Below are positions 1 through 64,000 of a DNA stretch of 64,000 bases, piece after piece (within the stretch, counting starts at the first letter, position 1; every line of letters starts with the position of its first letter). A program made the translations under genes and the position numbers. Source of the DNA: Mustelus asterias (taxonomy: Eukaryota). The DNA lies in assembly GCF_964213995.1 (NCBI RefSeq), contig NC_135801.1, forward strand, positions 145,576,001 through 145,640,000. Direction: 5' to 3'. The notes beneath the pieces were generated by a model, which did no database searches, was not told where the DNA came from, and was given only the letters and a program-made list of their open reading frames with translations.

Positions 1-270
1 ATATTGGCCCTGGGGTTTTTCACTCTGGGTTTTCGCCTCTCCCTGGAGATCACATGGTCTGGAATGGGGGGGTGGGGGTAAGTTAATAGGTTGTAATGAA
101 CAAAGCATCGTAGCTGTGAGGGACAGCTCGGTGGATAGGATATTGGTATGTAGATAGGCTGGAAAATTGGGTGGGGATCCTGGATTCAGGATTCAATCCT
201 AGACCGGGGAGCGGCGCGGGCTTGGAGGGCCGAAGGGCCTGTTCCTGTGCTGTATTGTTCTTTGTTGTTG
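1..270 (+). mobile_element. Young CR1-type 3' end (long 3'UTR, ...TGTATTGTTCTTTGTT tail), runs off the window start
   Basis: Ends in GGGCCGAAGGGCCTGTTCCTGTGCTGTATTGTTCTTTG, the CR1-type terminal motif; about 98% identical to the inverted copy at 347-650. Confidence 0.75.
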
Positions 271-346
271 TTGAGAACCAGTGGATGTGGTTTATTTAGA
301 CTTTCAGAAAGCTTTCAACAAAGTCTCACATAACAGACTACTATGT

Positions 347-650
347 AAAGAACAAAGAACAAAGAACAATACAGCACAGGAACAGGCCCTTCGGCCCTCC
401 AAGCCCGCGCCGCTCCCCGGTCCAGGATTGAATCCTGAATCCAGGATCCCCGCCCAATTTTCAAGCCTATCTACATGCCAATATCCTATCCACCGAGCTG
501 TCCCTCACAGCTACGATGCTTTGTTCATTACAACCTATTAACTCACCCCCACCCCCCCATTCCAGACCATGTGATCTCCAGGGAGAGGCGAAAACCCAGA
601 GTGAAAAACCCCAGGGCCAATATGGGGAAAAAAAAATCTGGGAAATTCCT
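347..650 (-). mobile_element. Young CR1-type 3' end inserted into the older CR1, inverted relative to 1-270
   Basis: Reverse complement of 1-266 at 358-623; (AAAGAAC)n tail. Confidence 0.8.
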
Positions 651-1097
651 CTTAGTTAAAGCACATGGGATTGCAGGTAATGTCTTGAGATGGATAGAGA
701 GCTAGTTAGCAGATAGGAAGCAAAGAGTTCGCATAAATGTGTCTTTTTCTAATTGCAGTGAGTGACTAGTGGGGTTCTGCAGGGATCTGTGCTAGGATGC
801 AGAGATAGGTCAGCTTGATTTGGACAGCCTGAGTGTGCAGGCATGTGCATGGCAGATGCAGTATATTGTGGATAAATGTGAGGTTATCCACTTTGGTAGC
901 AATAATAGGAAAACAGATTATTACTTGAATAGGTGTAAATTGAGAGAGGTGGATACTCAACGAGATCTTGGAGTCCTCATACTTCATTCGCTGAAAGTAA
1001 GCACGCAGGTACAGCAGGCAGTAAAGAAAGCAAATGATATGTTGGCCTTCATAGCAAGAGGATTTGAGTATAGGTAAAGGACTGTTTTGCTGAAATT

Positions 1098-1410
1098 GTG
1101 GTTAGCACTGCTGCTTCACAGCTCCAGGGTCCCGGGTTCGATTCCCGGCTCGGGTCACTGTCTGTGTGGAGTTTGCACATTCTCCTCGTGTTTGCGTGGG
1201 TTTCCTCCGGGTGCTCCGGTTTCCTCCCACAGTCCAAAGATGTGCGGGTTAGGTTGATTGGCCAGGTTAAAATTGCCCCTGAGATGCGTAGGTTAGAGGG
1301 ATTAGTGGGTAAATATGTGGGGGTAGGGCCTGGGTGGGATTGTGGTCGGTGCAGACTCGATGGGCCGAATGGCCTCCTTCTGCACTGTAGGGTTTCTATG
1401 ATTTCTATGA
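1098..1410 (+). mobile_element. HE1-type tRNA-derived V-SINE, CR1-type tail (tail A), slightly 5'-truncated
   Basis: GTGGTTAGCACTGCTG head, GGTTCGATTCC B-box, TGGAGTTTGCACATTCTCC core, (TTTCTATGA)n tail. Confidence 0.9.
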
Positions 1411-1844
1411 TGTATAGGGCGTTGGTGAGGCCACACCTGGAGTATTGTGTAAGTATCATGGAAACTTATAAAATTCTAACAGGGTTAGACAGGGTAGGTT
1501 CAGAAAGAATGTTCCCAATGATGGGAGAATCCAGAACTAGGGCTCATAGTTTGCGGATAAGGGGTAAACCTTTTAGAACCGAGCTGAGGAGAAATTTCTT
1601 CACCCAGCGGGTGGTGAATGTGTAGAATTCACTACCACAGAATGTAGTTGAGGCCAAAACATCTGATTTCAAGAAGAAATTAGCTATAGCTCTTGGGGCT
1701 AAAGGGGTCAAGGGATATGGGAGGAAGGGGAGATAAGAATATTGAATTCAATGAACAGCCATGATCAAGATGAATGGCAGATCAGGCTCGAAGGGCGGAA
1801 TGACCTACTCCTGTTTCTAGTTTCTATGTTTCTGTGTTTCTATT

Positions 1845-2080
1845 TTAAAATTGAGGCATTGCTGGACTGGGAGCCATCAGGTGATGTATGAATGGGACTT
1901 AGTCTGTGACAGGATATACACAGCTGAGTTTTGGACTAGTTTAAGTCAATGGAGGTGTAAAATGGGATACTAGTCGGGTACTCCTGGGAATAATTGAATC
2001 TGGCGGTAACAAAAGCATGGATAAGGAATTTAATAGTAGAAGGGCTGAAGGAGGAGTGGGGATGGTGATAATATTTAGGA
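1845..2080 (-). mobile_element. Degenerate L2-like LINE fragment
   Basis: Minus-strand peptide LIHAFVTARFNYS resembles the L2 ORF2 motif LIHAFVTSRLDY. Confidence 0.55.
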
Positions 2081-2321
2081 TCTGTCATTTGCTCAACACC
2101 CCTCAACAAGTGAAGAGCGAACAGAGTTAACATTGCAAGTCTGTAGGACTCTTCTTTGGAACTGAAGAAGAGTAGAATTGTGATGGATTATAAAGTTGGG
2201 AGAAAATGAAACAGAATTGAAGGTCAGGGATATGTGGGAACTAAGGAGAGATTGGCAAAGCTGTAATATACAAAAGACGATGGGAGTGTTATTGGTAGCA
2301 TTAAAGATTAAAGGAGGTGCT

Positions 2322-2632
2322 GGGGGACGGCATGGTGGCACAATGATTAGCACTGCTGCCTCACAGCGCCAGGACCTGGGTTCGATTCCCAGCTTGGGTC
2401 ACTGTCTGTGTGGAGTTTGCACATTCTCCCTGTGTCTGCGTGGGTTTCCTCTGGGTGCTCCAGTTTCCTCCCACAATCCAAAAGATGTGCTGGTTAGGTG
2501 GATTGGCCATGCTAAACTCTCCCTCCGTATACCCAAGCAGGTGCCGGAGTGTAGTGACTAGGGGTTTTTCGCAGTAACTTCATTGCAGTGTTAACGTAAG
2601 AATATTTGTGACAAATAAATAAACTTTACTTT
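2322..2632 (+). mobile_element. V-SINE with alternative tail (tail B)
   Basis: Same head/core as the HE1-type SINE but ends ...CAGTAACTTCATTGCAGTGTTAA...TTGTGACAAATAAATAAACTTT. Confidence 0.85.
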
Positions 2633-3440
2633 GATATTGGCATAAAGGTAAAATAGTAGAACGTGTTAATGGGAGAATAAAGGTCAGTGTTCAGTGAAAG
2701 CAAAACTTAAGAACAAGTGACAGATGACCCAATGGGGTGGGGGAGGGCTGTGCCTTTGCATTGGGACAAAAACGATTTAAAAGGGGGGGGTCAAGATGGA
2801 GAGGAAAGTTCCCAGTCTGAAGTTGTTGAACTCAATATTGAGTCACGAAGGCTGGAACGTACCTAATCAGAAGATGTGTTGCTGTTCCTCCAGTTTGCAT
2901 TGGGCTTCATTGGAACATTGCAGCAGGCCAAAGATGCACATGTGGGCATGAGAGCAAGATGCTGAGTTGAAAGGCGAACAACAGGAAGGTTTGGAGCCTG
3001 CTTGTGGACTGAGTGAAGGTGTTCCGCAAAGTGGTGACCTATTCTTTTTCCAGTGTAGAGGAGACCACTTTAGGAGCATTAGACCAAATTGAAGAAGGTG
3101 CAAGTGAGGTCCATGGACAGTGAGGAGGGAGGAGGATAATGGGCAGGTGTTGCCCCTTCTGCGATTGCAAGGAAAGGTGCCATGGGAAGGACTCTATCAT
3201 GGTTCAGGGAAGGAGGGGAAGGGATGAGGGCAGAGGTGTGGGTGATTGGTCGGACACGGTTGAGTGCCTTTTCAACCTTTCAAAGACAGATATGTCAGAA
3301 GCACTGTTTTTGAAGGTAGCATCATCGAATCAGATGTGACAGAAGTGAAGAAACTGGGAGAATGGGATGGTGCCTTTACAGGAAGGAGAAGTGTGAGGAT
3401 CTGTAGTCGAGGTAACTGTGGGAATTGGTGGGTTTGTAAT

Positions 3441-3791
3441 GGGGCGGCACGGTAGCACAGTGGTTAGCACTGCTGCTTCACAGCTCCAGGGTCCCGGGTT
3501 CGATTCCCGGCTCGGGTCACTGTCTGTGTGGAGTTTGCACATTCTCCTCGTGTCTGCGTGGGTTTCCTCCGGGTGCTCCGGTTTCCTCCCACAGTCCAAA
3601 GATGTGCGGGTTAGGTTGATTGGCCAGGTTAAAAATTGCCCCTTAGAGTCCTGGGATGTGTAGGTTAGAGGGATTAGCGGGTAAATATGTGGGGGTAGGG
3701 CCTGGGTGGGATTGTGGTCGGTGCAGACTCGATGGGCCGAATGGCCTCCTTCTGCACTGTAGGGTTTCTATGATTTCTATGATTTCTATGA
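3441..3791 (+). mobile_element. Full-length HE1-type V-SINE, tail A
   Basis: GGGGCGGCACGGTAGCACAGTGG head through (TTTCTATGA)3 tail; near-identical to copies at 1098, 11152 and 44797. Confidence 0.92.
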
Positions 3792-4912
3792 ATATTGGTG
3801 GTCAGTCCACCACTGGAATTGGAGACAGAGAGGACAAAGAAGGAAAGTGAAGTTTCGGAAAAGGTGAGAGGGGGTGGAAATTGAAAGCAAGATCAATAAT
3901 TGTTTTCCAGGTCCAGACAAGAGCATATAGTGGCACTGATACAGTCATCAGTGTAACTGAAAAAGAGGTGTTGCAGGGGTTCGGAATAGAACTGGAACAA
4001 GGAATGTTCTACATACCCAACAAATAGACAGACATAACTCTTCAGCTCTGAAGAAGAGTCATACAGACTCAAAATGTTAACTCTCTTTCTTCCTTCATAG
4101 ATGCTGCCAGATCTGCTGAGTTTATTTCAGTTTGATTTCAGATTTCCGCCATCGGCAGCATTTCATTTTTATTTACCCCCTCAACAGGTTGTCATTACAG
4201 TGTACAAACCCATTCACTGTTTCTCTTTATATTAAAATACCGACATTTACTTGCATCGGCCACCTGTCTGCCCATCTCCCCAAGTGCTGGCTTCTTAAAG
4301 TTTTGTTTTACAGGCATTCTTGCTCCTTATCAAATCCATAATTACTACTAATTAGTCCCTCCCCACCACACCCCTCCTCCCCCTCCCCTTCCCCACCACC
4401 CCTGGCAAAATATCTGTCTCTTTATTCCCCATGTGACAGGTCTAATTGTTTTTTCCCTAAATGCAGCCAATATAAGTCAAGTAACAATATCCTTATCCCT
4501 GCTGCTCGCTTTTTTAAAAAATATTGAAACGCACTCAGGCATTTGACTAAGGGTTCATTAATGAAAAAGCTTTAAGCTTGCCGGGTAAATGGAGAAAGGC
4601 TATTCCAGTCACATTTAAGTCTGCAGCCGGGGAATGGATGGAGGCTGCGCTGGTGCAGTGTGCATGTGGAGTGTGGGGGTATCACAGAGCAACGCGACGT
4701 ATCACCAACGCAACCACCTACCATTTCTGCATTGCAGAATTTTCTTTTTGACTCCGTCCATTTTTATTTCACATATAAAGCACAATAGGTTGTCAATATA
4801 ATCGACTTACTTTCCTCTCTCTTTCTTTTGCTGTAATTCTCCCTCTCTCGTTAAAGGTAAACGCAAAGATATGATGGGCCTGCTTTCGTTTTACTGTTGA
4901 GGTGTTTGCACT

Positions 4913-5091
4913 ATGAGGATTTGCAGGATGGTTCGCATGGCGAGTGTGCTGGGCTTGGTGATGCTAAGCGTCGCTCTGCTTATTCTATCATTGATCAGCT
5001 ATGTTTCACTCAAAAAGGACAACCTCTTCGCCACTCCGAGATACCTAGGCTCAGCCGGCCCGAGGCTCTATATGTTACACAGTGGATTTCG
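4913..5091 (+). CDS. ST8SIA3: ST8SIA3 exon 1 (cytoplasmic tail + transmembrane anchor), 179 nt
   Basis: MRICRMVRMASVLGLVMLSVALLILSLISYVSLKK... matches the vertebrate ST8Sia III N-terminus; donor CG|GTAAGT at 5092. Confidence 0.95.
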
Positions 5092-7274
5092 GTAAGTAAA
5101 TAATTTTTTTAAAATTTAAATTCCAAAATCAACAGAATCTGTGCAACAAGGGAAAAAAATAGACGTGTTGTCAGTTTGCAGCCCCCTTCCCCCCACATTG
5201 TTTCCCAATTGATTAGCTATTGGTTCTAGACTTCAAATCCAAAATCTATCCCCCCCCCTCACCCCCTTCGGTATTATTTCTAGTAATAATCGTATTGTCC
5301 GAAAGAGGCACGCAGCTCCCTGCAACCTGGCAGGCGTACAAGCATCTTTCTGTGTGTGTGTTGATCCTGACATGTTCGTCTCTCCTTCCTCCCCCCCCCC
5401 CCCCCACCCCCTCCCAACTAATTCCCCTCTCACCCACCCCTCTCTTCAGGTACCACGATTAAATCGGCATGTTTTAGATCTATACCCCGCCTATCACGTC
5501 GTTTCATGGAAAATAACAAGGTTTAGGGGGGGAGGGGATGGGGGGGGGGGTGGTGTCACTCTACCAGATGTTTGCGGCATTCATGGATTGTAGCCCATTG
5601 CAGAATGATGTGCAGCTGTCTGTCGCTTTGTTATCCGCACAGTGGCCCTTGCTGGGCCTGGAGCTGAAGCTCCACGGGGTGGAGGGGAGCGTTGGGGGTC
5701 CCTCCCTACCTCCCTTCCCGGGGGAGGGGGGGGTTCCTCTGGGGGACAGATTATTTCCCACAGCACCGTCATCCCGAATTTAAGAGAGGGCTAAATGCTT
5801 CATTCGGAAGTGTTGCTGTATGACTGTGTGCGTGTGTGTGTGTGTGTACATATATGTGTGTGTGTATATGTATATATAAATAAAACAAAATTACAGTTGT
5901 CTAGGTTCCATTGTGATGACCAATATGCTCAATGTTCTATCTGTAAAACAAGTAACATCTACGCTGTGCAAAAGGCTGCAGGGTTGCTGGTATTGGCAGG
6001 CAGGACCCGCACAATTTCTGCACAACTGACTTGAACATTCACATTTACAGACGAAATGCAGAGCTTGATGGGGGGAGCGTCACGAACAAGTAAGCATATT
6101 CCTTCACAAAATACAAGGGATCTGATTTAGTGCCTTATTTTTTTGTGAGGCCCTTCCAAGGGTGTAATTAATTGCCTCGCCCAGGCACAATTCTAATATT
6201 ACCTATTCTATGCCTTTCTTAAGACCTGTTATCAAAATTCAAGTTGAAAAAAATTACTGATAGCACAACATTCTTCATCTTACATGGATATCAAAGGATA
6301 TGTGTTTTAAATATTCCTGTAAGTAATTCGGGGTTTTGGAGTGGGGGGGGAGGGGGGGCGGGGACGGTTGGACGGGGTGGTGGGGGGATGGTTCTTACAG
6401 TTTCTGGAATTGAGATGCGACTTTTCAAACGAGCTATGATTGTTTCTCCAATCTTGTATGCCCCATGGTGCTGATCGACAGTGAAGGTTCCTTTACACAG
6501 ACAGCAACTTACATTTGTATAGTGCCTTTAACGTGGTTAAAATATCTCAAGGTGTTTCACAAGGAAGTAATCAGACACAAAATGACATGGAAACACTAGA
6601 ATGGGCATCTCAAAGCTTGGTCAGGGAGGTAGGATTTAAGAAGAGTCTTCAAGGGGAAGAGGTATAGGGGAGGGGTTCAGAGCTTGGGGCCTATTGGCTG
6701 AAGGCATAGCAGCCAATAGAGGGGGAAGGAAACCAGCATGCACAATGGGTCAGAATTATGACAATAAACCTTACTGCAATCTCAGTAAAAGAGAGAAGAT
6801 TCGACTACAGATAAATATTTTAACAAAGCCAGTAGAACAATCCAGTGTAAAATCAAGCAAATTTAAAATTAACAACTCGATTAGCAGAACAGGTGATGAG
6901 TTCTATTGGTCAAAAATAGAAATGCAGTCGATGATATTAAATCCATTTTTACTGAGCTAGCTAAATTAATGGAACTAGTTTGAGCACCATGCATTTCAAA
7001 GGCCCTTCATAAAGAAGACTTGTATCTATATAACATGTTCTACAATCTCAGGACATCTCAAAGTGTTGACAGCCAATGAACCACTGAACTTTTGTAACGT
7101 AGTCACTGTTGTAATGCACGAAAAATGGATTCATGACTCAACATATTGACACTGTTTCATATTCACCTATTGTTAATTTGGTACTCCTCCACCTTCCAAC
7201 ACCTTCCATCCTTTTGCCCTTTTCTAACATTCGGAGAATGGGACTGCAATGGTCAGATCAGATTTGATTTTTTT

Positions 7275-7576
7275 AAAGTTTATTTATTAGCGTCACAAGT
7301 AGGTTTACATTCTCACTGCAATGAAGTTACTGTGAAAATCCCCTAGTCGCCACACTCCGGTGCCTGTTCGGGTATACTGAGGGAGAATTTAGCATGGCCA
7401 ATGCACCTCACCAGCACGTCTTTCAGACCGTGGGAGGAAACCAGAGCACCCGGAGGAAACCCACGCAGATACAGGGAGAACATGCAGACTCCACACAGTG
7501 ACCCAAGCTGGGAATCAAACGCCAATCCCTGATGCTGTGAGGCAGCAGTGCTAACCACTGTGCCACCCTGCTGCCC
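7275..7576 (-). mobile_element. V-SINE, tail B
   Basis: Reverse-complement head at 7576, core, and AAAGTTTATTTATTAG tail at 7275. Confidence 0.88.
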
Positions 7577-7779
7577 ATAGCAGATTTATGACCATCTAAT
7601 TCTGAAACTTATTTAGTTGTAACCATTCTTTGACATTCCTATTCTTCCTGGTGTATTCTCTTTATTTATTCTACACCTGCACAGCTCCCACAAAGGGATT
7701 ACATCAGGAAAAATAGGAAGGTGTTGGGTAGAGAAGTACCAATATAGCAATAGGTGAATAAGAAACAGCCTGGAATTAG

Positions 7780-8850
7780 AAGAAGTGTACCTAATTGATA
7801 AATCCCCTGGGTCCATCCTGACTGTGTTGCAAATTATGTACACAGTGGAACTCTGGAAGATATCATTTATTTAGACTTCAGAAAGCCAACTAAACCACAA
7901 GAAGGAGCAAATAAAACTGAAAATCATGAGAGTACTTAGAACTAGGTTAAAATTTGAGTAAGAAGTATGGAAATGAAAACAGTAATCAGAGGATAGGAAT
8001 CAGAATACAAGAAGGTTCTAAAGAAGAGGAGGCTAATGATCAATGATTCAATAGAAAAACAATTAAAATAAAATCTATTACGATATGATACTTATCTGGC
8101 TGGTGAAAATCCATGTCTGCTAATGCTATATGTATATATATAAATATATATATGTACTACGTAGAGACCATATATGCAACCGGTGAGTACAATTTTGCTG
8201 AGTGTGATCAGATGGATTAGGTGCAAAGGGGAATAACAAGATTGACCATAAGTATCAACTGAAAGATTAAAGACATGCAGGTTCTATAGTGAAGAAGGAA
8301 AAAATGTGAAGGGGTAAACTTCACTGAGTTTGAAAAAATAATACATGATGTCAAACATTCCAAGTGAGATGACTTGGATTAAAATTGGTGTATTAAATCA
8401 TATTTATATTCTTAAAAGTTGAAATGCTTGGAATAATCCAGTTTACTGGCAGAGTCAAAGATGCTGGGAGCTTTCAGAATGCAAATGGAAACAAAAGTGA
8501 GTAACACCAGAAAAGAGAGCTTGGCTCTTCGGAGCGACCTGTTCCTTCCTTGGCTTTCTTCGCGTTCGTGGGACGGGTATTTAATTCTGAAAAGCTGGGG
8601 AGAGCTTCTCGGGATTAAACAAAAGCAAATTGGATAATGGAACCTGTAGAGTACATCCACTCTCCAAGAAAAGGCATTATTGCATGGAAAAATCAGTGGC
8701 GGGAAATGTACAAGGAATATCTCCCAGAGGGACAGAGTTGAAAGTTACTGACAGAAAGAATTAAACTGCTAAAATAGTAATTTGCCTGTCTAGGGGTAAA
8801 TTTTAAAATATTAAGAATAATTTATTGGGGTACAGAAAATGATTTCGAGT
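7780..8850 (+). mobile_element. Highly decayed CR1-like LINE in ST8SIA3 intron 1 (boundaries approximate)
   Basis: GATATCATTTATTTAGACTTCAGAAAGCC (DIIYLDFRKA) at about 7859 plus weaker RT-like remnants. Confidence 0.45.
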
Positions 8851-9115
8851 ACTTGAGGCCTCTGAATGAAGTAATTTGTAGGATTTTCAGCCAGAACTTG
8901 GCTCTGATAAGTAAGTTTAGGTGTTTGCTTGGATAGTTGCACAGGGATGGCAACTGGGGTCATGCTTTTCTCAACAAGTTAGTATAAATGATCAAGTCGG
9001 TGAAAGGTTGACAGCGAATTTGGCTCTTTTGTCAACTGAGCGGTGTAAATTCACGAGTAGTATCGATAAACTGACAGGGCAATATTCTAAACCGTGGTGG
9101 TGATTTTCCCTGCAG

Positions 9116-9238
9116 GTCACAGTTTTCTTTGAAGTTTCTGGATCCTTCTTTTGTGCCAGTTGGAAGTGGCCTTAACGACAATGTTCATGGCAAACCTGCG
9201 AAGTGGACTTTCAACACAACATCTTATTTAAAACAAAG
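9116..9238 (+). CDS. ST8SIA3: ST8SIA3 exon 2 (stem region), 123 nt
   Basis: Acceptor TTTTCCCTGCAG|G; reads SQFSLKFLDPSFVPVGSGLNDNVHGKPAKWTFNTTSYLKQR; frame-preserving donor is AG|GCAAGC. Confidence 0.92.
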
Positions 9239-9489
9239 GCAAGCCACTCTGAAAAGTGTAAAGTTCCAAAGAACTAGACCGGAAAGATTATCATTACTTT
9301 CTCTTTATTTCATACTTTCAGAAGTTGCAGAGTTTCTTTTATGTCTGAAATGTACAGACTCCCTGCTCTCCCCCTCTCCCCATCCAATAATGTTCAGATA
9401 AAATCAAAAAACTGATACAATTTTCATTATGGCGGAGGTGGGTGCCCTCCATTATGGAGGAGATGGGTGGATTGACAACATAGAGGCTC

Positions 9490-9790
9490 AGGCCTCATGG
9501 GGACATGGGTTCAAACCCCAACACCAAACAATTAACAAATCTGGAATTGAAAGATAATCTCAGTAATGATGACCATAAGACCATCATCAAATGTCCTGAA
9601 ACCCCATCTGCTTCACGAATGTTCCTTTAGCAAAGGAAATCTGTGGCCCTTAGCTGATCTGGCCTACATGTGACTCCAGATGAATGTGATTGACTCTTTA
9701 CTGCCAAGCCATTAAGCCCAAGGGGCAATTGGGGATGGGCAACAAATGGCGACTTTGCCAGCGACATGTCCCAGGAAAGAATTTTTAAAA
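9490..9790 (+). mobile_element. Older tRNA-derived SINE of a second family
   Basis: B-box-like GGGTTCAAACCCC, body AATCTGGAATT...GGCCTACATGTGACTCCAGA, tail GCCAGCGAC...CCCA..AAAGAAT; a similar tail occurs at 15935-15980. Confidence 0.6.
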
Positions 9791-9949
9791 TGTTATGTAG
9801 AACTATTTCGAGTCACTATTAGAGATAAGACCGACCAGGGGGGTGAATGAGATGTTTCACTTTACTATCAGTAATAGGCATATTTCAAAGTTACAGCTTC
9901 TCAACAAGAAAGATTTTAATAATTAATGTGTGTGTGTGTGGGTGTGTGG

Positions 9950-10105
9950 GGGGGTGGAGGGGAGGGTGATAGATAAGTTTGCAGATAACATGAAGATTGA
10001 CAGGTGGTTGATAGGGTGAGGAAGAAAGTCTCAGGTTGAAGGAAGATATAGATGGGTTGGTCAGATGGGCAGATCAGTAGCAGATAGGATTTAATCCTGA
10101 AATCC
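9950..10105 (+). mobile_element. CR1 RT fragment in intron 2
   Basis: AAGTTTGCAGATAACATGAAG (KFADNMK) ... GAAGATATAGATGGGTTG; similar to the reverse complement of 13085-13245. Confidence 0.75.
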
Positions 10106-10267
10106 TTCTCAAAGGGCCTTTTTGTTTCCAAGTTTTTTTTTCTACAGTTTAAACTTACTGAGGAATGTGTTTTTCCCCTGCAGTCCTAGAAGTGTGCATT
10201 CTGAATTCAAACCCATTGCCGAGAATGAACTGAAGTAACTCGTTCTTTTATCTTTTTTTTGTTTTAG

Positions 10268-10825
10268 GAAAGACATCAGTCGTTATGTCGACATTTATAA
10301 AAATTTTACCTTGGTTAAGAAAAGTGTGCGAGTTGGACAGTTGCTGCACTATGACTATTCCAACCACAAATACGTGTTTTCAGTCAGCAATAGTTTCCGA
10401 TCATTACTCCCCGATGTGCCCCCTATCTTGAAGATGCACTACAACACTTGTGCAGTGGTGGGGAACAGTGGGATCCTCATCGGCAGCCATTGCGGAGCTG
10501 ACATCGATAAGTCCGATTTCGTGTTCCGCTGCAATTTCGCGCCAACTGAATCTTTCGAGAAAGACGTTGGCAGAAAGACCAACCTCACGACCTTCAACCC
10601 GAGCATCCTCGAGAAGTACTACAACAATCTATTAACAATCCAAGATCGAAACAAGTTTTTCCTGAATCTTAAAAAGCTGGATGGAGCCATCCTTTGGATC
10701 CCCGCTTTTTTCTTCCACACGTCCGCTCCGGTGACAAGAACGTTGGTAGATTTTTTTATAGAGTACAGAGCCCAACTGAAGGTTCAGTTGGCCTGGCCTG
10801 GGAATATAATGCAACATATCAATAA
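10268..10825 (+). CDS. ST8SIA3: ST8SIA3 exon 3 (sialylmotif L), 558 nt
   Basis: Acceptor TTTTAG|G; CAVVGNSGILIGSHCGADIDKSDFVFRCNFAP...DVGRKT is sialylmotif L; donor AA|GTAAGT at 10826. Confidence 0.97.
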
Positions 10826-10872
10826 GTAAGTATGGTTTAAGGGGAATTTATACGAAGATTCAAATTGAAAGT

Positions 10873-11526
10873 GGGCAGCACTTTTGACATTACAGGGGGT
10901 GGCACAGTGGTTAGCACTGCTGCCTCACAGCACCAGGGACCTGGCTCCGATTCCCGGCTTGGGTCACTGCCTGTGCAGAGCTTGCACGTTCTCCCCGTGT
11001 CTGTGTGGCTTTCCACCCACAGTCCGAAAGACATGCGGGTTAGGTGCATTGGCCATGCTAAATTCCCCCTCAGTGTACCCGAACAGGCGCCAGTGTGGCG
11101 ACCAGGGGAATTTCACAGTAACTTCATTGCAATGTTAATGTAAGCTTACTTATCATAGAAATCATAGAAACCCTACAGTGCAGAAGGAGGCCATTTGGCC
11201 CATCGAGTCTGCACCGACCACAATCCCACCCAGGCCCTACCCCCACATATTTTACCCACTAATCCCCCTAACCTATGCATCCCAGGACTCTAAGGGGCAA
11301 TTTTTTTAACCTGGCCAATCAACCTAACCCGCACATCTTTGGACTGTGGGAGGAAACCGGAGCACCCGGAGGAAACCCACGCAGACACGAGGAGAATGTG
11401 CAAACTCCGCACAGACAGTGACCCAAGCCAGGAATCGAACCTGGGACCCTGGAGCTGTGAAGCAGCAGTGCTAACCACTGTGCTACCGTGCCGCCCATTT
11501 TTACTTGAATAAATAAACTTTACTTT
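10873..11526 (+). mobile_element. Tail-B V-SINE whose tail is split by the SINE at 11152-11496
   Basis: Head/core at 10873-11080; tail stops at GTAAGCTTACTT (11151) and resumes TTACTTGAATAAATAAACTTT at about 11500-11526. Confidence 0.8.
11152..11496 (-). mobile_element. Full-length HE1-type V-SINE, tail A, nested antisense in the tail-B SINE
   Basis: ATCATAGAAATCATAGAAA tail to GTGCCGCCC head. Confidence 0.92.
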
Positions 11527-12080
11527 AGTTCTATAGATATTCTAAGGATAGTTCATGCTATTAATTCCAGTTATAATCTTTGATAACACAAATGCTGGTG
11601 TCACTGTTTCTCATTTTAACCTGTTGATGTTTTCTCTTTGTTTGCCCCCAATCTTAGAGTAGTCCAACAGTACAGAAGAGGCCCTTCAACCCATCAAGTC
11701 TGCACTGACAAAACTACACTAAATCTACACTAATTACATTTTCCAGCACTTGGCCCATAGTCTTGAATGTTATGATATTTCAAGTGCTCACCCACATATT
11801 TGTTAAAGTTTGTGAGGTTTCCCGCCTCTACTACCCTCCCAGGCTGTGCATTCCAGACTCCCACCACCCCCTGGGTGAAAATACATCGCCAAATCCCCTC
11901 TGAACCTCCTGTCCCTCACCTTAAAATAATGTCCCCTCGTTATTGACCTTTTAGCTAAGGGGAGCAGCTGCTTCCTATCCACCCTGCCCTAACCCCTCAT
12001 AATCTTATACACCTCAATCAGGTCTCCCCTCAGCCTGCTCTACTCTAAAAAAAAACAACGCAAGCTTATCCAGTCTCTCT

Positions 12081-12419
12081 TCATAGAAATCATAGAAATC
12101 CTACAGTACAGAAAGAGGCCATTCAGCCCATCGAGTCTGCACCGACCACAATCCCACCCAGGCCCTACCCCCATATATTTTACCCACTAATCCCTCTAAT
12201 CTACGCATCCCAGGACACTAAGGGGCAATTTTTTAGCATGGCCAATCAACCTAACCCGCACATCTTTGGACTGTGGGAGGAAACCGAAGCACCCGGAGGA
12301 AACCCACGCAGACACGGGGAGAATGTGCAAACTCCGCACAGACAGTGACCCAAGCCGGGAATCGAACCCAGGTCCCTGGAGCTGTGAAGCAGCAGTGCTA
12401 ACCACTGTGCTACCGTGCC
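12081..12419 (-). mobile_element. HE1-type V-SINE, tail A
   Basis: Reverse-complement head, core and TCATAGAAATCATAGAAA tail. Confidence 0.9.
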
Positions 12420-12613
12420 TTTATAGCTCAAAAGCTCTATCCAAGGCAACATCCTGGTGAATCTCCTCTTCCTCTCCAGTGCAGTCACATCCTTCCTATA
12501 GTGAGGTGACCAGGACTGCCCAAAGTCCTCCAGCTGTGGTCTAACCAAAGTTTTGTACAGCTCCAACATAACCTCCCTGCACTAATAACCTATGCCACAA
12601 CTAATAAAGACAA

Positions 12614-12924
12614 GGGCGGCATGGTGGCACAGTGGTTAGCCTCACACGCCAGGTTCGATTCCTGGCTTGGGTCAGTGTCTGTGTGGAGTTTGCACATTCT
12701 CCCCGTGTCTGCGTGGGTTTCCTTTGGGTGCTCCGGTTTCCTCCCACAGTCCAAAAGAAATGCAGGTTAGGTTGATTGGCCATGCTAAATTGACCTTAGT
12801 CTCGGGGGGATTAGCAGGGTAAACATGTGAGGTTACGGGGATGAGTTGGGATTGTTGTTGGTGAGGCTCGATGGGCCAAATGACCTCCTTCTGTACTGTA
12901 GGGATTCTGTGAAATAATCTATGA
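12614..12924 (+). mobile_element. HE1-type V-SINE, tail A (older, internal deletion)
   Basis: GGGCGGCATGGTGGCACAG head, core and GGATTCTGTG tail. Confidence 0.85.
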
Positions 12925-15222
12925 AGTGTCCTGTATGCCTTCTTAACTATCCTATTAACCTATCCTGCTACCTTCAGGAATCGATGGGCAAGCATTCTGT
13001 TTCTATGAGCTTCCTTGTATCCTGCCATTCATTAAGTACTCTGCTGTCTTGTTATTCCTTCCAAAGTGAATCACCTCACACTTTTCATGGTTAAATTCTA
13101 TCTGCCAATGCTCTACCTATCTGATCAACCCGTCTATATCTTCCTGCAACCTAAGACCTTTTTGCTCATCATTAACCATGCTGCCAATCTTCATGTTATC
13201 TGCAAACTTACCTACCAACCCTCCCCCCCGCCCCTCCCACATACACACATGTTCTCATCTATATTGTTTATGTATATTATATATATGTGTGTGTGTGCTT
13301 GTGGGTGTGTGTGTATCATGAACAATAAGGGATCTAGCACTGATCCCTATGGTACACCACTGGACACCGGCCTCTAGTCACACAAACAGTCTTCGACCAC
13401 CATCCTCTGTTTGCTATCATTCAGCCAGTTTTGGATCTAATTTGCTGAGTTACCTTGGATCCCACTGCTTCAACCTTCTCAATCAATCTCCCATGTGGGG
13501 CTTTGTCAAAGACTTTGCTGAAATTCATACAAACCACATTAACTGCACTGCCCTCATCTGCATACCTGATCACCTCTTCAGTCAAATTTGTTAGGCATGA
13601 CCTCCCTCTGACAAAGCCAGGCTGACTATCCCTGATCAAACTTTGCATCTCCAAATAAAGATTAATTCTGTCTTTTGGAATTTTTTACAATAGTTTCCCT
13701 ACCCCTGATGTGAGACTCACTGGTCTGTAACTCCCTGGTTTATCTCTACTACCGTTCTTGAAAAGTGGAACCACTTTAGCTCTCCCCCAATGCTCTGGCA
13801 TCTCCCCTGCCGCCAGAGAGGAATTTAAAAAATGGGTCAGAGCTCTTGTTCCTTGGGTTTGGTTCTGTACTTACTTCAACCATATTAATTGGTTACATTC
13901 TCCAAAAAACTGTTCAAAACCTTGCTTTCAAATGTATCACTCATCCCATATCGACCAGAAGTCCAGAAACAAAGCTGCTGTGGTAACTTTTTATTCGCCT
14001 GACTGTTTACCACGAGAAGTGACATTTGTATCATAGTGAACACCATTTTAAAAAATCATGTTAAAGCTAAAAATAATCACAGGCGTGGGCATTAAAAAGC
14101 ATTTTATCCGCTAATCGCTCAAATATTTCTCCACATGTTCCAATGCGGGCAGAGCTCAGATCGACCCGCTCTCAGAGCCTGCACAGAACGATCCCCCAAC
14201 TCCAATTCCTGGGCGCTGCTCGTCACGCGAGCCTCTTTTCTAGACCCCATCGTGGACCATCCATGACATTCTCCCCGCCCTCTTGCTGTATCCAAATACC
14301 CTGAGCATCTAATAAGGCCCTGGCACCCTTCCCTCCCCTGGACTCACTGACCTCCAAGTTCCACCACCCGGGAAATTCTACTTTGTTACCTGGTCGCAAG
14401 TTAAGCTACTGCCCAATCCACAATCCAGAGAATACATATAACCGTCCCCAACCACCCCCCCCCCCCCGCCCCCACCATCCCCCACCATTCTCTTAGAATG
14501 CGGTACAATTCTGAATATTGGACTCATGAACTATTAAGTGTTTATTTAACCAAGGTAGGACAGGCAAATCATTCACCTGCTAGAAATTTGTACAATCATT
14601 TGCAATGCTGGATTCAGAATAATGTGTTGAATGTTTATGCAGTCATACCCATGGCGTCCCCCCTACCACCTCCCCCCCCCCCCCCCTCCCTTTAGTCATG
14701 TAACCCTTGTCTTAAACGCAGGTCCCAGACTTTTCCACACCTTCTCAAACCATGGCTACATCAACCACACTACGGCACAGGAAACCGAGATGGTTTACAC
14801 TCGGAGAGAGAGGGGGAAGTGAGAATGTTATCAAAGGTTTGAAGTCCTAATCTATCTTCCGGTGATAAGGGATTTTGTGAGTGCCGGATATTAAGAAAGA
14901 GAAATAATTCGTATAGAGAACCCACACAGAGCGTTACACTGGGAATATAAGAATGTAAAAGAGGCAGTGTGGGAACAACGGTGGAAAACAGTGGACGCGG
15001 GGGTACACGAAGGGAAAGTGATAGAAAGACGTAAAGGGAAGGAGTAGAAGATACATTAACGTACAAAGCCTGGGGGGTGGGGGGTGAGGAAGGAGGGGGG
15101 GGGTCAGAAACGATTCAGAAAGCGAGAACTGTTTTTCATGAAAAATAAATCCACTGTACATTCCTTCCGTTCTAGTTGAAAATTTGTTTTGTGAACTTTT
15201 CTGTTGCTTTATCGTTAAACAG

Positions 15223-15508
15223 ATATTGGAAAACCAAACAACTGGCGCCAAAGCGGCTAAGTACGGGCATCCTGATGTACACGCTGGCTTCTGCCATTTG
15301 CGAGGAGATTCACCTGTACGGATTTTGGCCTTTCGCCTGGGATCCCAACACAGGAAAGGAACTGCCATATCACTACTATGACAAAAAGGGGACCAAATTC
15401 ACTACCAAATGGCAGGAGTCCCACCAGCTTCCCGCAGAATTCAAGCTGCTGTTCAAACTACACAACGACGGCTTGACCAAGCTGACTCTTTCACATTGTG
15501 CCTCTTAA
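15223..15508 (+). CDS. ST8SIA3: ST8SIA3 exon 4 (sialylmotifs S, III, VS; stop), 286 nt
   Basis: Acceptor TTAAACAG|A; STGILMYTLASAICEEIHLYGFW (S), HYYD (III), HQLPAE (VS), ends LSHCAS*. Spliced CDS is 1146 nt = 381 aa with consistent phases. Confidence 0.97.
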
Positions 15509-16108
15509 TGGGATGCTTTTTTCGAAGTGCCAAGTCCTTCCTTTGTTTCCATTTTTGTTCGGTTTATGTTTCAAAGTGCATTTTGTGCCCAACGCTTCGT
15601 GGAACACAACTCCCAAGCAATTCCAAATCCTGTGCCACTGAGCTGTTCATGAGTTTTCGTGTAATGTGGTAGTAAACATTTATTTTATATTGGGAAGTAG
15701 CCGGAAACGAAAGCTTGGACCTTGACGCTTGGGCCATTCCTCTTTTTAAAAAAGTAGCCGAATCAACGTATTGGACCCACATGAACCTGTTTGTAGATAT
15801 CAACTTACAACCAGAAATTGGTGTATTGGGTGAGAGAAAATGGCCAGGCTCTGTCAATTTATTGGCGGCAAAGTCGGCCTTGGGTTATTTTCAAAATCGG
15901 GATGTGGCACCTAGTCAAATTATGGATACGTAATCAATGTTGGCCTTGCTAGCGACACCCATGTCCCGCCAATAAATTATTCAAATGAAATAACCCTCCT
16001 CTCGAAACCCGCTCAGGTTGTTTTAGAGAATGCAGTGGGAAAAAATAATAAAACGGGCCGAAAATATATCGCAGTGATATTTGCCCAGACACTTTTATTA
16101 TCTGATCT

Positions 16109-16237
16109 TTGGCCATGCTAAATTCTCCCTCGGTGTACCCGAACAGGCGCCGGAGTGTGGCGACTAGGGGATTTTCACAGTAACTTCATTGCAGTGTTAA
16201 TGTAAGCCTACTTGTGACTAATAAATAAACTTTTTTT
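16109..16237 (+). mobile_element. Tail-only fragment of tail-B SINE, 600 nt after the ST8SIA3 stop
   Basis: TTGGCCATGCTAAATTCTCCC...CTTGTGACTAATAAATAAAC. Confidence 0.85.
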
Positions 16238-19200
16238 GCCTGTGTCAATGGTGCCAAGATAATAAAGCCACACCGTCTGCATTTCCAATGCGCTCCTTAC
16301 TTCAGATCCTGCTATCTTATTTCGTTTTAAGTTTGAGGTCAATTTCTTTAAAAAAATTGTTTAGCCCGAAGCAGCTAGCGAGCTCCACATATCCGGGCTG
16401 TTCTAAAAGAGCCAATGGCCCGTAAAATAATTAATATCCCCAATAACAACGGTCCACGCAGAAAAAGAGTCTCAGCAAAACTCTTCTTATGGAGTTCAGT
16501 GGGACCCTGGAATGAAACGGTCCAGTATAGGAGAATGCAAGAGGGTTGCAAATTAATTGTTTATTTAAACATGTCCATAAATGGAAAGCATTTGGTAACT
16601 CTCCAGTCCTGTTTATATAGAATATCTTATATGGTTGTCAAAGTGGACACGCAAGTCTTTTGTATGTATGTGGCACTCATTTTCTATCATCCAATGAACG
16701 GTAAATGTACTACTTTTGTACCGGTACTTAAAAAAAACAGACGTTTAATTTCCTTCACAGCTTTAAAAGAGACAAATGAATATTGGAGTTATACTGAATA
16801 CGTTTTTATTTGCTGGTTTAGCAACTACAAAGTTGTTATTCATATATGTATATCCTGCCGCCGTGTTAAAGCAGGGCTTTCAAGGAGGTAATCGTGAATC
16901 TATGTTGTATTGCGAAATTGAAGAATTTTATTGATTCTTGTCTGTAAATATTTTTCTCATGCCTGCTATTGTTCATCCATATTAAATTACTTATTAAATT
17001 CTGTGAGAATTCTGTTTCCATGGCGTGACCAGTTGTTGATGACAGCATATGACAGACATTTTAGTCAATGCTGAGCGCACCTTTTGGGTGGTAACACCGC
17101 AGAGAGTTGCACAAAAACGTGACAGAAAGTGTTTTTTAAAACTCCTTTTGCATTTACAGTATTACGAACAATTCTGCTTTGCTTTAAGTGTATAATTATC
17201 ATGGCTTGAGTCCTTTGCACTATTATGAAAATGTACAGGTTAACATATCTGAACAACTGACAAAATAAAGGCAATGACCAAAATGAAGTTTCCACCAATG
17301 TTCAGACACCAGAGAGCGAGAGAGAGAGTGCCCCAAAATAAATGTCGAGCTTTGGGATTTAAAAACAAGAAGCAGCGCTCCTCGTGTTCTCAACGAGTTA
17401 GAAGAACCCGAGTCTGATTGACGTCGGTACATAATTAAAAACTACTGTTTTAATGTTGCCTTAAGCGGGACGGTATAATAACATCTCAACATCGACTTGA
17501 AGGGGGGGAGAGCCGGGTTATGTGTTGAATATTAATGTTTTTCAAAGTTATGTTTAATTGCAGACTTTCCGACTTCATGTTTTCGTCTGAATCGGGGAAC
17601 TTCGAGCTCTGGGGGTTGGATATGGTAGATGGGTAGAACTATCAAGCAAACTTGGTTAGCTGCAAGCCAACTTTAACCCATAAATTAGTCTTACGAAGTA
17701 CGCCGTCTCTCCCGAGATACAGTGTGCCCACGTACAAGGGATCATCCGATTTTGTGACTCTGTCGGTCGCGCAATTCCACTTTCCATATACGCACCCTAA
17801 TTGTATTTGAGCGTCAATCTGAAGTTGCTTAATATTGTCCTGTAAGTAAAGCTCCTCAAAATGTTTTCTTTATTTCTCGCTGCACTCCACTTGCTACTAT
17901 CCTTGCTGAGAGAGGGGAGAGGAGAATGCTGACTGTTGCTTTCTCTCAGTTCAATCCTTGGTTTACTGAGTCAACCACGGCCATCTGATCAATATTTCAA
18001 AAATCCATATCATTAAGCAAGGTTCGCGCCTCCCATCAGTGTACCGGCCTTGCACAATGAGACACACGTAGAGGTGAAAATCGCCTAAAACCCGGAGGTG
18101 GAAGTACTTTGTTTTTTTCTCTCTCTTCCCTGTTCCGCCTCACCAAAAATATTTTACCAATGCTTAAAATAATTCCTTATCTCGGAAAGGAAGAGACAAG
18201 TCCCATCGCACAATCTACAAGAATTACAACATGAGTGGTACCAAATGACAGAAACAATGATTTGACTTCTATTTCTCAAAAACAGACCAGTTCACACGCG
18301 CTTTATGAACGTTATTAGTGTCGGGAAGTCTTTAATTCAAGGATAAATTTGCAAATGTTATTTATTTGTAAATTCGACCGGCCCCAAGTCTCTCTTCGAT
18401 ATCATTATTTAAATTATTCTTATTAGAAAGTCCCGTGATTAGTCGCTACTAAAACTAACACACCATGTGATCAGCAAATGTCCATCTGTATCTTATAAAG
18501 ATGTAGATAGGTGTGTTTTACTTAATTATACCTGATATATTTTAATAATAAGTATAACATACAGCAAGGGTATGGACTCCTTAGTATTCCCGCACTAAAG
18601 ACTGTAAGGCTAACATAATGTTTTCTCCTTTATAATGCTAACCGGATCAACATACTTCACATGTATTTTCAGGTCGGGTTAAGATTGCAGCTGACAGATA
18701 CTTTCTACTCGCTCTGTCTAAAGCGCCGCACCTGCTAAACACATACGCCGGATTAGTAGGAATAGAATTACTCAGCAGAATTTGGTTTAAGTTCCAACCA
18801 CTTTCACTGTCATGCATTAACAATGGTGAACATAGGAGCCAGCACTGCGAGAGGTTAAAGCTGCAATATGGGGACAAACATCAGGGAAGTTCATGCTGTT
18901 TGTGAACAGTTAATCAGCATTGCTGTCGACAACAATCTGGACGAGGGAGAACTACAGCACTTGGACAAGGAGAGAAGCTACATTGGTCGAATAAACTGGA
19001 GGAAGTTGATAGCATATAATAGCTTATAAGGTATAACATTGAGAAACCAGTGAGCAACTTATTCAGCATTCCTCGGCAAGTATGGGACACACACACACAC
19101 GCGTGTGTTTATTCAACGTGAATGCTATTAAATCTTCAGCGTTCTTGCGGGAAAAGTTTCTCAACAGCTACACAAATCCTAAATTACAACACTCGATATC

Positions 19201-22200
19201 GCTTCTCGCATTTCCCTAAGTATAAAATGTACATGAATCTTGTAACTACCAAGTCGTTTTTAAAAAATACATTTTCTGTGGATGCGTTGCCATTTAAATC
19301 ACAAATTAAATGCCGCCCTTTGATTTACGGGAAATCTGTTAACGGGGGGAAACTTCTATATACTTATGTAGCACTTTCGTTCATTAATAAATGATGGGGA
19401 GGGGGACGAGGGGGTGATCTCTATCAGTTATGCTGCATTTGGGTCAGCGAGTCTGTATTCCAGTTGGTGGACAGGTGGGCTGACCATGTGTAGAGCTGTA
19501 CTCACCTTTGAGAAATTTTGTCTGCGCTTCATTTCTCGATTTAAAAAAAAACTGTTTACCACACAATATACACAAAATAATCTGAACTATTCTTCGCCTA
19601 AAAAACTACAATCAGACCAGTGATGGGCAAAATATATTTCACGTCGAACAAACTCTTGTTACTTATTCGGAGGTTTTACCGGTTGAAGATTGTAAAACCA
19701 AAGGATTACCTGCGCAGTAATAAAAGATACCGAAATCTTCAGGTAAACCTGGATGTGTGCCTTTCACATATTCGCAAGATACAAGTAAAATTCCACAAAA
19801 AGTCTTTCTTTTTGGAAATAACATAGGACTAAAATAATAGATGTCAGATTTGAATGAGCGTTTCTAACAATAGGACGGCATAGTTTGGACATTTCTAATT
19901 ATTGCAATGCAACTCGAGGACTCCCTTTCCATAACCCCAGTTGCTTTTTATAGCGACCCGACCATCAATAAGTTACACTAAAATAAATAGGGCGTAATTT
20001 TCGTTATAGAAATTTAGGTTGAAAAAAACAGCATCCCTTCAATTAACTAAATTATGCACATTAAGGTGGATAAATATTATAAAATACACGCACAGCTAAT
20101 ATGCTAGTATAAAAATCATGGAAATGTGTAGGCCCTTTCAATAATTTAAATCCATCAACCATTCATCCAGAAACAAGTTATTCTGGTTACTTTTGAGCAT
20201 GCTATTTCAGAACGAATCTCTTGGACAATTTGTTCTGCAGAGATCCGGATTATGTTCTGTGGTGTGGTTTGAATGGTGTAGCACGGCTCCTGTAAAACAA
20301 GCAGCCTGAACACTGCCAAACGTTGGTAAATGTTCCCATATGAAAATGAATTCAGGACCGATCAGTTTCTTAACATTTCACAAACGGTCGTTACTTATCC
20401 CACCAGCCGTGTTGCAAAACTGCAGCGCAATTAATAAACGATTAAACCGAACCTCAAAATGGATCAGACAAAAGTGGGAGAGAGGAAAATTCACTGCACA
20501 CAGTGCGAGTAAACTTTAACTTTTCCCAAAATGCATAGATCTAGATGAGAATAATTAAAGACCCCAGTGACGCAAAGTGCAGCGCGACAGTAGAACCGAA
20601 CTAACTTCCAAAACCTCCCCATTGGTATCTTGCAAACGAAGTTGGTCTAATTGGGGTTAGTCGATGTTCACTATCTTAGTCTGCATTTATTTAAAGGGAG
20701 CGTTTTAAATAAATTGCAAAATGCTGTTATAATGCAACCATCAATCTCAACAGAAGGTCGTCACATATCCGTTGTAAATTAAGTTATTATTTTCGCGAGG
20801 CTTCAGACCATTCTCATTACTTGATTGAAAATGTATTTAAATGATATTTACCCCATGCCATTAAGCCGGATGAATCCGAGATTTTTTTTTAAAGTCCAAT
20901 AAAAAGAATGGAAGTAAGTAGACCTCTCTCGGTGCCTGGCAGTAAAAGAACTGCAACTCCTCCATATTTTGCGGATTGCATCTGTCTTACACACTGATCG
21001 ATAACATGAAATCAAAACTTATGATTAAAACAAGTATTGCTTCAGGCGTTAGAAAATGAAACGAAATTCTTAAGGGTTTTGATTCTACATAAAAAGCACA
21101 AGTGTTAAAATAAAAAATGAATGAATGAGGTCAAAGTTCCTGCAGCTTTCAAAGTTTAATTCTTAATCTTCTCTTAGTGTCCTTTGCCAGGCAAGGACGC
21201 GTTTTCCCTGTTTAAAATTATACGGGAAGTGTATTCTTTAAAGAAAATAAAAGTTTTGTAAATTCTTGTCACGGGGAGTGGTGGGGGTGGTGGTGTGGGG
21301 GGAGGGGGGTGGGGGGCTGCGGTGTCTACAAGTTGTCTTTAAACAATTCCTTAATGTCTTTCACTCCAGTGTTAATGATTAGATAATCGCAGTACCGTGT
21401 AGAAGAGAGCTAAGCATTTAAACGACAGAGTTCCAGTTCCTCTAGGTCATTCCTCCCATCCACTAGTACCTATTTATAATAGCAATTCGTTATCCGTCGA
21501 TTTAAAATGCGAGAAAGCCACAATGTGTGGCGATTAATCATCTTTGCAAGTGAACGGTTCTCGGAAGATCGGATGTCTGTCCGCACCAACTTTAGAAAGT
21601 CTCCAAGTTTTTAACTTGTCCACCAAATCATTGCGTTCTTACCAACATCTGTTGTGTTAGCACTGGGGGGCGAGATGGCGCGTGTCCTGTCGCACGGGAC
21701 CACTGCACAGTTCTTTGTACAGAAATCCAATTTGCCTTTTTCCACCTCCCTTTTAGTTGATAATACAATGAAACATTACAATCCAACACAGTTTCTGGAT
21801 CTGTCGTAGTTTCATGCTTGTGTTTGGCTGCAGGAAGGCACTGCGTTTCTTGACGAGAACGAATATTATTAAAAGCGCCGCCGTTAATAACATGGCAATA
21901 TTCCCAACTATTGAGTCAAGGCTGATAATATTAGATTATATATTTGTCAGATGATATTGGTGCCTGTGTAGTGTTGCACAGTGTTAATGCAAACAAAACA
22001 AAATCCTCAGGTATATCAAGTACTTGAAATAATTAGCATTAGTTCAGTTCTGCAATGCGTATTTACTCCATCTATATCTTTACAAACATAAAGTTCCTTA
22101 TCATACGGTTGTGTACAATCCCGACCGGCTTCCACGATTAAGCTTGAGATTTCAAACTATTTGGAAGTCCTTTATTTTAACACCAATATTATTACTTAGT

Positions 22201-25200
22201 TGGTGTGTGTGTGTGTGTGTGGGTGGGGGGGGGGGGGGGGGGGGTTGACTACTTCCTGACAACACAATCTCAATGTGTTAATTAGAATGAGAATGAAGGG
22301 CCAAATCTAAAATACAGCGAATGCTAATCTTGCAGGTTAATTGTTAAAAAAAAGGATGTAATACACTAACTGCGAATTATATTTTGTTTCAATTCATTAA
22401 TAATCACCTGACTTACAACATGATACCTCAGGTATATGGCATGCAACTTTCCCGGAGCTTGTCATTAGCTGAGAAATAGTTTACATCTTGCTTGTCGGCC
22501 TTTATAAAACTTTACACAAACTTTGTGACCTTGGCTGGAACGTCTTCCTACTCTCTATTTCTAAAATGATTACTCACTGCGACTATATAAAATGCAATAA
22601 AACATGGCGCGGGGGAAACTGCAAAGGGTAGGTCAGTTCAAAAAGAAATAAAAAATGAATGGGACCCAATAGACTGTTCGATTTCCTCGTTGTCAATATA
22701 ACAATAAAGGTTAGTTAAAAACAAAGCACGAAATGCCAGCTTCTGAACTCTCAACTGTCTGAATCTCACCAGAAGCACAAACTCTGGTCGGAATTGAACT
22801 TAAATAGCACACATGGAAGAACGTTCTCTCAACACTGCCAGCTCCAGATGTAAAACAGCTTTGCATTCGGGCGGCCTTTTAAAATCAACTGCGACTTCGG
22901 CTTCCTTTTGTCAGGGACAATAAAAAAAGATTTCACGCGTAGCTGCCTTTTGACAAAGGTACCTCACGCCAAAGGTTGTCTCCATTGCTTGACTTCTTAA
23001 CAATGGGTTGTTAGGAAAGCTTCTTCGGCTTCAGTGCTGGTGAGGTTTTAGAAGTTCTGGCCCTGTACTCGTCCAGCACCCGGTTATCAGCCTTTGCAAC
23101 AAATAAACAGGGCAGCGAGCGGAGCAACCTCCGTTTATTTAACCGGTTTTAAAGTACATTGGGAAGAGAGAGAAAATCCCCCAAAATGTTCAAAAACTTT
23201 GCACATTCCGAGGATGGAATTGTGTTTCCTTTGACCAGGGTAAATCTTACACAAGGCATGTGTAAATCCTCAGTGCCAAATAATGAAATAGTTTACGGCC
23301 CTGTTTGCTTTATATTTGCCCTAACAATCTTGGAGCGGCGTCTCAACTGTTCAAGTGGAAACATGCTTAATCGGTTCAGTTAAAAATAATTGAACACCCT
23401 TTTAATTCAGAAAAAGGTTTAGACATGCTACAGAATTCTGCTTGGCAATTGGCAGAAGATACTTTTTCCAAGAGTTGAATTGATTCGAAACATTATTTTT
23501 TTCTCTCTCTCTTTCTCTTATCGTGTCCGTGCTAACTGATTAAAATGAAAGACGGAATGAAGAGCTGGGAATTCCTGACACTGAAAAACTGCCCCCCGCA
23601 CTTTTAATGTTTGCGGAATAAAACACACATCTGATACCAACTTCACAACGGGACAACGCAGACAGCTTTCAAAGCACAAATAAGATAGTAGGCGCATGTA
23701 CAAATAAATGAAATATGTGTTTTTATTGAAGAATACACGCGAAGTTGGGTTAAGTTTGGACAGATTGGGGTGGGGGGGAATCATTTATTTAATTGCACGC
23801 ACCAGCAAGGACATTTTAAAATTCATTATTAAACATTTCACCTGATCCAGTCCCCCCTATACCCCCCCAATCCCCAACCCCCCTTCGACTCCTTTCGCTT
23901 TCCTACTCAAATGTTTTCACTTCAGAAAGACTGTTTATGGGGAGGGGGTGGCGGCCGGCGGGCGGGGGGGGGGGGGGGGGGGGGCGGTGGATCTGCGTTC
24001 TCTGCTGCGCTTATATTAAATGATCTACACCTCGCAGTTCAATTGTAATGCTCATTAGTTAATAGAAACACAAGGTTTTACTTCTCTGGAGGTAGCCAAT
24101 GAGGACAGCGATGTTACAATTTAACGTCAAATTGCAAAGGAACACGGTGCACTTACCACAGGCCCCGTTGGTATAGTTAGAACAGTCATATATATATATA
24201 TATATGTTTTGAGTTCTTCCTGGTGCTGATAAGCGCACAGATGCATGCATGGGCTGACTATTTGCAAGTAACGCTGGCATGGGGTCTGCGGCAAACTGAG
24301 CCCAATCAATACCCATTGCACTCACATGCCAGATGGTTTCTGAGAGAACCAAATAAAACATTTCAGATCGACCGACAAGCACTCATTTTTTTTAAAACTG
24401 TAGGACATTCTGCACTAACACAATTGGCAATCGCTGTGAATATGTTCAAATGAAACAAATCTGTTAATGTGCATTTGTAAATTGCATTTAGAGCTTTGCT
24501 TCGTGGTTATTAAAGACCTTTTTTAAAAAAACTATTTAGTCAAGTTCTTTTTAAATGTGCTGCAGACGGGGTTGGATTCCCAGACGAGTATCTCCTCAAA
24601 TTAAATGAAGGCAGGCCTCAAGTGAAGTAGAGGATATTAAACGGGCTAATAGCCATTTTTATCAAGATGAATATTCGTCTTATTTTTATCGTGCTGTCAA
24701 AAAAGGGTGAAAATTCAAGGCTGGTCTATTCCTGATTTACCTTCAACTATGCTATGCAATTTTGAACTCATGCTCGATTTGCCAAGGTGTATTTCTTCAA
24801 CCAACGCCCCTGCGATGTTTCAGCAGTGAGCTGGGAGCGACCCACCTGAGCTATTAACCTATCTTCGCCCTTCCGGATGTTGGCTGGCCCGCTGTAAAGG
24901 TGCAGCATCTCCTGCTTTTAATTCGGATTTCCGCCTGTTTTGTTGGCTCTCTTTTCAAAAATGTTTTTGCCACACTTGGCCAACTTTCAATTGAGCAAAA
25001 TTTTGTACTCGAGATCATTAGAACAGTTCAGAGAAGCACTGGAATCAACTCGGGGAATGTTTGTGCTTAATCGGTAAACCTATAGCACAACGTGCAGGAA
25101 ACCCTTCGTTGTAGGGATTGATTATTCCAACAAATCGAACTTCATTGACCATATGCTAATTTTTCACTTCATATCGAAGTAGGTTTTAACTTGGAAGGCG

Positions 25201-25309
25201 ACAAACTGGGAGATATGAAGTTTAGTCACCACAATAAATGCAATGAGATGAGATCTTATATCTGGAAAACTGCATGGAAGCACTCTCCTTCGACTGCACA
25301 TAAAATGCT

Positions 25310-25800
25310 GAACATAAAGGGGAGGAGAACAGAATGGTGAGGTAGATCGTTTGGAGAGAGGGAGAAAATGGAAAAACATAGGAATGGATAAGGAGAAATG
25401 AAGGGTAGAACAGGGAGGGGATAGTGTAAAGAAAGCGTGAAAGAGAGTGTGGAGAGGAAACTATGCAGAAAGGAGGTGAGAATTTAGAGAAACGGGGGTG
25501 GAATATAAAGAAGGGTACAATGTGGAGAATGACAGAAAGAAGGAGGGAAATCTGAGGACAGTAATGTGAAAAAGGGACGAGAGTGTACAGAGAGATTGTA
25601 GTTAGGAAAGGGAAATTATGAAGAGAGTAAGGGGCGAATATAGAGGGGAGAGAGAAGCGAATATGGGGAGAATACATAGTAGGGTGTGGAGAGAATATAT
25701 ATAGTGTAGAGAAAGGGAGATGAAATAAAAGAACAGGGTGCGAAGAGAAATAACAGTTTGTGAAGAAAGGTAGGAAAGAGAAAGAGTATAGAGGAGATGT
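25310..25800 (+). repeat. Purine-rich (GA) low-complexity tract
   Basis: About 500 nt dominated by A/G on the + strand. Confidence 0.7.
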
Positions 25801-27679
25801 GGGGTCAGTTATTCAGTGAAGTGGAATAAAAGCTTACTTTCAGGAAACAAATATTTAAATCTTAGCAATTAGATTATTTGAGCTGTAACATTAAACACCA
25901 AAAGTGACAAGCTCATAAGACCTCGATTAAATTCGATGTCCTGTATTTCCTTTGAAATGTGCAGATTAATGCCATGTATTCTAGCCAATGTTGCATTCTC
26001 ACTCCGAAAGTAAACCTTAACAAACATATGCGGACGCACCAGACTGGTTGAGTTAGGATACTGCCCTTGCTGTCATGACAAAAAAAAGTTCGCCTGCCAC
26101 AGGCTGTCCATTCCTCGCCTCTGCGTGACTTTTTTGAAGTGTGACTGACATTGTGACTGACGTTAGGCGCACAACGAGATGCACTCAAATCTTTGTTTTT
26201 TTTTACACACACTGAAAATGTTCGATTGTTGAAACATCAAAAAAGTCAATCTCTCCATCCCCCCCCCCCCCCCCCCCCCCCACGAACAGACAGAACAGGT
26301 ACCGTCCTGACAACTTCTCCCTCCTTTCTTGCAAGTTTCTGCCGGCAGCTGAGCGCTCAGCGGATGGATATTTATCCGTCAGAGCCCGCTGCTCTGCTCT
26401 GACGGATGATCAAAAGAAACGGGGTCACGCATCTCAAGCTCCTCTTGTCCATCCCCTTGTCCTTAATTGCTGCCCCCTTGAACAATGGGCACATCTGCGC
26501 AACCTCCCCACCTTCTCTGCAAGGTCAACACTTTGAGGTGGGGGGTTGGAGGGAGAGCAGATCAAATGCTGGGCTACGGTTTCCGACTTTGCTTCATTTT
26601 TAAAATTCTTCCTTACTCTCAGTGACAGCACCCCCAACCCCACACCCCTGACTCGCCCACTGAAAAGGGAAATGGATAATTTAACAAGTCTGAATGAAAA
26701 TAAACCAACTAATATATTTGATTCAAAAAACAATTCGTTTTAAATGATATATATTTTTAACAAGTCTTGTCTCATCTTAATCAACAGTAATCAAACTTAC
26801 TCGATTTTTTTTAAAGAAAAGCAGGCCACTATTTTCTTCCACTGCCTCTCAAATCCAGTTGCTTTATGCACATCATTAATAAGATGCGACTGCATTGATT
26901 TACGATTTATCTATGGTCTGCTTACAACTTGTATCATTTACATCTAGCCGAAACCTGACTGGAGCAGATGTTATCTTCATGTCAGAAGAACACAAAACAA
27001 TAATACTTTTTCAAGCCACAGATTTATGACAAAATGTAATAAATTGAGGAGACCACTTCGATCTGGTCTCTGTCGCTTTACTTGAAGAACCTCGCCGGTG
27101 GAGTTTGCTGAATGTTTTGGAGGTAAATAAGTTGTCAGCCGTTATCAGGCCGAAGATTGGGAAGGAGTGATTAAATTTGAATGGAGTCCTCAGAACCGGG
27201 ATGCCTACAGTCATTATTTAAAAATAAAACACATTGCCAAAGAAATGGAACATTTCACCCAGGAGGGGTTAAAAAAAACAAATGGAATGTTTGAGGGCCG
27301 TTTCACGGGGAAAACTGAAGGTAGCAGGCAACAAATTGCAATGGATTTCAAAGTGTTTTTTGGGGGTGGGGGGTTTATAAAAAAAAGGGAAGCGTTGCAT
27401 TTACTGTCATTTTCACGGTTTTAATTCAATATATCCGAGACATTTCCAAAATCCGCAGACAGGAAAAATATGAAAAATATTTTTAAATTTAAAAATGTTG
27501 TTTTCTTAAATAGAAACGCGTTATCAAATTGATCTATAGACTTTGTAAAGTTACAAATACTTATTCTGTGCCTTCCCTCTGTGTTTCAAAGTGTTAGATT
27601 AGCATAGCAAATTAATTAGCAGTTGTCAAATTGACTAAAGTAAATAAGTTTTTGAAAATGACTATTTGTGTTACATACC

Positions 27680-28357
27680 CCCAAAAAATGACGTCGAATC
27701 AGAGGGCCTAATAACGAGTAAGAAAGTAATCATTGGGGCTAAAAGTGGAAGAGAAAGCTGACTTACTTGGTACCCGGAAGTTAATCTTGTTTAGAAGTGG
27801 GGGAGGGAAGAAACTGCTCAGGCCGCTGTGGTTGAAGGCTGGTTGTCGGGGAGGGGAGGCAGACTGTACACAACCCGTCAATCGGAGCTGATAAGCGGAC
27901 ATCCCGCCCCTGACCGCCGCTGCCAGTGGACAAGACTCCCAGAGCTCTCTCTGACCAGGCGGGCGGAAAGGGAGAAGGCGAGGCTGCTATAGGCTCCAGG
28001 CTGCTGTCCATCAGAGATATCCACCCACCACGCACACACACACACACATACACACACACCCTGAGCTTAGCAATTTAGGTTGAACCAAGAGAAACGCGGC
28101 TGGCTCCAGCTGTCTAAACAGTCGACGTAGGAGGAGGACAGGTTCGGACATGGCGAGAAGCAGCACTGGCCCGTCTCAGAGAATCGGTGGTGATCTTTGC
28201 AACCCGTGAGGCCTTAACATTTTTTAATCTTTTTTTTCATATATGTGTGCGTGCGTGTGTATATGGATGTGCACATATGACATCTATACATGCATATATA
28301 TAGCAAAAAAAATTGCCAAGCCGAAAGAAACAATTAGGATTTTTTTCAATGGACTGA
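27680..28357 (+). promoter_or_regulatory. ONECUT2: Probable ONECUT2 proximal promoter / 5'UTR
   Basis: CpG-rich; GC boxes (CCCGCCCC about 27903, GGGCGG 27961), GATA-like CTGATAAG, (CA)n at 28031-28058, directly upstream of the start codon. TSS not determinable. Confidence 0.55.
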
Positions 28358-29480
28358 ATGAACAACGCGTATAGATGTATAGCCAAAGAAGTATATACCA
28401 TGAACCCGGAGATTACAATGGACAGCATTGGGAATTTGCATGGTGGAATAAGCCATGAGCAATCCACGGGCGATCTGATGAACAGTCACCAGCGGCAGGC
28501 AGTTTCAGCGGCTCACCGGGAACTGACGAGTAGGTCTGCCATGGTTTCCAGCATGGCTTCCATCCTGGACGGGGCTGGGGATTACCGGCCGGAGCTCTCC
28601 GTCCCGCTGCACCCGGCCATGAGCATGGCGTGCGAGTCACCGCCCGGGATGGGCATGAGCAGCACTTACACCACCCTGACCCCACTCCAGCCCCTGCCTC
28701 CCATCTCCACCGTGTCGGACAAGTTCCACCACCACCACCCGCATCACCATCATCATCACCATCACCACCACCACCACCAGCGGCTGGCGGGCAACGTGAG
28801 CGGCAGCTTCACCCTGATGCGGGACGAGAGGGTCTTGCCCGCCGCCATGAACAATCTCTACGGCCCCTACCACAAGGACATGTCCGGGATGACACAGAGC
28901 CTCTCCCCCTTGTCCAGCAACCCCCTGGGGAACGGCCTGGCCTCCATCCACAACAGCCACCAGAGCATCCAGGGCTATGGCTCCAACAGCCACGACAAGA
29001 TGCTGGCCGGCCCCAACTTCGACGCTCACACGGCCATGCTGGCCCGGGGCGAGCAGCACCTGTCCCGGGGGCTGGCCGCCCCCACGGCGGGCATGATGCC
29101 TCACCTGAACGGCATGCATCACCACCATCACCACCACCACGGTCACTCGAGTCACCACCAGTCTCACGGGCCCGTGTTGGCTTCGAGCCGGGATCGGCCT
29201 CCCTCCTCCTCGGGCTCCCAGCCCAACAGCTCGGCTCAACTGGAAGAAATTAATACCAAAGAAGTCGCACAAAGAATCACGGCGGAACTCAAGCGCTACA
29301 GCATCCCGCAGGCCATCTTCGCCCAGAGGGTGCTGTGCCGCTCGCAGGGCACCCTCTCTGACCTTTTAAGGAACCCCAAACCTTGGAGTAAACTTAAATC
29401 GGGTCGGGAGACCTTCAGGCGGATGTGGAAATGGCTGCAAGAACCTGAGTTCCAGAGAATGTCAGCCTTAAGGCTTGCAG
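28358..29480 (+). CDS. ONECUT2: ONECUT2 exon 1 (TP/STP box, poly-His tracts, CUT domain), 1123 nt
   Basis: N-terminus AYRC...MNPEITMDS.G.LHG typical of ONECUT2; TYTTLTPLQPLPPISTVSDKFHHH; CUT domain EEINTKEVAQRITAELKRYSIPQAIFAQRVLCRSQGTLSDLLRNPKPW...; donor GCAG|GTAAGT at 29481; adjacency to ST8SIA3 supports orthology. Confidence 0.95.
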
Positions 29481-32400
29481 GTAAGTCAAGAGCGAACAAT
29501 GCAATGTGGGTCCAGTTTATGAGGGAAGAATTGGTTTAGTTACTGCTACTGAGATAGGGGTGGGGGGGGGGGGGCGGGGGTAACAGTAAGGGTACAGAGG
29601 AACCACAACCATTGCTGTTAATATTTGCTATCCTCTCAGTTCCTCCACAAGGGGATATTGATTGGAGCTGTCTTTTTCTTTGTGGTCAGCTGCACCCGTT
29701 AGCAGCACTGAAAGGTGCTGGTTCTCCATTGCACCCACTGCGGCTCTCACTTCAGCCTTCCCCTTGGTGTGATGTTCGCACAATAGCTCTGTAATGAGGC
29801 AATTCCACATTCCCTCAATGGAAGGACACACCCACAACAGTAACGTGGAACGGCATCAACATCCGATTACCATTCAATTAATGCACCTTAAAATCCACTG
29901 AAGGATATAGCGTTCATTCTCTCTCTCCCCCACCCCCTGTGTTTGATGAACAGCCGTAGTTACACTATGCAAAATCCTAGCCTGTTTAATTCATGAGAGG
30001 ATCACCCCCCCCCCCCCCCCCAAACATACACACATCCTTTGTAACACCGCAGCCTTTATTCTCTTAACTGTTGTAGAGAGATCTGGAATAACTAAAAACA
30101 GACCATTGTTGTCTGCGCCCTCGCTCACGCCTCAGCTCTGCATCGGACTTGAGATATTGGACCGATTTCTCACACCATACGGTTACTTCTCAAAGGCAAT
30201 GGAACGTCTCCTGCAACGCAATTATTTCTTCACAGGATTCTGCCGCTGGGCTTTTTTGTTGTTGTTTTGCCCTGTACAAATGGGTGAAGGAAAGTGTAAC
30301 TAGTCTAAATGCTGCTTCAAGGCTGGAGAAGTTTGCATGGTGCCCAGTGACTAATCCCTGAGCTATTTTGCATCTATTTAAACGAGTAGCTGAGAGAGTG
30401 CAGTGTGATAAGTGAAGGGTCGTTTTGTTGTGGTGAATCTCAGCCATTCAGTGTCAGTGGAGAGTGGGAAGCCGGCGGAATCGCATCTCTGCCCTCTAGC
30501 GTCGGCACTTGCCTCTCCAATCTCAGCCCCTTCCCATTGTGTCTGTTTGAACGCATAAAATTGTATATGTCTGCGGCCAGGGACTGTTTAAGACAATTGA
30601 AGTCAATGAACATTCCTAAATGTAAAGGCCGACCAAGGGCATTTTGCCCCTTAAATCTCCTTTAAGGCTTTATTATACATACCGCCCTACAAAACAAATG
30701 AGTGGAAGTTAACATCTGATTACAATGGGGGAGCATTCATCACGAGAGTTAATTTCATTTCAATATATATGTAGAAAATCCGCTCTTACTTTCCCCCGAT
30801 AAAATATCACCGTCCCGAAACGCACGGCGCGGAGACCAGTCATTTAACCTTCGCGCCCCAGAAGGACAATGGAAGGAGCATGCATTACAATATCTAACTC
30901 GATTGCATGTCTTTATTGGACTGCGTAACGTGATCGCACCAGTGAATATGCACATTCTGAGGAGATAATTCTGTTTTAAATTGAGGGGGGAGCTTGGGGG
31001 GGGGGGGGGGGTGCAAGCAGTGATTCGCGGCTATATTAGTTACCAGCACAGATCAGAGGAAAATGCACCTCAGGTCTGTACGATGTCTTGACTTTTATAT
31101 ATAAGAAAACATGCAGGTATAAACTTCATGCTTATGTTTATTTACCTGAAGAGCATTAACAGCCGTGCATTATAGACACTGTTTGTTTTCATGTCGCCCG
31201 CTGTCAATATCTGCTTGGACAAATCACAGGCGATGTTGGATACCGAGGTCACGTGGTGTAATTGCTGTAATTACTTTTTCCAATTAAACTTGGCTTTACC
31301 TTGTATTTAATTGATAACTGTATCTTGATGCAGTAAGCCACAATACCGCGGTGCACTGTGTGCGTGACTGCCTGCAAACATTTTTTCCCCTTACATTTAT
31401 ACTTTATCATATAATTTACCACAAGGTTAGGAGATCCTTTTATCTTTCTTTAAAAAAAGGGTAAGAAATTTGATTGCTTTTCAAGATTGCAACACATACA
31501 CGGGAGAGAGGGGTGGATATGGAATTATTTTGAACCATTTAGTATGCCCTGCCAGGCAAATATGTTGAGATATTTGAGATCAAAATTGGCGAGTATCACC
31601 GTACTGGAATGAAGTATATACAATGGGTATGTGTAGGTGTTGAGCAACCTGGGTCTGTCTGAATGATGCTGTAGCTATTAGTCTATCTATTCTCCCGACC
31701 TGAAACGGTAGGAGAGACATTTTGAAGCAGTTTACCTATCAAATCGTGTTTCGGATTACATTTTCGTTTTTTTTAAAAGACTAACACTATGATTGCTAAA
31801 CAAACAAAAGCATCAAACCATAAAACAAAGCCACGCATTAGGGGCTGACAGAGAAAATAAAATAACCATACTGCAATTTAGCATTCGCATTTAATGCAGT
31901 TGTGTTACTTGATTGCGCTATTATTAAGGAATTTCGCTCCACAACCCTCGCGATCAATCCTGATTTGAATAATTAAACTGGTTTTTTTTGCTCGGCTGAT
32001 TTGGCATTTGCAGACTGAATCGCAAACAAAAACAAAAGAACAACAACTTGGGCAATGATATATTTTTAAATAGTCCCTCTCATGTGAATCAACCCGCCGT
32101 GGGAGCCGCGTCCATTACCCTAGAATAAACGACTTCAGATGCTGCTGCCCCACCAATGCTGTAGCACGAATCGCAAGGTATATATTCTCACAACACTTCA
32201 TTAACTCCGGGCGAACGCAGAGTAGGAGATTACAAGAGCAAAGGGACAACAACAATTCATCCAGCCCACTTGAGGCGAGCAGAGTGTGAGATCTTCCTCT
32301 AAACGATGTTGCTGCTAATTTTTGAAACATTTTATTTGTTAAAATGGTTTTTTTTGGGGGGGGGGGGGGGCGGTGCCGTAGCTGAGTTCTCCTTTTCTTT

Positions 32401-35152
32401 TCCTAAAATCAAAAACATTGTCCAAAGAGATGATATGCTTTACTGGCAGTGCTTTGAAAAGAAGCCCAGAAGCCGCAGATATGAATTATTAATTAAAATC
32501 TCTGCACGGCTGGTTGCTAGCTGCAACGTCACCCTTGCCTTGGTTTTAACTAGGCAAAAATCTGGGCACTCATTCACCGCTGGAGCTGATAGCCTTGTCA
32601 ACCACTATCTTCCTCTCTCGCCACGGCTTCATAAATGATTTATAGTTCCAACTCCTGCTGGAGGAGAATGACAAATAAAAAAGGACCTGCTTCTTAACTG
32701 AGGATAGACAACAGAGCCTGGACGCCGAATACAACTCGAACCGCCCCCGACCTCCCCCCACCCACTCCCAACCCTCCCCCCGCAATAAATTCGCCGCATC
32801 CCCAACACCAGCGTGTTTGTGTTAATCCCGTGGTTGTGTTTCCAGTCACTGGGGCCAGTTATTAGTTTGTTGGCGCTGCAATTGGCAAATTAATAATTGA
32901 AACCCTCCCTAGCTCCTGATGTTTGCCTCTGGCAGCCCCTGGTGTGAAAGAGTAACACCTCCCTAATATTCATGAATGCAAAGGGATTCCTGAGAGCAGT
33001 CAGGGCATCAGGGCAAGGGAAGATGTGTGTGTGTGGGGGGGGGGGGGGGGGGGCGGGGTAGGAGGCGGACTGGAAGGAAAGATATGGAACCGTAGCATTT
33101 ATTTTTATCACAGCATTTCAATAATGTGGTTATGTCACTATATAAAAAAAATCTGTGTCTATGGACGTGGATCGATGAGGATAATCTTTAGAAGATTAAA
33201 AGGGCATTAATGCTGGTAACAATAACACAAACCTGAGGACCCGGTTAGACATTGATTTGGAACCTGATCCGACGTTGTTCCAGTAAAGCTGCCATAGTCT
33301 TCCTGGCATTGTCGTCCACATTATATTCCCTTTGTCTCCTGATAGTTTGAGCTCCCCCCTCGCCCCCATTTCAAAGGCATTTCGTTTGCACAGCCAATGA
33401 CAACGATAGCTCACGTGTTCTTTTTAACTGTAGTACTATCTATTTTAGGATCGATTTTGTTTTGCGTGTTTTTGTATTACGATTAAAGGTGTTATTGTTC
33501 ATTTGGCTAATGTGGGGCAGGTAGCGATTTAAGGAATCTCACTAAAATATTCATAAAGCAATTTTGTCAGCACGATAATACAGAAAATCGACTTCTTTTA
33601 ACAAGAGAGGAAAAGATCCTTTAATCATTCTTCTCGATTATTTATTTCTTTTGCAAAGGCGAAGTTGAGGTTATCAAGAGTCGAGAATGATAATCACACG
33701 TGAGCTCAGCGACAGTTTTGCACTCCAACGTAAATTAATTTCTTAAAATTATAATCAATACTCCGGCCAAACAAATCCAGCCAAGAAGATTTTTTTTTAC
33801 TGTCTTTCCGTCTGATCTTAATATGCAAACATTTTACAATTAAAGCCTATCTTGCTACAAAACTTCATATGCATGCAGGAGAATGTTTAAGTGACAGGAA
33901 CCTAATTAGCACAGCAAAAATGCAATTCAGATGAACAGCTGGTATGTGGCAACCTCGCTGGCTCCTTAAACGCTCCAGCAGCATGCAGATTGCATTCCAA
34001 AGCCCTGATTAAATCCAGATTCCAGCATGTCTCAGTTTAAACTTCTTACATTTAAGCATTAATTAGATACTTCTGGGACTTCCAAATAGGTATCGTTAAG
34101 AATCGGGCGGCAGTGTAAAAAGAGATTTATGCTGGAGAAGGGGGCGGGGCGGACTCTGCCCTCATGTCATCCTGTAAAACCGAAGACAGTTTCCAAATGC
34201 TGTGTGCAATATTATTTAATACTGGTGCAGAAACCTCAGCGAAGACTTGGGCGTATCTGTTCTGATTCTTTTCACAAATGACATAGAAATGATCAGTCCC
34301 CTGGTAATTAATAATTTGCCTGTTAGATTCGAAATGTTAAAAAAATACATTATTTTGACTCGTGAACAGAATTTATTCCATCAATCCACTTAATACAAAA
34401 CCTTGCTTGACCATCACAGATTGTGTGTCGGTCATTTTAGCCTCTCCTATATTCTATTTATAGTACCCATAATCAGCCGCCCCCGAATTTGGAAAATATA
34501 GTCTATTGTATAATTTTAGAACAGCCCTATGCACCTTATTCAAAATGTGTGTGTGGTGTATATTTCATTGCAACACGGTACCTACACAAATGTAGATGCC
34601 CTGAGCTAACCTGCTCCTTCCCACCGCCCAACTGGCGTTCTGTTTATTCTTCCAATACAAATCATTACTAATTGTTTGAAATTCTTTATGACCTTTTAAA
34701 ACCGCCTCTTTCTGTACCCATATATTAATTTGTCATGAAATGCCAGGAATTGTATCATATATAATCCACAAAAACATGTTAAAAATGTACATGGGAACCG
34801 CATATAGAAACGATTTGCATTTTCAAATTATACAACTAAAGCTTAATTTTCAAACATAGAACGCATCTGTTCAGAGTTGTTTACAAATATCTCTTTGCTG
34901 CAGCCTTTGGTGTTTTTTAACGAAACGGTTGGCATTTTAAGCAGAGCGGAGCGATGTCAAACATTATGCACGTGGGCTATGCATTATATACAAATTTTAA
35001 TGGCATAATTATATATCGATATTTATTGTCCTCCCGGGATCTTCCCTTATCACAAGGACATGTAACACAATCTGAGGAAACAACTGAATGCATTATATAG
35101 ATGGCCCCGGTATTGTGCTAATGTCAGTTTCTTAACTCTGGCCCAACACAGC

Positions 35153-35326
35153 TGTGGAGATGCCGGCGTTGGACTGGGGTAAACACAGTAAGAAGTTTAA
35201 CAACACCAGGTTAAAGTCCAACAGGTTTATTTGGTAGCAAAAGCCACACAAGCTTTCGAGGCTCTGAGCCCCTTCTTCAGGTGAGTGGGAATTCTGTTCA
35301 CAAACAGAACTTATAAGACACAGACT
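35153..35326 (-). mobile_element. Short Penelope-type terminal repeat insertion with CACAGC target-site duplication
   Basis: CACAGC at 35147-35152 and 35327-35332; same family as 57411-57625. Confidence 0.75.
35247..35283 (-). ncRNA. Minimal type I hammerhead ribozyme motif
   Basis: Minus strand: CAC-CTGAAGA-A-GGGGCT(CAG)AGCCTC-GAA-AGCT-T-GTG, i.e. core CUGANGA/GAAA, paired stem II, palindromic stem III, 3-bp stem I. Confidence 0.65.
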
Positions 35327-36903
35327 CACAGCTTGACTTTACATACACTGTGTCCTGACCCTGTTTGTGCACAAGGTGAGATAATTAAAACGTTTTCCTG
35401 AAGAAATACTTGCATTAAAAAAAACTAGTAGAGTGCAGTTCAAAAGTGTAGAGTGGAGTCAAGTCCTTATCACATTGCGTTAACATCACAATCTTTGCAT
35501 TTTAGGTGATTTAAGATAATGCGCCTCTTCATGTAGAATATAGTTCTATCCTTGACATTGAAGATTTCGAGATAAAGATCAGCCCGTGTTTATTCTGACA
35601 AACTCGACAATCTTTTCAGGATTGATTTATGTCGCAGGCAAGTTTTTTGTTCATGTCGCCTTCTCCACGCTCCAGTTCTGAATGAATTCTGGGGCTTTCT
35701 GTCGATGGCTTATTTTTATTTCATAATTTCGAAATTGCTGGCGAAACGTGCTTCCGATTATCAATCCCCCTCCGTTTGTCGGGCGGGGCTCCAAGTTCTG
35801 TTTTATTTTCTCTTTCTTTCCAAGAGCTAGATCATAAGGAACTTTGCTCCCTCATCACCGGGTTAGTGCAAACAAGCCTTTGTTTTATCTGTGATGTTGG
35901 TGACTCGCTGACATCGATTTTCATTTTGTCACAACCCGAGTAAAAAACAATGGCGAAGTCGCTCAGTGAAGCTCCCCATTTGAGGTTTCATCTGCAGCGA
36001 CATTCATTTGATATAGGAATAGGGAAAACCTTCGCCATCGATCGGCATTGATCCAGCCTTTCCCTTTAAGGAAACCGCACGTTTAAAGAAGCTCTTGCAT
36101 AGATTTACTGTTTACCCGGATGCTGTTCTTTTTAATACTGTATTGTCATTCGATTTGTTACTGCTGGGAAATACAAGAACACCTAAAACAAGTGTTCCAC
36201 AAGCAGGAGGCACAGACAGGGCAGACAATGACAGAGGGGCATTATTACCACAAGGACTTTCAGAGTAGGGCAATGCAGCAAGATAGATAGTGAACGCTCC
36301 AGCGGACATTCTGGCGTCTTATTACATTTAATCCTTGTGTGATTTTACTTTATAATAATTCTGTATACATTGCAGATTCCAGGCATGTGTTATATAGGTC
36401 GTCTACTGCGCATGCCAGTTGAAATCAATATATGTGAGAGATAATATACAACATTTCTGGAATCCACAATGTACATGTAGTATAATCTTAAAATAATTTG
36501 TCGCTCAATCATATCGTTCACTTTAGGTGTATAGTTACATCCAGGATAGATCTAAATATATACTCTGTCAGAGAGCCAACATTTAGATATTATGATGGAA
36601 CATTGTATTATAGTTTAATTTTCTGTATATAACATGCTTGTTTTGTTGAGTATTTCACAAATTCACACATTTTTTTCTGTCCCTTAACGTACATTCTGCA
36701 ATATATGTTTTAGTAAGTCAGTAATGGAAATGCATCACTTAATTACTTTATTTCATTTCGGACTTGAACCTCCCTTCCCGCTTGTCGAAGGAGAGTTAAC
36801 GAATAATTTAAAACTGAAAACATCAAGACTTAACAGGCGCATTTATTATATTTTGTTAGCAGACTTCACTGTAATGTCATGCCCTTTAAAGCTATGTGTT
36901 TAG

Positions 36904-37265
36904 ATCATAGAGTCATAGCAGGGCTTTACACCACAAAGAGAGACCCTTCGGCCCATTGTGTCTGTCGGCCATCCAGCACCTATCTATTCCAACCCCTTTT
37001 CCCAGCACTTGATAAAAGCAAATTACTGTGGACGCTGGAATCTGAATCCAAAAGGAGAAATGCTGTAAATTCTCAGCAGGTCTGGCAGCATTTGTAAGGA
37101 GAGAAAAGAGCTGACGTTTCAAGTCCATGTGACCTTTTGTCAAGCTTTGGCAGATGCTGCCAGACCTGCTGAGGTTTTCCAGCATTTTCTCTTTTGGTCC
37201 CAGCACTTAGTCCGTGGGCCTTGTGTGCGATGGTGTTTCAAGTGCTCATCCAATTGCTTCTTGTA
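36904..37265 (-). mobile_element. CR1 3' end fragment, interrupted at 37011-37197
   Basis: ATCATAGAGTCATAG tail and CCCTTCGGCCCA terminal motif on the reverse strand. Confidence 0.7.
37011..37197. mobile_element. Penelope-type terminal repeat with internal inverted duplication and 11-bp TSD
   Basis: TCCCAGCACTT at 37000-37010 and 37198-37208; arms at about 37040-37094 and 37151-37197 are reverse complements. Confidence 0.75.
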
Positions 37266-38246
37266 CTAGGTGTCATTTTATCATGATTTCTGTTCAGAAA
37301 CCATACCCCAATAAAAAGTGGTGGAGGAAAGTCACGCGATCGATACTTAATTTAATATGTTTTACATTTAAGCACTGTGGGAAAAGCCATTTGCTCAGCG
37401 TAAAACGTGTTGGCGTCAAAGGCTGTGTCAGGCTCGACGCTGGTTGCTTTAAATTTAAATAAGATGTAAACACAAATGTGTCAATATATTCGTGGGTCGT
37501 GGGTTGTTTTTTTCCCCCCTTTTGTTCCACTCGTTTATATGAATATGTGACGGTCATAACATTCAGGATCCGCCAATGCAAGTCTGATTTGAATAGCCAA
37601 TATTTTCAATCCGACACCATTCACAAGAGCAAGCCAGAGTGAGAAGGGGATGGGGGCATTTGTGATTACTCCAGGCTGCTCTGTTTAATTTTACAGCTAA
37701 TTAGAAACCACTATTGATTTCTCTTCTTTCGTAATCCTAATGCGATGCGTGGTTTCGTAATCCGTGTCTTCTGAACTCACGTACGGTTAAAAAAGTTGTT
37801 ACACTACAGCAACACACAGGAATGGAGAGGCCGCCTCACATAACAGCATGTTATAATGAACGTGCGAGTGTAATCGAGCGAGGCAGAAGGTATCTCGCCG
37901 AAGACAAAGGAACGAAAACGAGAAAAAGACCGAGAACTCAGATAGGCAGAGAGAACCGACGCAGATTAACAGAGACGGCAAGACACGTCGCAGACGGGAT
38001 TTTGGAGAGATGGACGGAGAATCTAAATTGAGCTCGAACTAAATCGTTCTACAACAAAAAAAAAGATTGTGCAGCCGTTACATACCTAGGGCAGGGACAC
38101 AAAGATATCGTACTGCAACCCTATTCATTTACCACTGGGATTTTTAAGAAGTTGAGAGATTGCTATTTCGCACTTTTGATTAAAAGAAAACGCGCGGGCG
38201 ACTGGGCGAAGATAATAGGAACTTCATAAAAAACAATATCTTAATA

Positions 38247-38362
38247 TAAAGACAAAATACTGCGGGTGCTGGAATCTGAAACAAAGACAGAAAATACTGG
38301 AGAAACTCAGCAGGTCTGACAGCATCTGTGAAGAGAGAAAAGAGCCAACGTTTCGAATCTGG
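38247..38362 (-). mobile_element. Penelope-type terminal repeat fragment (followed by a tail-B SINE tail remnant to about 38441)
   Basis: GCTGGAATCTGAA...CTCAGCAGGTCTGACAGCATC...ACGTTTCG, similar to 37011-37125. Confidence 0.65.
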
Positions 38363-41059
38363 ATTTTATGCTTTTAAAGTTTCAAAAGTTCATTTATTTA
38401 TTAGTCACAAGTAAGGTTTACATTAACGCTGCAATGAAGTTTTGCATGCAATATATTAATTATACAACAAACCTTTTTTTTAATACCATATTGTTATCAG
38501 TGCATTTTCTACGTTGCCAGTCTGTTTTTTTTTATACCCCAAGCCTTTGGAGGAGCGTTCTCACAAACAAACCAGATTACATTGACAGAAATTCTCTAAC
38601 GAATAATGTCACAGTGGGGGGAAGCTATTTAGTCGTTTGTTCTGAATTTAGGCGGAGCTGAGGGGGGAGATAATCGCAGGCTAGGGGTTACCACTCCTCC
38701 AGCAGTGAACCTGAGCACGAGTACACCGTCGAAACATGCTTCGGCCCAGGACCCTATAAAAGGTTCACTTGTTTTCAGTGAAACGGAAACGCCGAGAAAT
38801 TAAAACGGCGAACGGTCATTGTTTTGTAAATGCCGTGGCTTTTTGCAAGGTTTGAGACTTAATATAATAATCATAGACTTTTTTCACGATTCAGTATTCA
38901 AGACCGAATTTTAAACTAAAAATAACAAACATTGCACTTTTTCGCTTCGTTTCGAGAACGAACGGCATTTGATTTGAACAAAAGAACAAAACAAACAATT
39001 TAAGGAGTGTTGTTCCGGTTATAATGGGTTTATTAGTCTTCTACTGAGTACAAAGGACAAGGTTCACCGTTGGTTCTTGCTACTTGATTTCTTTGATTTC
39101 AATAATTGCAAATAGTTGGGGAAATTATAGGGGTTAGCACTCTCACACTGTGATATGCAGATTGCTTTATCCCGCGTCTTGACTTTTGCATTTTTCACAG
39201 TGGAGCACAGGGATGACATGTGCGCCGTTTAGGCTTGGTTAGGGAGCGAGATTAATTAATCGCCACATCGGAGGTTATAATTAGCGTTTCGGCAGCGTCA
39301 TCGGATTGATTTTTTGACTATTGAGTCTGACTAAGAAATGTGTGCTTGCTTACCCATGCTGCATACTGTTATATCATCGACACGTGTTTCTGCTGCTTTA
39401 CTGTGTGTTACACAACATATGGATCAGCATGTCAAGCACATTTCCGAAACTGAGGGATGCAGATTACAGAATACTCCTTTCCCGAACAAGGACTTTTGTA
39501 TTTGAGTGAAACTGTTCAAAATGTGTAAAACACCGAAACACGTTCAAAATACACATGCGATGCGATAATATGACTGGGGGAAATGTTGCAAAATGGACAA
39601 CTTTAGTGAAACCTTCCAAACATATAATACAGCGAACCCGGTAGTTTCAAAACGAGATCGTTTGTATAACTGTAGGATGCGTTTAAAAACGTACATCATT
39701 TCGACAGCTTTTACAGCCCAACCTCTCTGGACGGGACAGTTCCAAATATTTGTGATTATTTTACTAAAACGATATTTTAAAATATATTTTACCATTGGCC
39801 TGGAATTAATTAAATCATTCCGGGAAAGGCCTCCCCGAGGGGCGCTGGGGTGGGGCTGGGGGAGAGTTTCAATTGCAAAATACCTTTCCTGTAGATAATA
39901 CGTGACTTTCTTGCATGGTTTTCAACCATTAGATGTTAGTTAATATCTGATAGTCAGTTAATGTGTGCTGGGCGTGTGCCCGCCTCGGGTTAGTGTTCTA
40001 GAATGACTATAGAAAAAAAGAGTAGCAAAGTACTTTTAATGACATGATTATTAATACGCTCACGCGTAAGTATGAGTAAAAGTAAAACCCATGTCTTGCA
40101 GAATCTTACCCCGACAGGTGCCAAGTGACAGCTAAAGGGTATAATTAATCGACTGGCTGATTGATTAACTGTTTAATTGGATGGCGTAAGAGGAGCTATC
40201 TTTTTTATTAGCGTTCTTGTTAACGCTGACTGTTGACAAGGCTGACTGTTTAGTTTGTTTTCGAGACTGTTTACACGCGAGTGCCTTCTCCTTGGTCGGG
40301 GTTCAGGTTTTCATATCAGAGGAATGATCACCACGCAGTTTAGGCGCGATTTTAACGCCAGGGCTCTCTCGCCGCGAAGCTCTACGGCAAATGTTTGGAG
40401 TTGCTGGCACGCTTGTTCGCTCGCCGCCGAGGTCAAACCCAGAGCCGGCTCAGAGTCTTAGCTCTGACATTTGTTTCTTTTCCCGGGGTGAATTGTCCCA
40501 AGTGCCCGCCAGCATCAAGTGGAAATGCGCAGAGTTGCATGCAAATAATTCGAAACCTCAGGATCCGCAACGTTGAAGAGAGATGGGGAGTTTTGGATAA
40601 GATTAACCATCCATCCTATTCCCATCCGTCTCTTCCTGCTGGAATTTTGTGAGGATCTTTTTTTCCCTCTTCTCTCGGCACAATGACAGTGGCAAATTCT
40701 GGTGGAAACACTTTCTTGCTACGGTGACATGGGCAATCATATTTTCCAGACTCCAACTTGAAGAATCTCTGGAATTATTTCATATTTAATTCTACTGAAA
40801 AAGATCCGTTATTGTGTGCGTGAAAGCGACCTTTGCCGCGGTGAAACTGGGAGAAGACAGTGAGAGGAGCTGAGTTCGAGAGACCAAGCCTATTCTCGTT
40901 TGCAACCCTGTTCTGTGCTGAGTTCGCTGTTTCTCAGTTGAGACCGCGGTAGAGATGCTACGGTTGACCTCAGACCTCCGCGCCTTCGCGTTAGAAAGAG
41001 AGGGTGTGGAGGTTCCAGTCTTTATCACTTATCCCGTTACCTCTTGTTGATAGTGTGAA

Positions 41060-41250
41060 TTTGATTTGATTTATTATTGTTACATGTATTGGGATACAGT
41101 GAAAAGTATTATTTCTTGCGCACTAGACAAACAAAGCATACCGTTCATAGAGTACATGGGGAGAAGGAAAGGGCGCAGAATATAGTGTTGCAGTCACAGA
41201 TAGGGTGTAGAGGAAAATCAGCTTCATATATGATGGGTCCATTCAAACGT
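41060..41250 (-). mobile_element. 3' end of a non-CR1 LINE (Rex1/Babar-like tail)
   Basis: Minus strand ends CTTTTCACTGTATCCCAATACATGTAACAATAATAAATCAAATCAAA; second copy at 42253-42400. Clade assignment is from memory of tail type. Confidence 0.55.
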
Positions 41251-42252
41251 TTTAGGTAAGGAGGGAATTGAGCTCCGTTATGAGGCCACACAATGTGGGA
41301 TGTGTGCAGGTTCCAACATGAACATGGAAGTACCGAGGGCTCCTGATATCAGGAATTGAGAAGCAGAGAAACTAGACATAAAGGCAATTCTTTTCTCTCT
41401 CTCTAAAATGCACACTTGACCTGAGCTCACTTAGCTGGTGGTGTTTTATTAGTTCCCGTCTGCTGTCAACGATAGTCAGCTTCTGAAATAACTTATGCTC
41501 ATTAACGAGTTGAGTGGTGACCAACAAAATACACAACCTACACGAGTCACTATTTCTATTTCCTATTGTCACTGCAGCTTAGTCTATTAATGGTGGCGGC
41601 GAGTTGACTTCCGAGGGCCGGCTGTGTTGAATAATAAGTGCCTCCAATGTTTACTCACTGTCACCCAATCAAGTTAGGAATAACTTATTCACCAACTGCA
41701 GTTACGCCATCGACCAAATTTACTGGCGGAGTTGATCAATAACCGATAACCATATTGATTAGTTGACTAGTGTTGACATTCTTGATGTATGTAGACTGAT
41801 ATAATTCTTTTTAGTTAATCAAACTTTTAAACAGTGATGCTGCTGCCTAAATACAATGCACCTATACTTATTGAAATTCAGCCCAGTCCAGATTGGAGTA
41901 AAATGGTCAGATAAGATGGGCTTCAATGCCGATAGCCGATAGGAGGGAGGCTGGTGTGGAGATCGAGTCCGCGCATACATTCAGTGGCTCCACATGGTCT
42001 AGACAGCCAACACCATCAACAGAGACTTGGAACTGCACCTCCTTCGCCAGTCTTGTCCCACGTAAGATCCTGGGCATTGCATCGCCAATGAAGAAATGCT
42101 GCAGAGGACTGACAGGAGGGTGCCCACAGGGCACTGTGACAGAGAGAGCGCTGAGGCTGGCAGAGAATGGCCAGCAGCTGGGCCGGCCAAAGGAAAGCCT
42201 GGCCAAGTACCCCTTCCCCCCCACCACCACCACCAGGGCTGGAGAGAAAGAG

Positions 42253-42400
42253 ATTTGATTTATCATTGTTACATGTATTAGTATGCAGTGAAAAGTATTG
42301 TTTCTTGCGTGCTACACAGACAAAGCATACCGTTCATAGCGTGCATAGGGGAGCAGGAAAGGAGAGGGGGCAGAATATAGTGTTGCAGTCATAGCTAGGG
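42253..42400 (-). mobile_element. Second copy of the LINE 3' end at 41060-41250
   Basis: Shares ATTGTTACATGTATT..CAGTGAAAAGTATT..CAAAGCATACCGTTCATAG..CAGAATATAGTGTTGCAGTCA. Confidence 0.65.
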
Positions 42401-43010
42401 TTTTGCCATGGACCCTGCCATCTTGGCGGAGTCTTGCTGCCCATTGGAGAGGAGCTAGGTTGCTGCCCCAAGTCAATGCTAACAGAGGTCAGGCAACCGG
42501 AACTATGATTTTTCATCTGAATTATTCATGGGCGATTAGGAATTCAAATCCTGCTCTTACATTTCTCACGTGCGGTTTCGGTCGGAAACTGAAATGAGGA
42601 TTTGTGTGTGGTTAACATCTCTCCCAGCTTCGCGGTTTACTCGTAAAGCCCATAAGATGTTATGCGGCCCTTTGAACTCAGGTTAGTTATTCACTCTGTT
42701 TGTCAATCATAAATGTAAAGTAATGTTCTGTAGTTATGTCTGTGCTCACTTGGGCTTGCACACTGCTGCTGCAGTGCTGTCACTGAGCATTGTGTGTGCA
42801 ACGCTGCCATCTCCTGGTCATAGACTCTTGACACACGCTGGGAGTGGTGAAATATTACATTTTTGACATTAAAAATCAATTGCAATTACGTTTCCTGGAA
42901 GCTCCGCAGATATTGTATTTAGCATTCCGTGCGGGAGATATATGTAATACTATCAGTTTAAGAAAAGGGAAGGGATAAAAGGAACAATTGCATCCAATTG
43001 CAGAGGTACG

Positions 43011-43031
43011 TTCAGCACCGCGGACAGGTCC
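43011..43031 (+). promoter_or_regulatory. RE1/NRSE (REST binding site) in ONECUT2 intron
   Basis: TTCAGCACCGCGGACAGGTCC vs consensus TTCAGCACCnCGGACAGCGCC; both half-sites perfect, canonical 2-nt spacer. Confidence 0.8.
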
Positions 43032-44144
43032 TAGAGGAGAGCCGGTCCCTTGAAAATACTCCTTACAGCAGGGGGCTATAAAACGGTATTTGTAAGAACG
43101 GTGACGTTGACATTTTAGTTGTGCTTCGCCACATAAGATAGTCTGCTTCCCTTTGTGTGTTGTGTTATATCTTACTGTTGGTAAGATGAATTGGAATTGG
43201 TGCATAAATGCCCTTGAAAACGAAGTAAAACAATTCAATTCGCACTATTTTCTTCATACCACTGCTGAAGGCGCTAAGCAATGCTGGAATATACTTCAAT
43301 GGGGACGGTTCCTCATCCATTCTGCCTTGGTAAATACACCTTGTCAGTATGGGTCATTGGGCGAGCATACCGCAGAAGCTAAACCTTACTCGCTGCAAAC
43401 TCTCCCCGGCAGGAAAAAAAGAAAAGGGGAATTATAATTTACCCATTCCAAACCCAAGGTCAGCTGCAAAATCTGATCCGGAACAGACTCCAGATCCAAT
43501 CTAAGAAACCCATGTGTTTCTCCCTCTTCCCTCGGGACATGTCTTCAGAGTCTTAGGCTGTCAGGGTTAAGGGTGTTAGGCTTAGTCAGGATGCTCCAGC
43601 CGCCAGGCCTCTTCCGCAGACGTGATGGACCCGCTGGCCTCTTCCCGCCAGTCATTTTCCTACGTTTATTACATCATTTTCCCATCTCTAAGAGTGTGCA
43701 ATCTCAGCAGATGGGAGAGAGCATTTTCCACATATGAAGCCTCTTGACTCCTTGGTGACGCCCACACACAGTCACCCACTGGTAGACCTCAGGCCAATTC
43801 ATGTTTTGCTCCCAGAGATAAGTCATCTGAAAAATCTGTGGAAGTAAGGGGATTTGATCCACAGACTCCTGGATCTTGAAAATAAATTCTCTCATTGGCC
43901 CTAGGCGCTGCTAGCTAGGCCAGCACTTTTATTGGCTGCCCGTTTGTGCTTGATTGAAAATAATGGCTGGAATGTTTCTTAATAGGGTGCACTGTTGAAG
44001 TGACCACAAATTGCAATCGACTAGATATCACTGAACCCATGAGAATTTCCATTTTTAAGCTATTCCTCACCGTAAAAACCTTTGAAAAAGTGACACCTTG
44101 TTGAGTGTGTGTAACTGTTTTTAACAATATATCAAGCCCACCGT

Positions 44145-44472
44145 GGGGCGGCCCGGTGGCACAGTGGTCAGCACTACTGCCTCACAGTGCCAGAGACCCG
44201 GGTTTGATTCCCGGCTTGGGTCACTGTCTGTGTGGAGTTTGCATGTTCTCCCCATGTCTGTATGGGTTTCCTCCAGGTGCTCCAGTTTCTTCCCATAGTC
44301 CAAAAATATGTGGGTTAGGTTGATTGGCCATGCTAAATGTTAGGGGGTTGTCAGGGGGATTAGTAGGGTAAATATGTGGGGTTATGGGGATAGGGCCTGT
44401 GTGGGATTGTTGTTGCTGCAGGCTCGAAGGGCCAAATGGCCTCCTTCTGCACTGTAGGGATTCTACGATTCT
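44145..44472 (+). mobile_element. HE1-type V-SINE, tail A
   Basis: Head, core and GGGATTCTACGATTCT tail. Confidence 0.9.
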
Positions 44473-44625
44473 AAATATACATGGTCAAACTCTATGGCAC
44501 TGCAAACCTATGTTTATAGTTGTGTTTTGTCACATTTTTCCATTGTGATAAAACAAATCCAAATTGTTCTTTAAAAAGTTAAGTTTGTTTACATTAATTT
44601 AGCCTCCACCTTAATTCCATCTTCA

Positions 44626-45256
44626 GGCAACACGGTGGCACAGTGGTTAGCTCTGCACAGCGCCAGGGACCTGGGTTCTATTCCCAGCTTGTGTCACTGT
44701 CTGTGTGGAGTTTGCACATTCCTTCTAATCATCAAATCAAATCATGTGCACATTCACCACTGAACAGGCCCTCTAAGAACACCATTGATGCATTTCAGTT
44801 TGCACATTCTCCTCGTGTCTGCGTGGGTTTACTCCGGGTGCTCCGGTTTCCTCCCACAGTCCAAAGATGTGCGGGTTAGGTTGATTGGCCAGGTTAAAAA
44901 TTGCCCCTTAGAGTCCTGGGATGCGTAGGTTAGAGGGATTAGCGGGTAAATATGTGGGGGTAGGGCCTGGGTGGGATTGTGGTCGGTGCAGACTCGATGG
45001 GCCGAATGGCCTCCTTCTGCACTGTAGGGTTTCTATGAATCTATGAATTTCAAACGAATCAAAATGTGTGAGTTCCCTCTGGGTGCTCACAATCGATTCT
45101 CCCACAATCCGAAAATGTGCTGGTTAGGTGCATTGGCCATGCTAAATTCTCCCTCAGGCACCAGAGTGTGGCGGCCAGGGGATTTTCACAGTAACTTCAT
45201 TGCAGTGTTAATGTAAGCCTTTGTGACACCAATAAATAAACGTTCCTTTAACTTTA
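44626..45256 (+). mobile_element. Composite: tail-B SINE interrupted by filler DNA and a 5'-truncated young tail-A SINE (44797-45047)
   Basis: Old head 44626-44720, filler 44721-44796, young SINE to TTCTATGAATCTATGAA, remaining old core and tail B at about 45067-45256. Confidence 0.85.
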
Positions 45257-46171
45257 CCTTAAATTCCAAGCGCAATTTTATTTTCCGTGAGCAAAATGAT
45301 ACTAAAAGTAAAGATTAATCAGTCCACCTGTCTTCTTTGCTGTTTGTGAGAATACTTCAACGTGATTGGCTGCTTACCCAATTTGGTGACATCATTGTTG
45401 CTAGCTGCCTGGAAATCTCTTTGACCTGGCCTCAAATTCAAACTAATGCCAGGACAGGGAAGATTCATGGAGACCGCTTTGTGAGCAGCATCCTTCGAGA
45501 TCAGCATTGAGCACCGAAGCTTCACCGCTGATTGCAGAATCTGCACCAATAGGTGTATCACACCAGAACTAGAGCAGTGTGGGAGGCAAGTACGGGGTGT
45601 GGTTGGAGCTAGCCACATTTCCCACTTACGGTGGTTATCTAGTGATTCTTGGAAATTATGCATGTTGGGCTTTAGGAGAAAATAGTATTGGATTTTGGTT
45701 AACAATTCATTGAAAAGTCTGGAAGAGTTATTGCTTACACATTATTAATGGTCAGAGTACCAGAAAGCACTCAACATTCTTAGAGCATGTCCTGAAGCAG
45801 GACTGAGAACCTTTAAAAGAGAAGAAAATAGTTAAAAGAATAAAACAAAACACACAGGGAATGATTGTGTAGTAATCAGTGCACACATTTATTGCAGTAC
45901 TTAGGTTTACCTTAGTGCAGACATGTTTTGCAATCAAACAGTTAGAACACTGGTCAACAAAATAAGTGCCTTGATCATTTCCGTGTTTATTGCCATCAGT
46001 TGATTTCCACTCCACCCTAGACCCCCCTTCCCAAAACGCATTGAGTAATTCTAAACCTCAAATAAATCAATATGATATTTTATGGAAGATTCACTATTGG
46101 AGAAACAAACTAGGGTCAGTCCGTTTCTATAAATTCTCAACATTATTCTCTTTTCTTTTTTTTTATCCCAG

Positions 46172-46464
46172 CGTGTAAACGCAAAGAACAAGAACAGAAC
46201 AAAGAGAAGAGCAATACACCAAAGAAGCCACGGCTAGTTTTCACTGACCTCCAACGCCGAACTCTTTTTGCCATTTTCAAGGAAAATAAACGCCCTTCCA
46301 AAGAGATGCAACTCACGATCTCACAACAGCTCGGTCTGGAGTTGACCACCGTCAGTAATTTCTTTATGAACGCCCGGAGGCGAAGCTTGGACAAATGGCA
46401 GGACGAAGCCATGTCGAGCCCAGGGGCATCATCGTCGACCTCAAGCACTTGTACCAAAGCATGA
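46172..46464 (+). CDS. ONECUT2: ONECUT2 exon 2 (atypical homeodomain, stop), 293 nt; absent from the ORF track
   Basis: Acceptor (T)nATCCCAG|CG; ACKRKEQEQNKEKSNTPKKPRLVFTDLQRRTLFAIFKENKRPSKEMQLTISQQLGLELTTVSNFFMNARRRSLDKW...STCTKA*, with the Onecut F48/M50 signature (FFMNARR). Spliced CDS is 1416 nt = 471 aa. Confidence 0.97.
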
Positions 46465-49400
46465 TTGAGGACAGTGCACCTGAACAGGGCACAACTCAAC
46501 ACCTTTTTTTTTTGCTTTTGACGAGGCTGTTCAGTGGTGAGTGCATAAGCACAATCTTGATCAATACATTCAAACCAATAAAGGGAAGACACATATTTCT
46601 TAATGTGTCTGGCTTAAGATTTCCCCTTGAATCAATTTGGAGTCCTTGCTATAAACTGACAACGAAGCTGAGAGTCTACTTGGTGAATTTCCAGAGATCA
46701 TCAGACATGGCACAACGAGCTATGTTGCTGAGCAATAATATGTCTAGTGCTTTGCCTGAAGAGTTTTAACTGTGCTAAAATAATCATTAGATAATGAGTT
46801 GATTTCAGTTATCAGTTTCTGGCAATGATATGCAGTCATTTTTGATACGGTAAACTAGTACACTGAAAGTAATTGACCGGCCATTTTGATTATTTTTAAA
46901 TAGAAGCCTCAGTAGAATTATTGGAGAACATTTTGTACAATCATGCAATCTCATCACTAACCAGACTGTTTAAGAATGGGCTGTTAGTGGTAAGTATGCA
47001 AGCACAAAATATCAAAGTCATTTTCAGAGACTTTCAGTCCGTCATTAACACAACACAAATCTTGAATGATGCTGGTAAACGTGCCCTCACTGCTATATTC
47101 ACCCATTGGGTGGAGCTGTTGGTGGTGGGAATGCAAGCACAACCTTCAAGCACATTCCTTCTAATCAACAAATTCCTGAGATTTTGTAATACCCATTCAT
47201 GTGGTCTGCTTCATTTTGTTTTCAGAAGATACCAGGGCCATTAGGTTTAGAAGGCAGTTGTTTGCTGCAGGAAGAATAAATACTGTTTGTCTTAATAGCT
47301 GTAGATTACTATGCATCCATTCTATTCAATACTTATATTCTATTTTTGGCCAACACTGGTTTACTACTGCAAACGCACTGAGTAGCCCATGTGTAAAGGG
47401 GTGGGGGGGGGAGGGGGGGGGCTGCCCATGGTGAGTGCAGAAGCACAAACATTAAATAGCTTTATTTTTCCTGAAACGCAACATCATCACCCCTTCTTCC
47501 AACATGTGCACATTCACCACTGAACAGGCCCTCTAAGAACACCATTGATGTGTTTAAAGGCAAGCCAAAGGCTTTAAAGACTCTCGTGAAGACACTTGAT
47601 ACTTTTTTTTCTATTTATTATTAAATCGAAACCAAAGAAACTTTTTTCTGCACCTAATTGTTCTGCAACAAACTTTTAAACAAAAGAAGCACGTCAGGAA
47701 ACAACATACGCACTGTGTTTCAATGGTTGTCTTAGTCGTTTTGGGAAGCAGAGTTACGAAAGGGTTAACAAGAAAAATAACAACAACAAGGGAGCAATGC
47801 CACGGATCATTGCTGCTTCATTTGACGACACTTGCCACCTCTTAAAGTTGAATATTGTCTTTAACGTGTGCCTATGCAGTTTTTCAGAAACGTTGTACAG
47901 AACAACAGAAAACCTCTTCCGCTTCAACCAAAGTCAGCTTCACAGAGACATGGATCTGTTTGTAGTTTTTATGCATTACAGTTGAGTGCTGTTTGCACAA
48001 TTGGCCTGTCTTTCAATGTTCGTCTTATTGAGAGAGGGAAGTACCCACTCGGTTTCACAATTTCCTCCCAATTAGCGATTCCAATGGAACAGGATACCAA
48101 CCAATGGATCCAAATGGCTCCAAGCACAAGATGTTAGGGTGAAGATTAAACACCTCTACCAAAGATAGTAACCCACTCCTATACCTCAGTAAAGGTAACT
48201 AAATATGGGAGGGTTTTTTTTTACTGAATGTTGCATTACATTAGCTACTAAACATTACCATGATCTCAGCCATATATATTAAGCAAGTATTCAACATAGC
48301 CAATGGTTCTACTCAAGTTTGGATAATTTAGGTGAAATATAGCTTTTAATTTGTAATTTTGATGATTTAATCTTTTGTAAATTAATGCATTTCATGCAAT
48401 ATTAATATATTCCAAATTATTTGACTTGTGTTGTTTATCTAGTGTAGTATGTATAAACTTTTTATTTTGAAATGTGATAATTATTTATTTTAAAGATTCA
48501 GATTCAATTGATCCCTAGATTTTAAAAAGTTCACTCTTCATCTTAAGCACAATAGAACCCCCTGGTTATGTTTGTTGGTGAATTTAGTAAATGATTACAA
48601 TAGCTAATACATCAATTGTACTTTAACCTAAATATCTTATGAGTTTCTCATTCATTGATAGACATTTAGCTCAGCGTCTTGTGCATGGAGTCCATGCGCA
48701 CGTCCAAGATGAGTTCAACTTTGAAGAATATCAGGAGTCTACGATAATTTTACAACAAGAAGACAGTGCAGTATTGGTATACTGTAGTCCAATAGCTTTA
48801 TCCAAGCATGTGGAAGCTTTTATCCTTAAACAAAGCTATATCCAAAGAAACCAAACCGATCGGACCAGCAAACTGAAGGTTGACCCCACAGAGAGAATGA
48901 CAGTACTTTCACTGTGTGGCTATTATTGTTTTGTACCAACTCAGCTATTAGAAAAATGCCATATTGTGGTAACAAGTTCAGACAGTTGACAGTGATGTTT
49001 TCATTGCTCGTCACAATACCCACAGGCCGTGTAAATGATTTAATTAACACAAGTTGATTTCTAAACAAGTTAGCAATTTTTAAAGTGCTTGTGACTGTAG
49101 TTTAGAAATCAAAAAGCTACATCAGCTTTATTATTATTTGTATTATTTTTGGTATTTATTGTGAACTATATATTTAAGTGCTGAATTTTCTCTTATTTAT
49201 CAAGTATTAAAATGAAAGTTGCAGTGCTTCAGATAGCCTTTAATCATATTGTCTGTTTTATTTTATAAAGTAACAGAGATTAATTCCTTTAATGTTGATT
49301 TATTTTGTTAGAAAAAATTACAAATTACGACTGGGAGTAAAATTGCACATGCATTGATATACACCTAACACAACTCCAATCCTGTATCCTATAAAATTCA

Positions 49401-52100
49401 TAGAAAAGGTTCGGTGATTTTGGTTTTCAAAATTCTATTAACAGACATTCTTTAGAGTTGAACATTATATTTTTGTGGAAAAACTACCTGAGCCAATATC
49501 CCAACATATTTTAATTATTGATTTTTAGATTTTGGCGCCTTTAAGCACTGCAACTTTTATTCTCAATTTTCAATGCCAAAGAATTATCCCACTATAAGCA
49601 CTGAAAGATATCCCTTCAGTCTTATTATTAATGACATGGATGAGCAATGATTTTAGATGGAACAATACAGTATGTACTGATGAGAACGTGAATACACAAC
49701 AGAAAATACTTTAATGATCTTTCCACCATTGTTTAGCGCTGTGTCCAAATGGCTTTAGATAGCTTCTTTCGATTGCGGAGAAGTCTTTAGCGTTAGTGAC
49801 AAGAGACAGAAAAAAAACCCTGAACTCGCTGCTTCCAGGTATGAACTATGTGTAAAAGCTCTTTCTATTTCTAGTGAGAACCAAAGAGGCTACCTCACTG
49901 AATTTTTCCATTTGTAATTTTAATCGCGTCGATGATACCAAAGATACCAAAGATTTCTTTCTCTGCACGGTCTGCATTTTGCTCCTGCTCATGTATAGAG
50001 TGTCTCTTAAATACAGCTGCAACTCAGATACCCCAAAGATCTAAATGGTGGTCGCACTCATTCAAAATGTGTGTTTTTTCTGTGCTGTAAAAAGATAATT
50101 TCCTCATTAGAATCCATCATCAAGAGGCCAAATATACCATGTCCATTCAGTGTATCAGTGAACAATAATTTTTGGACTTACAATCAATAACTTTTCAAAG
50201 AACAGCTAATGTCACCAGCGCTTTGTTGTATTGTGTTTATTATCAGTATAGGTGCAAATTATGCAGCAGTTTTGATCGGAATTTATGTAAAATAATTTTT
50301 ATTTCACTCTATGGGAATGCTGCTTTATCAAATTCTATGAAACCAAAATGAGTTAAAGCTTCTAAAATAAACCCAGGAATCTCAGCACAAGCTAGGGCCT
50401 GTAATTACTCTCATATTGTAGCAAAGTGAAAAGTGGCAGATATAACTGCTGTGATGTCACTCAAATTCTTTGTTCAGCTAGCACTGTCTGTATGCTGATT
50501 TTGTTCATATGCAATGCCCTTTTAAAATTTTATTATTAACCTGCAATTCCAAATTCCAGCAAGAAAAAACCCTGAAGTTAATATTTTTTAAAAATTGTAC
50601 GCTGAACTCACTACCATTGCATAGGCTCTTCCAGCTGTCCTTTATGATTTATAGAGGAATTTTGGGTCAATTAAAACATTTGTGATTTGCTGGCTGTTCT
50701 AAATAGCGCTATTGTCCCTCTTATATAATTAATCAATAATTATAATTGTACTAACAAGTAATTCAAATTTACTTCATAACAAATGGCACAAGTTTGTTTA
50801 GGGCATTAAATTTCTTTCGATCTACTTGTATAAACTGTACCCTTGCAAATTTCAGTTAATCAGTTTGCTTTTGCAGCACTGGGTGGAGGGGGTGGGGGTG
50901 GACCTCCGCTATGTAATGTTACCAAAGTCATTACATTTTCATTTAGATGAGAAAAAACCTCTCCTGTGCTGTAAAGATTGATTTGCATTCAATTGAATTC
51001 ATACTGTATGTACTAAGATAATACCAAACCAAACCAGTGCCTAGATTGTCTGATGCTTTAGATCTTTATTAGCTGTAACATGCGCACATCATGTTGCATT
51101 TATGAACACACAGAAAAAAAATAAACAAACACACATCCCGAATCAGTCACCACCATTACCAAAATACCTGTACTCAAAAGAAAAACGAAAATCTAGATGC
51201 ACGCTTTAGTTGCAAAGTGTGATAAACCACGGGACGAGTGCCTTGCTTGAACCAAAGCGGTGTTTCTTTCCAGTTTCTAGACCTCTGTGCATTTTTTTAT
51301 TCCTGTGAATACCTCAGCTTCGAAAAGGCCACCAATTTTTTTATTGCTGGTGAGCCCCTATACTGTGGTGCTTTGCAATGCAACCATGCAAAGAACTAAA
51401 CAAAGATACCAAAGTTTTCTCTCTATCTCAATCTCTATCCTCTCTTTCTCTTTAAGATACCAAAGCTTAAAAAAAATCTGATTGAGTAGGTTAGCAGAGC
51501 AGACCGTGCATTCCTTACCGAATTTTCTCAGATATACCTCATAGATAATAGTGTCTAGGGTGATGTTATTATAGCATATGTAATAAATTATTCACTCGTT
51601 TTTTGGTAACTGTGACTATGATATAAAAAAAAGCTTTATACGTTTTAAGTTGTGATTTTTGTAATAGGTGACAGGTGCGCTTATGGAAGGATTGTAAATG
51701 TTTCATGGAATTTGGGGAAGTTGCAGAACGAGCCCAAAGTTTACAGTTTTCATATTCTAAAGAAACAATCCGTTGTTTTTTTTTCCTTTGTGTGTATGTA
51801 TGTGTTTAAAATGCATTTATTTCCACATTGTCCTACATAGATTTATTGACTAATTGTTATGTGTTAAAAATGTAGTGTTAAGATTAGCAACTGCCAGTGC
51901 TATAATTTTATGCATGAGGCTGTATAAATTTAGCAAAGGTGATGCATTGTGATTATTGAGAGTAATATTTTTTAATTTAAGAAAATAGATTTTTTTTTCT
52001 TTTTTTAAAATAGATTTTATTTATGCATGAGAGCCTGTTATTTGTTAGACATTGTGGAACAGTTGTGTATATATTGAACTGTGAAAGCAAACGCAGTTGA
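46465..52100 (+). promoter_or_regulatory. ONECUT2: Probable long ONECUT2 3'UTR (3' end uncertain)
   Basis: Repeat-free, AT-rich, dense in sense-strand miR-218/miR-9/let-7 seed matches; AATAAA at 46577, 47275, 50366, 51120, 51582. Mammalian ONECUT2 has a very long 3'UTR. Confidence 0.6.
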
Positions 52101-53717
52101 ATTGATTACACGGGAAAAGTTGGCGCACAGTGCTTGGGATGGGTTGATGTGTCAATTTTTTTTAAAGAGTCAAAATTAAGACTTACCAGAAACAAAAAAT
52201 CAAATCCTACTCAAAACTGATAGGGTCCTTCAAATCATACTACAGCCACTTACAATGGCTTTCAACAGTTGGACATTATTATAGTGAGAGAACGCATTTT
52301 ACAGATCATGAAAATACCCAAACAGAATTAATTCAGTCATACGGTAGAATTTCTGATGTATGGATGTTTGTAGCTAGAACTCTTGGTCAATCTGATCAGG
52401 GGAGAGGTGATTTTGTTTTGTTATTTATTTGCCAAAGGTGAGGATGGGGTACATAAGTTTTGACCAGAGGAGAGACAGTCAACAGATGCTTGTTCATTTG
52501 TATGCTTTTTTTTTCTCTTCCAGAAATCTATTTGTGTTCTTCCATAGGCCAACGAATGACTCAGTGTATAAAAAATGCACTTCTGATCATTTTTTTCAAA
52601 TTTAGATTGGGACAAGACTGCTGTTTCCAATCTCACTAAATACTTTTAAATCAAAAGGTTTTTTTTCCTTATGATTTTAAAGAAATGATGAACATAAGAG
52701 GAGATGTGAGTTGATGCAAAGATTGTTTCGTGCATTAATCAATACTGAGTGAAAGGGAGTTAATTATTATTGACTAATGCATGCCAGGATTAGTTCTTCT
52801 TTTGCATTTTGCTTAAATCCAATTCTATCGGGCTTCAGTAAACAACATGTGACAGTTGTTGAGAATGCCAGCATTCTACAACTCCAACATTTACAAGAGT
52901 GACTGATTTCAACATTTTTAAAGGTTGCCTAGATGGCTACTTTTCAACCTCTTTGGAAAACACATTGGGGGCAACCTTAATCGCACCTGGCTGTAGGGAA
53001 ACCTAATACATTGGTATAATGGTAGTTTCACACACAGCCTGATTTACTCATTATTGCAGTTAATGAAGAATAATATGGGAGGGGTATGCAACTGACATTC
53101 CACACAACCCTGTACATTTCCCACCTGCTGGAAGAGGTGAAAATTATGCCCATTGTGTCCTACTAGGTATGCTTTTCTGTGCCTTGATCTCTAATGAGTT
53201 CACTACTATACTTATTTTTTCATCCTTTCCAGTGTAAGTGCACATGTACTTCCCTTCACTATTCTTGCGGTTTCCTTCTTTCCAATAATGGTGCTGTCTC
53301 ATGCTGCGGCATTGTTACTCTCCAGGATGTCCCAATTGCATACTTCATGAATGAGTCTAGGTGACAATGCAGACTCCCCTCTGATTCTCTACCTAACCAG
53401 AAGAAGAGTATCTTTTGGTACAGAACGTAAATTTGCAATGTCTGCTTCTTCCTGCAGATGTGTTGATACCATTTGCACATTTGCTTCATAACTTTCCTTT
53501 GCTATTGTTTTCTATTGTTCTTCTGTTGTGTTTTCTATTTCAATTTCAGATTTCTGTTCCTCCCTGTTTGATAATGTCATTGAAACATTTGTGGAATAGA
53601 TTGAGGGGAGGACCCTCAATTTGCCAGAGAAGCAACAATGTGGAATAAAGAGCATGATTCTCATGACACCATGATCAGTGGAATGAAGTCAAGCAAAGCT
53701 CTCTTTGGAACTGTATG

Positions 53718-54218
53718 AGGATGTGGAGGCTTTGGAGAGGGTGCAGAGGAGGTTTACCAGGATGTTGCCTGGTATGGAGGGGAGATCCTAAGAGGAGAGG
53801 CTGAGGGATTTGGGATTGTTTTCGCTGGAAAGGCGGCGGCTAAGAGGGGATCTTATTGAAACATATAAGATGATTAGAGGTTTAGATAGGGTGGATAGTG
53901 ATAGCCTTTTTCCTCTGATGGAGAAATCCAGCACGAGGGGGCATGGCTTTAAATTGAGGGGGGGTAGTTATAGAACCGATGTCAGGGGTAGGTTCTTTAC
54001 CCAGAGGGTGGTGAGGGATTGGAATGCCCTGCCAGCATCAGTAGTAAATGCGCCTAGTTTGGAGGCGTTTAAGAGATCCGTAGATAGGTTCATGGACGAA
54101 AAGAAATTGGTTTAGGTTGGAGGGTCACAGTTTTTTTTTTTAACTGGTCGGTGCAACATCGTGGGCCGAAGGGCCTGTTCTGCGCTGTAATGTTCTATGT
54201 TCTATGTTCTATGTTCTA
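53718..54218 (+). mobile_element. Very young 5'-truncated CR1 LINE
   Basis: RT C-terminus (LFSLERRRLRGDLIETYK...FFTQRVV), (TGTTCTA)n tail; near-identical to 59017-59516 reverse. Confidence 0.95.
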
Positions 54219-54465
54219 TTTCCGAATGAAACAGAAAATTAAAACAAATTGGCCAATTCATGAGGTGACAAGTCTATTTTTGAAGTTATGATTTGGTGCC
54301 ATTCTTACTTCGATGCCAAATTATCATATTAAAGCTGACCCACTCAAATAAACAGAACTGTAGTTTCTAAATTGAGGATTAAACATTATCCTGGTGCTCT
54401 CATGGTGAATCAATGGATACATCTAGCACTAAATAATACCAGCCAGGAAGATCCCAGTCCGATCT

Positions 54466-54789
54466 GGACAGCATGGTGGCACAGTGGTTAGCACTGCTGC
54501 CTCACAGCACCAGGGTCCCAGGTTCAATTCCGGCCTCAGGTCACTGTTGTGTGGAGTTTGCACATTCTCCCCGTGTCTGCGTGTGTTTCCTCTGGGTTCT
54601 CTGATCCCACAGTCCAAAGATGTGCGGGTTAGGTTGATTGGCCATGATAAATTGTCTGTTAGCGTCAGGGGGATTAACAGGGTAAAATGCGTGGGGCTGC
54701 GGGAATAGGGCCTGGGTGGGATTATGGTTGGTGCAGACTCAATGGGCTGAATGGCCTCCTTCTATATTGTAGGGATTCTATGATCCTAT
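54466..54789 (+). mobile_element. HE1-type V-SINE, tail A
   Basis: Head, core and GGGATTCTATGA tail. Confidence 0.88.
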
Positions 54790-55311
54790 AAATCTCTGAC
54801 CTTTGCTGAATTAGCTGATTTCAACTGTGCTGGCAGTTGCGAGTGCCAAAATGAGCCCCACATCAGCCAGTTTCCCACAATTAATCTAGTAACCCTGATA
54901 GCTGAGGAATGAAGGCCCAATCAGGCACGGGTACAATACATCCCCTTGGTCTTGTAGCATAACAACACCAACTGCTAACTTCATATATGTGTTAGGCTCC
55001 AGGGAGAGGCTAGGAGCCATTGAACTTTTGTTTTGCAAGGAAGATAGCCTTCAGGAGTGGAAAGGAAATGGTGGAGAAAAATTGGGGTAAATTTAGGCTG
55101 GAGGCTACATCCAAGGGTTTCCTCCCACCCCCAAGTTGAGTTATCAGTGATGATTTCCAGTGTTTGTCATTTGTAGCAAACTCATAAATGTGTGAATAAA
55201 ACGTATGTCACTACAAATAGTGAATAAAGGAACTAACCTCCAACTAATCTGATTTTCTTCTGGCTGCTTATTTCCTTCTAAAACAGAAGTTTACATAAGA
55301 TACTTAGCTCT

Positions 55312-55557
55312 GATTCTTCATCCAAAGAGTGGTGAGCCTGTAGAATTCATTACCACAGGAGGTAGTTGATGCCAAAACATTGAATATATTCAAGAGGCGG
55401 CTGGATATTGCACTTGGGGCGAATGGGATCAAAGGTAATGGGGAGAAAGCAGGATTAGGCTTTTGAGTTGGACGATAAGCCATGATTGTAATGAATGGCA
55501 GAGCAGGCTCGAAGGGCCAAATGGCCTCCTCCTACTCCTATCTTCTATGTTTCTATG
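55312..55557 (+). mobile_element. CR1 3' end fragment
   Basis: TTCTTCATCCAAAGAGTGGTGAG...GGCTCGAAGGGCCAAATGGCCT...TTCTATGTTTCTATG. Confidence 0.85.
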
Positions 55558-55699
55558 TAGAAGGTCACAAAAAATCTATAACAGTTTAGGTTAAAGCAAA
55601 ACAAAAGGAGGAACGTTAGTTTAGTCTAATAAACAAAGTTTCCTGATAATATCCGAGTGGGATTGCAAATAAAAGTGAAAAAGTAACAAAGGGTTTGGA

Positions 55700-56530
55700 T
55701 ATATTAGGAAATTGATCTGACAAATAGCTGGTGTTGTTTAAGTGGATAAGACTGAGGAAGGGAAACAAGATGTAGTAGGATTATGAGCCAAATTAGATGC
55801 ATGAGAAGGGCCTGGGGCTACTTGCAGTTAATGACCTAAATAAAAAATGGGCATAGTTTGTGGCAAGAGTAAAGAAAGGAAACGTGACTTTAGGTTATAT
55901 AGGCAGAAGGATTAAATCCTTGGAAGTGATAACATATGTGGACAAAGCATACAACTAACTTCATTTGGAATAGCTTGTACAATTTCACATACCATTGGAG
56001 AGGATGCAGTGAAGGGGAATTGATGCCTTCGATTAGCTAAGCTGAGGTTTAAGGAGAGGCAACAGAAACCAGAGACCTTATCGAGGTACTGAAGATTCTA
56101 AGGACAATGGTGCATAGAATAGGTTATGTTAAAAGAGGAAAGCTTCATACATTCACATACTGAACTCAGTGTTATTTTAACAGAGGTATTAACATGTTTA
56201 AATAAATGGGTTAACGTATTAATTAAAATAGTGTACAGAAAATGTCAGGAGAGCTTGTTGAATCATTGTTTGTTAATATCACTAACTGATTGGGCAAGTT
56301 GAATGCTCATAAACATAACCATAAACATTACAGTAAAGATTATATAAACCAAGCTCAGACTTAACAACTTCACACAGATAGTGGTGAATATGTGGTACAG
56401 ATTGTGGGGACAACGAAGGGTGAAAATATTGTAAGTTGAAGAAGAAACTGATTTTATTTGGCAGAGAAAGTGATTGCGATGTGAGGGAAATTGAGTAGTA
56501 TTTCTGGGACTGACTTGATGGATCAGAATG
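55700..56530 (+). mobile_element. Highly decayed CR1-like remnant (boundaries approximate)
   Basis: Weak motifs TTGGAGAGGATGCAG (LERMQ) and GACCTTATCGAGGTACTGAAGATT (DLIEVLKI). Confidence 0.4.
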
Positions 56531-57459
56531 GATCATAACTTAATCAGCTTTGTCTCTTAGACTCAACTAGTGCCTCCTCCTTTTCTTTTACTTTACTCTG
56601 AGTCAAAGTCACTTGCTTTAATATTCTATTTAATATAAACAGTCCTGCATATTACAAAATTCCTGTGGCTCCTGGTACGCACTGTAATGATTGACAGATT
56701 TTTTTTGTGAGCAGCACAAGCACATGATACTGATCAATATATTAAATTCATTTCAACGGATTTTACTTAATGTGTCGAAAACTTAGGTTATGGCAGGTTG
56801 ATTCTGAAAAACGGAACCCTGAAGTGAAGGCAGAAAATAAAATGACATATTGTTACAACTGAAATGATATCCTATCTTTCAGCTTCAAATGCTGTTCAAA
56901 CTGTTGTGTATTTCCCATATTTTAGTAATTTATTGTTTATTAAGCAACTGCATATTTTTGGTGCACCATTGAGCGCAGTAAACCTACTCTGATCCATACT
57001 CGATTAATAAAATAGGAATCCATAAAACAGTATTCTCCAGCTCCAGCTACAATAGTAATTATGCATGGATATCAACTACTGGATAAAACCAGAGGAAAAT
57101 AGATGCAGTGGGTTCAGTATACCTTCAGACCAGTTGTACTAGAATAGATATTTTCTACGTAAAGTTTCACTAAAATGGTCCCAAGTCTAATTATAGCTTA
57201 GTTTTAACTATAATAATGTAATGTTTCTCAGGTGGTCAGTCTGATAATGTCACAGAAGCAATTGTGTAGATTATTTACATCCTCAGTTCACAAACTAGCT
57301 TACAATATTTCTGAAAAGTTTTGGAAACTTAGATCCCAAATGTGATCCAAGAGATCCCACCGTGGACCTCAGCATCCATCTCAGTGACTCCCATTGACTA
57401 TCTGGCTCTAGTAAGAAGTCTCACAACACCAGGTTAAAGTCCAACAGGTTTATTTGGAA

Positions 57460-57496
57460 TCACGAGCTTTCGGAGCGCGGCTCCTTCATCAGGTGA
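57460..57496 (-). ncRNA. Minimal type I hammerhead ribozyme motif (left arm)
   Basis: TCAC-CTGATGA-A-GGAGC(CGC)GCTCC-GAA-AGCT-C-GTGA. Confidence 0.7.
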
Positions 57497-57504
57497 GTGA
57501 TCAC

Positions 57505-57541
57505 TTACCTGATGAAGGAGCCGCGCTCCGAAAGCTCGTGA
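57505..57541 (+). ncRNA. Minimal type I hammerhead ribozyme motif (right arm)
   Basis: TTAC-CTGATGA-A-GGAGC(CGC)GCTCC-GAA-AGCT-C-GTGA; predicted cleavage 3' of C57537. Confidence 0.7.
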
Positions 57542-58388
57542 TTCCAAATAAACCTGTTGAACTTTAACCTAGTGTTGTGAGACTTCTTACCGTGCCCACC
57601 CCAGTCCAACATTGGCATTTCCACATCTGGTTCTTAGTAGATACATTAGTTTAATGCTCAACTTTAACTTGTTTAAATTTTATGAGTAATGTTTGATTAA
57701 AAAAATAAATACAAGGCAAGAGATGGCAGGTTATGTTGAAAAGTTAATTAATAAGTGGATTGCCAAATCTTTTGGGACTTACAGTAAGTTCAGTTGTGAC
57801 ATCAAAAGCTGGTGTATATTGACAGTACTGCTGTTTGATGTCACAATCTTTGCTTCTGGACATGAATCATGAATTCTTGTTATATCCCATAATGACATTT
57901 TAGTTTATTACACTACCAGGAAATCCAATTCTCTTCAAACTCATTACTTTTGTTATTTGATATTATGGAAAATCAAAAATAATCTGAAATATATTAAAAA
58001 TACAATTAAGCATTTAATTGATCTGAAACAACTTTTTGAAATTCTGTCAGGTGAAAGGTCACTGCTAATGTTTTGACTGAGTCTGTTATGGTGTAATTTA
58101 GTCCATTATTATCCCTTGCAGATCAAAATTTTAATAGCTATGTTTATGCCAACATAGTGGAAAAGTGGAGCAACAGTTTCCCAACATATAATTAATTTCA
58201 AAAACTGTTAGCTTTATGCCACAGATTTGGCATCCCATTTATTTATTCGTAAAGGTTTCTTGGACCCAACAGTAATAGAAATTTAGGAGCAACTCAAGTA
58301 CGATTTAACAATAGAATATTTTCTATGATGCCTGCTAAATTTTCAAAGACAATTTTCAAAGCCCATTTCCTGGTCACGGTATGGTCCT

Positions 58389-58733
58389 GGGCGGCACGGT
58401 AACATAATGGTTAGCACTGCTGCTTCACAGCTCCAGGGACCTGGGTTCGATTCCCGGCTTGGGTCACTGTCTGTGTGGAGTTTGCACATTCTCCTTGTGT
58501 CTGCGTGGGTTTCCTCCGGGTGCTCCGGTTTCCTCCCACAGGCCAAAGATGTGCGGGTTAGGTTGATTGGCCATGCTAAAATTGCCCCTTAGTGTGCTGA
58601 GATGTGTAGGTTAGAGGGATTAGTGGGTAAATATGTAGGGATATCGGGGTAGGGCCTGGGTGGGATTGTGGTCGGTGCAGACTTGATGGGCCAAATGGCC
58701 TCTTTCTGCACTGTAGGATTTCTATGATTCTGT
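58389..58733 (+). mobile_element. HE1-type V-SINE, tail A
   Basis: GGGCGGCACGGT head to TTTCTATGATTCTGTG tail. Confidence 0.92.
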
Positions 58734-59016
58734 GGTCAAGTTTGCCATACAGAGATTTGGATGTTCTCGATCAGAACCCATATAATGGCATAATTTCCAG
58801 TTTATCAGGCCAAGTACTCATTATAGACCCTGTCTAATCATTGCAAATGCTTCCCATTTAGATGAAATGTGGAAAATAATTTTCAATATTGTTTTATTAT
58901 TTTATTGACAAAAACAAAATAACTACATGTCATGATTTGAAGTCTTCTGGTGTTAAATTAGATATACATTAATTAAAAAGTTGCACATAGAAGAAATGCT
59001 CCTTTATAAATACGTT

Positions 59017-60167
59017 ATAGAACATAGAACATAGAACATAGAACATTACAGCGCAGAACAGGCCCTTCGGCCCACGATGTTGCACCGACCAGTTAAAAAA
59101 AAACTGTGACCCTCCAACCTAAACCAATTTCTTTTCGTCCATGAACCTATCTACGGATCTCTTAAACGCCCCCAAACTAGGCGCATTTACTACTGATGCT
59201 GGCAGGGCATTCCAATCCCTCACCACCCTCTGGGTAAAGAACCTACCCCTGACATCGGTTCTATAACTACCCCCCCTCAATTTAAAGCCATGCCCCCTCG
59301 TGCTGGATTTCTCCATCAGAGGAAAAAGGCTATCACTATCCACCCTATCTAAACCTCTAATCATCTTATATGTTTCAATAAGATCCCCTCTTAGCCGCCG
59401 CCTTTCCAGCGAAAACAATCCCAAATCCCTCAGCCTCTCCTCATAGGATCTCCCCTCCATACCAGGCAACATCCTGGTAAACCTCCTCTGCACCCTCTCC
59501 AAAGCCTCCACATCCTTCCTGTAATGTGGGGACCAGAACTGCACACAGTACTCCAAGTGCGGCCGCACCAGAGTTGTGTACAGTTGCAACATAACGCTAC
59601 GACTCCTAAATTCAATCCCCCTACCAATAAACGCCAAGACACCATATGCCTTCTTAACAACCTTATCTACTTGATTCCCAACTTTCAGGGATCTATGCAC
59701 ACATACACCTAGATCCCTCTGCTCCTCCACACTATTCAAAGTCCTCCCGTTAGCCCTATACTCAACACATCTGTTATTCCTACCAAAGTGAATTACCTCA
59801 CACTTCTCCGCATTAAACTCCATCCGCCACCTCTCGGCCCAACTTTGCAACCTGTCTAAGTCTTCCTGCAAACTACGACACCCTTCCTCACTGTCTACCA
59901 CACCACCGACTTTGGTGTCATCAGCAAATTTGCTAATCCACCCAACTATACCCTCATCCAGATCATTAATAAATATTACAAACAGCAGTGGCCCCAAAAC
60001 AGATCCCTGAGGTACACCACTTGTAACCGCACTCCATGATGAATATTTACTATCAACCACCACCCTCTGTTTCCTATCCGCTAGCCAATTCCTGATCCAA
60101 TTTCCTAGATCACCCCCAATCCCATACATCTGCATTTTCTGCAGAAGCCTACCATGGTGAACCTTAT
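59017..60167 (-). mobile_element. Very young 5'-truncated CR1 LINE with uninterrupted RT C-terminal frame
   Basis: ORF 59119-60195: GVPQGSVLGPLLF, KFADDTK, KCEVIHFG, LVRPHLEYCVQFWSP; (ATAGAAC)n tail. The ORF start lies in flanking DNA. Confidence 0.97.
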
Positions 60168-61526
60168 GTGAGAATATAAAAGTTCGCAGGTTCAAAAATC
60201 GACAAATTATTTATTTCAAATTATGATCAATTTATGAAATGTTAATCTGGTGCTGTGATGTAATTTTGTCCCATTTATCTACAAGTATTAGCTTCACAAT
60301 TTATGCTCACATTCAAATTTTAAAGTGAGTAGATAAAGTCACACAAAATCATATTGTCTGGCGAAATCAGTTTTGTGGACTATCCAAACATTTGTAAAAT
60401 GTTCCCATGTTTTTGGACAAGAGCAGCCCTATGCACAATTCATCAAAAATTAGGCCGTAGCTTTACTACGCTAGGTGCAATCTTTTCCTAACCATAGGGT
60501 CAAGCACCAGTGCATTATCCCATGCTCCAGAGTTCAAGAACTTCAAGCAAATTATGCCAAAATGGGGAAAATTGTACATCCTGAGAACATTAAAGTCAGC
60601 TGGGCACCTGAAATTGGTGTTGAAAGCTGTGGGTTCAGTATCTCAAGAGGGCATCTGGCCACTGTGGACTGTGTAAATTTAACTCCTGATATTTTGGTGC
60701 CATATCTCTGTGTGGATTTGAAAAGTTACTCATTGTATACCTTTGCATTCAGGAAGCATTCAGAGTTTAATAATTTCTGGAGAACCGTGTTAATCACTAA
60801 ACAGACGCAACCAAATTTAAACTAAGCATAATTCCAGGAAACAAGTACTAAATCTTTATTCATTAACTTAAATATTTATTGTAGTTTCTAACCATTATCC
60901 AGATGGATAAAGGTTTACTCTGAGTGTGTGTTTTGGTTTTCTATTTATCTCTCCTGTCCTAACAGCAATAGTGGTTCTTTCTGGATTATAGAACCGTGGG
61001 CACCAGGAGCTTTCTGATGCCTTGGCCAATGCTGTTTAAGATTAGCTTTGCGCTGACCAGAGATTGAAACTGAAATATTCCTGATTTGAATGACTCAGTA
61101 AATATCAGATTGCATCTCTGCCAATTAAGCCACCAAATGTGCTCCGGGTGTAGGTTTATGTCAATGATGTCACTGTACTGCAGTTTTTACGGCTCACTTG
61201 TTAATAGGTTCAACCAAATATGAGTCATGTTGGTTCCTAGAATTCAAAATAATAAACAGAGCTTTTGATTTCAATCGGGGTTCAAAATGAGTGATATTGG
61301 ATTGGTCGTGCGTAATGCTCCCCACCAATTTCCCTTTCTAATCCAACGTCATCTCTTTTGCATGGTTGCCAAAGTTGAAAGTTCCATATTTATGGGACAT
61401 AACATTTTGAAGATGACTGTGCTTTGCGATATAACCAAAGCTCAAGCATTTAAAATAATTTTCTCAGCTCCTGATATAGCTGAATCGAACAGTTATAACT
61501 TTCAAAGTTGTCTTTCATGGCCAACA

Positions 61527-62180
61527 CATAGAATCATAGAAAATAGAAGCAGGAGCAGGCTATTTGGCCCTTCAAACCTGTTACGCCATTCATATTGATC
61601 AAAATCAATATCCTGATCCCGCCTTCTCCCCATATCCCTTCATCCCTTTAGCCCAGGAGCTATATCTAATTTATTTTCGAAGTCACACAATGTTTTGGCC
61701 TCAACTACTTTCTGCATTCCACAGGCTTATCACTCTCTGGGTGAAGAAATGTCCCCTCATCTCAGTCCTAAATGGTTTACCCTTTATCCTCAAACCATGA
61801 TCCCTAGTTCTGGACTTCCCACACCATTGGGAACATTAAATCTACCCTGTCTAATCCTGTTAGATTTTTATAAGTTTCTATGAGATCCCCTCTCACTCTT
61901 CAATACTCCAATGAAATATAATCCTAAACGACTTAGTCTGCCCCCATATGACAGACCTGCAATCCCAGGAATCAGCCTGGTAAACCTTCGCTGTACTTCC
62001 TCTATAGCCAGGACATTCCTCCTCAGATAAGGACACCAAAACTGCACACAATACTCCAGGTGTGGCCTCAACACACTTTGTACAATTGCAGTAAAACATC
62101 CCTATCCCTATACTGAAATCTTCTCACTATGAAGGCCAACATACCATTTGCCTTCTTTACTGCCTGCTGTATCTGTCTCT
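61527..62180 (-). mobile_element. Degenerate CR1 3' portion
   Basis: LRPHLEYCVQFWCP...VQRRFTRLIPG; CATAGAATCATAGAA tail. Confidence 0.9.
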
Positions 62181-62535
62181 GACTTAACATGATGACTTTA
62201 CCAATAAAAATGATCTAACATGATTATTGTACAGCTCTATTTGTTAAACATCAAAAAGCTGAAATGGAGCAAGAATACTGTCTCTTTTCAAACACATGGA
62301 TCTGAGTTCACTAGGAATTTAAAAAATAATTTTAAAAAATATTGAGGATTGTTTTAAAGGTATTTTTAGTGATGCCATTGTGGCACAGTCTTTTAACCCA
62401 GCAAAACATTGAATGAAGTTGTATGTATGAACATACATTTGTCAATTTCTAGTCCATTTCATAAAACTTTCATGATTTAGATAATAAACATGCCATCCTT
62501 TTTCAGAATGCTCTACTCAGACATAATTAAAATTA

Positions 62536-62702
62536 AAAGATGTGCGGGTTAGGTTGATTGGCCATGCTAAATTGACCCTAGTGTCAGGAGGATTAGCAGG
62601 GTAAATATGCAGGGTTATGGGAATAGATCCTGGGTGGGATTGTGGTCAGCACAGATGTGATGGGCCATTTGGCCTCCTTCTGTGCTGTAGGAATTCTATG
62701 AT
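62536..62702 (+). mobile_element. 5'-truncated HE1-type V-SINE, tail A
   Basis: AAAGATGTGCGGGTTAGG...GGAATTCTATGA. Confidence 0.85.
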
Positions 62703-62885
62703 AAAATGACTATTGGATGCTTTTGTTTGTTAATTATGGATAATTTTTAAAATAATCTTACCATTGTTTGAAACTAAGTTCATTATAATCAAGACTTCAT
62801 TGTTCTTACTGGATTTGGATGTCTCTCAGCAGAATATTTCAGTATTGCAAGCAGCAGTTTCCCACATGCATTTTGTAAAAACTAA

Positions 62886-63202
62886 TCATAGAATAGAACT
62901 CTTACAATGCAGAAGGAGGCCATTCGGCCCATAGAGCCTGCACCGACAATAATTCCACCTCGGCTTTATCCCCATAACCCCACATATTTACCCTGCGAGT
63001 CCCCCTGACACTAAGGGTTAATTTCAAATGGTCAACCCACCTAACCCACACATCTTTGGACTGTAGGAGAAAACCAGAGCATCCAGAGGAAACCCATGCA
63101 GACACGAGGAGAAAGTGCAAACTCCACACAATCACCTGAGGCTGGAATCGAACCTGGGTCCCTAGCATTGCGAGGCAGTAGTGCTAACCACTGTGCCACC
63201 AT
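62886..63202 (-). mobile_element. HE1-type V-SINE, tail A
   Basis: Reverse-complement head CTAACCACTGTGCCACCAT, core and ATCATAGAAT tail. Confidence 0.88.
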
Positions 63203-64000
63203 ATAAAGTTAAAAAAGTGACAGGCTAGCGATAACAAGACTACATGACAAAATATACAATAAACTGAAACCAAACTGAGATTTGATCATTTAATTCTAAA
63301 TTCATTCAATTATATAACCGTAACCAACTTAAAGCCTTCTTAAAAAATTTTGATTTCTACCTTGTCACCAAGACACGGCTGTTTCAGCAGCACTTGGACA
63401 GTCTGTGTTAAAGAATTTGCAGAAATCTGCTTCCTCCTATTTTCTCATTTGAGTGTTGTGTGGAGCCAATGATATAATTCAATGCTGCAGACTCGCACCA
63501 CTTCAACCAATTACAGCTGTAAATCCAACTCCTCACGTTTGAATGCAAGCCCCTGAAATCAAAGATGTGTTAAATTTGAAAAATTAGGAATGTTGAATTT
63601 TTCAATTGTGTAGGCTAACCTCTGATTGATACCACTCTTTTCAAGAAGATCATTGTTGGTATGTGATTCTTTTTTTCACAAGAATAAGTCAGGATAAATC
63701 TCACCCCTTCTTGGATTTCTCTATTGAACATAAATTCACCTTTCTTACATTAATTTCCTGAAACTCATTCACTTACAGCAGTTAACACCAAATTGAAACA
63801 CTTAGCCAATGTTTCTCACCTTTATCTCATCCATTAACTTCTTATGGAACCTTTAAGGTAAGAACTCACCATGACATTACAAACAGTTCTCCAGAGTATG
63901 TGGAAGATTAGCTAACAAGATATGTGTATTCTGGTCCAACTATGCAGTCTCTTTGAAAATCAAGAAGGAAAACATAGAAAAAGTAATTTCAGTTCAAGTT

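Follow-up and report, generated by a model that had tools for sequence, protein, structure and literature searches.

The 3' untranslated region (UTR) of ONECUT2, an early neuronal identity factor and prostate-cancer driver, carries an array of seven miR-218 sites. With roughly even confidence, we read it as an array whose likely role is ordinary repression of ONECUT2, in which four sites add 3' pairing below the level of a degradation trigger and fold-back strands of the same mRNA are predicted to limit sites 1 and 5. The regulatory pair miR-218/ONECUT2 is already known. The architecture is apparently undescribed, and a literature search (which also drew on PMC7961372, PMC3650559, PMC8887481, PMC10620050 and bioRxiv 2026.10.02.755877, with subscription papers mostly outside its reach) found no published description of the module, the U1-like block or the helices set out below.

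The two-exon ONECUT gene in the window (the whole 64,000-nucleotide stretch of DNA analysed here) is, judged by its predicted protein, ONECUT2. Homeodomain residues DLQ..LFAIF, KEMQ and LELTT fit ONECUT2 (8t0f) and not HNF6 (2d5v), although by overall score 2d5v stands slightly above 8t0f. C24 and C26 each hold a paralogue, one resembling ONECUT1 and the other ONECUT3 in its residues; the ONECUT3 label is our assumption. Exons of a sialyltransferase-like gene at 10239-15508, upstream of ONECUT2, belong to what we take to be ST8SIA3, presumably syntenic with ONECUT2. On the other side, the UTR region probably ends where LINE and SINE-like repeats set in, at about 53700. The coding exons are as follows:

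28358..29480, + strand: ONECUT2 coding exon 1 (CUT domain), from its open reading frame, with the donor GT at 29481
46172..46464, + strand: ONECUT2 last coding exon (homeodomain), through the stop codon, from its open reading frame, the diagnostic residues and a putative RNA contig start at 46171/46172

To place the array relative to the transcript, four sequencing runs of relatives (other species; three runs putative RNA, one putative DNA) were aligned over 45300-49500. The putative RNA runs had zero depth in the intron bins 45582-46145, where the putative DNA run had a depth of 11, and the putative RNA contigs start at the acceptor, 46171/46172. Two of these contigs carry 217 and 750 extra letters that map elsewhere, as would a spliced exon 1. 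One X16 contig is continuous over 46172-48729 and spans all seven miR-218 sites, and no splice joint within the UTR is listed in the relatives' contigs over the aligned interval, contigs being of a kind that drops rare forms. The first-pass annotation had placed the array within the mRNA, and so it appears: putative RNA contigs of three relatives cover the UTR without the intron and show the miR-218 stretch as unspliced ONECUT2 3' UTR. The sites, and a hexamer among them, are:

46526..46554, + strand: module 1, with GCTG flank, TGGTGAG block and the 8-mer at 46547
46980..47007, + strand: module 2, with the 8-mer at 47000 and the top U1 match of the UTR, G/GTAAGTAT
47115..47142, + strand: module 3, with the 8-mer at 47135
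47148..47154, + strand: miR-218 7mer-m8 without module, AAGCACA
47421..47448, + strand: module 4, with the 8-mer at 47441 and miR-218 nt 12-13 and 15-20 paired
47451..47456, + strand: ATTAAA hexamer (putative poly(A) signal), between module 4 and the masking strand of helix 1
48122..48129, + strand: site 5, a miR-218 8-mer without module, predicted to be buried in helix 2
48545..48552, + strand: site 6, a miR-218 8-mer without module

The 8-mer AAGCACAA lies at 46547, 47000, 47135, 47441, 48122 and 48545, and AAGCACA at 47148, exactly where the earlier annotation had put them. Its estimate that well under one copy would be expected by chance also stands: six were seen in 46468-48560 versus 0.15 expected (P about 1e-8). 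AAGCACAA is the most over-represented 8-mer of this interval; dinucleotide shuffles gave a mean of 0.11 copies, at least four copies in 0 of 2000, and six copies of any complex 8-mer in 0 of 2000. The miR-218 sequence quoted earlier is identical to the genome's own, which is encoded at two loci. Seed-match excess, 3' UTR position and a host-encoded microRNA are all present and, on sequence grounds, mark this mRNA as a putative multi-site miR-218 target. Regulation of Onecut mRNAs (OC-2 and HNF-6) by miR-218, also cited in the annotation, is reported by Simion et al. 2010 (PMID 19913497), to judge by the title.

Four of the sites share a 28-base module, GCTGN{4,5}TGGTRRGN5AAGCACA, in agreement with the pattern noticed at first; those at 47148, 48122 and 48545 are without it. 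The full pattern has 4 matches in the 3.68-Gb genome, all within this array. The module is absent from the paralogues ONECUT1 and ONECUT3, whose miR-218 sites number 2 and 1 in 7 kb. A shorter pattern has 121 genome matches, 84 of them copies of one dispersed repeat in which the miR-218 8-mer follows TGGTGGG in the module's register. A repeat origin of the module was rejected because these 84 matches come from a single repeat with unrelated flanks and without GCTG. A 20-mer of the same sequence on C12 is not flanked by GCTG, and no other miR-218 site is present in 7 kb there. Separately, GTGC-n4-GCAC in modules 1 and 4 (46541-46552 and 47435-47446) could fold into a tetraloop hairpin, its stem 4 bp long, that covers the seed match.

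The TGGT block had been said to match the 3' half of the microRNA, and it does so in a single fixed register, with nt 12-13 and 15-19/20 paired. In all four modules TGGT pairs with nt 15-18 at offset +2, nt 19 is paired (three wobbles, one Watson-Crick) and nt 14 faces a purine and is unpaired; nt 12-13 are paired, nt 13 in 3/4 modules (one by wobble), while nt 20 is paired in module 4 only and nt 21 in none. Finding TGGT at one shared offset in 4/6 8-mer sites has P about 1e-7. For the site at 47441, the eight pairs claimed within nt 12-20 are there, the longest run being only 6. Duplex energies of the modules were -16.7, -18.8, -20.2 and -19.5 (best 8, 3, 1 and 2% of background), and those of the SSR1 and TRIM9 triggers -24.3 and -22.6. 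With Watson-Crick pairs overlapping nt 13-16 and a small offset, the modules would class by sequence as 3'-supplementary sites. The unpaired nt 14 is the centre of the usual 13-16 supplementary region and counts against our main reading. The best 3' pairing is reported to follow G/C runs and may lie beyond nt 13-16 (McGeary et al. 2022, PMC8940178), and pairing at C16-C17 fits this rule. AGO-miR-218 would thus dock via the seed and then pair nt 15-19/20 and 12-13 at offset +2.

The blocks that would pair with the microRNA are themselves predicted to be paired within the mRNA, a point not raised in the first-pass annotation. Three strands are involved:

47505..47533, + strand: masking strand of helix 1, complementary to 46523-46547, with 14 perfect pairs plus flanks
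48669..48694, + strand: masking strand of helix 2, complementary to 48114-48140 including the site 5 seed match
46944..46970, + strand: predicted partner of module 2 in a local hairpin, an alternative partner being at 47372-47401

Helix 1 is predicted at -38.6 kcal/mol, with a pairing probability of 1.0 in a 1.24-kb fold; it would loop out about 960 nt and cover the GCTG and 3'-pairing block of module 1, leaving most of the seed match free, so that site 1 would act as a seed-only site once it had formed. Helix 2, predicted at -36.0 kcal/mol, would hide site 5. These two energies exceed the best and second-best stems of shuffled sequence (0/60 reach them). Among natural controls, 4/13 stretches (three intron pieces and one paralogue piece) have stems of -36 or better, the top control stems among those listed being G/C runs or repeat copies, and by chance alone the two top helices would both overlap a site with probability 0.057. 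A partner as good as that of module 1 was found in 0/100 shuffles; the partners of modules 2, 3 and 4 are local and weak, with 4, 10 and 1 of 100 shuffles as good. The 3'-pairing blocks of the modules are predicted to be unpaired with values of 0.01-0.25, G-rich words in general being paired too (mean 0.21). This predicted pairing inside the mRNA counts against the main reading. When the 47505-47533 strand was left out of the fold, exposure of the module-1 and module-4 blocks rose from 0.01 and 0.25 to 0.31 and 0.52. Among the changes listed in the relatives, that at 46961 is next to the bulge of the module-2 hairpin and that at 46965 coincides with its mismatch; a third, at 46522, would lengthen helix 1 by one pair, provided the partner base has stayed the same. 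We take these as hints only. Two further observations concern folding. A wobble-rich long-range helix between 47101-47127 and 48286-48316 (about -28 kcal/mol) over the module 3 flank is not in the minimum-energy fold, and GTGCAC..CTGAACAGG at 46473-46489 resembles the distal masking strand 47506-47528 and could pair locally with module 1 before the distal strand is made.

The GCTG flank, which lies upstream of the block, is not a product of chance, since a 4-mer common in register to four random UTR places turned up in only 12/100,000 trials. The first-pass annotation had left it unexplained. Predicted intra-mRNA pairing now partly accounts for it, and part remains without explanation: the flank was likely kept because it would lengthen the helices closing over the 3'-pairing block, and the differing partner strands mean that an identical GCTG in four copies is not fully explained. 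Pairing of GCTG with a 3'-extended miR-218 or with the precursor loop was rejected, as only module 4 exceeds background (0.03). No shared GCUG/UGC hairpin is predicted inside the module, and we know of no second microRNA seed that fits GCTG. The four modules probably descend from a single site that was duplicated locally long ago. In the spacer, 9/10 letters agree between modules 1 and 4, and further upstream 9/10 agree between modules 2 and 3; likeness ends at the last base of the seed and near GCTG, and flank identity (5-12/30) is at background, so the module has been kept longer than the sequence around it. The X15 contig shows no change in module 1, its 4 differences all lying behind the module. 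In X16, no change falls in module 1 among the differences listed, versus 10 listed in the next 87 nt (P 0.09 alone, not significant). The 32 of 80 metagenome loci examined included no ONECUT2 UTR of a bony vertebrate; the vertebrate-like loci among them were ONECUT1- or ONECUT3-type and the rest invertebrate-looking, and none held the array. A genome-contig search for bony-vertebrate ONECUT2 gave one weak 24-residue match, and viral contigs gave none.

Such an origin raises the question of whether only the seeds work, the upstream block being a relic of old one-site duplications and the helices functionless inverted copies. The shared 9/10 letters in each module pair are what copies would look like, descent from a single founder would account at once for the register, the purine at nt 14 and the GCTG flank, and three sites do without the module. 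Against this, the module has outlasted its flanks and module 1 is intact in X15 and free of listed change in X16, and we consider this account fairly doubtful. The block can also be read in another way, unremarked in the first-pass annotation: as TG/GTRRG it is a near-consensus U1/5' splice-site match. Scored against the genome's own U1, modules 2, 1 and 4 (-11.0, -10.3 and -10.3; the real exon-1 donor scores -12.1) rank 1st to 3rd of 358 GT positions in 6.5 kb. The block would then be a U1 snRNP site that works in the nucleus, where it would prevent premature polyadenylation or determine how much mRNA is produced, next to a miR-218 seed match used in the cytoplasm; the helices would mask the block. 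A purine at +3, which U1 prefers and where miR-218 wants T, is present in 4/4 modules (P 0.06), +6 favours U1 in 3/4, and U1 bound in a 3' UTR is reported to block polyadenylation (PMC3826338). However, part of this overlap is unavoidable, because a sequence complementary to miR-218 nt 12-17 resembles a donor site in any case. Module 3 comes no higher than tenth, all four modules have T at -2, which fits miR-218 nt 18 and not U1, and the UTR contigs of relatives show no splice joint. U1 gives no reason for the fixed 10-nt distance to the seed, which speaks for miR-218 or for common descent. The idea that the block suppresses the AATAAA at 46577, behind module 1, was rejected, the hexamer not being conserved but changed in 3/3 covering runs. 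On balance a U1 role is quite unlikely.

Two further explanations concern the fate of miR-218 itself. The first-pass annotation had proposed a degradation trigger, and this was not borne out: pairing is too short, trigger scores are low, mouse miR-218-5p is flat and TDMDfinder gave no pair. The modules do combine seed pairing with a central bulge under 7 nt, as required for target-directed microRNA degradation (TDMD); the SSR1 and TRIM9 triggers are reported to degrade miR-218 in reporters (PMC8653786), and several sites reportedly can collaborate (PMC13041716). Yet the contiguous Watson-Crick 3' pairs of the modules number 4, 4, 4 and 6 (5, 5, 5 and 6 with wobbles) as against 8-9 in the known miR-218 triggers and the rule of more than eight consecutive 3' pairs given by Li et al. 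2021 (PMC8653786). On our own implementation of the Lin 2026 trigger rubric the modules score 6.0, 4.5, 4.0 and 7.0, and known triggers 9-10. Among 3000 random contexts 196 reach 6, 57 reach 7 and 39% reach 4.5; the 7.0 of module 4 thus ranks with the best 2% of background, and the scores of modules 2 and 3, taken singly, are background-like. The TDMDfinder human table has no ONECUT2/miR-218 pair among the occurrences listed (9/16; its gene list states two interactions), the ONECUT2 pairs there being with one let-7-family microRNA and miR-9. None was present in the 12 of 14 Li 2021 supplement files searched, and ONECUT2 itself does not occur in four Helwak CLASH supplement files, which are therefore uninformative here. 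In a mouse E18.5 Zswim8 table, miR-218-5p appears once, in the levels sheet, and is outside the ZSWIM8-sensitive sheet; its paired columns read 3141/3225 in forebrain, 6707/6764 in hindbrain and 3324/3362 in eye. In the same table miR-7a (7024/20093) rises about threefold in forebrain, from which the genotype of the columns was deduced. The level of mouse miR-218-5p is therefore unmoved by ZSWIM8 loss, in bulk mammalian data that are neither from shark nor cell-type-specific. Degradation of miR-218 by these sites is unlikely, and that the modules jointly trigger it through ZSWIM8 is extremely improbable. Alternatively, the array could be a sponge that holds AGO-miR-218 with little repression of ONECUT2 and so frees other targets. 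In favour of this are the number of sites, seven, and the additional pairing of four of them. Against it, miR-218 is abundant (3000-6700 CPM in mouse brain), and a pool of that size is rarely titrated by the mRNA of a single transcription factor; the masking helices, moreover, would lower binding. A ceRNA role towards miR-9 and other microRNAs has been suggested for the human OC2 3' UTR (PMC10356556), in a paper whose accessible text lacks the string "218". A sponge seems very unlikely to us.

The preferred reading, ordinary repression through a partly masked array, has a more elaborate form that we hold only tentatively and rate as unlikely, in which the mRNA would carry its own target protectors. 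Antisense strands would zip over the 3'-pairing/U1-like block of site 1 and the seed match of site 5, so that the full-length tail resists miR-218; the four enhanced sites would be exposed together once the strands unwind or the tail is cut at the ATTAAA that precedes the first of them, and the same 8 bases could serve nuclear U1 and cytoplasmic miR-218. The preferred reading itself also draws on the report that full-length human OC2 mRNA resists miR-9 while fragments were reported to be sensitive (Steadman et al. 2023, PMC10356556), which fits masking, though for another microRNA.

A miR-9 array, of a kind known for Onecut genes (PMC10356556), follows the miR-218 array at 47600-51500, with 10 ACCAAAG sites in 7 kb; the two paralogues have 10 and 7. 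At 50012-50039 a miR-9 7mer-A1 is accompanied by an unbroken run of 8 pairs to nt 14-21, for which the offset is large (+8). It is the strongest miR-9 duplex of the UTR (-20.3), with a rubric score of 6.0; the Zswim8 table shows no rise of miR-9-5p in mouse neural tissues. In the distal UTR (about 3.4-5 kb past the stop codon), several miR-9 sites are embedded in blocks that hardly differ between the three paralogues and an ONECUT1 contig of a vertebrate (L006, L007, L040); these blocks must predate the paralogue duplications, unlike the miR-218 module. One such block, 51238-51258, joins a GTGCCTT word, which we take to be the miR-124 seed, to a miR-9 site. Four AGCTTTA words (47458, 48794, 49124 and 51632) match the seed of the miR-9 3p arm (L125).

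If the helices are real and conserved, they would provide a concrete, mutable reason for the reported resistance of the very long tail to a microRNA with many sites in it, and a natural case of cis-masked microRNA sites; if not, ONECUT2 is a known target with many sites. In addition, four natural copies in one register offer a ready test of how the 3' half of miR-218 is used and of the reason such a site falls a single base short of triggering degradation.

Finally, several known systems can be set beside this array. Simion et al. 2010 (PMID 19913497) reportedly describe the same microRNA acting on the same gene via 3' UTR sites. The account of the ONECUT2 3' UTR as a long, structured, miR-9-resilient ceRNA (PMC10356556) shares the UTR, the site arrays and the idea of structure blunting repression, and differs in dealing with miR-9 in human; its accessible text names no helix and leaves miR-218 unmentioned. 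Terminal-exon U1 sites that inhibit polyadenylation (BPV and U1 interference; PMC3826338) likewise have a donor-like sequence in a 3' UTR; unlike them, the ONECUT2 block keeps a fixed distance to a microRNA seed, and its nearest AATAAA is not conserved. The SSR1 and TRIM9 miR-218 triggers (PMC8653786) resemble the modules in seed, central bulge and the same TGGT letters, but they pair 8-9 in a row to nt 21, whereas the ONECUT2 modules pair 4-6 and stop short. With the 3'-supplementary sites of McGeary et al. 2022 (PMC8940178) and Kosek et al. 2025 (PMC12038393) the modules share a perfect seed and 3' pairing that is G/C-centred (C16-C17) at a small positive offset; unlike those known sites, they are centred on nt 15-18 with nt 14 unpaired, and occur as four repeats in one register with predicted masking in cis.

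Follow-up and report, generated by a model that had tools for sequence, protein, structure and literature searches.

The window, i.e., the whole 64,000-nt stretch of DNA analysed here, carries an alpha-2,8-sialyltransferase gene and, after it, a CUT-homeodomain gene whose exons lie at about 28358-29539 and 46171-46464. The genome holds three CUT-homeodomain last exons of this type, one in the window and one each on contigs C24 and C26. The C24 gene has its best match in HNF6/ONECUT1 (153.5 vs 124.4 bits), while the closest matches of the C26 gene are shark proteins and its best mammalian matches are mostly named ONECUT3. Scores against solved structures alone, tried as a discriminator between ONECUT2 and ONECUT1 for the exon of the window, were indecisive (140.5 vs 135 bits) and were set aside. 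The gene is called ONECUT2 because it shows the diagnostic ONECUT2 residues in the alignment, by elimination against the two paralogs, and because of its sialyltransferase neighbour, in keeping with ONECUT2 synteny. Three miR-9 loci were found in the genome, and the mature miR-9 sequence was read from genomic locus L012; the miR-9 genes L013 (C24) and L014 (C26) share their contigs with the ONECUT1- and ONECUT3-type genes, at distances of 6.5 and 13.5 Mb.

The element described here lies 3.5-5.1 kb past the ONECUT2 stop, in the presumed 3′ UTR (Table 1). Between 46465 and 58000, miR-9 7mer-m8 matches number ten on the + strand and none on the − strand, and a block in common with the C26 gene (52021-52084) suggests that the UTR extends beyond the 3′ arm of the element; the human OC2 UTR is 14.6 kb long (PMC10356556, section 3.1). 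From these three observations we infer that the element is transcribed.

Table 1 Features of the ONECUT2 last exon and 3′ UTR in the window. Helices are predicted; positions count from the first letter of the window.
Feature	Position	Strand	Basis or detail
Last coding exon of ONECUT2 (homeodomain, stop)	46171..46464	+	residues, elimination, neighbour gene
Module A, upstream pair: miR-9 8mer then let-7 8mer	49880..49897	+	4/4 homologues, a-84 to a-58
Module A, tandem miR-9 8mers (end 10 nt ahead of the 5′ arm)	49937..49953	+	tandem in 3/4, single in ONECUT3-type
Long-range helix, 5′ arm: 10 conserved outer nt, with a gene-specific inner part	49964..49991	+	pairing and homologues
miR-9 7mer-A1 site with extended 3′ pairing	50011..50039	+	-20.9 kcal/mol; no counterpart seen in the other three
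Predicted second helix, 5′ arm, which would close off the ONECUT2 insert	50044..50089	+	-32.2; 8/400 random region pairs as good
ONECUT2-specific insert, about 1-1.1 kb, between modules A and B	50090..51105	+	AATAAA 50366, miR-9 7mer-m8 50921
Predicted second helix, 3′ arm, AATAAA 51120 in internal loop	51106..51157	+	predicted fold
Module B: conserved blocks, miR-9 7mer-m8 (51251, 51408), let-7 7mer-A1 (51310)	51210..51414	+	homologue alignment, site map
Module C, miR-9 7mer-m8 a short way ahead of the 3′ arm	51459..51465	+	b-46 to b-63 in 4/4
3′ arm of long-range helix	51483..51510	+	pairing and homologues
let-7 7mer-A1 seed match 23-24 nt after the helix	51535..51541	+	4/4 homologues
Downstream block common to window and ONECUT3-type (C26) UTR	52021..52084	+	81% over 64 nt, E 1e-10

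A reading of the letters alone, hereafter the sequence-only reading, had described a 26-bp duplex between the two long-range arms, and the duplex was found as described, with 12, 6 and 8 pairs, two 2-nt bulges, two G-U pairs and an energy of -41.0 kcal/mol. G-C pairs make up 15 of the 26, and the helix spans 1547 nt. In model-based global folds, among them one of 1846 nt, the predicted pairing probability of the core is near 1.0; equilibrium pairing probabilities across 1.5 kb run over-confident. On a common seed-and-extend score the helix reaches -37.3, which makes it the third strongest long-range duplex of the 6.2-kb UTR. This score was matched by the best duplex of the shuffled UTR in 0 of 52 whole shuffles, and in 1 of 40, 1 of 105 and 2 of 40 shuffles in blocks of 200, 100 and 60 nt, i.e., in 4 of 237 altogether; equally strong duplexes are thus uncommon in shuffled sequence, and p is about 0.02 for the helix on energy alone. 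Each arm's best alternative partner among 6146 UTR windows is 13-15 kcal/mol weaker than the cognate one. Since the helix is only the third strongest duplex of its UTR, with a p of about 0.02, conservation provides the stronger evidence.

The same UTR contains further strong duplexes at 46522-46554/47504-47534, 48113-48144/48664-48696 and 49210-49239/49533-49562, scoring -40.3, -37.5 and -33.3, for which no match to the paralogs was seen. None of 105 shuffled UTRs had a fourth-best duplex of -33.3 or better, and the whole UTR therefore looks folded by a series of long helices. In the C24 UTR, positions 575-609/3964-3996 form a duplex of its own (-40.6) that spans 3.4 kb and ends shortly before the cassette of seed matches described below.

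On the claim that the helix lies in unique sequence, a genome DNA search with 49860-50160 gave three matches, namely the region itself and its two paralogs, and no sign of a repeat origin of the arm region, but this search skips repeats and is no proof of rarity. Rfam covariance models, which are unlikely to include a helix closing a 1.5-kb loop, gave no match at E<=1 against 49930-52700. Elsewhere in the window, 57411-57590 is a 90-bp inverted repeat, 97% perfect and without spacer, in which a short interspersed repeat probably stands twice, head to head, and near-identical LINE reverse-transcriptase fragments at 53720-54200 and 59119-60210 stand in opposite orientation about 5 kb apart and could form long dsRNA if transcribed through.

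Four sequences were compared: the ONECUT2 of the window, the ONECUT1-type gene of C24 and the ONECUT3-type gene of C26, all three from one genome, and L011, the sole locus from a scan of metagenome contigs. L011 is an ONECUT1-type UTR from another vertebrate and shares 81-82% identity with that of C24 across stretches of 480 and 246 nt. Both arms are present and complementary in all four, with spans of 373 nt in C24 (minus strand, about 19535318 to 19534946), 1926 nt in C26 (minus strand, about 29533227 to 29531302) and 521 nt in L011. Helix energies in this comparison are -43.3 (window), -42.8 (C24), -42.5 (L011) and -28.3 (C26), and three of the sequences share a helix of about -42 kcal/mol and 26-28 pairs. 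Across the four sequences the outer 10 pairs hardly vary, with one U-A/C-G swap and one A.C mismatch. The swap is an aligned compensatory change at pair 8, where the window and C26 have U-A and C24 and L011 have C-G, with both sides changed; the mismatch is at pair 7 of C26. There, near 29533221 (minus strand; L003), an A stands opposite a C where the other sequences have G-C, and as a speculation A-to-I editing would restore the pair.

The inner arms behave differently from the outer pairs: ungapped, only 4-7 of 18 letters (5′ arm) and 2-10 of 18 (3′ arm) are common between sequences. Inner pairing is nonetheless best with the sequence's own partner in the window, C24 and L011 (-20.1, -20.7 and -21.7), against -7.0 to -18.6 for the 12 swapped combinations, whereas the inner 5′ arm of C26 pairs less well with its own partner (-13.8) than with the arm of C24 (-17.5). 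With the core held fixed, UTR segments taken as inner 3′ arm matched the observed energy in 0 of 1223 cases for ONECUT2, 5 of 831 for ONECUT1, 6 of 881 for L011 and 25 of 1349 for ONECUT3, and shuffled inner 3′ arms did so in 3, 51, 43 and 197 of 5000, in the same order. In seven of eight scans over all UTR windows no partner beats the cognate arm; the 5′ arm of C26 falls short by 0.1.

Of the checks that the sequence-only reading had proposed for the helix, co-conservation is found in the paralogs and in L011, and compensatory change is seen as one aligned double change beside one mismatch and gene-specific inner helices in three of the four sequences, four being the whole set. As the inner helices are not alignable and only one aligned pair covaries, this is not formal covariation. 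It does argue for selection on pairing, because the inner arms diverge yet stay complementary within each gene and the pair-8 swap is compensated. The RNA helix has thus very probably been under selection since before the ONECUT duplications, and the two arms likely pair in the mRNA as a helix of roughly 26 bp.

Not every part of the element speaks for structure. The six outermost pairs are invariant in 4/4 and thereby uninformative, as the two hexamers could be sequence motifs. The arms as a whole might accordingly be conserved motifs, either inverted DNA enhancer sites or single-stranded RNA-protein sites, whose pairing is incidental; the invariant hexamers, the ONECUT3-type mismatch and the occurrence of as strong a duplex somewhere in 4 of 237 shuffles would all fit, as would antisense pairing that is stronger than sense pairing in two of the four sequences. 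An inverted motif does not, however, predict inner arms that diverge and remain complementary in three of four sequences, or a compensated swap at pair 8, and we consider this explanation decidedly unlikely. The antisense comparison also qualifies the sense-strand specificity that had been read from the G-U pairs: it holds modestly in ONECUT2 (-41.0 sense vs -34.4 antisense) and holds in C24, but is reversed in L011 and C26, so that strand bias is ruled out as proof of RNA-level selection.

The helix is embedded in a cassette of microRNA seed matches. With the seed motifs of miR-9 and of let-7, miR-9 matches lie at 49880, 49937 and 49946 (8mers), 50033 (7mer-A1), and 50921, 51251, 51408 and 51459 (7mer-m8), and let-7 matches at 49890, 51310 and 51535. 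This map agrees with the earlier placement of the 5′ arm between the tandem miR-9 8mers and the extended site, and of the 3′ arm after the miR-9 matches at 51408 and 51459 and before a let-7 match. The conserved miR-9 and let-7 matches are on the sense strand. In all four homologues the miR-9 8mer or 8mers end 7-11 nt ahead of the helix, and where in tandem they start 9-10 nt apart. This fixed spacing between helix and sites in long-diverged genes is the main reason to connect the two. Module B is less constant: the ONECUT3-type copy of C26 keeps its first part, and the seed matches there are degenerate. Immediately 5′ of a miR-9 site, a block at 51230-51260 is retained in 4/4 homologues and may be a region of miR-9 3′ pairing or another factor's site. 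A scan for the motif pattern of module B gave no hit in prokaryote genome contigs or viral contigs, which is uninformative.

At the extended site (50011-50039) the seed is joined by 5 central pairs and by 8 pairs with the 3′ end of the miRNA, and the target has a 7-nt bulge; the other 21 miR-9 sites range from -7.5 to -14.9. The architecture of the extended site resembles that of a trigger of target-directed miRNA degradation.

Modules A, B and C are contiguous in the ONECUT1-type copies, ONECUT2 has its insert between A and B, without any match to the paralogs except low-complexity runs, and the ONECUT3-type copy has about 1.5 kb between B and C. Parsimony therefore suggests a compact ancestor with two independent expansions: the ancestral cassette would have been compact as in ONECUT1 (about 370 nt), ONECUT2 and ONECUT3 later gaining kilobase inserts at different places. 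The second helix of Table 1 and a candidate closing helix of the ONECUT3 insert (-29.0; 28 of 352 random pairs as good) are weak, post hoc predictions of structures that may close off these inserts. An extra predicted helix at 49991-50000/51283-51292 was rejected, being absent from the confident helices of the ONECUT1-type copies.

The loop also contains the poly(A) signals (50366, 51120) whose use, according to the sequence-only reading, would act as a switch by which a silencing hub of clustered sites is lost. That proposal finds no support: both AATAAA lie in the ONECUT2-only insert, the motif occurs 17 times on the + strand and 24 times on the − strand of 46465-58000, and the predominance of full-length human OC2 mRNA (PMC10356556, section 3.1) also runs counter to it. 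Much the same evidence bears on the broader notion that the helix controls 3′ end formation, by suppressing poly(A) signals in the loop or by presenting one just downstream. AATAAA does occur at b+35/36 in both ONECUT1-type copies and at b+72 in ONECUT2 (51582), and 3′ ends are enriched inside conserved complementary regions, as reported in the available text of PMC8052449; yet in-loop AATAAA positions are not common to the copies, the shark ONECUT1 loop has none, none lies within 120 nt downstream in the ONECUT3-type copy, and the lack of sense-strand enrichment and the mostly full-length human mRNA (PMC10356556) weigh here as well, leaving this notion highly improbable. In the ONECUT1-type copies this AATAAA (L002, about 1090-1110, minus strand; L011, 3638-3643) closely follows the let-7 match, and ONECUT2 has none at the homologous position; a short ONECUT1 isoform may end with the cassette.

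The favoured reading, possible though still short of probable, is that the helix is a clamp that compacts the miR-9/let-7 cassette and aids microRNA repression. The helix would hold the ends of the cassette together and keep the sites close, making site geometry independent of loop inserts. At the outer end of the helix the tandem miR-9 site would come to face the let-7 site downstream, with the inner miR-9 sites set off by about a helix length; the two sub-clusters could be linked by multivalent AGO-TNRC6 complexes. The 23-24 nt ahead of the let-7 seed correspond to about one Argonaute footprint. In three predicted folds, the last tandem miR-9 match is 15, 38 and 38 steps from the downstream let-7 match, and the nearest inner miR-9 site is 57-64 steps away. 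These distances describe two sub-clusters, not one; the single silencing hub of six miR-9 and two let-7 sites envisaged by the sequence-only reading was thus overstated, while the co-conserved helix adjoining seed matches stands. Folding models with the 5′ arm blocked gave site distances that were not longer overall, many pairs being as short or shorter, and seed accessibility barely changed except at one ONECUT1 site (0.56 to 0.16). As minimum-energy folds compact any RNA, the distance comparison has little power, and it gives the clamp no support either.

The opposite effect, i.e., a helix that dampens silencing by packing the cassette so that miRISC binds without efficient repression, as a sponge or buffer, finds an argument in work on human OC2. 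In the available sections of PMC10356556, bulky structure is proposed to block RISC, full-length OC2 being miR-9-resistant and fragments of 0.8-3 kb sensitive; endogenous human OC2 is reported resistant to miR-9 (section 3.3), which speaks against the clamp as well. The tandem 8mers of ONECUT2 are indeed predicted to be mostly paired (0.21-0.26 unpaired). Their low accessibility is, however, the same with the arm blocked, that of the tandem site in the ONECUT1-type copies is 0.50-0.58, and the helix hides no sites directly, because the arms contain no seed match. The structure invoked in PMC10356556 is a whole-UTR model and apparently not this helix. Dampening is therefore quite unlikely.

A real helix could also serve as a platform for Staufen or another dsRNA-binding protein and in this way compact the UTR and determine its stability, localisation or translation, with the miRNA sites kept independently. 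Its constant length of 26-28 pairs at about -42 kcal/mol in three sequences, the invariant outer pairs as a possible protein contact, and at least three more strong duplexes of the UTR without this cassette at their flanks are compatible with such a role, and STAU1 favours long-range duplexes in 3′ UTRs that have about 20 pairs, in some cases over kilobases, and are tied to lower decay (PMC10164587, in the text available). The STAU1 duplexes tend to be AU-rich, symmetric and bulge-free, a tendency and not an absolute rule, whereas this helix is G+C-rich with bulges, and a platform leaves the fixed spacing of seed matches in 4/4 homologues unexplained; it appears rather unlikely.

Returning to the clamp, its fullest form would be a single RNA-structural module, older than the vertebrate ONECUT triplication, that physically brings the silencing complexes of miR-9 and let-7 together over as much as 1.9 kb, with helix strength and loop inserts setting each paralog's miR-9 threshold and hence the timing of ONECUT shut-off in neurogenesis; this we regard as a doubtful extension. 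That three paralogs retain a long-range helix in the 3′ UTR is of note regardless of what it does. MicroRNA cooperativity is modelled on linear distance, and the ONECUT helix would be a natural case of structural bridging, in a series that offers natural loop lengths of 0.4-1.9 kb and strengths of -28 to -43 kcal/mol. In neuronal temporal patterning miR-9 has key targets in the ONECUT factors, and ONECUT2 also acts as a cancer driver. All three ONECUT genes are known miR-9 targets, the OC factors being predicted targets and OC2 3′ UTR fragments being repressed by miR-9 (bioRxiv 10.64898/2026.10.02.755877, as far as its accessible text goes). The literature is split on the sensitivity of full-length OC2 to miR-9: if the arms and sites do work as one module, reporter fragments separating the arms would misreport regulation, and fragment reporters that split the arms make the conflict testable.

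A full-text literature search, with subscription papers largely outside it, found no description of the helix, which genome-wide catalogues may list unnamed. The term "onecut" is not in the accessible supplement files of PMC8052449, which may not hold the full catalogue, was not found in the accessible supplements of PMC11310781 and PMC11255127, and is absent from the available text of PMC6836737.

Several known systems resemble parts of the element, here compared through the accessible parts of each source. The ONECUT2 3′ UTR has itself been treated as a miR-9 target with many conserved sites, with structure invoked and a sponge proposed (PMC10356556); that account offers a computed whole-UTR model (Fig. 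S2E) and shielding, "hub" there being a network figure, as opposed to a specific helix, a paralog comparison and compensatory change. Conserved complementary regions (PMC8052449) likewise show long-range complementarity under 10 kb, and compensatory change, of which the ONECUT helix has one aligned case, but that catalogue concerns conserved intronic regions and pre-mRNA processing, in contrast with the terminal-exon element of ONECUT. The duplexes of the Staufen1 hiCLIP atlas (PMC10164587) are, like this helix, intramolecular 3′ UTR structures of 20 or more pairs spanning hundreds of nt to kilobases, with compaction proposed; unlike them, the ONECUT helix is G+C-rich and bulged and is kept in three paralogs with seed matches at fixed spacing. 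In cooperative miRNA clusters (PMC1874663, PMC3849160) several close seed matches act together, as those of the cassette may, and structure as a means of bringing distant cooperative sites together has already been voiced (PMC3849160). The optimal spacing of cooperative sites is 13-35 nt (PMC1874663), below which the tandem miR-9 8mers fall at 9-10 nt; and while the known clusters are linear, at 13-35 nt, the ONECUT cassette would be bridged by a specific conserved helix over 0.4-1.9 kb.
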